Source: a virus
Lineage: Duplodnaviria > Caudoviricetes
DNA length: 41,370 nucleotides
Direction: 5' to 3' (one strand)
Virus record (IMG/VR): IMGVR_UViG_3300036856_000057
Span: 1 to 41,370 of that record
Shown here: positions 1 through 41,370 of the stretch, one piece after another
Numbering within the stretch: the stretch's first letter is position 1
Layout: the number at the start of each line of letters is the position of its first letter
Program-made: the position numbers and the translations under genes
Notes under the pieces: model-generated
Told to the model about the DNA's origin: nothing
Seen by the model: the letters and a program-made list of their open reading frames with translations, nothing else
Database searches by the model: none

Positions 1-642
1 GTCGGGTTGCGGCACCTTGGTGCCGGCGCCAACCGTCACCGCGTCTTCCTCTTCCTCTTCCTCGGCCGGCTTCGCCACAGGGTCCCCGTGCTGCTCGCGC
101 ACCGCGGCCGCGCGCTCCCGGTTGGCCGGCGTGTTGCCGGTCACCGCGCCGCCGCTGCCCACATTCAAATGCGCGTCGCTGGTTGGCTTCGAGAATGTCA
201 CCGGCGTTTCTCCGGTGAACACTTTCAGCCCATTGCGCGCGCGCACCGCGGCCTGCTGCACGTCGCTGTCGGCGAGCATCTCTTCCGGCGTGTCGGCGTC
301 GCAATCGTCCATCGCGTTGATGAATGCGTTGACGTCGTTAATCGCCGCCTGTACCGTCGCGGCGTTCGGGGATTGGAAAGCCAGCCGGCGCCGCTCGTTG
401 GGATCTGCGGCCGCGGCTTTCTGTCTCTCCATCGCTTCCCGGTCCGCATCGGTGCCGAAGCCGGCGCCGGTGGGCTTGTTGGGATCGTAGCCAGCGCCGG
501 CGCCTTGCTGCCGTGCCGCTTCTTGGTTCTTGGCTATTTCCTCATCGGTCAGTTGCCGCTGGTTGGGGTTGGCACTGTTCGCTGCGTTGGGATCTCCGCT
601 GCCTGGCTGCTGCTGCTGCTCGTGCTGCTGCTGTTCGTCCAT
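1..642 (-). CDS. Hypothetical Q/E/A-rich protein, truncated by the window edge (not in the ORF track)
   Basis: ATG at 642 with GAGGT upstream; frame reads MDEQQQHEQQQQPGSGDPN... and stays open to base 1. Confidence 0.75.
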   Translation of the reverse strand, partial: MDEQQQHEQQQQPGSGDPNAANSANPNQRQLTDEEIAKNQEAARQQGAGAGYDPNKPTGAGFGTDADREAMERQKAAAADPNERRRLAFQSPNAATVQAAINDVNAFINAMDDCDADTPEEMLADSDVQQAAVRARNGLKVFTGETPVTFSKPTSDAHLNVGSGGAVTGNTPANRERAAAVREQHGDPVAKPAEEEEEEDAVTVGAGTKVPQPD

Positions 643-704
643 TGTTCGTCACCTCGCGAGTGTGTGAAGCGCGAGAGCTGCCAGGCCAGCTCCGCGCTCC
701 CACT

Positions 705-1184
705 TTACTGGATGCCGCCCAACAGGTCACGGTGGCTGTTGTAGATCGAAAGCGCCGCGGCCGCGCGTCCCGTCCATGTACTCCACTTGCGCGATACCAG
801 GGTGATGAAGTCCTGGCCTGTCTTCGCGTCGAGCGCGGCGCCGTAGGTTGCCGGATACTCCGGCGCCAGGCGGCGCAACAGCGCAATGCGCGCGTTGTAG
901 CAGTCTGCCCAGCTCGGGAAGATCGGCCAGGCTACGCCCTTCGCGGTGTACCAGTGCGCGTGCGCTCCCTCTTCCTGGGTGTCGCAATAGATGCACTGCG
1001 CGCCGGCCGTCGAGCCGCCCGCCTTCTGGCCGAAAAGATTGTTTCCCTTCACCGCCAGCTCGTCCGTGCCCCATGCCGACTCCAGCGCCGTTTCCGCGGC
1101 CGCGTAGCCTGGCCAGGGATGCTGCGAGGCCAGGCCGGCGGCATACGATCGCTGGAGAAACTCCGCCTGCGCCGCGGTTATCAC
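705..1184 (-). CDS. Endolysin, glucosaminidase/FlgJ (GH73)-like
   Basis: AAETALESAWG...NNLFGQKAG...FPSWADC motifs typical of GH73; GTG start overlaps the upstream TGA (GTGA); lies in the lysis position. Confidence 0.8.
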   Translation of the reverse strand: MITAAQAEFLQRSYAAGLASQHPWPGYAAAETALESAWGTDELAVKGNNLFGQKAGGSTAGAQCIYCDTQEEGAHAHWYTAKGVAWPIFPSWADCYNARIALLRRLAPEYPATYGAALDAKTGQDFITLVSRKWSTWTGRAAAALSIYNSHRDLLGGIQ

Positions 1185-1423
1185 TGCGCCGCCGTTTCGC
1201 TGGCCAGTGTCTTCTGCGCCACTTTCCAGATGGGAATCGCGAACGCTAATACCGCGCCGAGTCCCTGTATCCAATGCGGCATCAGTGCCAGCTCGTGAGT
1301 GACGGCGGTGCGGAAGCCCGCGCTCGCGCTCCAGGTGGTGCCGATGGCGCCGGCGACTGCCACCAGGATGTGCGCCTCTTTCTTCCGGTTGGCAAAAATC
1401 CAGTTCATCGCTTTCTTGAACAT
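1181..1423 (-). CDS. Putative holin (2 hydrophobic segments)
   Basis: 80 aa; HILVAVAGAIGTTW and WIQGLGAVLAFAIPIW segments; GGAGA RBS; directly upstream of the endolysin. Confidence 0.6.
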   Translation of the reverse strand: MFKKAMNWIFANRKKEAHILVAVAGAIGTTWSASAGFRTAVTHELALMPHWIQGLGAVLAFAIPIWKVAQKTLASETAAQ

Positions 1424-1455
1424 AAAAATTCCATCTCCTGTAATGCGGTCGCTCG

Positions 1456-1764
1456 TCACCGGCGGCCCAGCAAGGACTGGACAAATTGCTGCTGCAAGGC
1501 CGCGAGTTCCGCGGCTAAACGTGAATCGGTGCTCTCCTGGACTTTGCGCGGCACCATCTCCTCGCGGATGATCCGGTCCGTGTTCGCCAGGTGCGTATCT
1601 ATCTGCTCGATCTTCTCGGTGTTGCGCTCGATCTGCGCTTTCACGTTGAACTGATAGTTGGCCATGGTCAGCACCAGGCTGCCCATCACCAGCACATCGC
1701 GCAGAGTAATTTTGCCCAGCCGGGCAGAAAGCAACGGCGTCTCGGGTATCTCCACTGTCTCCAT
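1456..1764 (-). CDS. Single-TM plus coiled-coil protein of the lysis cassette (second holin/antiholin-like)
   Basis: VLVMGSLVLTMANY hydrophobic stretch followed by a heptad-like region; GGGAG RBS. Confidence 0.5.
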   Translation of the reverse strand: METVEIPETPLLSARLGKITLRDVLVMGSLVLTMANYQFNVKAQIERNTEKIEQIDTHLANTDRIIREEMVPRKVQESTDSRLAAELAALQQQFVQSLLGRR

Positions 1765-1927
1765 GTGCCGGCTCCCTTCGTCGAGGTCCACGCCAATCGG
1801 GTTTTCTCGACTGTCAGCATGGTGCGCCAGGTGGCGCGGAGCGGCTAGACTTCCGAAGTTGTAACGGAGTGCAGGTTGTAACTTTTACTCGTTCGACAGT
1901 GTTCTTTTTACTTATTCCACCTATGGG

Positions 1928-4552
1928 TCATTCGTTGGTCGCGCCGGGCGAGTCGGCGAGCCACGCGGTTTGCCCCACGGAATAGGTGAAGTGCTGCGCA
2001 TTGCACTTGCTGGCAGTCGCGCCGATGGTCATGAATCCATGCACATTCGACGGCGCGGCGACGGTGAAGCCGCCGGTGCCGTTCTGGCAAAAGGTGAGTG
2101 TCTTCTCCTGCCCGTCCATGCCTGCGGCCAGGGTGAAGCTGGTTATGTTCGCGGTCATGGTGATGATGCTGGCGCGCGTTTTTACGGAGAATGTGGGCGT
2201 CGCGGAAAATGTAACTGTCTCTGCACTCGCCACCACGGCCGTGTCCGGGCACACCTCGTAGGCACCCATGCCCAGCCCGGTAAAGATAGGGTTGACGTTG
2301 GTGCGGAAGTGCAGCCAGCCATGCACATTGCCCAGGTTTACATCTTGGCCGGAGCACATGGATAAGTTCGAGGGGTCGTTGTGCAAGGTGACGTTGGCAT
2401 TGCCGCCCAACACCCAAAAATCTTGATTCCAACTGCCAAAGAATGCGGTGATGGTGACGGGTGAACTGTCGTTTGGGTAAATCGCGTGCAGCCCGTAGAT
2501 GGTCGGCTGGGCTCCGGTGGTGGTGGTGACTTGATCGGTGGATGGCGAAAACAGCGTGCCCGACAGCACACCCAGGCCGTTCACAAACTGCGGCGTGCCG
2601 TCGCGCAGCTCGGAGGTCCCATTCGTCATGTAATCCGCCGTGCCATAGGTGGGACCGAATCCCCCATTCTGCAAAAACTGCACGCCGGAGAGAATGCCGC
2701 CCGGCGGCGTCGCTCCGTTGAAATCGTAAAGCTGCACGCAGTAGGGAATGCCGCCCACAGTGAGTGCGTTCGCTGCTCCGCAAGAGGCGTCGATGATGCC
2801 GCCGTTCACGCTCACCTCGATGTCATTGGTATAGAAGCCCTCTAGCCGCGCGAAATCGACGCGGATGTTCTCGTAACTGTCTCCCGGTCCGCTGCAACAG
2901 GGTTGCGCGATGCCCACCTGGCCTAACTGCGCCCAGATGTGGTCAAAGTGCGCGTCGCCGCCGCCGCCCAGGTAGTCCGTTAAGTGGTGATAGGTCGCCG
3001 CTGTCGGCGCATCAAAAAGCCCATACGTCTCCGTCCAGTCCGACATATTGTCGGCGCCCACTGTCTCGATGTTTCCATGCCAGCCGTCCGCGGTGCTCGA
3101 TGACACAACGTAGTAGTAAGTTCCCGCAGCCAAGGTGCCGCCGCTCGTCGATCCGGTGGGCGTGATGGTGCCTGGCGCCGCGGCCGCGGTCTGCGTGGGG
3201 AAGTTGAACGGACCGCCGGACGTGCCGGCCGCGCCGGTGTCGGTGAAGCTGTTCGTTGCGGTCAGGTAGTACGTGCCTTCGCCGCCGGCCGTGGTGCCGC
3301 GATAAACCACGTATCCCGTCGCGCCGGTCACCGCGCTCCAGCTCAGCGCAACGGAGCTGGTTGTTCCCGTGGTGGTTACATTTGTCTCGGGACTGGGAAG
3401 ACTTTCCCCTACGCCCTTATAGCCGCCGAAGTAATACCATTCGTTGTCGCTGTACAGCGTGTTGTGGAAGGATTTCGCGTCGGCGTTGTCGGTGCGGATG
3501 CCGTAGCCTCCGAAGTATTCCGCATACGTCCACTCCACCAGCCCGCCGGATGACGACATCTGAAGCCCCTGGTTGCCCGGTCCGCCGTCGCCATAGCTGG
3601 CGTTGTCGCCCGGCGCGTTGGAGCATCCGCCGGTGGCGCAGCCTTGTAGCAGAAAGTGCGACACGCGCGTCTGCCCGCCGCTCAGCGTCACCGCGTTGCC
3701 GGAGCAAGTCACCGTCATCGTCGGCGGCGCGTTCATGATTTGTTTGTTGTTGTAGCGCGAAACCAGGTGTGTGCCGCCCTGCGCATTGGCCACGCCCTCG
3801 GACCACGAGCCCGGCGGCAGGACCAATTGGTCAATCTGGAAGGTGCCTTGCGGCCATTGCGCCTTGGCCTGGGAGACGGTGCCGGCGTAGAGGTCGCAGG
3901 CCATCTGGTTGTACATCGCCTGCGCGGCCGCTTCCGGCGTCGCGCCATGGATGCCGCCCGCCCAGCGCACGTCTCGCGGGTCGTAGATGCCGGCGTTGAG
4001 GTCATCCTGCCAGGCCGCCGTGCCCGTGGCACCGTTCACCGTGATGCCCTTCTCCGGCATCCCCACAGCGCCGCCGGAGCCGTTGCCCGCGATCACCTGG
4101 GTTTGGCTGGGAAAGGTGCCGCCGCCGCCCGTGCCCGGCGGAACAGGCGCGGCCGCGAAAACCGATGTCAAATCGAGCGTAGATCCGCTGCAATTGCTGT
4201 TGTGTATGCAGGTCACCGGCATGGTCACCAGGTAACAGGTCGGCGCCACCAGATAGGTGCCTTGCGAACACATCCTGAGCTGCCACTGCGAGCCCGCCGG
4301 AAACAAGCTGCTGTTATCGGCGATCTGGAAATTCCACGCGCCGGAGGCGTTCAGGTTCGCGGCGAAGATGATAGGAAAGCGTTGCCCGCTGTAGCTGTTC
4401 GCCGAAGTGTTTGCCGGCGGCGCAAAGTTCGCCGTCATGGTGCCGTTGGGATAATTCGTATTCCCGCCGGTGACGGTCACGAATGAGGCCGTCTGCGCCA
4501 GCGCGAGCTGCGGCAGCAAGCAAAGCAACAGCACAAGAAAGCGCGTTCGCAT
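1928..4552 (-). CDS. Tailspike/fibre-like protein 1 with N-terminal signal peptide (874 aa)
   Basis: Starts MRTRFLVLLLCLLPQLALA/QTAS (TAATG overlap with upstream stop); shared 4-Cys domain; G/T/N-rich, beta-helix-like body; FN3-like insert. Confidence 0.7.
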   Translation of the reverse strand: MRTRFLVLLLCLLPQLALAQTASFVTVTGGNTNYPNGTMTANFAPPANTSANSYSGQRFPIIFAANLNASGAWNFQIADNSSLFPAGSQWQLRMCSQGTYLVAPTCYLVTMPVTCIHNSNCSGSTLDLTSVFAAAPVPPGTGGGGTFPSQTQVIAGNGSGGAVGMPEKGITVNGATGTAAWQDDLNAGIYDPRDVRWAGGIHGATPEAAAQAMYNQMACDLYAGTVSQAKAQWPQGTFQIDQLVLPPGSWSEGVANAQGGTHLVSRYNNKQIMNAPPTMTVTCSGNAVTLSGGQTRVSHFLLQGCATGGCSNAPGDNASYGDGGPGNQGLQMSSSGGLVEWTYAEYFGGYGIRTDNADAKSFHNTLYSDNEWYYFGGYKGVGESLPSPETNVTTTGTTSSVALSWSAVTGATGYVVYRGTTAGGEGTYYLTATNSFTDTGAAGTSGGPFNFPTQTAAAAPGTITPTGSTSGGTLAAGTYYYVVSSSTADGWHGNIETVGADNMSDWTETYGLFDAPTAATYHHLTDYLGGGGDAHFDHIWAQLGQVGIAQPCCSGPGDSYENIRVDFARLEGFYTNDIEVSVNGGIIDASCGAANALTVGGIPYCVQLYDFNGATPPGGILSGVQFLQNGGFGPTYGTADYMTNGTSELRDGTPQFVNGLGVLSGTLFSPSTDQVTTTTGAQPTIYGLHAIYPNDSSPVTITAFFGSWNQDFWVLGGNANVTLHNDPSNLSMCSGQDVNLGNVHGWLHFRTNVNPIFTGLGMGAYEVCPDTAVVASAETVTFSATPTFSVKTRASIITMTANITSFTLAAGMDGQEKTLTFCQNGTGGFTVAAPSNVHGFMTIGATASKCNAQHFTYSVGQTAWLADSPGATNE

Positions 4553-5601
4553 TAGTCGGTAACCCAAGCCGTTCCGTTGCAGAGCACATGCGTGACCGTA
4601 GAGCCGCCGCTGGTGTAGGTCGCCAGATAAACCGGCGGCGCCCCGGTCGCGTCGCTTACTACAGCGGTGGTTCCCTTCAGGCCGGTGACACACGATGGAA
4701 GCGCGGTTCCCGCCGCACTGTAGACAACGCCGGCCTGTACGTTGGCCGCCTTCATGCTTCCCAGACAGTTACCGGCAGTGGTGGTATCGGCGCAGACGAT
4801 TCCGGCGGCGCTTCTGCTGAATCCGGTGTCATTGCCCGTGGAGGATGGCCCGCCCGAGTTCCAACGGAGATTCAGGGTGCTCCTCAGATACGCATTACTG
4901 GAAGCAAGGATGATCTGATCGAAGCCGCCCGAGGCCCAGGCCGCCTGCCCAACCGCTGGATAGTGCCAGCCAGACGTTGCATCCACCGTGCTGGTCAGAG
5001 ACGGCGAGCCCGCGCTTCCTGCCGTGCTTGACGATAGGATGGGCGATGAAAACCCCGCGGTTCCCGCGTAGCTGCCAGCCGTGCCGGTATCCGCAAACAG
5101 CGAATCCACAATCGAGTTAGGACCGTTCGCCTTGGATAGCCGATTCGTGGTGAGCGCGGTGGACGTGGTATTTCCGGTGCCGGTCGGCGGCGCCGGCGCG
5201 CTGCTAAAGCTCGATGACAAATCCAGCGTCGTGCCGCTGCAGCTCCCGTTATTCACGCACGTCACCGCGGTGGTCACGGTGTAACAGGTCGCCGCTCCAA
5301 AGGTCGCCGCGGAGCAAAGTTGCAAGCGCCACTGCGAGCTGGCCGGCAGCACCGTGGAAGTATCCGCGAGCGACATTGACCATACGCCGGAGCTGTTGAG
5401 ATAGCCGGTCACCGTGAACGGAAAGCGATACTTGAAATAATCAAACTGCGAGCTGTTGGCCGGCGGCAGAAAGTTCGCCGTCAAGGTGCCGTTGGGGTAG
5501 CTCGCATTGGTGCCGATCATGGTGACGAAAGACGCGGTTTGCGCGAGCGCCGGCAGAGTGAAGCAGAGTCCGAAGAGAATAAAAAATATTCTTTTGCGCA
5601 T
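4552..5601 (-). CDS. Fibre-like protein 2 with N-terminal signal peptide (349 aa)
   Basis: AGGAG RBS; MRKRIFFILFGLCFTLPALA/QTAS; N-terminal domain paralogous to both neighbours; fibre-tip-like C-terminus (VLCNGTAW). Confidence 0.7.
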   Translation of the reverse strand: MRKRIFFILFGLCFTLPALAQTASFVTMIGTNASYPNGTLTANFLPPANSSQFDYFKYRFPFTVTGYLNSSGVWSMSLADTSTVLPASSQWRLQLCSAATFGAATCYTVTTAVTCVNNGSCSGTTLDLSSSFSSAPAPPTGTGNTTSTALTTNRLSKANGPNSIVDSLFADTGTAGSYAGTAGFSSPILSSSTAGSAGSPSLTSTVDATSGWHYPAVGQAAWASGGFDQIILASSNAYLRSTLNLRWNSGGPSSTGNDTGFSRSAAGIVCADTTTAGNCLGSMKAANVQAGVVYSAAGTALPSCVTGLKGTTAVVSDATGAPPVYLATYTSGGSTVTHVLCNGTAWVTD

Positions 5602-5612
5602 GAGTGCGTCTC

Positions 5613-7904
5613 CTAGTTGGGGTTGCCGGCGCAGAGATAGTTCATGTTCGCCGTGTCCGTGTTGACCGATGAAGACGGGGTGACCGCGGCCGTGGTCGCG
5701 GAGCACTTCACGATTCCGGTCAGCGTCCCCGATCCATTCCACGAGCAGGTACACGTCGGCACGGAGTTAAAGGGCGTCGTGAAATTGGTGGCCGGGCAGG
5801 TGCCGGCGGCCATGGTGCAGGTGCCCGCAAAGTTGCCCGATGCGGACTGAAAAAGCCCCTTGGTTTTCACCGTGTTGAACGACATATTGAACAGCATCCC
5901 CAGGGACTTCGCGCCAGTGGAGCCGTTGTCATTGAACAAGTCGAGTTCATCGCTGGGGTTCGCGCCGGTGCCGTAAGCCTGCCGCCAAAACCAGGTGGAT
6001 TTGTTGTTCGTGCAGCCCTGGCAGGCGCCCTGGATGATGACATCCGGCGCCACAAAGTTCGCGGAAGTGGGCACGGTTAAATTCGCCACGCCAAACTGAC
6101 AGCGCCCGGTGCCGGGATACGTTGCATTGCCGCACGGCGGAGTCACTAGGTATTGATCGAAGCTCGGGACTCCAGAAGGCGATGTGAACCGCTGCCGGTG
6201 CCAGGTTGCCCCTACTGCCACGTTGCTGCTGTTTATCACGCTCGCGGTGTTCGTCTCATCCGTGGGCGTGATGTTGGCGCCGGAAGATGCCGCGCCGTTG
6301 GGGTTGTTCTGAATCCCTCCCAGGAACTTGGCCGGTCCGGTGACGATAGACGAGTCTAGCGTCGCGCTGTTGCCTCCCGTGCCCAGGTGCAGCCCGCCGC
6401 GGCCGGCAAGCTGAGCGACACCCCATTGCGTGAGATAGGTGGAGTTCGTGGTATCCGGCGTGCCCAGCCAGTTGATAGGCGAGTTCGGCGCGGAGAGTGA
6501 GCCGGCTTGGTAGATCGTGCCGTAGAGGAAGAAATTGCTGGAGCCGCTCTCTGCCTGGATCACAAAGGGTCCGCAGCTCGATCCGTCGCCGCCGTCGTTG
6601 CACACCAGCTTTCCGCCCAGCACTTTGATAAACCCGTGAATGCTGTCGATGCCGGCGAGCTGCACGGTATCAAACTCGGGCGCCACCACATCGGCCGCAA
6701 AGGAGTGATCCTCCAGCCCGAACTGCGGCCAGGTGTTCGGCACTGGTCCGCCCGGACCGTAGCCCCACGGGTGAAAATTGGTGAGGGTGTTATTCGTTCC
6801 AAAGTTCTGGATTCCAGCAATTTTTATGTGATCTACCGTCGTTCCGTATTGCTCGGAATCGTCCACGTTTTGATACATCACCATGCCATAGTTCGGCCGC
6901 GCGGCCGCTCCGCCGGCGCCTGAAATCGTCGCGGTATTGTCGATGAAGAGGCCGGATGAGTTGAGCCCTACCAGGCGCGGGCCGCCGCCGCTTATGCCGA
7001 GGATCACTTCCGCGCCAACAGAGCCGCCGGTGGCGTCGAGCACCGTGACGTTATTGAGATTCAGTAGGCGCTGCTCCTGCACGCTGATCGCCTGGGATGC
7101 GATCTGGTTGGCGTCGATAGTCAGATTGTCAATGGAGGAGGCCTGCGGGCAAGTCACCGTCCCCGCCGGCCGGGAGAACATCGCCGTGTTCGCGGGGAAG
7201 CTCGCCGATGCCTGCACTTTGGCGCCCTGGCTGGCGCCGAAAAGATGCCACTCGCACGCGCCGGCCGCGCCATGCGGCAAAACGATTTGCGAGCTAATCA
7301 CGCAAGTGCTTCCCGGAAAGCCCACCGGGAGCGGCGTCCCGCCGGCGGCGCTGACTGCCCGTTGAATCCCAACCGTGTCGTCATTGGTGCCGTTGCATTT
7401 CGCGCCATAGCTGCGCGGGTCCACCCACATGGGGAATAGCGACGGCGCGCCAGGCACCGGCGCATTGGCAAAGTAAGACGAGATGTCCAGCGTGTTGTTG
7501 ACGCACGCGGAATTGTTGACGCAGGTAATCGTGATGTCTACCGGGTAGCAGGGCTGCGCCGGGTTGCCCGTCCTCGCGCACAGGATGAAGTGCCAGTGGG
7601 AGGGGTTGGGTTGAATGATGGTGTTGTCGGCAATCTGCATGGTGAAAAAGCCGGTGCTCTCCAGGTTGCCGATGGCCGTAGTGGCAAAGACGGAGCCATT
7701 CAGCAGCGGCAGTTGCGGCGCCGTGCTGTCGTTCGCAAAGCTGCCGGTCATCTGTCCGCCGGCGTAGGGCGGAATGGTGCCGATGACGGTGACGTAGCCA
7801 CTCGACTGCGCGCGCACCGCGGGCGGCGCGTGCAAGAAGCTCATCACGGAGAGCACAAAAAACAGCGCGAGTTCCAGATAGAAAAGTGCTTTCAGTTTTG
7901 TCAT
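5613..7904 (-). CDS. Tailspike/depolymerase-like protein 3 (pectate-lyase-3-like beta-helix) with signal peptide
   Basis: VDPRSYGAKCNGTNDDTVGIQRAV...FPG resembles the tailspike beta-helix entry motif; MTKLKALFYLELALFFVLSVMSFLHAPPAVRA/QSS leader. Confidence 0.75.
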   Translation of the reverse strand: MTKLKALFYLELALFFVLSVMSFLHAPPAVRAQSSGYVTVIGTIPPYAGGQMTGSFANDSTAPQLPLLNGSVFATTAIGNLESTGFFTMQIADNTIIQPNPSHWHFILCARTGNPAQPCYPVDITITCVNNSACVNNTLDISSYFANAPVPGAPSLFPMWVDPRSYGAKCNGTNDDTVGIQRAVSAAGGTPLPVGFPGSTCVISSQIVLPHGAAGACEWHLFGASQGAKVQASASFPANTAMFSRPAGTVTCPQASSIDNLTIDANQIASQAISVQEQRLLNLNNVTVLDATGGSVGAEVILGISGGGPRLVGLNSSGLFIDNTATISGAGGAAARPNYGMVMYQNVDDSEQYGTTVDHIKIAGIQNFGTNNTLTNFHPWGYGPGGPVPNTWPQFGLEDHSFAADVVAPEFDTVQLAGIDSIHGFIKVLGGKLVCNDGGDGSSCGPFVIQAESGSSNFFLYGTIYQAGSLSAPNSPINWLGTPDTTNSTYLTQWGVAQLAGRGGLHLGTGGNSATLDSSIVTGPAKFLGGIQNNPNGAASSGANITPTDETNTASVINSSNVAVGATWHRQRFTSPSGVPSFDQYLVTPPCGNATYPGTGRCQFGVANLTVPTSANFVAPDVIIQGACQGCTNNKSTWFWRQAYGTGANPSDELDLFNDNGSTGAKSLGMLFNMSFNTVKTKGLFQSASGNFAGTCTMAAGTCPATNFTTPFNSVPTCTCSWNGSGTLTGIVKCSATTAAVTPSSSVNTDTANMNYLCAGNPN

Positions 7905-9466
7905 GGAGCGGGGGCCTGTCGCGGGGCGGGATAATCGGCTGGATTGATGGCGAGTGCATCCACGCCGTAGGGGATCGCGCGCGTGCTGCTCACCGCGGCG
8001 CCGCGCAACACCTTCAGGATCATGGCGCTGGTTTCCGGGTGCGCGAGTGCCAGCGAAACCATGCGCATGGCGGAGGTAGGTCCTGCTACGGCCGCGGCGC
8101 CGGCCGCTACATGCCCGCTGAGTGCTAGCGCACTGCCCGCCACGGCGCCAACTTCAATCAGCAACCGCATCGCGTGCATCATGCCCAGCCCGCCGGTCTG
8201 GTTGCTGGCCATCGGCGCGATCTTGTTAAGCAGCGCGGAGCCTTCGTTGAGTGCGTTCCACTGCTGGCCGAAAATGATCTGGCCGCGCTGCGGTCCCAGC
8301 GTCTTGAGTGCTTTGGCCAGGGCGCGCTGGTCGAGCACTCCGCTCTGCGGGTCGGCGGCCTGGTTGAGCAGGTTTTCGAGCAGATTCCGTTGCACCTGGC
8401 GCCGCGCCGGTTCCGGCACCACCTGGTTAAACTCGCGGAGCTGCGCCAGGGTCATCTTGCGCTGGACCGTGGACACCACATCTTCCGGCGCCGCGGCCAG
8501 GAGTTTTTTCGCCGCTGCCGATTGAGGGGTTGCGGCCGCGCGGCGCGCATCCGCAAGCGCCTGCACAACTTTGGGATTGCCGCCGCCCATATCTTTGTAA
8601 AACTTCACTTTCTTGGCAACCGCTTCGTCGATCTGCTCCGGCGTCATGAACGTTTTGGGGTCGATGCCTAACAGCTTTTTCACTTCGTCATACTTCGCGG
8701 TGATATCGGCGGTGCGGCCGCCTGCTGTCTTCTGCAGGGCTTGGTGTACCGCTTGCCCGGCCTGCTCATCGGCCATGCGCGTGCCGGAGAGCTGCTCCAC
8801 CTGGCGCGTCGTCATGCGCTCCGCGTCGGCAATCTGCGCGTCGCGAAACCCCTCCATCGGGCCGGTCGCGCCGGGCATGTGGCCTAGCAGTTGTTCAATG
8901 CGCCGCAACGTCGAGCTGCCGGCCGCTTCGCCGGGTGTCAAGCGCACGCCTACGCCGGCCTTCGCTGCTTTCACGGTTGGCGCCGCTGCTGCAAAGGGCT
9001 TCAGCACCTTGCCCAGCACGCCGCCGGCCACGCGCGCGCTGCCCTCGGTGACTCCTCCGAGTGCCGCTTGCTCGCCCACTTGCCTGGCCTCGTCTCCAGC
9101 GCTCGGGAGATCCTCGCCGAAAATCGCGTGATTGAGCTGCTCGCGCAGCATTTCGCCGGTCCCGCCGCCGGCCGCAGCTCCAAGCGGTGCAGCCATGAAG
9201 CCGGACTCGGGACTCGCGGCCAGGCCGCCGATGGTCGCGCCGACTGCCGGCAGAAACGGCAACGCGCGATCAATGCCGGTGTACATCGCGCTCTTGATTC
9301 CCTTCCATGTGCTGAGCTTGGGCGCCGCGCTCACTGTGGGAGTCTTGCTATCCTCCGCCGCTTCCTTGCGCAAGCGCGCCACGATGGCCTGTTGCACTTC
9401 CGGCTTGGCCTTGGTGTACGTGTCGCTCTTGAGGAGTGCCGCCGCCTTCTCTCTATCGAATGGCAT
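7901..9466 (-). CDS. Putative internal virion/DNA ejection protein
   Basis: 521 aa, Ala/Gly-rich and helical with GAAAGGG segments; podovirus ejection-protein position. Confidence 0.6.
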   Translation of the reverse strand: MPFDREKAAALLKSDTYTKAKPEVQQAIVARLRKEAAEDSKTPTVSAAPKLSTWKGIKSAMYTGIDRALPFLPAVGATIGGLAASPESGFMAAPLGAAAGGGTGEMLREQLNHAIFGEDLPSAGDEARQVGEQAALGGVTEGSARVAGGVLGKVLKPFAAAAPTVKAAKAGVGVRLTPGEAAGSSTLRRIEQLLGHMPGATGPMEGFRDAQIADAERMTTRQVEQLSGTRMADEQAGQAVHQALQKTAGGRTADITAKYDEVKKLLGIDPKTFMTPEQIDEAVAKKVKFYKDMGGGNPKVVQALADARRAAATPQSAAAKKLLAAAPEDVVSTVQRKMTLAQLREFNQVVPEPARRQVQRNLLENLLNQAADPQSGVLDQRALAKALKTLGPQRGQIIFGQQWNALNEGSALLNKIAPMASNQTGGLGMMHAMRLLIEVGAVAGSALALSGHVAAGAAAVAGPTSAMRMVSLALAHPETSAMILKVLRGAAVSSTRAIPYGVDALAINPADYPAPRQAPAP

Positions 9467-11065
9467 TTAGGGCACCTTCCCGCTTTTGGGGATAACTCCG
9501 GCCTGCTCCAAGATCCGCGTGGCTTCGTCGTCATGGGCTGCTGCTGCCGGCGGTGCCGGCGCCGCCGCGCTCTTGCTTCCGTCGTCCTTGTCCGTGCCGT
9601 CCAGGTCGCGGGCAACCGGCGATTGCGAATCGGGGAGATAGAATCCCAGCTTTTTGATAATCGCTATTTCCTGGCGGAGCTTCTCCAGCTTGTTGCGCGC
9701 GTCGGCCGCGTTCTTGGTGTTGGTGAAGTTGGGCAGCTCGGCCAGGAGCCGGTCTGCGGTCGCGTTGGAGTTGTTCGCGCCGGTGAAACTGCGGATGCCG
9801 GTGATGACGCCGCGCAGCCGGGTAAGCGCGTTGAGATACTCCGCGCCGGCCTGCGGAACCATGCCACGGTGGAGCGCCGCTGTCAGGCCGGCCGCTCCCC
9901 CTTGCGATGGAGGATCAAGCGGCACGGTGGCCATCCACAACCGGGTGGCCGTTGAATCGAACAGCTTCAGAAACTTGTCCTGGCTGAGCGTGGACAGGGA
10001 ATTGTCCACCTGCTCAATCTGCATCTGCTGCGCCGGCGTCAGCGAGCCCTGCCCTTTCCAGCCGTAGACGTTTTTCGCGATGGACTCGACGAGCCCGCGG
10101 TATCGGGCGGGGATCTTGTTCGCGTCGCCGCCATTGATGAGGTTTTCCGCAAGCGCCCGCATCGAGTCGGTGATACCTGCCCGAGGCGGGAGTGCTGCCG
10201 TGCCGTCCGGCGCGAACTGGATGCCTTTGTACGGTCCTATGGAAGTTGCTCCCTGTGTTGCCGGCGGAGATAGGGGATTTGCCGGGTTTCCTGGGGTTGC
10301 GATCGGTCGTGAAACGGGTCCGCCCTGCGGCGCTGGCGCCCCGCCCTGCGACGCGGCCGCCGCGGGTAGCCCTACGGCACCCCGAACGGCTGCCAGGGGC
10401 GTCTGAGGCGCTCCGTAGCGGCCGGTGGCTCCGCCCAGCGGTACGCCGGTGCCGGGCAAAAGCGGCTGGCGCACACTGTGCCGATGCGTCCACAGTCCGG
10501 TGATAGGGTCGCGGCTGTCGGTATCCGTCGCCACGGGCAGCGTCGTGCGGCTCGGCGAGCCCGGCGTCCGCCATAGCTCCTGCCCGCTGTACTTGTCCTT
10601 GACGATGATCCAGGCGCCAGTGGGGCTGTCCGCTCCCGGCTGGTTCACGGTAATGGTGGATTCTTTCCCCTGGTACTTGGCCACCACGGCTTGAGCGGCG
10701 TCCTCTGGACTGGTGCCAATCGCCGTGAGGCCGCGATATGCCTTCTCTTGGTCCGTCTCCGCCGTGCCGCCCGGCAGCTCTTGCTCTGTCACCTTTCCAC
10801 TGAAAGGGTCCTGAAATCGCTGGTATGTCTTGCCTTTCGAGACGTAGGGCGTGCCCAGCGCCACGGGTTGCTTGGCGAGCTGCATGTTTTGCGCGCCTTG
10901 CGCAATTTGCTGCTTAATCCGCTGCTGATTCAGCGTCGTTGTCTGCTGCGCCTGCTGCTCCGCTAGCCGGCGCGCAATCTCCTCATGGGCGAGCTGGTTC
11001 CCCTCGGCCACCTGGTTGCCGGTGTCGCCTATCGCTCCGAGTGCTCCGAAAAGTCCTGCCGCCAT
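9467..11065 (-). CDS. Putative internal virion/DNA ejection protein
   Basis: 532 aa; MAAGLFGALGAIG start, Q-rich helix; synteny. Confidence 0.6.
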   Translation of the reverse strand: MAAGLFGALGAIGDTGNQVAEGNQLAHEEIARRLAEQQAQQTTTLNQQRIKQQIAQGAQNMQLAKQPVALGTPYVSKGKTYQRFQDPFSGKVTEQELPGGTAETDQEKAYRGLTAIGTSPEDAAQAVVAKYQGKESTITVNQPGADSPTGAWIIVKDKYSGQELWRTPGSPSRTTLPVATDTDSRDPITGLWTHRHSVRQPLLPGTGVPLGGATGRYGAPQTPLAAVRGAVGLPAAAASQGGAPAPQGGPVSRPIATPGNPANPLSPPATQGATSIGPYKGIQFAPDGTAALPPRAGITDSMRALAENLINGGDANKIPARYRGLVESIAKNVYGWKGQGSLTPAQQMQIEQVDNSLSTLSQDKFLKLFDSTATRLWMATVPLDPPSQGGAAGLTAALHRGMVPQAGAEYLNALTRLRGVITGIRSFTGANNSNATADRLLAELPNFTNTKNAADARNKLEKLRQEIAIIKKLGFYLPDSQSPVARDLDGTDKDDGSKSAAAPAPPAAAAHDDEATRILEQAGVIPKSGKVP

Positions 11066-11183
11066 GCCGTCCCCTGGAAAAAACTCGAGATTTGCTTCCG
11101 TTTTGCTTCGGGTTTTCCGGGGCTTTCACCCCGGAAGCCCGGTTTGCTCTGGCGATTCTCCGCAACCCCTCCTTTCCCTCGAA

Positions 11184-11759
11184 TTACGCCGCCGCGCTTA
11201 GGTCCACGTCCCCGAGATCCGGCGTTGTCGGCTGATAGCTGCCGGCCATGTTCGTATTCGCGTCCGCGATGGTCTGGTATGGGTTGCCGGTGCTGCCGCC
11301 GCCTTTGAAAAGCGCCATCAGTTGCGACAGGTTCACGCTCGGCAGAGTGGTGGGCCTCGCGGCGCTGGCCGTGCCCAGGGATTGCATCAGGGTGTTGAGC
11401 CCGGTTTGCTGGTTCTGCTGGACATACGGCGCCAGGCCTTGCGTGAGCGCGGCCGTAAGCGCGGACGGAGATCCGCCCAGGCCGCGCTCCGCGAGCTGCG
11501 CCTGTACCTGGTTGGTCACCGCATCGGTCAGCCCGGCGGTAAGCGGCTGGGTGTAGGCGGCACCGGCCTTTTGCATCGCCTGCGGATTCTTCACCAGGTT
11601 TTGAATGTAGCTCTGGGTGCTGTTGTAGCCGGATGCGTTGTTCGCGTTCTGAATCCCGGTATAGAGATTCGCGCCGGCGCCGGCCGTCGTCGCCAACGCA
11701 CTCAGTGGCTTCGCGTAGTTCGTTACGAGAGATCCAATGGTGCTCATTAACTCCGACAT
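11184..11759 (-). CDS. Putative small internal virion/ejection protein
   Basis: 191 aa, A/G/Q/N-rich; GAAGG RBS; synteny. Confidence 0.55.
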   Translation of the reverse strand: MSELMSTIGSLVTNYAKPLSALATTAGAGANLYTGIQNANNASGYNSTQSYIQNLVKNPQAMQKAGAAYTQPLTAGLTDAVTNQVQAQLAERGLGGSPSALTAALTQGLAPYVQQNQQTGLNTLMQSLGTASAARPTTLPSVNLSQLMALFKGGGSTGNPYQTIADANTNMAGSYQPTTPDLGDVDLSAAA

Positions 11760-11761
11760 AG

Positions 11762-12187
11762 TTAGGCCGCCTTCAGGAGATCGCTAAGCTGTTGCAGATT
11801 GTTCGGGTCGCCCTGCGTCCCGCTGTTCGGCGTCGTCGTGCCGCCGGAGATCGGCGCGCTGCTCGATCCGCTGCCGCCCAAATATTGCATGATTGAGTTG
11901 AGATCGGATGGAGCGCCCGCGTTCTTCGCGCTCGTCGACAAAAACGATGTCGGCGTCAAACTTCCGCCGGTCGAGGCCTGCGTGTTCCCCTGCTGCGCGA
12001 TCACCGCCGCCTGCTGCGCTGCCTTCTGCGCCGCCGCCTGGGTGTTGCCCGGCTGTTGCGTCGTCGGGCTGCTGCTGCTCGATCCGCTGCCCTTCACCAG
12101 TTCGTAAGCTGTCGTTCCCAGGCCTGCGCCCGCGCTCGCCGCCGTCAACAGCGGCACCAGCCACGGGACTGCTAAAAGTGCCGGCAT
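11762..12187 (-). CDS. Putative small ejection (pilot-like) protein
   Basis: GGAGA RBS before ATG 12187; hydrophobic N-terminus MPALLAVPWLVPLLTAASAGAGLG followed by a Q/A-rich region. Confidence 0.55.
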   Translation of the reverse strand: MPALLAVPWLVPLLTAASAGAGLGTTAYELVKGSGSSSSSPTTQQPGNTQAAAQKAAQQAAVIAQQGNTQASTGGSLTPTSFLSTSAKNAGAPSDLNSIMQYLGGSGSSSAPISGGTTTPNSGTQGDPNNLQQLSDLLKAA

Positions 12188-12617
12188 AGTTCCATCTCCC
12201 TGCAAACAAGATCGTGCTGCGTTCTTCACTCCGCGCTTCGTCAAAATCTCGCGGCAACAATTTCAGTAGCTTGCGTTCCGCCTCGTTCTGATTCTCCGCA
12301 ACCATCCACACCCCAGCAATTTTTCGCTGGAAGCATACGTGCCGGATAAAGCGCCACAGCGGGCGCACCCACTCCCCGCCGGAGCCAAGCATCCGCATTA
12401 AAAACAGGGTGCCGTGTACCTCGGCTGCCACGATGAGCCCACACGGGCAGCCGTCCTGCTCCGCCACAAACACCGTCTCCGGCGTGAGCTGGGCAACCGG
12501 CCAGCCAATCTCTTCCGTGCTCCAGGGAAGCTGCTCGCCCGCGTGCATGAGCCGGGTGCGCACGCGCCGCCGCTGCTCCACTCGGTTCACCGCGTTTTCG
12601 ATATCTTCCATGCGCAT
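11784..12617 (-). CDS. GNAT-fold-like virion assembly protein (N-terminal ~145 aa) with a tail overlapping the next gene
   Basis: VFVAEQDGCPCGLI ... AENQNEAERKLLKLL pattern; sits after the nozzle gene, as in many podoviruses. Confidence 0.45.
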   Translation of the reverse strand: MRMEDIENAVNRVEQRRRVRTRLMHAGEQLPWSTEEIGWPVAQLTPETVFVAEQDGCPCGLIVAAEVHGTLFLMRMLGSGGEWVRPLWRFIRHVCFQRKIAGVWMVAENQNEAERKLLKLLPRDFDEARSEERSTILFAGRWNYAGTFSSPVAGAAVDGGERGRRPGNDSLRTGEGQRIEQQQPDDATAGQHPGGGAEGSAAGGGDRAAGEHAGLDRRKFDADIVFVDEREERGRSIRSQLNHAIFGRQRIEQRADLRRHDDAEQRDAGRPEQSATA

Positions 12618-12623
12618 GGCTGC

Positions 12624-15389
12624 TCACTTCTGAATGCTGATCGCCGCGCCCGCCGGCTTCGGTTTCACTTGCCAGTCCATGGAGTCAATCGTCACCGGTC
12701 CGGTGCCGGATACGGTGGCATTGGCGTTCATCGCGTCTTTCAGGATGTCCACGCGGAAGATCCATTGATTCCCTCCCAGGTTGTTCTGCTGCGCGGTTGT
12801 CGGTGTCCCGGTGTTGCCGGCGAGCGCGATGGTCACCTGGATGCTCGCGGTGCCGCTTTTCTGGCCGCGAGTGCTCAGCCGGCGATAGAACACCTTGCCG
12901 CTGCCGCCTTCCTCGAAAACTTCCGCGCCTCGCAGACTCCAGATAACCGGGCCGCCGCTGTCCCAGGTTGTGTCTCCGGCAAACATGCGCCGGTACACGG
13001 TGTCTGAAAATCCCGCGGCGATGGTGAGCGGAATGGTGCCAGGCGCGCGAATTTGCTTCACCGCGGAGACGGGGAACGGAAGATCCAGCACCGCCCATGC
13101 GCGCTGTACCAGGTCGTAACAAATCAACCGCTTCAGTGCGCCGTTGCCGATGCTCGGCACGGCTTGCGTCATCGCACTGTAGGGCAGCACTGCGGCGGTG
13201 AAGCTCGGGGCAGAGGTGTACGCATTTTCGCCGCCTGGCGCGAAGCCGATGTAAGCGCGGTAGACCACGTTGGGTTTCGCCGCCGGCGTCGTCACCAGGA
13301 TCGACGCCGTACTCGCGAATACCTGCACTTCCGCCGTGATCGCGGTTTCCTGGAAATTGCCGTTCGCGTCCAGGGTGAGCTGCGTTACCCGCGCGTACAT
13401 CTGCACTTCGCTGCCGCCGTCCGGGCTCTGGATCACCACCCCGCTCAGCGCCGGCGCCTGCACCGGCACCGCACACACGTACATGGGCGGGTTCACGCAC
13501 TGCGCGCCCTTGGAAAACCACGCATAATTCCAGTCAATCGGCTGGATGTCGCCCACGCCGCCGAAGAGATACGGCCGTATCGGCTCGCTCTCCAGCTTGT
13601 CTGCCACGCCGTTGAAATAGGCATAGCCCAGGTGGGTCAACCGCATCAGGCCGAAGCCGGGCACAAATTGAATCGTGCGCGGCGCCACACATCCGAGATC
13701 CGTTTGCGCCTGCTGGATCGCAAAATCAGACGCGCCGAAAACTCCGGTGATCTGGTACGTGGTGAAGTTCTTGAACACCACCATGGAGCCGGTGGGCGAG
13801 ATGCCCGATTCTGCAATCGTGAAGGTGCCCAATCCGGTGATCTGGTCGCCGTCATCCTTCGCGATAAATGCGATGTTGAGCGGGTTAAAGCTGGTGAGCG
13901 TATTTACATCGCTCATCTTGAGGACGTTGGGACCGTCCAGCAAATCTGCTGTCGTTGTCGGCCAGGTGTTCGCGAACCATAGGCTGCCGGCATAGACAAT
14001 CGTGTGCGCAGCTCCGCGGAGCGCGGTGGGGGTGATGCTGGTCTGTACGCACTTCCAGATAACCGTGCTGTCCGCTGTCGTCTGATTCAGGACGTTTACG
14101 AAAGTCGGCCGCGCCGCGCCGGATGTGCCGGTCTGCTGTGCCTGGAAGAGTCCATGGGAAACAGAATCAAGAATGGTGTCGCCCACGTTCCACGCCACGG
14201 AGGCCTGCCAGTCGGGATACTGCGCGGTGAAAGCGTTGGTGACTGTCTCGAAGCCGGTTCCGTCAATCGAGGGGTCGCTGTACTGCTGCGGTGGATAGCC
14301 GTTGCCCAGCGCGAATACCATGCGGCCGGTGAATTGCGCCATCTGCGGCAGCGGGCTGAGCAGTCCCGGCACGCCGCCCTGTGCGGTCGGACCGCCGCCC
14401 ACGTTCGCGCCTGGTGATTCCGGTCCGTAGGCGCCGGGGATACCGCCCAGGGCGGGGATAGGAAACGGCGGCAGATTCGCCAGCGTTTCGACGCCGGCCG
14501 GCGGGTCCAGGCGATAGACAATCGTGCTCTGCGTGGTGTTCGAGCTGGAGCCCGGCGGCGCCGCGCCCGCTTGTCCAACCAGTCCGATATCCACGTAGGA
14601 CGTGTTGGGGATCGCCTGCGTTCCCCCGATACCAGGATTCAGCCGGCCCACGTGTCCCGCCGGCGCCGTCGCATACGCAGAAAAAAGCGCGGCCAATTGG
14701 CCGGCGGTCCAGGTCAAAAGGATGGCATTGTCCGGCGCGGTGAGGGTGACGGTCGCCGGCGCGGAGCCGGGGGACTCGCCGCCGATGCCATCGTTCGAGG
14801 AAACGCTATAGGTGTACGTGCCTGGCGCCAGCGTTGTGCCCAGCGTTCCCGTGCTCGCGGTGCGATCCACACCGCCCTGCGCATACGCGATCTCCGTAGC
14901 GCTCACGATGGTGACGCGATCCAAGGGGATCTGCCCATTCAGGTCCGTGCCCGTTCCCGCTACCACCAGGTTGCCGGCGCTGAAAGGCAAACCATTGTCC
15001 GGCGCGAGCGCAGAGAGATTGTGCGCCGCGGCCGTGGTCAAGATCACCAGGCCGCCGGCGCGCGCGATGCTCGATATAGCGCCGCCTACTTCTATCGCGG
15101 TCAAAGCCAGGCCTTGCGGCGGTGTCACTTGCTCCACGCTCTGCCGCTGGATGCCGATGTAGTACGCGCCCACTCCTGGCGGCTGATAGAGCGCAAAATC
15201 GGCAATCACGCCGGTGCCGATAGCGGTTGCAATCATCGCGGAGCCATCTGTCGTGCGCAGGCCGCCGCGGCGGTCATAGAGCATGTTGCTCAAGCGCGTG
15301 AGGATCGCGCCGGGCTGCGAAAACAGGCTATAGGTCGCCTGTAGCCCTTTCAGGAAATTGCGCTGCGAGATGGTTTTCCATTGCGGCAT
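12624..15389 (-). CDS. Tail nozzle / tail tubular protein B-like, with inserted FN3-like and CBM-like domains
   Basis: 921 aa; N-terminal NFLKGL...LSNMLYDRRGGLRTTDG; propeller-like GDQITGL, DLGCVAPRTI; synteny. Confidence 0.75.
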   Translation of the reverse strand: MPQWKTISQRNFLKGLQATYSLFSQPGAILTRLSNMLYDRRGGLRTTDGSAMIATAIGTGVIADFALYQPPGVGAYYIGIQRQSVEQVTPPQGLALTAIEVGGAISSIARAGGLVILTTAAAHNLSALAPDNGLPFSAGNLVVAGTGTDLNGQIPLDRVTIVSATEIAYAQGGVDRTASTGTLGTTLAPGTYTYSVSSNDGIGGESPGSAPATVTLTAPDNAILLTWTAGQLAALFSAYATAPAGHVGRLNPGIGGTQAIPNTSYVDIGLVGQAGAAPPGSSSNTTQSTIVYRLDPPAGVETLANLPPFPIPALGGIPGAYGPESPGANVGGGPTAQGGVPGLLSPLPQMAQFTGRMVFALGNGYPPQQYSDPSIDGTGFETVTNAFTAQYPDWQASVAWNVGDTILDSVSHGLFQAQQTGTSGAARPTFVNVLNQTTADSTVIWKCVQTSITPTALRGAAHTIVYAGSLWFANTWPTTTADLLDGPNVLKMSDVNTLTSFNPLNIAFIAKDDGDQITGLGTFTIAESGISPTGSMVVFKNFTTYQITGVFGASDFAIQQAQTDLGCVAPRTIQFVPGFGLMRLTHLGYAYFNGVADKLESEPIRPYLFGGVGDIQPIDWNYAWFSKGAQCVNPPMYVCAVPVQAPALSGVVIQSPDGGSEVQMYARVTQLTLDANGNFQETAITAEVQVFASTASILVTTPAAKPNVVYRAYIGFAPGGENAYTSAPSFTAAVLPYSAMTQAVPSIGNGALKRLICYDLVQRAWAVLDLPFPVSAVKQIRAPGTIPLTIAAGFSDTVYRRMFAGDTTWDSGGPVIWSLRGAEVFEEGGSGKVFYRRLSTRGQKSGTASIQVTIALAGNTGTPTTAQQNNLGGNQWIFRVDILKDAMNANATVSGTGPVTIDSMDWQVKPKPAGAAISIQK

Positions 15390-15599
15390 CTACTTTTGGC
15401 GTCCTGCCGCTTTGGTGAAAGCAGCGCGTATCTCGTCAATCGTTCCTTTGTTGATTACCTTTAGCAACTCGTGCTCGTGCGCCATGCACAAAAACGCCCA
15501 CAGGGCTCCGTCCTTGTCTTGGTGCGGCTCGGCCGGCGGCAGCTCGCAGCGCCGGCCCTTTTCAAACCAGGTGCAACGGACTCTTCCGCCAGGTGCCAT
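15390..15599 (-). CDS. Small hypothetical Cys/His protein
   Basis: Fills the gap between adaptor and nozzle genes almost exactly. Confidence 0.5.
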   Translation of the reverse strand: MAPGGRVRCTWFEKGRRCELPPAEPHQDKDGALWAFLCMAHEHELLKVINKGTIDEIRAAFTKAAGRQK

Positions 15600-15600
15600 A

Positions 15601-16875
15601 TCACGGGATGATGAGCCCTCCGAAAGTGCTTGAGAGGCCTGGACGCACATCCACGCCGACATCGGATTGCGGCGTAATCTGCCGATCTCCCACGATGGGC
15701 TTGCGCCGCGAGAGACTCTTCAGGTACGCCTCGAAATCCTTCATCAGCGAATCGGCTTCCTGCTGCTGTTGCTCAATCGTGCGGTAGCGCGAAAGCAGGT
15801 AGATGTGTACCTTGGGCGTCCACTCCAGCGGAATGCGGATGCTGTTCCCCGCCTGGCCTACGCTGTAGAGTTGCGGCGAGCGCAGCCCGGTGAAGTACAC
15901 GTTTAGCTCGGACACGGCCGTGCCGCTCGGCCAGCTCTGCGCATTGGTGCCGCCCAGCCCGCGGATAAGGTTGGCCAGGCCTGGCAGCATCCCGGAGTAG
16001 CTCACGATTTCATAGCTCGGCGGCGTGCCCAGCATGGCCAGGCCCAGCGGCAGCACAAAGCCGCCGTTGCCATTCGTCGCAACGGAGGTATCGCTCGCGC
16101 CCATCGCCGCGCTGGTTGTCGTCGCGCCGGCGGTGCGCTGCGGCTGCGGGTACAGCTCTACCACCAAGTTGTCTGCCACCTGCACGTAGTTCAATTGCGA
16201 CGAAAGGCCATTCAGCACGTTGCGGCGGAACACCCCGGTGGAGCTGCCGGGGTCCATTGGATAGCCGTCGTACCAGCAGTTATCGAGCGAGCGCCACTCG
16301 CCAATCACTTGGTAGTTCTGCTTTTGTACGGTGGTGCCGAAACCGGAGACATCGGGGATGCCGCCGTTGGCCGCGCTCAGGGCGCGGAGCGCGTCTGTCA
16401 GCCAGCGGAAAAGCTGCTGCGCGCCGGCCACGGGTCCGCCCGAGTCGAGCAGAAAGGCGCTGTTGCCCTCCGGCGGTGTCGCCTGGCTCCAGCTTCCCGG
16501 CACGCCGGTGATGATGCCGGTGGCGCCGAATGGGAAAGTGTACTTGGCAAACTCACCGCCGCTCACCATGCCCAGGTAGACATTGAAAGACAGAGTGCTC
16601 GCGGCGAGGCCTGGCGCGTTGTAAGGGCTGTTTGCAGGATTGCAGGAGATGGCGTTGTTCGCGCCGGCGATATTCACTTGCTGTTCGGCGCTTACGCTCG
16701 TCTCGCCCCACAGGGTGGAGTACGTGACCACCAGGAAATAGCTGCCGGCGGGCAACGCGCCGCCGGCGGCCGTGGCCGCGGTCAGCACTACATCCGTATT
16801 TCCCGGCGCGTTGAGCGTTCCCGGAAGGTCTGGAACCGCTTCACGCGCGGAGAGCAATATATCGCCCACCAGCAT
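15601..16875 (-). CDS. Head-tail adaptor / tail tubular protein A-like, with FN3-like insert
   Basis: MLVGDILLSARE start; C-terminal IPLEWTPKVHIYLLSRY helix typical of adaptors; GGGAGGG RBS. Confidence 0.6.
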   Translation of the reverse strand: MLVGDILLSAREAVPDLPGTLNAPGNTDVVLTAATAAGGALPAGSYFLVVTYSTLWGETSVSAEQQVNIAGANNAISCNPANSPYNAPGLAASTLSFNVYLGMVSGGEFAKYTFPFGATGIITGVPGSWSQATPPEGNSAFLLDSGGPVAGAQQLFRWLTDALRALSAANGGIPDVSGFGTTVQKQNYQVIGEWRSLDNCWYDGYPMDPGSSTGVFRRNVLNGLSSQLNYVQVADNLVVELYPQPQRTAGATTTSAAMGASDTSVATNGNGGFVLPLGLAMLGTPPSYEIVSYSGMLPGLANLIRGLGGTNAQSWPSGTAVSELNVYFTGLRSPQLYSVGQAGNSIRIPLEWTPKVHIYLLSRYRTIEQQQQEADSLMKDFEAYLKSLSRRKPIVGDRQITPQSDVGVDVRPGLSSTFGGLIIP

Positions 16876-16917
16876 TGGCGGTCCCTCCCTTTTCAGACGC
16901 CCATCTGCACTCCGGCG

Positions 16918-17319
16918 TTATGGGTTCGCGAAAACCTCGGTGTTGATGGTGGCCACTGTCGTGCCGCCGCCGAGGGTGAATGGAATCGTGATCGACGTGA
17001 GTTGCAGGTCGCTGCAAAAGTCGTAAATCTCGTCGAAGTTCTGGCCGGCGGCCGTGGCCGCGCTCCATGCCGGCTGGAGGCGCACGGTGTTGGTGCCGTC
17101 CGTGCCGGTCACAGCGCCGCGCAGCGCAGTGGTGGCGCCGTTCACTGCGGACGATTTGCTGCGAATCTGGCCTTTGGTCACCGGCGTGACGAACGTGATA
17201 ACGACGTTGCCGGTCGCGGCGAGCGCGGTCACATCGTAGATGTTCGCAATGGGTGCGCCGAGTCCAAGCAACACCGCGGCGCTCGTCAGGAGAAATGGGG
17301 ACGTTGCCTGAGCAGTCAT
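16918..17319 (-). CDS. Putative capsid decoration/minor structural protein
   Basis: 133 aa, T/A/V-rich and beta-like; immediately downstream of the MCP. Confidence 0.5.
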   Translation of the reverse strand: MTAQATSPFLLTSAAVLLGLGAPIANIYDVTALAATGNVVITFVTPVTKGQIRSKSSAVNGATTALRGAVTGTDGTNTVRLQPAWSAATAAGQNFDEIYDFCSDLQLTSITIPFTLGGGTTVATINTEVFANP

Positions 17320-17330
17320 TTGAGCCTTTC

Positions 17331-17374
17331 AAAAAGTGGTGAGAAAGGCGCTGGGCAATTGCCCCTTTCTCACC
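17331..17374 (-). terminator. Rho-independent terminator after the major capsid gene
   Basis: 11-bp stem GGTGAGAAAGG/CCTTTCTCACC followed by a T-run on the minus strand. Confidence 0.65.
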
Positions 17375-17420
17375 GTGTTCGGTTGCGTTACATCCCCCAC
17401 AAGGGAGCGGGTGGAGCTTT

Positions 17421-18404
17421 TTAGTTGACGTTGAAATAGCTGTCGTTCATGCGCGGCGAGATGCACGATACCTGCCAGGTCACATACAGGTTCGACACCA
17501 GAACGCGCTGGTTCGACGGCTGGATAAAGGGATCGCAGACAAAGTAATCGCCCTTATGCCACACCGGGAAAATGTACTTGCTGTTGAGCAAATAGCTCTT
17601 GCCCGTGGGTACGAATGGATCTGGGAAAACCAGGGCAGTGTTGAAGATGAAGTGCGAGCGGAATCCAGCCTGCATCGCGCCGTCATCCTGGATGTTGTTG
17701 GTGTACCGGATGAGCTGCGTGAAATTGTTCTGGAAGTTGTAGAAGCTCTGCACCGGCATGGCCAGGATGTCCGGCAAGTCGTAGCCGAACTGCCCGGTGA
17801 GGCCGAAGCCCTGGTTGGCCACGGTCGGCGTGAGCGCGGTCGAGCCGGCATTGATGGGAGCCTGTGCCTTAAACCAGCTATTCGCCGCCACGCTGCGGTC
17901 AATGCCGCCGATGACGTTGTTCGCTTGGTACACCCAGGAGTCGATGTCATCGACATCTTGACTGGTGTTCTGCGGCGCGATGTGGAACATGGCGCGCGAG
18001 AGCTTCATCAGGATCGAGCCGGTGGCCTCCACCCACTTGGTGTTGATGATGCTGAGCGCGGAGTTGCGATTCAGCACGATATCTGTAACTGGGATCGCGA
18101 CGTTTTGATAGTAGGGCTTCCAGCGCTGGTCAATCGGCTGCACCGTGTCCACTACCGTGGGAGTCAGCAATTCCGTGCCGTAGTACGCGCCGCCGGCCAG
18201 GTTTTCTTGATACATCGCCGGATAGATCAGCTCGCCCATGCCGAACTTTTTCCCTTGGCGCTGCATCGCCCAAAACATGATCGAGGGTTGAAAAACGTTG
18301 TCGGCGATAACCGGATAGATGTACTTCTCCGTGATCGCGTTCATGGTCCCCACTAGGGCGGCGGTGGGGGAGTTGATACCGGTTCCGATTGCGCCGAATG
18401 CCAT
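17421..18404 (-). CDS. Major capsid protein (HK97-fold inferred)
   Basis: 327 aa; follows the scaffold; strong AAGGA RBS; IADNVF, PDILAM...FYNF, YLLNSKY patterns; followed by a terminator. Confidence 0.75.
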   Translation of the reverse strand: MAFGAIGTGINSPTAALVGTMNAITEKYIYPVIADNVFQPSIMFWAMQRQGKKFGMGELIYPAMYQENLAGGAYYGTELLTPTVVDTVQPIDQRWKPYYQNVAIPVTDIVLNRNSALSIINTKWVEATGSILMKLSRAMFHIAPQNTSQDVDDIDSWVYQANNVIGGIDRSVAANSWFKAQAPINAGSTALTPTVANQGFGLTGQFGYDLPDILAMPVQSFYNFQNNFTQLIRYTNNIQDDGAMQAGFRSHFIFNTALVFPDPFVPTGKSYLLNSKYIFPVWHKGDYFVCDPFIQPSNQRVLVSNLYVTWQVSCISPRMNDSYFNVN

Positions 18405-18441
18405 TGCTTAGTCCTTTTGTAACTGAGATCGTTACAGCTTG

Positions 18442-19302
18442 TTACTGCAACATCTGGGTCATCTTTGGATCGTTGAAAGCCGCGTCTAACTGCTGCGCGA
18501 TGGTTTTGGGGTGGTTGTTGGTTGGGTCCGGCTTGCCGGAGAAGTCCACGCCTGCCGCGGTGGGGAGTGGCGCGCCGTTGCCCCAAGTGGGCTCTCCCTG
18601 CCGCGATGCCATCTCTGCCTGCGCGAGCCGCCGGCCTTCCTCGATACCAGCCTGGCGAATTTCATCGTTCGACTTCTGCGCCACTACCGGCCCTGCCAGC
18701 TCATCGAGCGCGCGGGTCACATCGGGCCAGCCTTCCTGGCCCTTGTATCCCTTGCTCACCGCGGTCTGTAAGGCCTGGTCGAGCGTGATATTCACGTCCG
18801 TGCCCTTGGGCTTTTTGAAGGTGTGCCACTCCATGTAATCGAGCCGCGCGCGGTCGTTCTGGTACACGCTCAACGCCTGGCCGAGTCCGTGGCGGGTCTG
18901 CCGCAAGTCGTTGCGGATGGGGTCCAGTTCCGCGACGATAGGCGCATAGAGCGGGTCATCCTTCAGCGCCACGCCGCTGGCGGTCCGCGTCTCGCGTGTG
19001 GCTGTGGCCACTGTCTCGCGCAGGTTCGCCGGAATGCGGCCGGCCACAATGTCGTCAACGCTCAGGCCTGTCACTTGCTGCACGTTCTCCACGATCCGCG
19101 CCAGGTTGGCGGTCGCCGAGTCCTGGTTGCGCGCTATGGTGTCGAGCTGCGTTTGCCGCTCTGTCAGCCGGCGCTCGATGTCGCCTTGCGAGGCCGCATT
19201 CTGCGTGCGAATGGCTCCGAGTGTCACTTCCTGGCCGTTGATGGTGAATCTCACATCATCGGGGTACGTCGCTTTGTCGGTCAGAATCTTTGCCCAGTCC
19301 AT
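18442..19302 (-). CDS. Capsid scaffolding protein (putative)
   Basis: 286 aa, helical/coiled-coil; INGQEVTL motif; C-terminal KTIAQQLDAAF helix; just upstream of the MCP. Confidence 0.65.
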   Translation of the reverse strand: MDWAKILTDKATYPDDVRFTINGQEVTLGAIRTQNAASQGDIERRLTERQTQLDTIARNQDSATANLARIVENVQQVTGLSVDDIVAGRIPANLRETVATATRETRTASGVALKDDPLYAPIVAELDPIRNDLRQTRHGLGQALSVYQNDRARLDYMEWHTFKKPKGTDVNITLDQALQTAVSKGYKGQEGWPDVTRALDELAGPVVAQKSNDEIRQAGIEEGRRLAQAEMASRQGEPTWGNGAPLPTAAGVDFSGKPDPTNNHPKTIAQQLDAAFNDPKMTQMLQ

Positions 19303-19316
19303 CGCTTCTCACGCTT

Positions 19317-19766
19317 TCAGCCCAGCAGGGCGGATATGTCGGGTTGTTGCCCACCCGCGGGGAGTCCGGGGCCTACGCCCGCGGTGTTGGCTATCGGCCG
19401 CACCTGGCCAAGTACCTGCGCGGCCTTTTGAATTTCCGAGATGGCTTTGGAGAGGTTCTCGCGCGCCTTCGCAATCGGCGGCGCCGCGGCCGGCAGCCGC
19501 ATCGCGGTGGTGAGGTAGGCTTTCGCGAGATCGCTATTCATGCTCGTGAGCATGTCCGCGATGCCTTGCGGGTTGGCTCCGTCGAGCTGATCCACTCCGC
19601 TGCCCAGCGCCATGGCTTCCGGGCTCGGTGGTCCTGGCGCGGGTCCACCAGGTCCACCAGGTCCGCCTGGCGCCGCGCCTGGTGGCGCTCCCGGCGGTCC
19701 GCCGCCGTTGGCGAGCATCTGTATCAGATTGTTCGCCTGCGCGGCTTGTACGGGCGGCATCGGCAT
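19317..19766 (-). CDS. Hypothetical Pro/Gly-rich head-module protein
   Basis: 149 aa; AGGGA RBS; GPGGPGGP low-complexity stretch. Confidence 0.65.
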   Translation of the reverse strand: MPMPPVQAAQANNLIQMLANGGGPPGAPPGAAPGGPGGPGGPAPGPPSPEAMALGSGVDQLDGANPQGIADMLTSMNSDLAKAYLTTAMRLPAAAPPIAKARENLSKAISEIQKAAQVLGQVRPIANTAGVGPGLPAGGQQPDISALLG

Positions 19767-19769
19767 TGC

Positions 19770-19937
19770 TTAGTCCCTGTCTCCGCCGCGTTCCTTGGTG
19801 TAGCCGAGAGGATCGGACGGCCGCGGGAATGTCGGGTTCGCCGGCGTCCAGCCTTCCTGCCCTTTGGCGGGTCCTACGTGGATGGGTGAGATGAGATCCT
19901 CTTTGCTTGGTCCTTCGCCGAACTTGTCTTTCGCCAT
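19770..19937 (-). CDS. Small hypothetical protein
   Basis: MAKDKFGEGPSK..., GAGGG RBS, 55 aa. Confidence 0.6.
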   Translation of the reverse strand: MAKDKFGEGPSKEDLISPIHVGPAKGQEGWTPANPTFPRPSDPLGYTKERGGDRD

Positions 19938-20043
19938 GATTTGCCCTCTCTCTCGATTCACTGCGGGGTGCGGGGTCGATGGGTCGCCCCGCACTCCACA
20001 CGTCCCTTGGTTCGGTTACCGTGCGATCCGGTCGGGGCTATAA

Positions 20044-20097
20044 CTAGCCCCGGCGGCTACGACGGCGGCCGCCCCTGTGATGTCTGCGTTTTGCCAT
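20044..20097 (-). CDS. 17-aa arginine-rich micropeptide MAKRRHHRGGRRRSRRG
   Basis: AAAGGAGG Shine-Dalgarno 9 nt upstream of the ATG; shorter than any ORF in the track. Confidence 0.65.
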   Translation of the reverse strand: MAKRRHHRGGRRRSRRG

Positions 20098-20125
20098 GGT
20101 TGTTTTCCTCCTTTCCAAAGTGCTG

Positions 20126-20392
20126 TCACATGCGAACGCCGTTCGCACGGTTCATCACTTCTTGGTCGGATAGAACACGCCCATCGCGCGCGTCTCCAAA
20201 AATGTCGAGCAAACCTCGTGCCTGCCGCTTCAGAAACTCAATCTGCTCCGCTTCGTTGGGCCAGTCATAAAAGCCCTCCGCGTCTACAGTCATCGGCACA
20301 CACAGCTTTTCTCGTAGAGCTAACTGAATCGTGACCATGCCGTTATGGTCGTTCCGCGAAACGCATTCCAGGTCCCGATCAATCCGGCTCAT
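20126..20392 (-). CDS. Hypothetical protein
   Basis: 88 aa; AGGA RBS. Confidence 0.55.
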   Translation of the reverse strand: MSRIDRDLECVSRNDHNGMVTIQLALREKLCVPMTVDAEGFYDWPNEAEQIEFLKRQARGLLDIFGDARDGRVLSDQEVMNRANGVRM

Positions 20393-20435
20393 CAGTCCTG
20401 ATATACCGGGAAATTGGCGCGAGCGGTCGAAATCG

Positions 20436-20453
20436 CTAGAAGGGTGCGTGCCG
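20436..20453 (-). promoter_or_regulatory. 18-bp motif CGGCACGCACCCTTCTAG, copy 1
   Basis: Exact duplicate at 21468-21485; 44 bp from start codon 20392; directly after a terminator. Confidence 0.55.
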
Positions 20454-20475
20454 GAAGGTCACCGCGCCGGCGACG

Positions 20476-20504
20476 AAAAAAGGGCCGGGATGATTATCCC
20501 GGCC
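20476..20504 (-). terminator. Rho-independent terminator
   Basis: GGCCGGGAT-4nt-ATCCCGGCC followed by CTTTTTT. Confidence 0.8.
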
Positions 20505-20583
20505 GTCCCTGGAGGTGTCTCTGCCTTGGTTTGGATCGCTGGTAACGAACCAAGGCCACTCTGCGCCTGATCGAAATGCAACG

Positions 20584-20979
20584 CTATGCCGCTTCCGCGG
20601 TATCGTCCTCGATCTCAATTCCAGAATCGAAATACGCTTTGACGACGGCGCCGAAAAGATAGTCCTTCATTCGCTGGTCCACCGGCAGCTCATCGTAAGG
20701 CCGAAAGCATGGGTGCTCTTTCAGGTCCGGCCGCTTCACCGCTCCGTAGCGCCAGCCCTCGCGCCGCTTCTCTTCGAGCCAGGATTCATGCGACGCGGAC
20801 GGCGCCGGCGTCGCGCCGCCGCGCAACGTGTCCAGGTGGAAGCGCACGCCTTTGATGTTGGTGCTCCGCTGCCACTCGGGTGCCACTTCCCACGCCTGAA
20901 ACGAATAATCGCCGATGGTCGCGCAGTAGGCGCGGTTGGCCTCGTATGCCACGCGCGCGATGTCTGTCACTGTGTTCAT
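20584..20979 (-). CDS. RyR-domain phage protein
   Basis: HESWLEEKRREGWRYG...KEHPCFRPYDELPVDQRMKD matches the RyR repeat signature. Confidence 0.8.
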   Translation of the reverse strand: MNTVTDIARVAYEANRAYCATIGDYSFQAWEVAPEWQRSTNIKGVRFHLDTLRGGATPAPSASHESWLEEKRREGWRYGAVKRPDLKEHPCFRPYDELPVDQRMKDYLFGAVVKAYFDSGIEIEDDTAEAA

Positions 20980-20989
20980 TGCCTTTTGT

Positions 20990-21220
20990 TTATCTCCTTT
21001 GGTCGTTGTCGAGAATACGCAGCGCTTCCACCAGCTCCGCGCGTGTGAGCAAATTCACTTCCGGCGGTCCTACGGTAAACACCACGGGCACGGATAAGCC
21101 GATGTAGGGAAGGCGCAGCGGGATGAGTTCATCCTTCGCCACCTTCTCGACGTTCACAAACAGCACTGAGTTTGGCCCGATGTCGAGTTTCTTGATGTGC
21201 TCCGCAAGGCCCTCATCCAT
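20990..21220 (-). CDS. Hypothetical protein
   Basis: 76 aa; tightly packed between neighbours; AAGGG upstream. Confidence 0.55.
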   Translation of the reverse strand: MDEGLAEHIKKLDIGPNSVLFVNVEKVAKDELIPLRLPYIGLSVPVVFTVGPPEVNLLTRAELVEALRILDNDQRR

Positions 21221-21231
21221 GCCCTTGTCCC

Positions 21232-21423
21232 CTATTTCCGCGCCTGGTCCTTGATCTCGCGCCGCTCCGCTTCCGGTTTCGGCAGTCCGGTTTTATCGTC
21301 CAGCTCTTTGCCGCCGGGCTCGATGGGCACGCCGCGGACGCCGGATTTCTGTCCTTTGGGATCGTCGGCAACGTTGGGCTGATGCTGTACTGGTTGGGTT
21401 TCGTAATCGTCGATGTCGGCCAT
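21232..21423 (-). CDS. Hypothetical protein
   Basis: MADIDDYETQPV..., 63 aa, hydrophilic. Confidence 0.55.
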   Translation of the reverse strand: MADIDDYETQPVQHQPNVADDPKGQKSGVRGVPIEPGGKELDDKTGLPKPEAERREIKDQARK

Positions 21424-21467
21424 GCTTCGGAGTGTAGGCCGCACCGCCGTGGATCGCGGGTAACTCC

Positions 21468-21485
21468 CTAGAAGGGTGCGTGCCG
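21468..21485 (-). promoter_or_regulatory. 18-bp motif CGGCACGCACCCTTCTAG, copy 2
   Basis: Exact duplicate of 20436-20453; 45 bp from start codon 21423. Confidence 0.55.
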
Positions 21486-21601
21486 TTATAGCGGCCGGCG
21501 GTGGTGCTTCAGCTCGCGGGATCTACGCAGTAGCGGCAGAGCTGGCGCGCGCAGCCGGCGCTGAAACGGTGTCGGCCGAAAGATCGCGGCCGCCCATCGC
21601 T

Positions 21602-22024
21602 TCATCCACTTGTCTCTGCGCTCTGCTGTTGTGAGTCGGTGGGTTCCCATGTTTGTGGCCTCGCAATATTTTTTATCTGCGCGAATATTTCTCCGTCGCT
21701 GTTGTGGATCGTCACCAACTCGTCCTGGATGTACTTGTGTTTCATGATCGGCACACCCCAGACGTGGATACGGTCGCCTAGTATTTCGCTGCTGATCGCG
21801 GAGACGGCGGCATGACTCAATATCCAGTCGTACTGCGCCGGGCTCAGCATGGCCGCGGCGTCGCCCAGCTCGCGGCCGGAGTCGCGGGCGGCGTTCATGG
21901 CGTGGACCCAGGCAAACAGGAGCACCCAGCCGGTCAAGCAGCTACCGTTGGCGTCGATGAACGCGGTGCGCGCGTGCAGTTCCTTCGGTGCGTAGAAATC
22001 CTTGGGCGTGTCAGTCATCGGCAA
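21602..22024 (-). CDS. Hypothetical protein
   Basis: 140 aa ORF overlapping the upstream stop. Confidence 0.55.
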   Translation of the reverse strand: MPMTDTPKDFYAPKELHARTAFIDANGSCLTGWVLLFAWVHAMNAARDSGRELGDAAAMLSPAQYDWILSHAAVSAISSEILGDRIHVWGVPIMKHKYIQDELVTIHNSDGEIFAQIKNIARPQTWEPTDSQQQSAETSG

Positions 22025-22145
22025 ATCCGCCTTTTTTAATCTGCAACTTCTGGAAGCGCCGGCCGCTCCGCACCCAGCCGTGGAGGTAGCCCAGCCAATA
22101 CATCGCCACTCCCGTGCAAATCGCTGTCAGAACCCATTTCGTCAT
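22011..22145 (-). CDS. Small single-TM protein
   Basis: MTKWVLTAICTGVAMYWLGYLHGW followed by a basic tail; AAGGG RBS. Confidence 0.5.
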   Translation of the reverse strand: MTKWVLTAICTGVAMYWLGYLHGWVRSGRRFQKLQIKKGGFADD

Positions 22146-22686
22146 AGCCCTTGTCCCTCTCTTCAAGCCGCATCCGCCAGCCCTTCGGTGGTGGCCACGG
22201 CACTCCCCATTCCGCGAGTTGCTTCTTTGTCCAGCCGCCGCGCGGTGTTTTTTTTGCCTCAACCTCTTCCCTCGATACGTGGGCGGTTATGGATTTCAGA
22301 CGTTGTTCGAAAGTCTTTGGCCGCGGCGGTGTCGGCGTCCCATGTGCCGGCTTCCCCATCACCACGACTCTTTTCCAGAGATTCACCGGATTGCCTGTAA
22401 CCTTCCCCCCACAGCGTAAACAGCGCAGCCCATACCGTTCCCTGTTCCATTCGTGATCGGCATCCGCCACTCCGCACGGCCGCTGGGTGGGATCGTCTAC
22501 CGCCACTGTCGGCTTGCTCGTCGGCGGCGGTTTCAGGCTTTTTTTCTTAGCCCTATACGCACGCCACATGTTCCGCAAGTGATCGTTCGCTGGTGGGGCC
22601 TTTCCCTCCTCTGCCCACTTCTTCAGTGCCCACTCGATGAACTGGCGCTGCGTTAGCTCGCGTTTTCGCTTTTTTTTTGCCCCCAC
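22036..22686 (-). CDS. Basic protein with possible Zn ribbon and GGWT...WGVPWPPPKGW motif
   Basis: AAGGTG RBS plus GTG; K/R-rich N-terminus; C...H...CLRC; Trp/Pro motif that I recall from small phage proteins. Confidence 0.6.
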   Translation of the reverse strand: MGAKKKRKRELTQRQFIEWALKKWAEEGKAPPANDHLRNMWRAYRAKKKSLKPPPTSKPTVAVDDPTQRPCGVADADHEWNRERYGLRCLRCGGKVTGNPVNLWKRVVVMGKPAHGTPTPPRPKTFEQRLKSITAHVSREEVEAKKTPRGGWTKKQLAEWGVPWPPPKGWRMRLEERDKGYDEMGSDSDLHGSGDVLAGLPPRLGAERPALPEVAD

Positions 22687-22699
22687 TTAAGTTTCACCT

Positions 22700-23560
22700 T
22701 TTCAATCGAGTAGACACACGAGGGGCATCCCTCCCCGGGGAGATAAGGTTCCCCGTGATGTAAGCTAGAGGCAATTGCGTCGCGTCCCCCTTGGTGTGTC
22801 GCGGGGTGAAGTGGAGCGGGCAAACTCTACTTCGGTACTTCAGCCTTGCTGCTTACATCACGGTGGAAACCTTGATCCTCTCCCTTTTTGGGTGGGTCTT
22901 GCACTACACGCTGTCAGCACCTCGCTTCGGGCTCTGAGACGCGGTGATTGGTAATAAAAAAACCAAAAAACCGCGTTTTCAGAGCCCAAGGCATTCAGAG
23001 CGGCCTTCGCTTATACGAGCTTTTTTTTCGCCCTTTCGGGCTACCCCACTGTTTTAGACCAGGACGCCTTGCCCCTCGTATGCGGATCAACTACCGCACT
23101 CGTCGGCCTGGAAAAACCTGCGCAGGTTTGTAGCGCAGGAAGCTCTTTCGCAAATCTCAGTAAAGGCACCAGGACCCTTGCGAGTCGTGGCGTTTTCTCT
23201 CCCCATACCTACTGGTGCCCGTTCCCCGGACGCTTTAGCTCCGATGACCGGATACCTGCCGGACCCATTCCCCCCTAGCCCCTAGCCACGAAACGCAACG
23301 GACTGCTTGCGGCCGTAAACCGAGGCATCGATTCAATGGGTGCTACTCTCACTCGCCGGTTCTTCTCTCCCGGGCGAGTTGCCTGTTTTTCACCGTTGTT
23401 TTCCGGTCCATGTTCGAGCTTGAACCTTGCGGGCCGGGCACTCGAAAAAAACTCGAGCTTTTTCCCGGTACGAACATGGGCAGAATGGAGGGTATCCACT
23501 CTGCAAGCTGGTGTCGATGCAACCGTGTCTTGCAGTCGGGAGCCATGATTTGCTAGGCTC
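22700..23560. ncRNA. Candidate large structured non-coding RNA (or structured ssDNA element)
   Basis: No convincing ORF; more than 12 stems, including 13-bp CCGTGATGTAAGC/GCTTACATCACGG and a 10-bp long-range pair 22718-22727/23070-23079; GNRA and UUCG tetraloops. Confidence 0.55.
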
Positions 23561-23801
23561 TACCGCAGACAGAGGATGCTGACTCACGCTCTAACCGTAG
23601 GCCTCCTTTCTTTCCTTGCCGGGGAATAGTCTCCGAATAGGCCGCTGTGGTGGTTCTCAACCACACGCGGCCTTTTCTAGTTCTATACACGGAAATGCCA
23701 ACCTCTTCCAGCAAACCATCGTGAATGAGTTGGTACACCCGCTGCGGAGACTTGCCCAGGAACACTGCAAACTCGCTAACGCTCATCAGGACGATAATCA
23801 T
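23553..23801 (-). CDS. Excisionase/MerR-like HTH protein
   Basis: LMSVSEFAVFLGKSPQRVYQLIHDGLL...GRVW is a typical HTH_17-like pattern; GGAGG RBS. Confidence 0.7.
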   Translation of the reverse strand: MIIVLMSVSEFAVFLGKSPQRVYQLIHDGLLEEVGISVYRTRKGRVWLRTTTAAYSETIPRQGKKGGLRLERESASSVCGRA

Positions 23802-24019
23802 GCCGCGAGGCCTCCTGAGAGCCAGAATCGTTCGACGCTGGACGATAAAAAAACCGCGTCAGATAAGGACGCGGCGCATGTTCGCGCATTCATCAGGTCC
23901 GCCGCCGGCACGTCGCCGGCGGGGAATGTTGCAAACACCTGATCGCGTGCGCTGACCACAAAATGTGTTCGGCCGGCGGCCGGCTGGCAATCCACAACCG
24001 CTGAGCCAAAGGGTGTCAT
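23798..24019 (-). CDS. Hypothetical protein
   Basis: ATGA-coupled to the portal stop and to the next gene. Confidence 0.5.
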   Translation of the reverse strand: MTPFGSAVVDCQPAAGRTHFVVSARDQVFATFPAGDVPAADLMNARTCAASLSDAVFLSSSVERFWLSGGLAA

Positions 24020-25680
24020 TTCTTCCCTTTCGGCTCGCTGACAGAAGCCACTGCTTTCAAGGCCAGCTCTTGCTGGATGCGCTCGCCGATCTCGGCCGCG
24101 TTGGGGTAGCCCAGCATGGCCAGGCCTTCGCCGATGGGCAGGGCGCCCTTGCCCATCAATCCCTCGGCGATCCGCGCCACAATAGCCTGCGATTTCACAT
24201 GAAAACTTCCGTCGTCGATGAACGTCAACAGTTCATCCACCGTCTCCTCCGGCCGCTTGTAGTCGACGATTTCAAATTTGCCTCTGCTGGTGCGCATCGG
24301 CATCTTCTGCGCCGGCATGTACTCGACCATCCCGTAGGTGATGCACTTGGACAATTCCAGAACACTCGCGCTGGCCAGGCGGCCGCGGAGTTGCGTCATG
24401 CCCTGGCCGCGGAGTACCGCGGCGTCGAATAGCTCCGGCGAGAGGTTGCCGTCGCCCGGGTTGCCCTGCCGCGCCTGGGTGAAGCCGTGGATGTCGCGCT
24501 GTTTCTGCAACAGCATCTCGGGGATCTTGGTGGCGCTGTCGGGGAACGATGGCGGCGTGATGCAGTTGGGCGGCTTCTCTCCCTTGTACGTCACTTTCTC
24601 GCCAGGCACGCCGCCAAACTGGTTTTGGTTGATCTCGGCGGTTTCGGGAATACACCACACACCGTTATTCAACCGCCAGAAATTCTCATAAGTTTGGGCG
24701 TAAAATTTTTCGGCCAAACCTTGCAGGTTTTGCGTGTAGCGCGTCGGCGGCACTGCCCATGGTCCAAACAGCGGCGGCGTACCCCACACCGGCACCAGGT
24801 TGAATCTGCCCTGCGGCCAGGGGATCTGGCCATCCGCGAGGATGACGTTTTCGCATTCCACCAGCATCCGGCCGTTGGGGTACTCCCACTTGTACTTTGC
24901 CGGCGATTTGGGATCGTTCGACGCGATGAGCGATCGAGTGTAGTCCTTGCATAAGCACCAGCGCACGCGCGTGGCGAATCCGCGCGGCGTCGATACCGCA
25001 TCCAGCGCCGGCATGGATTGAAACGGTCCCGGCGGCAATACAAAACCGTTGCCGCCCTCGGGTGCGCGGAGATCGCGCATTGCGGTTCCCGGATACTTCG
25101 GCAGCAAGTGCGCTTTCTCGGGGAAGCGGGATTTCACCTCGTCCAAGTGGATCCAGTCTTCCAGGATGATCCAGCTCCAGTTGAGGGTGTAGTCGGTGTT
25201 CGGGTCCATGTGGACGCTGCGCGGGTCGCGGCACTTCGTCCACATTTTGCCGAGTCCATTGTTGGCGCGCGGGTCGATGCCCACCTGGAGAAAAGCGGTT
25301 CCGGCGAACTGCGCGATAAGAAACGCATAGAGCAAGTGGTAAGGCACAAACATCTGCTCCCACTGCGAGCGGAAGCCGTTCTCTATGGTGTCCAGTCGTG
25401 CTGATTTTTTCTGACTGTAGATGTACGCCTGCGGCTGAAACTCGGAAAGGTCGTTCGCTTCCCGCATCATGAGCACTTGCAGCTCGGGGATGCTGATGCT
25501 CGGCCGGTAGCGCGGGGAAGGCGCGCTCTGGCTCATCTCAAAAAATGCTTTTACGTCGTCGAAGTAGTTGATGCCCAGCGCGTCCTGCTGCTTGGCTTTC
25601 GAGATCCGCTCCCACTCGTCCATGTGCCGGATGCGCGGGTCTATATCCGGCGCGCTGCGACGAGCGGTCATGACGATCAT
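24016..25680 (-). CDS. Portal protein
   Basis: 554 aa; downstream of TerL; GTAFLQV...DPRSVHMDP, DIHGFTQARQG patterns of podovirus-type portals. Confidence 0.85.
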   Translation of the reverse strand: MIVMTARRSAPDIDPRIRHMDEWERISKAKQQDALGINYFDDVKAFFEMSQSAPSPRYRPSISIPELQVLMMREANDLSEFQPQAYIYSQKKSARLDTIENGFRSQWEQMFVPYHLLYAFLIAQFAGTAFLQVGIDPRANNGLGKMWTKCRDPRSVHMDPNTDYTLNWSWIILEDWIHLDEVKSRFPEKAHLLPKYPGTAMRDLRAPEGGNGFVLPPGPFQSMPALDAVSTPRGFATRVRWCLCKDYTRSLIASNDPKSPAKYKWEYPNGRMLVECENVILADGQIPWPQGRFNLVPVWGTPPLFGPWAVPPTRYTQNLQGLAEKFYAQTYENFWRLNNGVWCIPETAEINQNQFGGVPGEKVTYKGEKPPNCITPPSFPDSATKIPEMLLQKQRDIHGFTQARQGNPGDGNLSPELFDAAVLRGQGMTQLRGRLASASVLELSKCITYGMVEYMPAQKMPMRTSRGKFEIVDYKRPEETVDELLTFIDDGSFHVKSQAIVARIAEGLMGKGALPIGEGLAMLGYPNAAEIGERIQQELALKAVASVSEPKGKK

Positions 25681-25910
25681 TGCACGGGGCCTTTCGCGGC
25701 CAGCGTCGGCGGCTCCACGTTTTCGCCGCGGAGGAAGCGTTGCAGCTTAACGTCGTTCGTCTCTTCCTCTTCGCCTTCTTTTTTCGGCGTCTCAAGGCTT
25801 TGGATCATGCTCACCAGCTCTTTCAATCCAACCAAACCAAACTGAATTAAATCCGGCGCATTTTCTGCGAGCTTCGCCTGTAGCGCACGCAGCGGGTTTC
25901 CATTGCTCAT
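25677..25910 (-). CDS. Hypothetical protein (start uncertain; frame open up to ATG 26426)
   Basis: ATGA-coupled to the portal; helical MSNGNPLRALQAKL... Confidence 0.5.
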   Translation of the reverse strand: MSNGNPLRALQAKLAENAPDLIQFGLVGLKELVSMIQSLETPKKEGEEEETNDVKLQRFLRGENVEPPTLAAKGPVQ

Positions 25911-26002
25911 CCCGCATTCCGTGCGAAAGGCCTTAAAAATGGCTTCGATTACCGGGCGGCCTTCCGTCGCGGCCTTCTGCCGCGCCTCTTCTTTTTGCTG
26001 CG

Positions 26003-26839
26003 CTACACTGACCTTTCCACTCGCTCGGCTGCTGCCGCTTCCTCCTGCGCTATCTCGTGATCCTTCCTCAGCAATTGGTTCTGCATCTCCGAGAGGTTCA
26101 CTTGCCGCGCATCCTGCGGACTCGTCCCCACTTGGAACGGAAACACCTTCTCCATCGCCGGCGTCTGCTTCGCCGCCGGCATCTCCACAATCCGGTTCGG
26201 CGGCTGGCTGCTCTCCAGCTCTGGCCGCGGCTGCCCGCCATCCGCGCCGGCCGCGGGGAATTGGCTCCGCTGCCAGCCCTCGACGATGTTTAACGCTTGG
26301 AGTCGCCTTGCTTCCTCTTCGCTCAATTCCGGCGGGGGTGGCGGCGGCTGGTACTGCATGGAGGGTGGCTGGAATTGATTTGCGCCTGGGTGTGGCGCCT
26401 GGGTCTGCTGATTTGGTTGAGCCCATGCCGTGGCCTCGGGGGATCGGATGATGCCGCTCTGTGCGCTGACAACAGACACTTCCAGTGCCGTGCCGTCGAG
26501 CGAAAGAGCAAAGCAGATGTTGTGGCGCTCATCGTCCGCGAGGTCCATATCCTCTTGCGTGAGTGTCACCTTGCCGTTCTCGCGCATAAGCATCACGAGC
26601 AACAGCGCAAAATTCATCTTGGGGATGTTCTGGATGTACATCTCGTCCAGTTTCATCGGCTGCGGCTCCGGGCGTGGACGCCGCGGCCGGTACTGGCGTG
26701 CTGGGGAATGAGGCTTTTCCTGCGGTTCGGACTCTGATATCAGAGTGCTATCACTTTGCAACAGAGAGTTTTGTTCTGGTTGGGGTGTGTCTGAAGTTCC
26801 ATTCGCCTGCTTACTACTTTTTTTCTTAGCCCCTGCCAC
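26003..26839 (-). CDS. Hypothetical protein
   Basis: 278 aa; overlaps the TerL stop; GGGAG RBS; globular core with a P/Q-rich tail. Confidence 0.6.
   Translation of the reverse strand: MAGAKKKSSKQANGTSDTPQPEQNSLLQSDSTLISESEPQEKPHSPARQYRPRRPRPEPQPMKLDEMYIQNIPKMNFALLLVMLMRENGKVTLTQEDMDLADDERHNICFALSLDGTALEVSVVSAQSGIIRSPEATAWAQPNQQTQAPHPGANQFQPPSMQYQPPPPPPELSEEEARRLQALNIVEGWQRSQFPAAGADGGQPRPELESSQPPNRIVEMPAAKQTPAMEKVFPFQVGTSPQDARQVNLSEMQNQLLRKDHEIAQEEAAAAERVERSV
26731..26755. promoter_or_regulatory. NTGATATC array A1 (inside CDS)
   Basis: CTGATATC-AGA-GTGCTATC. Confidence 0.55.
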
Positions 26840-28571
26840 TCTCTAGCTCCCTCGCACGAATCCGTTCTTCATAGGTGCGTAATTGCATGGTCACTATACC
26901 TGATTGGGTCACGAACGGAGACTTTTGGTGTGGAAACCGCGCGAGCCCGTCTTCAAAGCTGCCATCATCTTGAGTACCAGAGTAACTACTACAGGGTGTC
27001 GGATGCCACTGGTCCTTGGCGATCCATCCCACCAGGCCGGCGTACAGGATTTCATCGAAATTCGATATGGCCTCGAAGCGGAATCCCCCCTCCCATTGGG
27101 CGGCACTCATCTGGTCCGCAAACTCATGATCCGAAACGATTATCTCGCCACGGCGCAGGCAGGTTTGGAACGTCGTGAGCATGTTCGCGCGGCTGTAATC
27201 GTTGAGCGTGAATCCCAGGCTCTTACTGCTCTGTTCCATGTTTACCTTGTCGTTACGTCCTTTCCAGCGGTATTGGTTGTGGTAGCGCCAGCGGTCGCGT
27301 AGCTCCTGAAAAATTCTGGAGCTGTATCCGCCGCTGCCGTCCTCGCACGCCACCTTCGCCTGGCCGTAAAACTTTCCCAGCATGTACATCTGCCGGCTGG
27401 CGTCTTCGAGCTTCAGCACGGAGAGGTAGCGCGCCGCGAGCTTGCCCGTCTCGCCGTTCCACACTACGGCCGCGAGGGTGTCATCCCAGGCCGCGGGGTC
27501 GGGGTCCTGGCGGTCGCCGTGGCCCACCATCACGCCGACAAAGTAATGCACGGTCGGGTCCGGTTTTTCAAACACCGCGATGCGGCCCTTGCGATCATCG
27601 AGCGCGCGCACGCGCTTTTCTCCGTCCGTGCTCATCTCCAGCTCGATCAAACTGAAGGCCGCGAACGCGCGGCTCTGCTTTTTCGCGATGGTGAGGTCCT
27701 CGAAGTTGAAAACGGGATCACCGGAAACACTGAAAGCCTCTTCGGGATCGCTCGGGTAGTCGCGGCGCCACTTGTCCAGGTCGCTGCCGCATTTGCTGTG
27801 GAGTGTCTCGCGGAAAAACGCGATGCGCTCGCGCGGCAATTTGAGATCGCGCATCAGGTATTTTTCGTAATCGTCGCGCGGCGCATCTTTCACGCGCGAC
27901 GGCGGCCGCACATAGTCTGGATCTTCGTGCCAGGGGAGAAAGATGGGCAGAAATTCCGTGTCGCCGCGCACCGTCGCTTCCCACAGCTCGTAATACGCCT
28001 GGCCTGGTCCTTCCTTGCCGTTCGGCGTCGTCTCGATCACGCCCATGTTCTCCGGGTCATCGGAGAGGGTGGAGAGCACCGCGGGGAATACGTCCGGGTT
28101 CTGGTAGTACGCCGCTTCGGAGGCGTGCAGCATGGTGAAGCCCAGGCCGCGCGTGCCCACTACGTTGCCGGCGGTCTGGTACGTCACTTTGGAATGGATG
28201 TTCCAAAAGTTGATTTCCGCCTGGGTGTACTTCCATGCGTCTTTGCGCAGCGGGAGTTGCTTCACATCCTTGTGAAAGTCTTCGTACAGCGCGCGAGCCG
28301 TGGGCTTCTGCTGCGCCATAATCAGGCCTTCGGCATAGTCTTTCTCGATCACATGCGCGAGCATCAGGCGGCGCGTCCAGGTGGAGACGCCCAGCCGGCG
28401 GCCTTTCAGAAAGATGATGAAGAGGCGGCGCTTTTTCTTCACATGCGCGCGGCATTGGTCCATGATCCGGTGTTGCGATGGGTTGAGACGGAACGGCACC
28501 GGCCGGTTGGTCTGCCGGTTCTTCACTGTCAGCTTCTCGAAGAATTGCTCAGCTCTGTTGAGGTCGAGCAT
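26826..28571 (-). CDS. terL: Terminase large subunit
   Basis: LNPSQ adenine-binding motif; Walker A LKGRRLGVST; Walker B LHASEAAY; coupling motif ETTPNG; YPSDPEEAF linker; C-terminal RNase H-like domain. Confidence 0.92.
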   Translation of the reverse strand: MLDLNRAEQFFEKLTVKNRQTNRPVPFRLNPSQHRIMDQCRAHVKKKRRLFIIFLKGRRLGVSTWTRRLMLAHVIEKDYAEGLIMAQQKPTARALYEDFHKDVKQLPLRKDAWKYTQAEINFWNIHSKVTYQTAGNVVGTRGLGFTMLHASEAAYYQNPDVFPAVLSTLSDDPENMGVIETTPNGKEGPGQAYYELWEATVRGDTEFLPIFLPWHEDPDYVRPPSRVKDAPRDDYEKYLMRDLKLPRERIAFFRETLHSKCGSDLDKWRRDYPSDPEEAFSVSGDPVFNFEDLTIAKKQSRAFAAFSLIELEMSTDGEKRVRALDDRKGRIAVFEKPDPTVHYFVGVMVGHGDRQDPDPAAWDDTLAAVVWNGETGKLAARYLSVLKLEDASRQMYMLGKFYGQAKVACEDGSGGYSSRIFQELRDRWRYHNQYRWKGRNDKVNMEQSSKSLGFTLNDYSRANMLTTFQTCLRRGEIIVSDHEFADQMSAAQWEGGFRFEAISNFDEILYAGLVGWIAKDQWHPTPCSSYSGTQDDGSFEDGLARFPHQKSPFVTQSGIVTMQLRTYEERIRARELESGRG

Positions 28572-28827
28572 CGGGGGATGTCTCCTCTTCCTGCGGGTGG
28601 CCAGGGCATCCAGTCTTGAAACTAAAACCTTCGCAGGGCGGATTGGTGAGCGGTAAAACCTCGCGCCCTTGCGCTAGTTCGTCCATGAGCGCGTTGCGAA
28701 ATTCCGACACGGTTCTATATCGGGTGCCGTCATGCTTCGTGATGCTTTTGAGGTTCCGCCTCGTCTCGCGCGCGCTCCAGTGAAGCATTCCCCGCACCGA
28801 CACGCACAAATGGGTGTGTGTGGTCAT
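28549..28827 (-). CDS. Hypothetical protein
   Basis: MTTHTHLCVSVRGML...CEGFSFKTGCPGH; ATGA coupling. Confidence 0.6.
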   Translation of the reverse strand: MTTHTHLCVSVRGMLHWSARETRRNLKSITKHDGTRYRTVSEFRNALMDELAQGREVLPLTNPPCEGFSFKTGCPGHPQEEETSPDARPQQS

Positions 28828-29117
28828 ACGTTCTGCTCCTGCGGCCACGGCTGCCCTTTGTGGATCGGACACACATCCTTGGTGTCATTCAGCTTCGTGA
28901 ATCCGTTCCCCATCTTGGTGTGCTGCCCGCCTAGATTCGTCGCGCAGCTATCGCACATGCTTGCGTCGCAGGTTTTCCCGTGGCCGATGGGATAGTCGCA
29001 CTCTTTGGTGACGCGGCCTTTTTTACAGAATGGGCACGGCTTCCTGCGGCCGCCGCCGCGGCCGATGTTGAGATGAACCACTGTGCCGTCTGGACCCTTC
29101 CACCACTCGCAGCCCAT
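28824..29117 (-). CDS. Cys-rich Zn-finger hypothetical protein
   Basis: CPFC, CDY, CDASMCDSC, CPIH. Confidence 0.65.
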   Translation of the reverse strand: MGCEWWKGPDGTVVHLNIGRGGGRRKPCPFCKKGRVTKECDYPIGHGKTCDASMCDSCATNLGGQHTKMGNGFTKLNDTKDVCPIHKGQPWPQEQNV

Positions 29118-29488
29118 CAGTGCCGCCCGCGCGGTTTGCCTTGCTCCCGCCGGAGCGCGCGCACGCAGCCTGGATTGGTGCAGACGTTCTCAGTCAGCCA
29201 GGCGCAGGGCTCGCCGCTCGGCAGCTCGCAGGCGGAGGCCTCCATGCAGCGGCAGAAACGACACAGGCCGGCGGGATCTGCTTTGCCGGTAAGCACCAGG
29301 TGGAGACGGCGCAACAGCTCATTGTTCTGCTCAATGGCTGCGCGGGTTTCCTTGCTCGCGGTCGCGAGATCGTTGTCGTTGGTGCCGCACTCTATGACGT
29401 TGCGCGTGTCGCGAATAATGAAGTACACCGCATCTTCGAGCGCGCTTGTCAGCGCGTTGATGCGCCGGCCTCCGAGTGTCTTTGTCAT
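29117..29488 (-). CDS. Hypothetical protein with C-terminal Cys cluster
   Basis: GGAGG RBS; CRFCRCMEASAC...CAW...CTNPGC. Confidence 0.6.
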   Translation of the reverse strand: MTKTLGGRRINALTSALEDAVYFIIRDTRNVIECGTNDNDLATASKETRAAIEQNNELLRRLHLVLTGKADPAGLCRFCRCMEASACELPSGEPCAWLTENVCTNPGCVRALRREQGKPRGRH

Positions 29489-29511
29489 CGGTCCTCCGCG
29501 AATAGACGGCA

Positions 29512-29784
29512 TCAGTTCCCTCGCCGCTTGTGCCGCCAGTGGTTGGCAAGTTCGCAGCGGGCACGCGCCGCGAGTGTGGCGCGTGCGTGGTCCTGCATAT
29601 AGGGGTTGTCCAGGCGGTAGTTGTGGACGGTGCGCTGTGGAAAGCCCATCGCCTCGGCCGCAGCGAAACATGCCAGCGTTCGGGCCATCACTTCATCGTG
29701 CGTGAGTCCGCAGCGCCGGCGCAGCTCATCCCATTCATCGCCCACGTATCGGGCTCGCACCGCTCGCACCATGCGGTCACTCAT
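29512..29784 (-). CDS. Hypothetical protein
   Basis: 90 aa, coupled to the upstream gene. Confidence 0.5.
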   Translation of the reverse strand: MSDRMVRAVRARYVGDEWDELRRRCGLTHDEVMARTLACFAAAEAMGFPQRTVHNYRLDNPYMQDHARATLAARARCELANHWRHKRRGN

Positions 29785-30083
29785 AGGTTCTGCCGCTCCA
29801 CGCGCAAGCGGTGGCGCAATAGCTCTTTGGGGAAGATGACGTGCAATTCAAAGCAGAGCTGCTGAATCCAGTAACAGCACTCGGCGAGCGGCTCCGCATG
29901 ATCGCGCTCGAAGTCGGCGCCCGCGATTTCGGTGAACTGCTGCACCAGCTTGGCCAGCTTCATTGCCGATACTTCCCGGTTGCGGCGGAGCCGGAGCGCC
30001 TCCTGGCGCCATGCATCCGGTTCCACGCCCGCCGGCGCCGGCGTCGTCACGCGCCGGCGCGCGATCTCCGCGGCGGTGGTCAT
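29781..30083 (-). CDS. Hypothetical protein
   Basis: MTTAAEIARRR..., ATGA coupling. Confidence 0.55.
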   Translation of the reverse strand: MTTAAEIARRRVTTPAPAGVEPDAWRQEALRLRRNREVSAMKLAKLVQQFTEIAGADFERDHAEPLAECCYWIQQLCFELHVIFPKELLRHRLRVERQNL

Positions 30084-30640
30084 TGCATCCCTGAATAGTT
30101 GGGGTTGCGCGCGTCGGTGATGGGAGCCTCGCGCGGCTTGGTGCCCGGTAGATTCAGCGCGACCGCACAGCCTGGCGAGCACGCGAAACGGTTGTAGAGC
30201 CGGCCGGTCGCGGGGTCTTTCTGCGGGACGCGCAAGTACCAGGGACTATTCCGGTCAAACCGTTTGCCGCCCGGAATGGGGCAGTCCGGGTTGGAGCATT
30301 TCTCCTGCTGGTCCGCTTGAAAGCGGGTGTCCAGCGTCTTGCCGGCCATCTCGAAAATCTTACGAATCTGCGCGTAGGTTTCGGTGGCCTCGTCCATATC
30401 CGCGGCCTTGAAATACTGCTCGGCCTCGGCATAGCCGTGCTCCGTGGTGGCCCAGCGGTGCAGCGCCATGCCGCGCGCGTTCTCGCTGCGATCTTCGGCC
30501 GTTGTGCCGGCCCAGCGTTTGCGCGCCCGCTCGGACTGCGCGCTGCGCTCCTTGGTGCTCATGGCCTTTTTCACGGGCTTTTTCGCGCTCCGCGCCTGCC
30601 TATCGGAAACTGGTGATGTGGCCTTGCTCGTTACGGTCAA
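30080..30640 (-). CDS. Hypothetical protein: basic N-terminus, CxxxxC...FACSPGC Zn motif
   Basis: ARKRW/ALHRW repeats; TRASH-like Cys pattern. Confidence 0.6.
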   Translation of the reverse strand: MTVTSKATSPVSDRQARSAKKPVKKAMSTKERSAQSERARKRWAGTTAEDRSENARGMALHRWATTEHGYAEAEQYFKAADMDEATETYAQIRKIFEMAGKTLDTRFQADQQEKCSNPDCPIPGGKRFDRNSPWYLRVPQKDPATGRLYNRFACSPGCAVALNLPGTKPREAPITDARNPNYSGMQ

Positions 30641-30869
30641 TGTGATCCGCCTTTCGGGTGTTTTTGTAGATTTTTCGGCCGCCGTGCGACGCAGCCACTA
30701 CGTGCAATTGCGGTTGTTGGTGGATCTCCGTACACACTCGACACCCAAAAACAAAAAAGCCGTTCTGCTCTTGCAGAAAAAACATCGTGTCGCGGCTCAT
30801 GTGCGCTGGGTGGTCTGGACTGCCACAGTGCAGCCGTCCCCCAGGTGCCATTTCGCTCATCCGCGCCAT
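30600..30869 (-). CDS. Hypothetical Zn-ribbon protein
   Basis: GGAGG RBS; HCGSPDH...CRVC. Confidence 0.55.
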   Translation of the reverse strand: MARMSEMAPGGRLHCGSPDHPAHMSRDTMFFLQEQNGFFVFGCRVCTEIHQQPQLHVVAASHGGRKIYKNTRKADHIDRNEQGHITSFR

Positions 30870-30888
30870 GCCAAAACCTCCACTAACT

Positions 30889-30918
30889 CCGATATCAGAG
30901 TGATATCACTGTGCTACC
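30889..30918. promoter_or_regulatory. NTGATATC array A2
   Basis: CCGATATC-AGA-GTGATATC-ACT-GTGCTACC, largely intergenic. Confidence 0.65.
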
Positions 30919-31348
30919 TAAGAAGTCCCTTGCGGTTCATCCCGGTGTCCATGCTGTCGGCCTCTTCCGGCAGCATTCCCGGCGCTTTCAGCGTGGCCAG
31001 CACTTGGTTGCTGGTGACCGGCTTGGGTGTGCCGCCGGCCCAGATGTGTTTGGCCTGGTGCCATAGCCACCAGGGGGTGAAAAACAGGCGCGCGCTATGT
31101 CCGCCGGCGCAGCTCTCGAACATGCTGAGCGCGATGGGCGTAGGCTCGTCGTCTTTTTTGGTGAATAGCCCGATGAGCCAGTCATTCGCGGAGAGCACCG
31201 GCACCAGGCGCCAGCCCAGCGTGGCGGCGATGCGCGTCTTGAGCCACATCGGCGTCCGCGCCATCATCTTGGGCGTGAATGACCGGTACATCACGCGATA
31301 GAGCGCCTCTCTGCGATAGAGCCAGATGGTCATGCGTTCGCTAGGCAT
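30914..31348 (-). CDS. Hypothetical protein
   Basis: 144 aa ORF filling the gap; start uncertain. Confidence 0.5.
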   Translation of the reverse strand: MPSERMTIWLYRREALYRVMYRSFTPKMMARTPMWLKTRIAATLGWRLVPVLSANDWLIGLFTKKDDEPTPIALSMFESCAGGHSARLFFTPWWLWHQAKHIWAGGTPKPVTSNQVLATLKAPGMLPEEADSMDTGMNRKGLLR

Positions 31349-31881
31349 AACTGAGTAGCTCGCTTTCCGGCCAGCGGTCGCGCCTCGCCAGGCTTTAAGA
31401 GTGTTCCTGCTATGCCGCTTTTTATGAGTGTTTCAGTGTTCGCGCGGTCATAGGAGATCAGCACAGAGGGAGCGCCGGCGTTGCGCGGTGCTTGCGTTCC
31501 ATCGGGGAAATAGAAACTGAGACGGCCGCTCAGAAAGAGAATTGAATCTGCGTATGGCCACACCCAGGAATGCCAGGCGTCGGTTTCTGTACGCGCAAAT
31601 ATTAGTGCGATTGCGTTCCGATGCAGCGCGCATTTCTCCAGCCAGAGTGAAAGGTCGGCGTCGTAAGGCGGGTTACAGAAGACTCTGCCGCGCCAGGCGG
31701 CAGCCAGGCCATTTGCCGGCGGCGCGATCATGCTCGTTGCGGTCGGCCACGGCCGCGGATCCGCAACGGCGCACGGGTCCAAGTCGAACGCACCCAGGCA
31801 GCGCAGCAAAGCTGGCGGAGTCAGCCAGATTTTGTGCTTCCCTTCGTTCGGCAGATGGTGCCCGCCCATCCCTTGGCTCAC
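31330..31881 (-). CDS. Phage DNA N6-adenine methyltransferase (Dam-like)
   Basis: WLTPP...FDLDPCA...VFCNPPY...ARTET signature; GTGA coupling. Confidence 0.9.
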   Translation of the reverse strand: MSQGMGGHHLPNEGKHKIWLTPPALLRCLGAFDLDPCAVADPRPWPTATSMIAPPANGLAAAWRGRVFCNPPYDADLSLWLEKCALHRNAIALIFARTETDAWHSWVWPYADSILFLSGRLSFYFPDGTQAPRNAGAPSVLISYDRANTETLIKSGIAGTLLKPGEARPLAGKRATQLCLANA

Positions 31882-32321
31882 CGCGTCACCCCTCTCCCGT
31901 TGCACACTACGCAAGCGCCGCGCGTGGTCTGCCCGGTCCCGGCGCACCGGGTGCATGTGCCTGGCGCGCTCCGCGGCGCTGTGGCGCTATTCCTCGCCGC
32001 CGGGAGCTGGTCCGCTTGCAGAGCCGGTTGCTGCGGTGCCTGGCCGTTCGCTGGCACCATCGCCGGCTGCATCAGGCTGGGATGGACTACCCCGTTCGAG
32101 GGAGAGGCCAGAATCGTCCGTGACGGCGAGTCCACCACTACCATCATTCGCCCGATCTTCTCCACGAGTGCCTGTGCCAGTGGCAATTCCGCTTCCGTCG
32201 CCACGCGGATGATCTGCGGGGGATTCCCGAACACTGTCAGAATCGGGGACTGGTCGCCGTACTGCGTTCGCGCCCGTTTGCCGTTCGTACTCGCCTGCGA
32301 CCCGCGCGTGATACTCGCCAT
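31878..32321 (-). CDS. Hypothetical protein with DnaJ-type CxxCxGxG zinc finger
   Basis: CTRCAGTG and CVVCNGRG; GAAGG RBS before ATG 32321. Confidence 0.6.
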   Translation of the reverse strand: MASITRGSQASTNGKRARTQYGDQSPILTVFGNPPQIIRVATEAELPLAQALVEKIGRMMVVVDSPSRTILASPSNGVVHPSLMQPAMVPANGQAPQQPALQADQLPAARNSATAPRSAPGTCTRCAGTGQTTRGACVVCNGRGVTR

Positions 32322-32733
32322 AGTCTTCGCCTTCTCTGATCTCGGGGTGGGGTGACTCGCGGTAGATGCCCGGCGCCATGAACTGCCGCGCCTCGCTAAG
32401 AAGCTCGTCCAGGCCGGCCTCGTCCGCAGGCACCGTTCCAAGCGATTCCGCGTAGCTCGGTTTGAAACCGCGCTCGGACGGCGGCACCAGGCTTTCATCG
32501 CGAATCTTGCCGGTCTGGAACGGTCCACCCAGCGCCGTCACTTTCGGCTTGCCGTCTTTGTCCAGCAGGGGCTTGCCTTCGGCGTCGGTGTGCTCGATGG
32601 TCGAGGCGGTGGGGCACTCGTTCTCCTCGATCCACTTGGCGCGCGCCTCGCGCAGCCGCTTGCGCTGCTGCATAAAACTCTCGGCGGCATAGGTCTGACT
32701 GAGATTTGCGAGGTCGTCAAAAGGGCCGGGCAT
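31987..32733 (-). CDS. Hypothetical acidic protein
   Basis: MPGPFDDLANL...; downstream of a promoter-like TGgTATAAC and array A3. Confidence 0.6.
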   Translation of the reverse strand: MPGPFDDLANLSQTYAAESFMQQRKRLREARAKWIEENECPTASTIEHTDAEGKPLLDKDGKPKVTALGGPFQTGKIRDESLVPPSERGFKPSYAESLGTVPADEAGLDELLSEARQFMAPGIYRESPHPEIREGEDYGEYHARVAGEYERQTGANAVRRPVPDSDSVRESPADHPRGDGSGIATGTGTRGEDRANDGSGGLAVTDDSGLSLERGSPSQPDAAGDGASERPGTAATGSASGPAPGGEE

Positions 32734-32742
32734 GGGGGAACC

Positions 32743-32783
32743 GTGACATAACTCTGATATCACTTCGGTGCGATTGTTATACC
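32743..32783 (-). promoter_or_regulatory. Extended -10 (TGGTATAAC) with NTGATATC array A3 just downstream
   Basis: Plus strand GTGACATA-ACT-CTGATATC at 32743-32761; minus-strand TGGTATAAC ending at about 32776. Confidence 0.55.
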
Positions 32784-32795
32784 ACTCAGGCGCGG

Positions 32796-33140
32796 TTACG
32801 CAGAGTGTTTGCCCAAATCTTTCAGGTTGACGGTGTGTTCCTTGCCGTCCACTTCTGGCCGCCACTGCCGCTTTTCTTCCAGGTAGCCCATGAGCGCAAA
32901 CGGATTGTTGCCTGACTTCCGCGCGATCTCGTAAAACTCCGCGCTGTCTTCCAGGTAGGAAATCAGGATGCTGGTGTTCGCTGGGTAGTGTGGTGCCGGC
33001 AACGTGCCGCCGCCGGCGATGGATTCGAGGGTGACAGGATCGCCTTCGCGCATCCTGGCCAGGTTGTCTTTTTCGAGCACAATCGCGATCACACTCCGCT
33101 GTTGCGCATGGATGTTAAGGGCGAGCAGGATCATATCCAA
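32796..33140 (-). CDS. Hypothetical protein
   Basis: 114 aa, coupled to the upstream gene. Confidence 0.6.
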   Translation of the reverse strand: MDMILLALNIHAQQRSVIAIVLEKDNLARMREGDPVTLESIAGGGTLPAPHYPANTSILISYLEDSAEFYEIARKSGNNPFALMGYLEEKRQWRPEVDGKEHTVNLKDLGKHSA

Positions 33141-33346
33141 ACCTCTCGAATCGCGGGATCGTCTTCACGCATCCGGCCGATGTTGGCCGCGCCGGCGGGG
33201 ATCACCGCGCGGGCTTGGTGAAGTTGCTCACACACGCGCAGCGGCGTGCGTTCCGGTACAGCGTCCAGCCATCGCCGGACCACAAATTTGCCGGGGAAAT
33301 CCCGCGGATTTTCGTACACAACAAACAGAGTGATAGGCCAGTCCAT
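33131..33346 (-). CDS. Small hypothetical phage protein
   Basis: MDWPITLFVVYENPRDFPGKFVVRRW...DDPAIREVWI. Confidence 0.65.
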   Translation of the reverse strand: MDWPITLFVVYENPRDFPGKFVVRRWLDAVPERTPLRVCEQLHQARAVIPAGAANIGRMREDDPAIREVWI

Positions 33347-33348
33347 GG

Positions 33349-33747
33349 TCACAGGATAAATATCTCCACCACGGTCCGCGGATTCGCGCGGTCGCGCGCC
33401 ACGTCGATATGCCACTTGGTCACGGCCGCATCGGAGTGGATCACGCCCGCTTCCACCAGGCCGTCCGCGAGGCACTTCCAAAAGTTGTCACCGTCGCCGC
33501 GCTGGTTGTGTCCCAGGTAGACCGTCGCCTGAAGCATGTACTTGGTTTTGCGGCGCTCGCTCTCTTTCGCCGGCGCCAGGGTTTCGCCGTGGGCAAAGAT
33601 GGCCACGGCCGCCTTGTACGCCTTGGCCTCGGCGGTGAGCACTTGCCCTTTTACCGGGGGCTGGCCGCGGCGCCGGATAATCGCCGGCTTCTTGTAGTGG
33701 TTCACCGTGGGCGGCACGAGCGGGATCTCGATGCGCAGGCTGGTCAT
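33349..33747 (-). CDS. rusA: RusA-family Holliday junction resolvase
   Basis: PPTVNHY, RGDGDNFWKCLADGL, IHSDAAV motifs. Confidence 0.88.
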   Translation of the reverse strand: MTSLRIEIPLVPPTVNHYKKPAIIRRRGQPPVKGQVLTAEAKAYKAAVAIFAHGETLAPAKESERRKTKYMLQATVYLGHNQRGDGDNFWKCLADGLVEAGVIHSDAAVTKWHIDVARDRANPRTVVEIFIL

Positions 33748-33959
33748 GCTCCGTCCACTGGTCCCCACTGATAGCTCTCATCCATCTTGCGGCCGCCGGC
33801 CTGCTCCAGCGCAAAGTTGAGCGTGCGTATCCGCTCCTGAAAGCGGGCGCGACCTATGCAACCGTAGGGGCAACTGTGATCCGCGCGGTGCTTTTCGTAC
33901 TCGTCGCGCGTGTGGCGCAGCTCGGCGTGGAGGGTCCGGCGCAGATGTTCCAGCGTCAT
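33744..33959 (-). CDS. Hypothetical protein
   Basis: 71 aa, ATGA coupling. Confidence 0.55.
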   Translation of the reverse strand: MTLEHLRRTLHAELRHTRDEYEKHRADHSCPYGCIGRARFQERIRTLNFALEQAGGRKMDESYQWGPVDGA

Positions 33960-34186
33960 TGCTTCTCCAGTGGGTCGCCTTTATTGAAATCCGGCCGGCG
34001 CGCCTTGGACCGCTGAATCGCGGCGATAGCGTCGTCGAGATCGTCATCGCCGATGACTACATCGGCATCGCCATGGCCAGGGTTTCGGACTACAACGGTG
34101 ATCTTCGCGCCTGGCTTGAACATGCGCAGGATGGCGTCCATGTGATCGCTCATGCGTTCACGTAAGAGAATGAGTTTATCGGTCAT
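33956..34186 (-). CDS. Hypothetical protein
   Basis: 76 aa; FKPGAKITVVVRNPG...DDDLDDAI. Confidence 0.6.
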   Translation of the reverse strand: MTDKLILLRERMSDHMDAILRMFKPGAKITVVVRNPGHGDADVVIGDDDLDDAIAAIQRSKARRPDFNKGDPLEKQ

Positions 34187-35904
34187 CGCGCCACCATTTG
34201 CGGCAGGAATAAGAACGGGTCCGCGCGCACCTGGCCTGGCACCTGCGCGAGTTCGATTAAGCCCAGCTCGCGCAGTGCGCTCATGTGCTCTCGGTAGGCG
34301 GAGGAATTAACGCTCTGCTCGGAGGCCTCCGCGAGCTGCTCGCGTGTCACCCACTGGTTACCGCGCTTCGCGTCGGCCAGGGCCAGCATGATGCGATAGC
34401 GCGCCGGCTTGAATAGCTTCTCGAACGATGCGAGCAAATCGGCCTGGGTGAAGCGGCGGTGCGGCAGCCGGTTCGCCACTTCCCTGCCCGCCGGCGTCAA
34501 GCTGATTTCGCCCGGCATCGGATACGCGATAAAACCGGCCTGCTCCAACCGACTCACATGCTTGCGATAGTCGCTGCTGTTGGGACTGATGCGCGCGACG
34601 ACGGCCAGCCAGGTGCGCGAGAGACAGGCAAAGCCGGTGTCCTCGGCGGAGCGCAGCGCGGTCAACAGCTTGTTCTGCGCGCGTTCCTCCGGCGTCTCGC
34701 GCGCCTCTTCCGCGGCCTTCGCCTTGGTGCCGTTGCTCTGTGCCTTGATGGAATCCGCAACCGTCTTCAGATTGGCGCTAGAAGATTCGTAGTCGAACGG
34801 CCGTACCATCGACGCAAGCGATAGCGCAGTGATATCAGGTTTCACAGTGATATCACTCTGCAAGTACTTCCCTTCCTGGATCGCCTGAATACGCGCGGTG
34901 ATATCGGCCATGATGCCGCCCAGCATCTTGATAGCGAGCTGGTCCGCTTGTTCCTGCGCCGCCGCGTGGACACTCGCCAATTCAGTGCGAAGCGCCTGCA
35001 ATTCCGCGTTGCTCGCAGGCGCGCTTTCGCCGGCCAGCTTCTTGGCTTCGCCCGCCAAGTTGGAGAGCTGCGGCAGGAAAGCCTGGATCTCCGCCGGCGC
35101 CGCCGGCTGCTGGATGTCCTGAAGGTCGCCCGGCCGCAGATGCGTGGTGCGCGCCTCGATGGGACGCAGCAAGGTGCGATCCGGCGAGATCGCAATTCCC
35201 TGCCCGTAAAAGTTGTGATCGCGCAGAATTTTGATGTCGTGATAGAACGCGGCGCGCTCCTGCTTGCGCGTGGACACGCCCAGCGTCTTGGCCGCACGCT
35301 CCTGGTCGTTGGTGAGCGTGACGCGGCCCACCAGGTAGTTCTGCATTTCGCTGGCGCAATTGTTCGCGAGTTTGGAAAGCCGCTGCGTGGCCAGCACCAC
35401 AAAGATGCCGCGCTTGCGGCCGCGGGAACACAGGTTCTTCATCGCGGTGAGCGCCTCGGAGACGCCCTCGCCCTTCTCCGGTGCCCACAGGTGCGCCTCG
35501 TCCACCAGGCACGCGATAGGACTCCACAGCTCGCGCGGCGCGGACATCAGCGAATCGAGAAACAAGCGCATCCAGCGGTGCTGATCTTCCACGTCCAGGC
35601 CGGAGAGGTCGAAGATAGCGGAGCGGCGCCATTCCAGCATCTTGCGCGCCAGCACCGCGGCCGTGCCTACGGACATCGGCGCGTCGCCGTTCTCGCCAAA
35701 ATGCAGGAAAGGGAATTTCTCGCGCAGGGTGAAATACTCCCCTTCCACGTCGAAGATCCACACCGGCATGGCCGGCACCAGTTCTTCAGCCAGGCAACGG
35801 AGACGGTAGCTTTTGCCGGAGCCGGACACGCCGGTGATGAGTAGGTGGGTGCGGCGGAGAGCATCCGTATCCACTGGAAAGCTCTTGCCCATGAGGATAT
35901 TCAT
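34183..35904 (-). CDS. HerA/FtsK-superfamily (DUF87-like) ATPase with C-terminal winged-helix domains
   Basis: HLLITGVSGSGKS, FDVEGEY, LVDEAH, RGRKRG, ATQR motifs; two wHTH-like segments (LEQAGFI...LTPAG; LRELGLIE). Confidence 0.85.
   Translation of the reverse strand: MNILMGKSFPVDTDALRRTHLLITGVSGSGKSYRLRCLAEELVPAMPVWIFDVEGEYFTLREKFPFLHFGENGDAPMSVGTAAVLARKMLEWRRSAIFDLSGLDVEDQHRWMRLFLDSLMSAPRELWSPIACLVDEAHLWAPEKGEGVSEALTAMKNLCSRGRKRGIFVVLATQRLSKLANNCASEMQNYLVGRVTLTNDQERAAKTLGVSTRKQERAAFYHDIKILRDHNFYGQGIAISPDRTLLRPIEARTTHLRPGDLQDIQQPAAPAEIQAFLPQLSNLAGEAKKLAGESAPASNAELQALRTELASVHAAAQEQADQLAIKMLGGIMADITARIQAIQEGKYLQSDITVKPDITALSLASMVRPFDYESSSANLKTVADSIKAQSNGTKAKAAEEARETPEERAQNKLLTALRSAEDTGFACLSRTWLAVVARISPNSSDYRKHVSRLEQAGFIAYPMPGEISLTPAGREVANRLPHRRFTQADLLASFEKLFKPARYRIMLALADAKRGNQWVTREQLAEASEQSVNSSAYREHMSALRELGLIELAQVPGQVRADPFLFLPQMVAR
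34818..34857. promoter_or_regulatory. NTGATATC array A4 (inside the ATPase linker)
   Basis: GCGATAGC-GCA-GTGATATC ... GTGATATCACT. Confidence 0.5.
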
Positions 35905-35928
35905 GGATATGCGCGCCTCGTTTTCAGT

Positions 35929-35969
35929 TTGATATCACACTATAACTCTGATATCAGAATTATGTCACT
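35929..35969. promoter_or_regulatory. NTGATATC array A5 upstream of the ATPase operon
   Basis: TTGATATC-ACA-CTATAACT-CTGATATC-AGA-ATTATGTC. Confidence 0.65.
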
Positions 35970-36240
35970 GACGAATGAGTGACGGAGGTACTTCACGCGC
36001 GCCGATCAAAGCAGGACCGCCGGCCATGGTGGCTGCCGCGAGGCATTGAATAGCGCCCTCAAGGTTCTGCGTGGACTGCCACAGTGCGTGCATGTAGTTC
36101 TGCGCGGCGACCGCGCCAACGCCGATGGAGATTTGAATAAGCCGATGGTTGATCTTAGAAATCTTGCGGAGAACTTCCAAAATTTCCACTTCTTTCATCT
36201 CGTCGCGGAGTTGAATCAAAACCTCGTCATTCTTCTGCAT
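35965..36240 (-). CDS. Hypothetical protein
   Basis: 91 aa; GGAG RBS; first gene of the leftward arm. Confidence 0.6.
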   Translation of the reverse strand: MQKNDEVLIQLRDEMKEVEILEVLRKISKINHRLIQISIGVGAVAAQNYMHALWQSTQNLEGAIQCLAAATMAGGPALIGAREVPPSLIRQ

Positions 36241-36271
36241 AGCCGAAATCTCCAGTTAGGATGGTGCTGCC

Positions 36272-37069
36272 GTGCCTGATCGTACACAAAATGTGCTCAT
36301 TCCGTTGCCGTGCCCGTTCTGTGGCGCGGAGCCCCGCATCTTCTCGCGTTCCGGCATCTCAACCCACTTCATCGAATGCAATGAGGCAGGACACCTGGCC
36401 AGCGCCGCCGCGGAAAGCCCAGACGTTGCGCTCGCGATCTGGAACACGCGCGCGACGCCGGCGCCGCAGGCCTCGACCGACTATGACGCATGGAAACAGG
36501 CCTGGAATGACAACCGCGGTCCGCTGCCGCAGGCCACCAAGCTGACAGGGGAGCGGCTCGATAAGCTGCGCCGGCGCATCAAGGAAGGCCTCACACTCGA
36601 AGAGTTCACGCGCGCAGCGTGGGCTTGCTCGCACACGGAGTTTCTCCTGCGCGGCACACCGAAGCAGGAGTTTCATGCAACGTTCGATTGGCTCGTGAGT
36701 AACAGCGGCGTGGTCGCAAAGGTGCTCGATGGTACTTACGGGCCAACCGGAAAGAGTGAAACGGAGTTGAAGGCGGAGCAAGAGGAGAAGAAGCAGCTCG
36801 CCGCTCAGGCGACGGAGGATCTCTTGCGCCATCTGTCCAAAAAAATGCAGCAAGGTGGCGAGGTAGGGCCGGACCTGCAAACCTCGGTGTTTCTCTGGGA
36901 ATTAGAGCAGGCGCGAGCGACGGGGGAAGGGGATAAGGTCTATGCGGTCTGGGTGGATCGCATGGCCCATGGGGTGAAGCTCTCCGGTCCGGTCACCTTC
37001 CGGCTGAAGGAATGGGTTGCCTCTCGCGTGACGGAGGTAACTACAGACACAACAGCGACATCCACATAA
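36272..37069 (+). CDS. Lar-like Zn domain fused to a phage replication-initiator-like domain
   Basis: LPCPFCG...AIWNTRA (Lar-like) followed by KLTGER...FHATFDWLVSN...KVLDGTY (replisome organiser C-terminal-like). Confidence 0.6.
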   Translation: MPDRTQNVLIPLPCPFCGAEPRIFSRSGISTHFIECNEAGHLASAAAESPDVALAIWNTRATPAPQASTDYDAWKQAWNDNRGPLPQATKLTGERLDKLRRRIKEGLTLEEFTRAAWACSHTEFLLRGTPKQEFHATFDWLVSNSGVVAKVLDGTYGPTGKSETELKAEQEEKKQLAAQATEDLLRHLSKKMQQGGEVGPDLQTSVFLWELEQARATGEGDKVYAVWVDRMAHGVKLSGPVTFRLKEWVASRVTEVTTDTTATST

Positions 37070-37073
37070 TCAG

Positions 37074-37103
37074 GTGATATCGTTTTACTATCAGAGTGAT
37101 ATA
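37074..37103. promoter_or_regulatory. NTGATATC array A6
   Basis: GTGATATC-GTT-TTACTATC-AGA-GTGATATA, intergenic. Confidence 0.65.
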
Positions 37104-37127
37104 TAAGGCTGCTGGGGAAAAACTTAG

Positions 37128-38036
37128 ATGGGCGACCGTTCCCGTATCGAAAGCGTGGATGCGAGCTGGAACCCTACCTATGGGTGTTCGGCCGTAAGTA
37201 GTGGATGCCGCAACTGTTATGCCCGGCGTATCGCAGCCAAGTCAGCGAAGCCGGGACAAGTGTACTACGGCGTGGCGAAGTATAGCCCTTTGGGTGCGCC
37301 GCGCTGGACCGGCCGCCTGGTTCACGCTACTGCTGACAAAGCCTGGGAGCCGCTCCGCTGGCAGGACGGCCGCATGATCGCGGTGGATACGATGTCGGAC
37401 CTCTTCCACGAGCGCATCCCGGATGCCTGGCGTGATGAGTCCTATGGCGTGATGGCGTTGTGCCCACAGCACACGTTCCAGGTGTCAACCAAGCGGCCGC
37501 AGGTGATGGAGCGGTATTTCTCCGCGCCGGGGATCTGGAGCCGAATCGAGGCAGAAGCGCGGCGCATTTACCAGGAACGTCACGGCAAACACTACCCCAG
37601 CGACGGACACTTGCAGGGTCCGTTGCCGAACGTGTGGCATGGCGTCTCCGTCGAGTCTCAGCCCGCGGCCAACTTCCGGGTGCCTGTGCTGCTGAGAGTG
37701 CCTTCTGCGCGCCATTACGTGGCCGCAGAGCCCCTCTTGGCACCAGTCCGGCTGTCTCACTGGCTTGGCGCCGCCGGCGTGAGCTGGGTGCTTGTCTCCG
37801 GCGAGGGAGGACCGGAGGCCAGGCCTTGTGATGTGAATTGGATTGGCTCGCTGATAGAGCAGGGGAAAACTGCCGGCGTGCCGATCTTCGTTAAGCAGCT
37901 CGGGACTGCAACAAACGTCTACGGGGCCACGCACGAAACCGGACATTCCCCTGACGACACACGGACCCGCCGGGCCTCGGATATGGATGAGTGGCCGGAA
38001 GCAATCCGCGTGCGGGAGATGCCGGATGCCGCGTAA
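37128..38036 (+). CDS. DUF5131 (phage Gp37/Gp68-like) protein
   Basis: SWNPTYGCSAVSSGCRNCYA, MSDLFHE, TKRP, GVSVE, EPLL, IFVKQLG. Confidence 0.9.
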   Translation: MGDRSRIESVDASWNPTYGCSAVSSGCRNCYARRIAAKSAKPGQVYYGVAKYSPLGAPRWTGRLVHATADKAWEPLRWQDGRMIAVDTMSDLFHERIPDAWRDESYGVMALCPQHTFQVSTKRPQVMERYFSAPGIWSRIEAEARRIYQERHGKHYPSDGHLQGPLPNVWHGVSVESQPAANFRVPVLLRVPSARHYVAAEPLLAPVRLSHWLGAAGVSWVLVSGEGGPEARPCDVNWIGSLIEQGKTAGVPIFVKQLGTATNVYGATHETGHSPDDTRTRRASDMDEWPEAIRVREMPDAA

Positions 38037-38063
38037 ACACTTTTTCCGTTCAGAGGGAGCACG

Positions 38064-38720
38064 ATGATCGTTTTGGTGGGAGGCGTAAAAGGCGGCGCCG
38101 GCAAGTCTACCGTCGCGACGAATCTAGCGATAATGCGTAGTAAAGCGGGTTTCGATGTGTTGCTAGTGGATGCAGATGAGCAAGAAACTTCAAAAGACTT
38201 TACCAATCTGCGGACGGAAGAACTAAAAAGCAATGGCGGTGCGGGGTATACCTGCGTAGCTCTCTCCGGCCAGCTTGTCAGAACGCAAGTCCTGCGCCTC
38301 GCCAACAAGTATGACGACATCATCATCGACGTGGGCGGCCGCGACACCACCAGCCAGCGCGCGGCTCTGGTGATCGCGGATATGGTCCTGGTGCCGTTCG
38401 TGCCGCGGTCGTTCGATGTCTGGACTCTTGAAGTGGTGGCGGGCATCATAGCCGAAGTGCGGACGGTCAATTCCAAACTCAAGGCGGTGTGCTTTCTCAA
38501 CCGCGCCGATCCGCGCGGCCAGGACAATGCCGAGACGGCGGAGTTGCTCAGCGAAAACAAAGGGCTGGAGTTCATTCAGGTGGCGCTGGGATCACGCAAG
38601 GCTTTCGCCAATGCGTCCGCGCGCGGCCTGGCCGTGGTGGAGCTGAAGCCGGGCGACCCCAAGGCCATCGAAGAGATTGAGGCCTTGTATAACTACGTAT
38701 TTCGTCCAGCAAAGCGCTGA
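38064..38720 (+). CDS. parA: ParA/ParF partition ATPase (short, type Ib-like)
   Basis: KGGAGKST deviant Walker A, VDADEQ, IIIDVGG; no N-terminal HTH. Confidence 0.92.
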   Translation: MIVLVGGVKGGAGKSTVATNLAIMRSKAGFDVLLVDADEQETSKDFTNLRTEELKSNGGAGYTCVALSGQLVRTQVLRLANKYDDIIIDVGGRDTTSQRAALVIADMVLVPFVPRSFDVWTLEVVAGIIAEVRTVNSKLKAVCFLNRADPRGQDNAETAELLSENKGLEFIQVALGSRKAFANASARGLAVVELKPGDPKAIEEIEALYNYVFRPAKR

Positions 38721-38780
38721 TATCGAGCGGCGCTGAACTTAAGTGATATCAGAGTTATAGTATGATATCACTGTGATATT
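38717..38780. promoter_or_regulatory. NTGATATC array A7 between parA and tnpB
   Basis: Cores at 38717, 38743, 38762 and 38773, plus a GTTATAG half-site. Confidence 0.65.
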
Positions 38781-38785
38781 GGAGG

Positions 38786-39937
38786 GTGGGGGTGCTGCGG
38801 ACGTACACGATGAGGCTAAAGACGACCAGCAAGCAGCGCCAGCGGCTAGAATCGTTGATGGTAGAACTGTGCGACCTCTACAACGCGGCATTACAGGAAA
38901 GACGCGACGCATGGAAGGTCCAGCGCAAGAAGATCAGCCTCTTTGACCAGCAGCGGGAGTTGACACAGTTAAGGGCATCATGTCCTGTTTCAGTCTCGTT
39001 TCCTGCGGTCATCCAGCGCGACCCGCTCCGCCGCGTAGATCGAGCGTTCAAAGCGTTCTTTCGCAGAGTGAAGGCGGGTGAGCATCCGGGCTATCCGCGA
39101 TTCAAGTCCGTTCACAGGTACGACTCGTTCTCGGTCGAGGGTGGCCGATTCAAGATTTCAGATGGCAGCCTGAGTATCGTGCGGATAGGCAGCTTTCGGA
39201 CGAAGACGCGCTGCAAGTTGCGGGGCGAGCCCAGAGAACTACGCATCAAGCGGTGTGGTCAGAAATGGCGAGCGCAGGTAGTTTGCGAGATCGGCCCAGC
39301 TCCGGAAAAGGTGCCTGTAGCTAGCGCAGTCGGCATAGATGTAGGTCTTTCGTCACTCGCAACTCTCAGCGATGGTACGGAGATCCGAAATCCTAGATGG
39401 GGTCGCGCCGCAGGGGATGAGTTGGCCAAAGCCAACCAATCCTTGGCTCGCAAGATGCGGGGCAGCAGGAACCGCTCTAAGGCCCGCGAGCGCCTGCGCA
39501 GGACGTATCAGCGTATCGTCGGCAGGCGGTCTACGTATCTCACTGCGGTGGCAAAATCGCTTGTCCGCGATTACGACCTCATCGCATATGAGGATTTAAA
39601 GATTCGTCAGATGGTCAGGTCGAATCTGGCAAAGAGCATTCTCGACGCCGCATGGAAGCAGTTGATCGGAAGACTTCATTGTGAAGCAGAATATGCTGGC
39701 AAATGGATGATCCCGGTCGATCCTCGCGGCACCACTCAGCAGTGCTATGGATGTAAAAGGCGCGTCCCGAAGACCATCGCGCACCGCATCCACGAGTGCC
39801 CACACTGCGGCTTATGTATAGGCCGAGACCATAACGCAGCACTGAACGTTTTAGAGCGCGGTGTGCGCTCTGTCGCGCTTGCGGCAAGAGGATGTGACTC
39901 GTCCGGCACCTATAACTTCGATATTAGAGTGATATAA
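38786..39937 (+). CDS. tnpB: TnpB RNA-guided endonuclease (IS200/IS605 family); no TnpA
   Basis: LYNAALQERR, GYPRFK, RuvC-I GIDVG, RuvC-II YEDL, Zn finger CYGC/CPHC, RuvC-III RDHNAALN. Confidence 0.93.
   Translation: MGVLRTYTMRLKTTSKQRQRLESLMVELCDLYNAALQERRDAWKVQRKKISLFDQQRELTQLRASCPVSVSFPAVIQRDPLRRVDRAFKAFFRRVKAGEHPGYPRFKSVHRYDSFSVEGGRFKISDGSLSIVRIGSFRTKTRCKLRGEPRELRIKRCGQKWRAQVVCEIGPAPEKVPVASAVGIDVGLSSLATLSDGTEIRNPRWGRAAGDELAKANQSLARKMRGSRNRSKARERLRRTYQRIVGRRSTYLTAVAKSLVRDYDLIAYEDLKIRQMVRSNLAKSILDAAWKQLIGRLHCEAEYAGKWMIPVDPRGTTQQCYGCKRRVPKTIAHRIHECPHCGLCIGRDHNAALNVLERGVRSVALAARGCDSSGTYNFDIRVI
39853..39930 (+). ncRNA. Possible 3' part of the TnpB omega-RNA scaffold and guide
   Basis: Three consecutive hairpins with G-U pairs on the sense strand at the tnpB 3' end, where omega-RNAs normally lie; boundaries not determined. 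Confidence 0.35.
39910..39937. promoter_or_regulatory. NTGATATC-like array A8 overlapping the last tnpB codons
   Basis: CTATAACT-TCGATATT-AGA-GTGATATA. Confidence 0.55.
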
Positions 39938-39962
39938 ACCTTCTAAACAAAGGGAAAGCTAC

Positions 39963-40241
39963 ATGCCGATTACTCGCCGCCCCAACCCCAATGGCTCCGC
40001 TTCAGCGAAAGATGTAAATGCAGTGATCGCGCGCGGCGGAAGTCCCTCGCGCTCCGCGAACGGGGTAAAGGGTCCTGGGCCGGTGGGCGGCGGCCCTTTC
40101 GCCGCTGTGATGCTGCGCATACCGGAAAACAATCTGAGCGTAGTGGACCGCCTGGTAGACCGCCGCGCACCGCGCATCTCGCGCAACCTGTGGATTCTCG
40201 AAGCCATCCATGAGAAGATCCTGCGCGAGTCAAAGCAGTAG
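39963..40241 (+). CDS. ParG-like ribbon-helix-helix centromere-binding protein (putative)
   Basis: Flexible N-terminal tail (MPITRRP...VNAVIARGG) and C-terminal RHH pattern AVMLRIPENNLSVVDRLV...SRNLWILEAIHEKI; next to parA. Confidence 0.72.
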   Translation: MPITRRPNPNGSASAKDVNAVIARGGSPSRSANGVKGPGPVGGGPFAAVMLRIPENNLSVVDRLVDRRAPRISRNLWILEAIHEKILRESKQ

Positions 40242-40245
40242 CACA

Positions 40246-40264
40246 GTGATATCACTATGAAATC
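40246..40264. promoter_or_regulatory. NTGATATC array A9
   Basis: GTGATATC-ACT-ATGAAATC directly after the RHH stop. Confidence 0.55.
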
Positions 40265-40589
40265 CTGGACTGAAGAGGAATTGCTCGCCGAGATCGAGCG
40301 GGCGGGAATGACTAGGCAGGATGCGCAGCTCCGGTTTGCCGCAGTGGTAGGAATGCCGGCGAAAGACTTTGGCACCGTCGAGAACGCGGATACGATCATC
40401 GGCGGCGCCTGGCCCACACCGATGCGCGGCGCGCGGCGCCACCAGTGCGAAACCTGCAACCGGCATGTATCGCTCGCGCCATCGTCTCAGGCGGCGATTG
40501 CGCAGCGGCCGCGGCACGTCGTCTGCATGGCCTGTGCCATGAGCGGCAAGGCAGAGGAGTTGGAGACGAAAGGGAAGCCAGATGCCTGA
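40257..40589 (+). CDS. Hypothetical Zn-finger protein
   Basis: CETC...CMAC. Confidence 0.55.
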   Translation: MKSWTEEELLAEIERAGMTRQDAQLRFAAVVGMPAKDFGTVENADTIIGGAWPTPMRGARRHQCETCNRHVSLAPSSQAAIAQRPRHVVCMACAMSGKAEELETKGKPDA

Positions 40590-40899
40590 TGTTTTAGTGA
40601 GCGGTATTGTTGCAGCGCGGAACAACGAGCCTTATGTCCAGCTCACCAAGGACGGCCAGGTGGTCCTGCAAGTGACCATGAGCGAAGCGCGCAAGATCGC
40701 GGCGGACATCCTGCTCGCGGCCTCTCGCGCGGAGGCGGATGCGATGATTATCCGATTCTTCGCGGACCGGGAACTGCCAGCGCAAGCGGCCGCGGCGCTG
40801 TTGATAGACTTTCGCAGCTTTCGCCTCGGGCTGGATCTCGACGTACCGCAGGGGAGTTACTCGCCGCCGGATGACAATGCGCCTGGGCCGCCGGCGTGA
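40582..40899 (+). CDS. Hypothetical protein
   Basis: 105 aa; AAGGGA RBS. Confidence 0.6.
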   Translation: MPDVLVSGIVAARNNEPYVQLTKDGQVVLQVTMSEARKIAADILLAASRAEADAMIIRFFADRELPAQAAAALLIDFRSFRLGLDLDVPQGSYSPPDDNAPGPPA

Positions 40900-41126
40900 C
40901 GATCCGCTATCGCATCAATGAAGCGCCGGAGTGTCCTGGCGGGCGTTCTATAACGTGCCTGGTGTGCGGTAAGACGAGCTGCAATCCCAACGATGTGGAT
41001 CAACTATGGTGCGGGAACTGTAGCCGCTTCCTGCGCGATGCTGGAGATAAGGATTCCGTGTATGAGTCGAGTGACAAGGTAGACGCGGCGATGCGTCGCG
41101 CCGTGGATGATGAGGGCCTGTTTTGA
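40896..41126 (+). CDS. Small Zn-finger hypothetical protein
   Basis: SITCLVCGKTSCNPNDVDQLWCGNC; GTGA coupling. Confidence 0.6.
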   Translation: MTIRYRINEAPECPGGRSITCLVCGKTSCNPNDVDQLWCGNCSRFLRDAGDKDSVYESSDKVDAAMRRAVDDEGLF

Positions 41127-41152
41127 GCGTGGTGGCCGCGTGAAAGATGCAG

Positions 41153-41178
41153 CGGACAAAAACGGACAAAAACGGACA
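41153..41178 (+). repeat. 10-bp tandem repeat CGGACAAAAA x2.6
   Basis: Read directly from the sequence. Confidence 0.8.
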
Positions 41179-41239
41179 CGCGAAAATAGGAAACAGAGAG
41201 AGTTACAAATAGAGAATATGTAACAGTGCTCGTGACGAC

Positions 41240-41271
41240 TGTATATCACTCTGATACTAAAGTGATATCAT
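41240..41271. promoter_or_regulatory. NTGATATC array A10 next to the terminal palindrome
   Basis: TGTATATC-ACT-CTGATACT-AAA-GTGATATC. Confidence 0.6.
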
Positions 41272-41286
41272 TCTCGCCACCCCCCT

Positions 41287-41370
41287 CTTTTCCCTTGACA
41301 CAGAGAGAATCTCTATATAGAAAGACATATGTCTTTATATATAGAGATTCTCTCTGTGTCAAGGGAAAAG
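41287..41370. repeat. 84-bp palindrome (42-bp arms, one mismatch G41320/A41337, no loop) ending at the window edge
   Basis: CTTTTCCCTTGACACAGAGAGAATCTCTATATA(G)AAAGACAT|ATGTCTTT(A)TATATAGAGATTCTCTCTGTGTCAAGGGAAAAG. Confidence 0.95.

Follow-up and report, generated by a model that had tools for sequence, protein, structure and literature searches.

In a soil phage, represented by a linear IMG/VR virus record of 41,370 bases (analysed over its whole length and referred to here as ‘the window’), we find a large, structured and uncatalogued element—‘the island’—that is real, and for which the case as a replication origin is good but unproven. It is probably an origin of some kind; by analogy with known plasmids, we would give an even chance to the more specific reading, that it is an origin primed by RNA, in the manner of ColE1 though without kinship to it, and serves a plasmid-like prophage from the replication slot of its clade (Table 1).

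Table 1. Positions of the island, its component parts and the surrounding genes in the window.
Feature	Position	Strand	Remarks
Island (whole conserved structured non-coding element)	about 22718..23583		~870 bases; homologues in L001, L010 and contigs of sequencing run X4
Downstream ORF, 216 aa, basic N-terminal part	22036..22686	-	
Conserved G-run and A9 tract just beyond the structure	22663..22684	-	Candidate RNA-to-DNA switch zone (putative function)
Rod-like arm, then U5 (22885-22889)	22736..22889	+	Candidate antisense RNA or single-stranded-DNA signal
Long hairpin, A/T-rich loop and flanks	22927..22989	+	Folds better on plus in 3/3 copies
Core multi-junction RNA, candidate pre-primer	22989..23583	- (gene-sense)	Covariation, GNRA loops, minus more stable
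LR2 long-range arm	23070..23079	-	Complementary to 22718-22727; 8 inner pairs invariant in 3/3 copies
Optional domain	23150..23250	-	Rearranged in L001; deleted (101 nt) in L010
Invariant G6 tract in internal loop	23270..23275	-	Role suggested by analogy only
5' bulged hairpin	23526..23571	-	Also upstream of L004 initiator genes; 59/60 cells paired
LR1 long-range arm	23572..23583	-	Complementary to 22913-22923; 11/11 modelled pairs kept in 3/3 copies
HTH_17-like gene, 82 aa	23553..23801	-	Head of replication slot; Pfam E 1e-5, just under cut-off
Strong Shine-Dalgarno-like 10-mer without conserved start codon	23602..23611	-	Window, L001, L010, L004 and X4 loose end
Terminator-like hairpin, portal/HTH gene interval	23853..23875	-	Matches the consensus only; 2.3 such sites expected in the region from shuffles
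Portal gene	24016..25680	-	Synteny anchor
‘Headless’ initiator: Lar-type zinc ribbon and O-like/DnaD-like C-terminal domain, without winged-helix head	36272..37069	+	
ParA partition ATPase	38064..38720	+	

The genes at 22036–22686 and 23553–23801 are separated by a gap of 866 nt. A preliminary description had pictured this stretch as a gene-free island of ~860 nt dense with stems, a picture that is borne out by the 25 motifs we looked up, every one of which is present at or near its reported position (22718/23070, 22753/22851, 22929/22970, 23408/23471); the UUCG loop at 22828 is present in the window and kept in the L001 copy of the island, but lost in the L010 copy. Open reading frames in the gap span just 35–74 amino acids, none of which retains both its start and its frame in every one of the three copies, and most indels have lengths not divisible by three (13 of 16 between window and L001; 20 of 22 between window and L010), indicating that there is no conserved protein frame. 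A protein-coding origin for the conservation, looked for across all three copies, is ruled out on these grounds.

Comparison with shuffled sequences, as had been proposed, shows that 22700–23560 (861 nt) folds better than each of 20 shuffles on either strand, with z-scores of −3.35 for plus and −4.87 for minus. By way of control, 86 windows of 240 nt taken across the genome give a median z of −0.07 and a minimum of −3.99, against which the island reaches −7.04 at 23441–23680 (minus) and −4.56 at 22841–23080 (plus). The three windows spanning 22961–23440 are unremarkable (z −0.06 to −1.29); both ends of the island thus stand out and its middle does not, such that the case for the middle rests on covariation rather than stability.

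That covariation is found in the core. Our model of 22989–23407 contains 71 pairs, with 95.7% of cells paired over the three copies and 18 pairs changed on both sides, as compared to 7.8 in shuffles (none of 500 reaching the observed value) and at most three when the pairing partners are slid; since the model was set by hand from the same three sequences, the test leans toward it. The contigs of sequencing run X4 provide a more independent test of the helices, which in our model cover 308 of the 679 positions in 22905–23583. Among the 35 differences listed for this interval (the main contig has 50), 14 fall within modelled helices: eight form four compensatory pairs—two matching changes seen in L001 (23341:23263 and 23477:23410) and two that are new (23335:23269 and 23307:23298)—five are single changes that keep pairing, four of them as G-U on the minus strand, and one breaks a terminal pair. 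The loop at 23034–23037 reads GAAA, GCAA or GAGA, thus varying within the GNRA consensus; together with the four G-U changes in X4, this argues for RNA rather than DNA. Of the earlier proposal of a novel large non-coding RNA, the structure and the novelty therefore stand, through core covariation and the lack of any Rfam match, with its status as RNA that of a candidate; the covariation called for is present in the core but weak in the left arm, where 4 of 87 pairs changed on both sides.

Per-domain energies confirm, in all three copies, the division of strands suggested previously (left part plus, right part minus). The minus strand is favoured across the core (about 23410–22990; domains H4–H13, with 23407–23017 favouring minus in every copy), and the plus strand across 22736–22989 in every copy, although in L010 the margin for the long arm is very slim; an element lying wholly on the minus strand is excluded by this preference of the left arm. 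Further 5' (23571–23408) the preference is mixed, being sense in the window and antisense in both L001 and L010. For H6 the difference between strands amounts to 5–11 kcal/mol with RNA energies and 1–2.5 kcal/mol with DNA energies; an automatic tally of G-U against A-C pairs (58 vs 48) does not separate the strands. The 5' hairpin at 23526–23571 has a single two-sided change, not above shuffles, and a model built on it recovered only its four training sequences from 533 kb. Of the two long-range pairings, LR1 is nearly invariant (one U-G in the window) and shows no covariation, as is also the case for LR2 among the three copies. The two cross each other, and could represent a pseudoknot, a switch or sites in DNA.

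On the left-hand side, the rod-like arm has predicted energies of −76.7, −68.3 and −65.4 kcal/mol on the plus strand vs −63.7, −63.6 and −65.3 kcal/mol on the minus strand in the three copies; its pairing is kept with shifts of register. With the arm folding better on plus in all three copies of the island and then running into a stretch of U, a sense/antisense pair of RNAs is possible. We found no promoter consensus on either strand of the island region. Beyond the structure, the A-tract is kept in all three copies, including L001 despite the loss there of most of the downstream ORF.

The clade to which the window belongs comprises 13 phages, collected through portal and capsid searches and all placed in our tree. 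Three of them—the window, L001 (81% identity; 675 of 832 positions identical) and L010 (73%; 538 of 737, with a 101-nt deletion)—carry full copies of the island and form a supported clade (97/100); contigs of run X4 hold a partial fourth. Three motif scans of IMG/VR (21, 3 and 100 loci) returned only the L001, L010 and L004 contigs as true, the remainder being chance or coding matches. Among 401 genomes of the class Terriglobia there was no further island (53 had short matches at E<=0.1, the eight best of which were chance, mostly in coding DNA), and the portal had no match in these or in PLSDB. The island is absent from 80 loci of a more distant portal group, and a GTDB scan with the capsid alignment gave no match; blastn searches with the island, covering 50,697 phage records and 72,556 plasmid records (PLSDB), gave nothing real, just one chance 37-mer. 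Rfam, the other search proposed at the outset, yields no family for the island, at either gathering or E-value thresholds, beyond chance hairpin matches. ‘Uncatalogued’ is used here in the sense of having no Rfam match, since the 224 motifs listed by PMC5737381 could include one that Rfam lacks. The clade as a whole consists of widespread uncultured phages, its portal and capsid being without match among 50,697 GenBank phages or 72,556 plasmids; the portal and capsid genes are separated by a long variable slot only in the nearer subclade, more distant relatives having no long slot.

Seven of the 13 clade phages hold an initiator gene in that same slot: RepA_C in L006/L018, L015, L023 and L026, HTH_36/O-like initiators in L004 and L025, and an O-like initiator with an IstB-type loader in L005. 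In all six cases checked, the initiator gene contains iteron-like repeats or is immediately followed by them (L026 ends inside its gene), from which we take the slot to contain a whole replicon. As the portals of L006, L015 and L023 are nearly the same, these amount to some four independent cases of an initiator in the slot. The long RNA is absent from all seven, and in no sequenced genome do we see a full initiator together with the island. Saying this, the slot is not the sole place for an initiator: one relative (G408; slot L017, with DnaB in it) has an iteron-containing initiator-like gene elsewhere. The G408 gene (L295:795–2000; 401 aa, unannotated, probably an initiator) contains three internal iteron-like repeats and lies beside a GroEL-like chaperonin at 2013–3851. 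Small unrelated ORFs stand at the head of the slot in L016 and L017, the L016 record being truncated, and at L004:5150–5300 the 5' hairpin and the Shine-Dalgarno-like 10-mer are found upstream of two tandem HTH_36 initiator-like genes.

Outside the island clade, the slot of L007 (genome G003) contains a folded gene-free stretch of 640 nt (L007:4190–4830; z −2.65). Like the island, it has a T-rich hairpin (similar to that at 22927–22989), a 3' A-tract and, identically ordered, two short motifs; the alignments score just above shuffles, lending the kinship weak support. This stretch is possibly a distant relative of the island or a second type of RNA replicon.

What, then, do the genomes with a non-coding slot have by way of replication proteins? 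Searches with Pfam and PHROGs of the non-structural ORFs called in the window, G001 and G003 revealed no full initiator, helicase, primase or polymerase; HTH_36 was found in none of the three, and the replication proteins of six relatives had no match in the island genomes. The island itself has no iteron-type repeats. A genome-wide scan, not fully sensitive in that it also missed the repeats of L005, gave no match in the window and, in G001 and G003, no more than one two-copy match apiece; no array of at least three copies was seen. The window, G001 and G003 are incomplete (41, 50.5 and 40 kb; 74, 61 and 71% by CheckV), and their unsequenced parts could include a full initiator.

We do see a ‘headless’ initiator: a domain in the middle of the protein matches phrog_10469 (positions 183–288, E 4e-11) and, weakly, genes for a ‘replisome organizer’. 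The domain typically occupies the C-terminal half of the protein among 634 database relatives, with HTH_36 or DUF1376 preceding it in 15 of the 32 relatives scanned. It is present in all three non-coding-slot genomes that cover its place (the window, G001 and G003; the L010 contig is too short), and was found neither in the protein-replicon relatives G407, G408 and G410 nor in G409, of which G407 covers the syntenic place of the gene, G410 spans ParA to portal and G409 stops short. The headless gene has no iterons within it. Its structure model is mediocre (pLDDT 69.8, pTM 0.38), with no PDB match, and the protein might itself be the initiator, with the zinc ribbon as DNA-binding head. Island, headless initiator and ParA gene occur together; as the three full island copies form one small clade, with L007 the sole case outside it, shared ancestry may account for the pairing of island and headless protein. 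Flanking the headless gene (35926–35968 and 37074–37101) are repeats of the TGATATCA type and an inverted pair of 28 nt, kept in G001 and resembling a par-site or operator.

The window also encodes a portal, large terminase, capsid, tail-related proteins, endolysin, RusA, a HerA-like ATPase and ParA, a set that looks podovirus-like. We found no family match for an integrase among the ORFs scanned. The (incomplete) window has portal, TerL, capsid and ParA genes and its relatives have RepA_C with iterons, as a phage-plasmid might. The HTH gene is the next after the portal across the clade. On the far side of the island, the ORF at 22036–22686 has no family match, and the segment encoding its basic N-terminal part (22158–22660) is absent in L001; L010 has a look-alike basic ORF behind the island. 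The basic part in the window is a candidate RNA-binding accessory. Two other ORFs had no match in the ESM Atlas. An IS605-type TnpB gene lies beside parA at 38786–39937 and was not seen there in G001, which for its part encodes an Acb2/Tad1-family anti-defence protein (L053:5240–5449). DnaB of clade member L017 has its best match in Terriglobia, at about 60% identity, by which indirect route a host among the Acidobacteriota is probable; both of the Terriglobia genomes tested have RNase H family genes.

In the ColE1 origin, a G-run and an A-tract each have roles, and both the G6 tract of the island and its terminal G-run/A-tract resemble these features. PMC5043065 describes a ColE1 transcript that persists as a hybrid, is cut by RNase H and is extended by Pol I; the RNA II/RNA I arrangement given there is further matched by ~600 nt of folded RNA ahead of the G-run and A-tract, by a possible counter-transcript and by there being no full initiator in the sequenced parts. 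The island differs in its phage context, in its ParA and headless initiator, and in its probable acidobacterial host. Homology to ColE1 can be rejected: there is no RNAI match in Rfam, a short patch shared with NC_001371 scores 28–30 vs shuffle maxima of 29 and is deleted in L010, and no plasmid matches. The marine RNA-based (MRB) replicons of Vibrionaceae (PMC3035462) likewise have an origin region, several hundred bases long, with neither genes nor iterons; they use two opposite RNAs (core ~500 bp; RNA I of 68 nt), reside on small plasmids and arose independently of ColE1. Their 110-bp RNA I core shows no homology to the island (blastn, PLSDB). In PMC5737381, the ARRPOF motif of Fusobacterium plasmid pKH9 is a structured motif inside 1 kb of gene-free sequence capable of replication without rep; in difference to the island, which has no Rfam match and belongs to another host and type of element, that paper's three plasmid motifs average 223–349 nt. 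Gene-free origins of 500–1000 bp are thus on record for ColE1, MRB and ARRPOF in the same three papers. If our reading holds, the island would work like ColE1 and MRB, with membership of either failing by sequence.

Large phage RNAs are the other obvious point of comparison. ROOL and GOLLD, according to PMC5737381, are similarly large, multi-junction, pseudoknotted and phage-borne; the island differs in having no covariance-model match, no neighbouring tRNAs and a place in a replicon slot. No covariance model for GOLLD, ROOL, OLE, HEARO or other large RNAs in Rfam matched it, and ARAGORN found no tRNA genes in the window, GOLLD and ROOL being frequently near such genes. The preliminary description had likewise been unable to match the island to GOLLD, ROOL or an intron, and nothing in our data points to any of them: a group I/II intron is rejected given the lack of an Rfam core match and a location between genes, with no joined gene there in relatives. 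The C-terminal domain of the 36272–37069 protein resembles lambda-O-like/DnaD-like replisome organisers (PHROGs 10469, 19658 and 345), from which the protein differs in lacking a winged-helix or DUF1376 head and in having no iterons in its gene; the features of a lambda-O-like iteron replicon are present in L004, L005 and L025 and not in the headless protein. The replicon of PMC12753305 is protein-based and was set aside as not relevant.

Among the functions suggested at the outset, an RNA-primed or single-stranded-DNA origin gains most, as relatives hold a complete Rep-plus-iteron replicon in the same slot; the sense/antisense pair is possible, as discussed. For an RNA-primed origin, we infer the following sequence of events. 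Transcription of the minus strand by the RNA polymerase of the host would begin in the region of the HTH gene; the folded core would stay hybridised to its template near the G-run/A-tract (22663–22727), and the transcript would be made into a primer by the host's RNase H and DNA polymerase I. The headless initiator may then load helicase onto the displaced strand, the RNA replacing the origin-binding and opening half of a conventional initiator. The plus-strand arm would serve as antisense regulator or single-strand signal, and the crossing LR1/LR2 arms as a putative switch. Against the primer reading, the putative primer would carry the plus-favoured arm at its 3' end, unlike ColE1, where RNA I lies at the 5' end.

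The same exchange with protein replicons would be expected were the island an origin in the form of folded single-stranded DNA or a cruciform, read by the headless initiator or a host primosome, with RNA serving only to activate or regulate. Signals read as single strands are long rods, as are both the left arm and the A/T-rich hairpin, and PMC5737381 cautions that motifs detected in plasmids through covariation may represent single-stranded DNA. In the core, in contrast, the helices are short and multi-branched, G-U pairs are conserved and GNRA loops occur, and the preference of the core for one strand is smaller with DNA energies; we consider a DNA origin of this type improbable.

An ornate trans-acting phage RNA, akin in kind to GOLLD or ROOL and occupying a variable slot whilst the zinc-ribbon protein or an unsequenced gene replicates the genome, is in our view unlikely, if somewhat harder to dismiss. 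Its size and pseudoknotted, multi-junction layout are like those that PMC5737381 gives for ROOL, the genomes are incomplete, and the replication gene elsewhere in G408 and the small ORFs at the slot head of L016/L017 could be accommodated; the missing Rfam match and tRNAs, the lack of a clear iteron array in island genomes and the finding that seven of seven relatives with Rep in the slot have no long RNA, with no sequenced genome combining island and full initiator, speak against it. Very unlikely, we believe, is a cis-acting leader—an antiterminator or attenuator with an antisense RNA—for transcription into the capsid genes, even though the island is co-oriented with and lies between the portal and capsid genes, has crossing long-range arms suggestive of two states, has its 5' hairpin preceding genes in L004 and is followed by a basic protein in the window and L010. 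A Rep gene occupies this position in relatives that express the same genes, more distant relatives have no long slot, and L001 keeps the RNA though its downstream ORF is mostly lost; cis-acting leaders need far less than 870 nt.

Returning to the RNA-primed origin, PMC3035462 (2010) lists ColE1 and MRB as the only plasmid replicons initiated by RNA, and our partial coverage of the literature found no phage-plasmid with one. We would advance only tentatively, and with rather more doubt than conviction, the idea of a third independently evolved RNA replicon, here in a tailed phage, wherein RNA would carry out origin recognition and opening, the C-terminal domain of an initiator would be retained as a helicase-loading adaptor, and the whole module would swap freely with RepA_C and lambda-O-type replicons at a single genomic site. 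A clade whose protein and RNA replicons alternated in this way would lend itself to a direct swap experiment. If true, our reading would suggest what one class of large orphan RNAs of phages does and account for some of the phage-plasmids that have no Rep gene; and, should the host assignment hold, the island would be a possible source of replicons for the Acidobacteriota.

What the first reader, a model, noticed from the sequence alone, without database searches (positions are those of the whole stretch)
38064..40264. Intact-looking TnpB embedded between parA and its RHH partner with no visible IS ends
Seen: the 65 bp between parA and tnpB are mostly array A7 plus an RBS. The last tnpB codons (YNFDIRVI) are encoded by array A8, and the RHH gene starts 25 bp later. 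There is no tnpA and no left-end hairpin, yet the D-E-D triad is retained. Known: type Ib parA and its partner are normally adjacent, and TnpB is normally IS-borne. Inference: a domesticated or homing TnpB under partition-operon control.
Basis: partly seen in the sequence, partly recalled or inferred. Interest (0 to 1): 0.7.

Follow-up and report, generated by a model that had tools for sequence, protein, structure and literature searches.

The report
Stranded TnpB splitting phage partition operon
A gene for an RNA-guided DNA cutter (TnpB) sits between a phage's two partition genes, which are neighbours in related phages; it keeps its catalytic residues and a predicted guide-RNA right end but has no left transposon end, so it is most likely a one-off stranded selfish insertion rather than a domesticated gene.

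Summary
The anatomy is real: parA, then a tnpB with D183/E267/D346, then a probable RHH gene, and no transposase in the contig. "No visible ends" is half wrong. Three tnpB-less alleles (one contig read in full, contigs from two sequencing runs) resume homology at 39911. That is exactly where a predicted omegaRNA pseudoknot puts the right end (39910). The predicted guide is therefore the phage's own repeat array, the expected empty-site target (18/20 in the relative). No left end, inverted repeat or clean target duplication is left. The closest TnpBs with known context (60-61% identical) sit in unrelated phage loci between IS1595- or IS1-type inverted repeats with 8-bp duplications. None of 222 tnpB loci is beside parA, and none of 11 par loci has tnpB. 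Domestication is not supported. Best reading: a stranded DDE-borne TnpB cassette in an AT-rich repeat array, probably transcribed with par. Homing is possible, but the relative's empty site lacks the G found 5' of 32 of 34 such insertions. This scan has already reported IS1595/IS1-borne TnpB and a one-sided flank motif on other DNA.

The parts
38064..38720 (+). parA, 218-aa Walker-type ATPase with no N-terminal HTH (type Ib-like); native phage gene
   Evidence: NF041546 146 bits, cut-off 180; phrog_164; 86% identical to L001 ParA
38687..38697 (+). near-target inside the parA 3' end: G followed by 9 of the first 10 predicted guide bases (11/16 overall)
   Evidence: 31 of 3000 codon shuffles do as well; found post hoc
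38721..38791 (+). left spacer made of phage repeat half-sites (38743-38784) plus an RBS (38781-38785); no IS left end; the left junction lies somewhere in 38731-38791
   Evidence: the strong hairpin present here in L001 (z -3.85) and in run X4 is absent
38792..39937 (+). tnpB, 381 aa; RuvC D183 (39338-40), E267 (39590-92), D346 (39827-29); C4 Zn finger
   Evidence: (NF040570 232.6 bits, cut-off 100)
39853..39910 (+). predicted compact omegaRNA 3' scaffold: stem 39853-39871 with loop 39860-39864, stems 39872-39885 and 39890-39904, tail 39906-39910 pairing with the loop (pseudoknot); right end at 39910
   Evidence: architecture as in ISDra2 (PMC10097598); the boundary coincides with the empty alleles
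39911..39935 (+). native repeat array = predicted guide (39911-39926/30) and the read-through tail codons YNFDIRVI
   Evidence: 17/19 identical to L001 5698-5716; 14/16 and 18/20 match to the empty allele
39963..40241 (+). probable ribbon-helix-helix partner of ParA, 92 aa; native phage gene outside the element
   Evidence: 79% identical in L001, which lacks tnpB
40239..40263 (.). further copy of the phage repeat downstream of the partner

Best explanation
This is a solo tnpB inserted into a repeat array between a phage's parA and its probable RHH partner; it most likely arrived once as a non-autonomous cassette moved by a cut-and-paste (IS1- or IS1595-type) transposase from elsewhere, and it has no recognisable left end, so it is probably stranded. 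Shown: the empty allele in relatives, the right boundary at 39910/39911, the intact catalytic triad, no transposase in the contig, and kin bounded by inverted repeats with 8-bp duplications at unrelated loci. Inferred: (a) the DDE route, from clade membership; the right end resembles the IS1-type group (6-8/12) more than the IS1595 group (3/12); (b) the site, because these elements use AT-rich targets (83% A/T) and such 8-mers are 0.8% of this genome; (c) loss of the left end, with phage repeats and an RBS now upstream, so the gene would be read from the par transcript and could be repressed by the RHH protein; (d) an omegaRNA ending at 39910 whose guide is simply the flank, so the RNP would recognise only the empty allele, with no host function. 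The split is probably tolerated because both par genes and repeat copies on both sides remain.
For: L001/G005 is collinear with about 30 kb of the window, has a 96-bp parA-partner spacer and no tnpB anywhere. One contig each from runs X3 and X4 also starts matching at 39911. TnpB was found in 0 of 11 parA/partner loci (10 contigs), and ParA or partner in 0 of 222 tnpB loci (redundant loci included). In a quick ML tree the window protein lies in an 8-member subclade (SH-aLRT 99) with L337, L338 and L342, which carry IS1595-type repeats at both ends, two with 8/8 duplications; 23 of 53 distinct proteins at >=44% identity have such repeats at both ends and 9 more at the right end. The same repeat bounds IS1595 transposases (32 of 45 repeat pairs have 8/8 duplications). 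A second end type in the clade bounds IS1-like transposases with 8-bp duplications in 4 of 4 elements read. Pseudoknot: the best-pairing tail falls at 39910, matching the empty-site boundary.
Against: The window itself has no left inverted repeat (best 9/20 near the gene) and no clean 8-bp duplication beside tnpB, so the DDE route is not shown for this copy. No element with the same right end was found. The covariation test is modest: p 0.087 over 12 end types, 0.015 with the window added. The only fully read empty allele is 80-87% identical around the site, so the left junction has several possible placements. The tree is the quick one; the careful search did not finish.
Confidence: 0.6

Rival explanations
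1. Active homing element: TnpB-omegaRNA cuts the empty par repeat array of co-infecting or co-resident relatives, and tnpB is copied in by recombination through the flanks, with no transposase needed.
For: Intact triad and scaffold; guide 14/16 and 18/20 to L001; flanks 80-87% identical; TnpB gene drive shown on plasmids (PMC11870625 abstract) and homing among co-infecting phages discussed in PMC13565253 (passages).
Against: In 32 of 34 repeat-bounded tnpB insertions the base 5' of the target is G (8 of 9 in this clade), whereas L001 has A there, plus mismatches at guide positions 9 and 15. All three relative alleles that reach the boundary lack tnpB, so there is no sign of spread.
Confidence: 0.2
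2. Classical IS1341/IS605-type solo TnpB, inserted by a host Y1 TnpA without duplication after a GTGA(T) motif.
For: L001 reads GTGA just before the boundary, and the left array has GTGA at 38743-38746 and 38773-38776, either of which gives a seamless empty site; no clean duplication; PF01385 and PF07282 hits.
Against: The canonical IS605 right-end hairpin seen in the 37-41% relatives is missing here and in the clade. The putative left end is just phage repeat. NF038281 scores 192 against a cut-off of 425.
Confidence: 0.12
3. Domesticated TnpB serving the phage, for example RNA-guided binding at par repeats or self-repression through the near-target in the parA 3' end.
For: The upstream region is made wholly of phage repeats and lacks the hairpin of the empty alleles. 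A G plus 9/10 seed site lies about 100 bp upstream of tnpB (31 of 3000 shuffles). The guide half-matches other repeat copies (13/16 at 35941 and 38759).
Against: Single occurrence; canonical active site, unlike the described exapted clades (PMC10691335 section 11); the partner is native and lies outside the element. The near-target is post hoc, and three other 9/10 sites exist in the window, one also with G.
Confidence: 0.08

Closest known systems
DDE-transposase-associated TnpB branches (DDE-1 to DDE-6) and solo TnpBs mobilised in trans (Altae-Tran et al. 2023, PMC10691335; section 9 read)
   Same: Solo TnpB whose 3' end and omegaRNA lie at the element end; its kin carry inverted terminal repeats
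   Different: The sections read name IS630, and a review (PMC13565253, passages) names ISL2, IS630 and IS1031; here the ends are IS1595- and IS1-type. This copy has lost the left end. Additional Files 10-11 were not seen and may cover these branches.
IS1341/IS605 TnpB with omegaRNA (ISDra2; PMC10097598, passages)
   Same: RuvC D-E-D triad, Zn finger, omegaRNA overlapping the gene's 3' end, pseudoknot between the stem-1 loop and the last scaffold bases, guide taken from the flank
   Different: No IS605 end hairpins; shorter predicted 3' scaffold; kin suggest a one-base G flank rule rather than a 4-5-nt AT-rich TAM
Arc-containing IS605 elements (bioRxiv 10.64898/2026.09.24.754181; abstract and section 5) and archaeal RHH/MazE-TnpB (PMC10691335 section 11)
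   Same: Small RHH-like gene next to tnpB, with possible repression of tnpB
   Different: There the RHH gene is inside the element or upstream and conserved with tnpB; here it lies beyond the right end and is present in tnpB-less relatives as the ParA partner
Type Ib partition systems (for example pCXC100, PMC3074162, search listing only; general features from own knowledge)
   Same: Short Walker ParA, small probable RHH partner, repeat arrays flanking the genes
   Different: Operon split by an insert of about 1.13-1.18 kb; repeats are also dispersed over the genome

Membership tests
TnpB (OMEGA nuclease) | HTH/WED-RuvC-ZnF domain layout | tested here: met
   PF12323, PF01385, PF07282 over cut-off; NF040570 232.6 vs 100
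TnpB (OMEGA nuclease) | RuvC D-E-D triad | tested here: met
   D183, E267, D346 invariant
TnpB (OMEGA nuclease) | omegaRNA with terminal pseudoknot at the element end | tested here: met
   predicted only; tail ends at 39910 = empty-site boundary; covariation p 0.087 without and 0.015 with the window; no Rfam match
TnpB (OMEGA nuclease) | RNA-guided, TAM-dependent cleavage | not testable with these tools
   needs RNP assay
IS200/IS605 (IS1341 group) | subterminal hairpin ends read by Y1 TnpA | tested here: not met
   canonical right-end hairpin absent in window and clade, present in distant relatives
IS200/IS605 (IS1341 group) | insertion 3' of a fixed motif with no duplication | tested here: inconclusive
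   compatible with GTGA junctions but the left junction is unresolved
Non-autonomous IS1595/IS1-type DDE element | inverted repeats at both ends | tested here: not met
   best left match 9/20 near tnpB; gapped match at the start codon not significant, 208 of 3000 random windows
Non-autonomous IS1595/IS1-type DDE element | 8-9-bp target duplication | tested here: inconclusive
   no clean copy in the spacer (best 6/8 at 38766); a 7/8 copy lies in native parA; a 15/19 direct repeat at 38766 vs 39911
Non-autonomous IS1595/IS1-type DDE element | TnpB belongs to a clade carried by such elements; AT-rich target | tested here: met
Domesticated/exapted TnpB | conserved linkage across taxa | tested here: not met
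   0 of 11 par loci, 0 of 222 tnpB loci
Domesticated/exapted TnpB | inactivated or rearranged active site (most described cases) | tested here: not met
   canonical triad
Type Ib partition system | short Walker ParA without N-terminal HTH | tested here: met
   218 aa, Walker A from residue 6
Type Ib partition system | RHH centromere-binding protein | tested here: inconclusive
   weak but consistent fold and Atlas hits; none in Pfam or PDB sequence search
Type Ib partition system | repeats bound by the partner | not testable with these tools
   repeats are real and conserved; binding untested

The most novel reading that the evidence does not exclude
A TnpB freed from any transposase, with a one-base (G) TAM inherited from DDE-borne kin, now lives as a phage homing endonuclease aimed at the partition repeat array of competing linear phage-plasmids. 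It is held in check by the phage's own RHH protein and by a partial self-target in the parA 3' end.
Probability: 0.12. Interest if true: 0.65.

Novelty: new member of a known kind. Interest (0 to 1): 0.3.

Why it matters
As it stands, this is an end-degenerate copy of a known kind (solo TnpB moved in trans by a DDE transposase), and it does not show domestication. Its value lies in what it points to. A large phage-borne TnpB clade appears to have swapped right ends between IS1595- and IS1-type repeats while re-matching its omegaRNA loop. Its insertions have G just 5' of the target in 32 of 34 cases, which predicts a nearly unconstrained TAM, directly testable and of interest for genome editing. 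Other windows of this scan already carry that lead with cleaner, fully bounded elements.

Tried and rejected
Near-identical copies: none (best 62-66%; best 56-63%; only G001 itself among 401 genomes of its phylum). Same right end elsewhere: 6 viral hits to the last 17 nt, none with tnpB; one partial plasmid hit inside the coding part; only weak hits (E 0.001-0.007) in 6 of 401 genomes. Left-end remnant overlapping the start codon: rejected, 208 of 3000 random windows score as well. The 7/8 'duplication' at 38688 as a true target duplication: rejected, because the sequence after it is native parA shared with L001. More empty alleles by pattern: 7 hits, only L001's contig is related. Rfam: nothing. 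Sigma-70 promoter and terminator scan: at chance level. No RNA holder listed, so expression is untested. Absence of cover over tnpB in runs X2-X4 is not used as evidence, and no contig joined across the gene; the left junction of the X3/X4 alleles remains unread. Protelomerase (PF16684) was not found in either partial record. IS1595 transposase upstream of tnpB in L024: no shared ends or duplication found. Literature searches: TnpB + IS1595 gave 9 listings, none on this topic by title or abstract start; searches likewise named no IS1595/IS1-borne TnpB or tnpB in a par operon (listings only).

Full report
Setting. The window is a whole virus record of 41,370 bp, about 74% complete, with terminase, portal, major head and replication genes. 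It ends in an 84-nt palindrome. The run that holds all its words is a soil metagenome and may be its source.

Observation. parA (38064-38720), tnpB (38786/38792-39937) and a 92-aa gene (39963-40241) are co-oriented, with 65- and 25-bp spacers. TnpB passes NF040570 and three Pfam domains, and D183/E267/D346 and the Zn finger are invariant with its kin. No Y1 or IS1595 transposase is in the contig. The repeats are far above chance, 17 against a mean of 0.18, and conserved in a relative. The partner is probably RHH: weak Foldseek hits are nearly all RHH proteins (E>1; model pLDDT 61), and the nearest named Atlas clusters include RHH_1, RHH_7 and ParG; Pfam and PDB sequence searches give nothing relevant.

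Empty alleles. L001/G005 is collinear over about 30 kb, with ParA 86% and partner 79% identical, a 96-bp spacer and no tnpB. Homology with the window stops at 38729 and resumes at 39911. One contig each from runs X3 and X4 also begins at 39911, and an X4 contig leaves the window at 38724 into the same hairpin that L001 has. ParA and partner are adjacent in 8 of the 10 par contigs fetched (the other two gave no partner hit); none of the 11 loci has tnpB, and none of 222 tnpB loci has ParA or partner. So 39911 onward, including the codons for YNFDIRVI, is native phage DNA read through by the ORF.

Right end. Relatives at 44-63% identity lack the IS605 right-end hairpin that the 37-41% relatives show. 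They share a stem-loop in the tnpB 3' end whose loop pairs with the last five bases of the element, and loop and tail change together across end types. This is the pseudoknot architecture of ISDra2 omegaRNA (PMC10097598, passages). With ends defined by inverted repeats alone, 6 of 12 loop/tail types pair fully (shuffled mean 3.6, p 0.087); adding the window, whose end comes independently from the empty alleles, gives 7 of 13 (p 0.015). Of three fully pairing 5-mers near the window's end, the best ends at 39910. The predicted guide is thus 39911 onward and matches L001's empty site 14/16 and 18/20. The scaffold folds no better than shuffles (z -0.94), so this rests on covariation and the boundary.

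Provenance. Many kin are bounded by inverted repeats with 8-bp duplications. A scan for that repeat gave 45 distinct pairs from 132 loci (74 had no pair), 32 with perfect duplications, many enclosing IS1595 transposases. All 5 host genomes tested encode IS1595 transposases. A second end type occurs in 56 of 401 genomes of G001's phylum (one is unpublished; nothing rests on it) and bounds IS1-like transposases with 8-bp duplications in 4 of 4 elements read; three pass the PF03400 cut-off and none of the three tested passes NF033558's. In a quick ML tree of 83 proteins (careful search unfinished; rows with stops or frameshifts and those under 36.5% identity left out), the window protein sits in an 8-member subclade (SH-aLRT 99) with three IS1595-bounded members, inside a 50-member clade (98). 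Its right end is closer to the IS1-type group (6-8/12) than to the IS1595 type (3/12), but no element with the same end was found. Target duplications of tnpB-less elements are 83% A/T, and only 0.8% of this genome's 8-mers have 7 or more A/T, so landing in a repeat array needs no special selection; only 21 of those 347 8-mers lie near the arrays, so the array was not the only such site.

Left end. No inverted repeat (best 9/20) and no clean duplication lie next to tnpB. The spacer is phage repeat plus an RBS. It can be read as a 15/19 direct repeat of the right flank at about the same distance from the parA stop as in L001, or as a seamless junction after GTGA. These cannot be told apart with an allele this distant.

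Flank rule. Among 278 tnpB loci with a complete 3' end (redundant loci included), 34 distinct insertions have inverted repeats and a duplication of at least 7/8. Of these, 32 have G just 5' of the upstream copy, against 10 of 34 on the other side and 21 of 62 for tnpB-less elements (Fisher p about 5e-9); in this clade it is 8 of 9, and the other 25 come from a handful of genomes. Transposase-carrying IS1595 copies in three of the host genomes give 6 of 13 on the 5' side and 1 of 13 on the 3' side (13 of 30 loci resolved), so a small transposase bias may contribute. I read this as a candidate one-base TAM (inference); TAMs characterised so far are mostly AT-rich and up to 5 nt (PMC10278001 section 14). 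L001's empty site has A there, which weakens homing. A G plus 9/10 seed site sits in the parA 3' end (31 of 3000 shuffles, post hoc); with mismatches at 8 and 11-13 it would be unlikely to be cut (own knowledge of TnpB seed tolerance).

Mechanism and comparison. The most likely history is insertion of a non-autonomous DDE-borne tnpB cassette, then loss of the left end, leaving a gene probably read from the par transcript with a guide against the empty allele. Solo TnpBs with DDE-type ends moved in trans are described (PMC10691335 section 9). IS1595 appears once in that paper's held supplement, as a profile in a list; its Additional Files were not seen. Described exapted TnpBs are conserved across taxa and mostly inactive or rearranged (section 11), and Arc lies within IS605 elements (bioRxiv 2026.09.24.754181, abstract and section 5); neither fits. 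This scan has 13 earlier notes on IS1595-bounded TnpB and one on an IS1-bounded phage copy; my IS1595 and G results came before I read them. No note pairs TnpB with a par operon.

Verdict. Real, partly misread, ordinary in kind: interest 0.3.

Noticed in passing
window 41287-41370; G005 contig end: An 84-nt near-perfect palindrome ends the contig, and the relative's contig ends at what looks like the centre of the matching sequence. This suggests a hairpin telomere of a linear phage-plasmid; no protelomerase was found in either partial record.
   Followed up: partly
window 26738, 30892-30903, 32746, 34822-34850, 35940, 37089, 41243: The same repeat is dispersed genome-wide, including inside coding regions, and conserved in G005; candidate dispersed centromere or operator sites.
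   Followed up: partly
L337, L342, L115, L121, L128, L354, L364, L052-L105: 32 of 34 repeat-bounded tnpB insertions, from two TnpB lineages, have G immediately 5' of the target duplication; candidate one-base TAM.
   Followed up: yes
L192-L323: IS1595-type inverted repeats with perfect 8-bp duplications enclose many different short phage genes (an ASCH-domain gene among them) without a transposase; gene-capture cassettes in phages.
   Followed up: partly
L514-L517; G142: An IS1-like element family with cargo is common in G001's phylum (56 of 401 genomes; 79 end matches in G142) and shares its ends with tnpB cassette L364.
   Followed up: partly
L018/L233, L355, L389 (tnpB 3' ends): Tandem or nested copies of the omegaRNA 3' end follow tnpB.
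   Followed up: no
L015 and L368: The 8 bases after the predicted right end recur just upstream of the tnpB start with little or no left repeat; other kin with eroded left ends.
   Followed up: no
window 36272-37069: ORF joins a Lar-like zinc-finger N-terminus to a replication-initiator/DnaD-like region.
   Followed up: no
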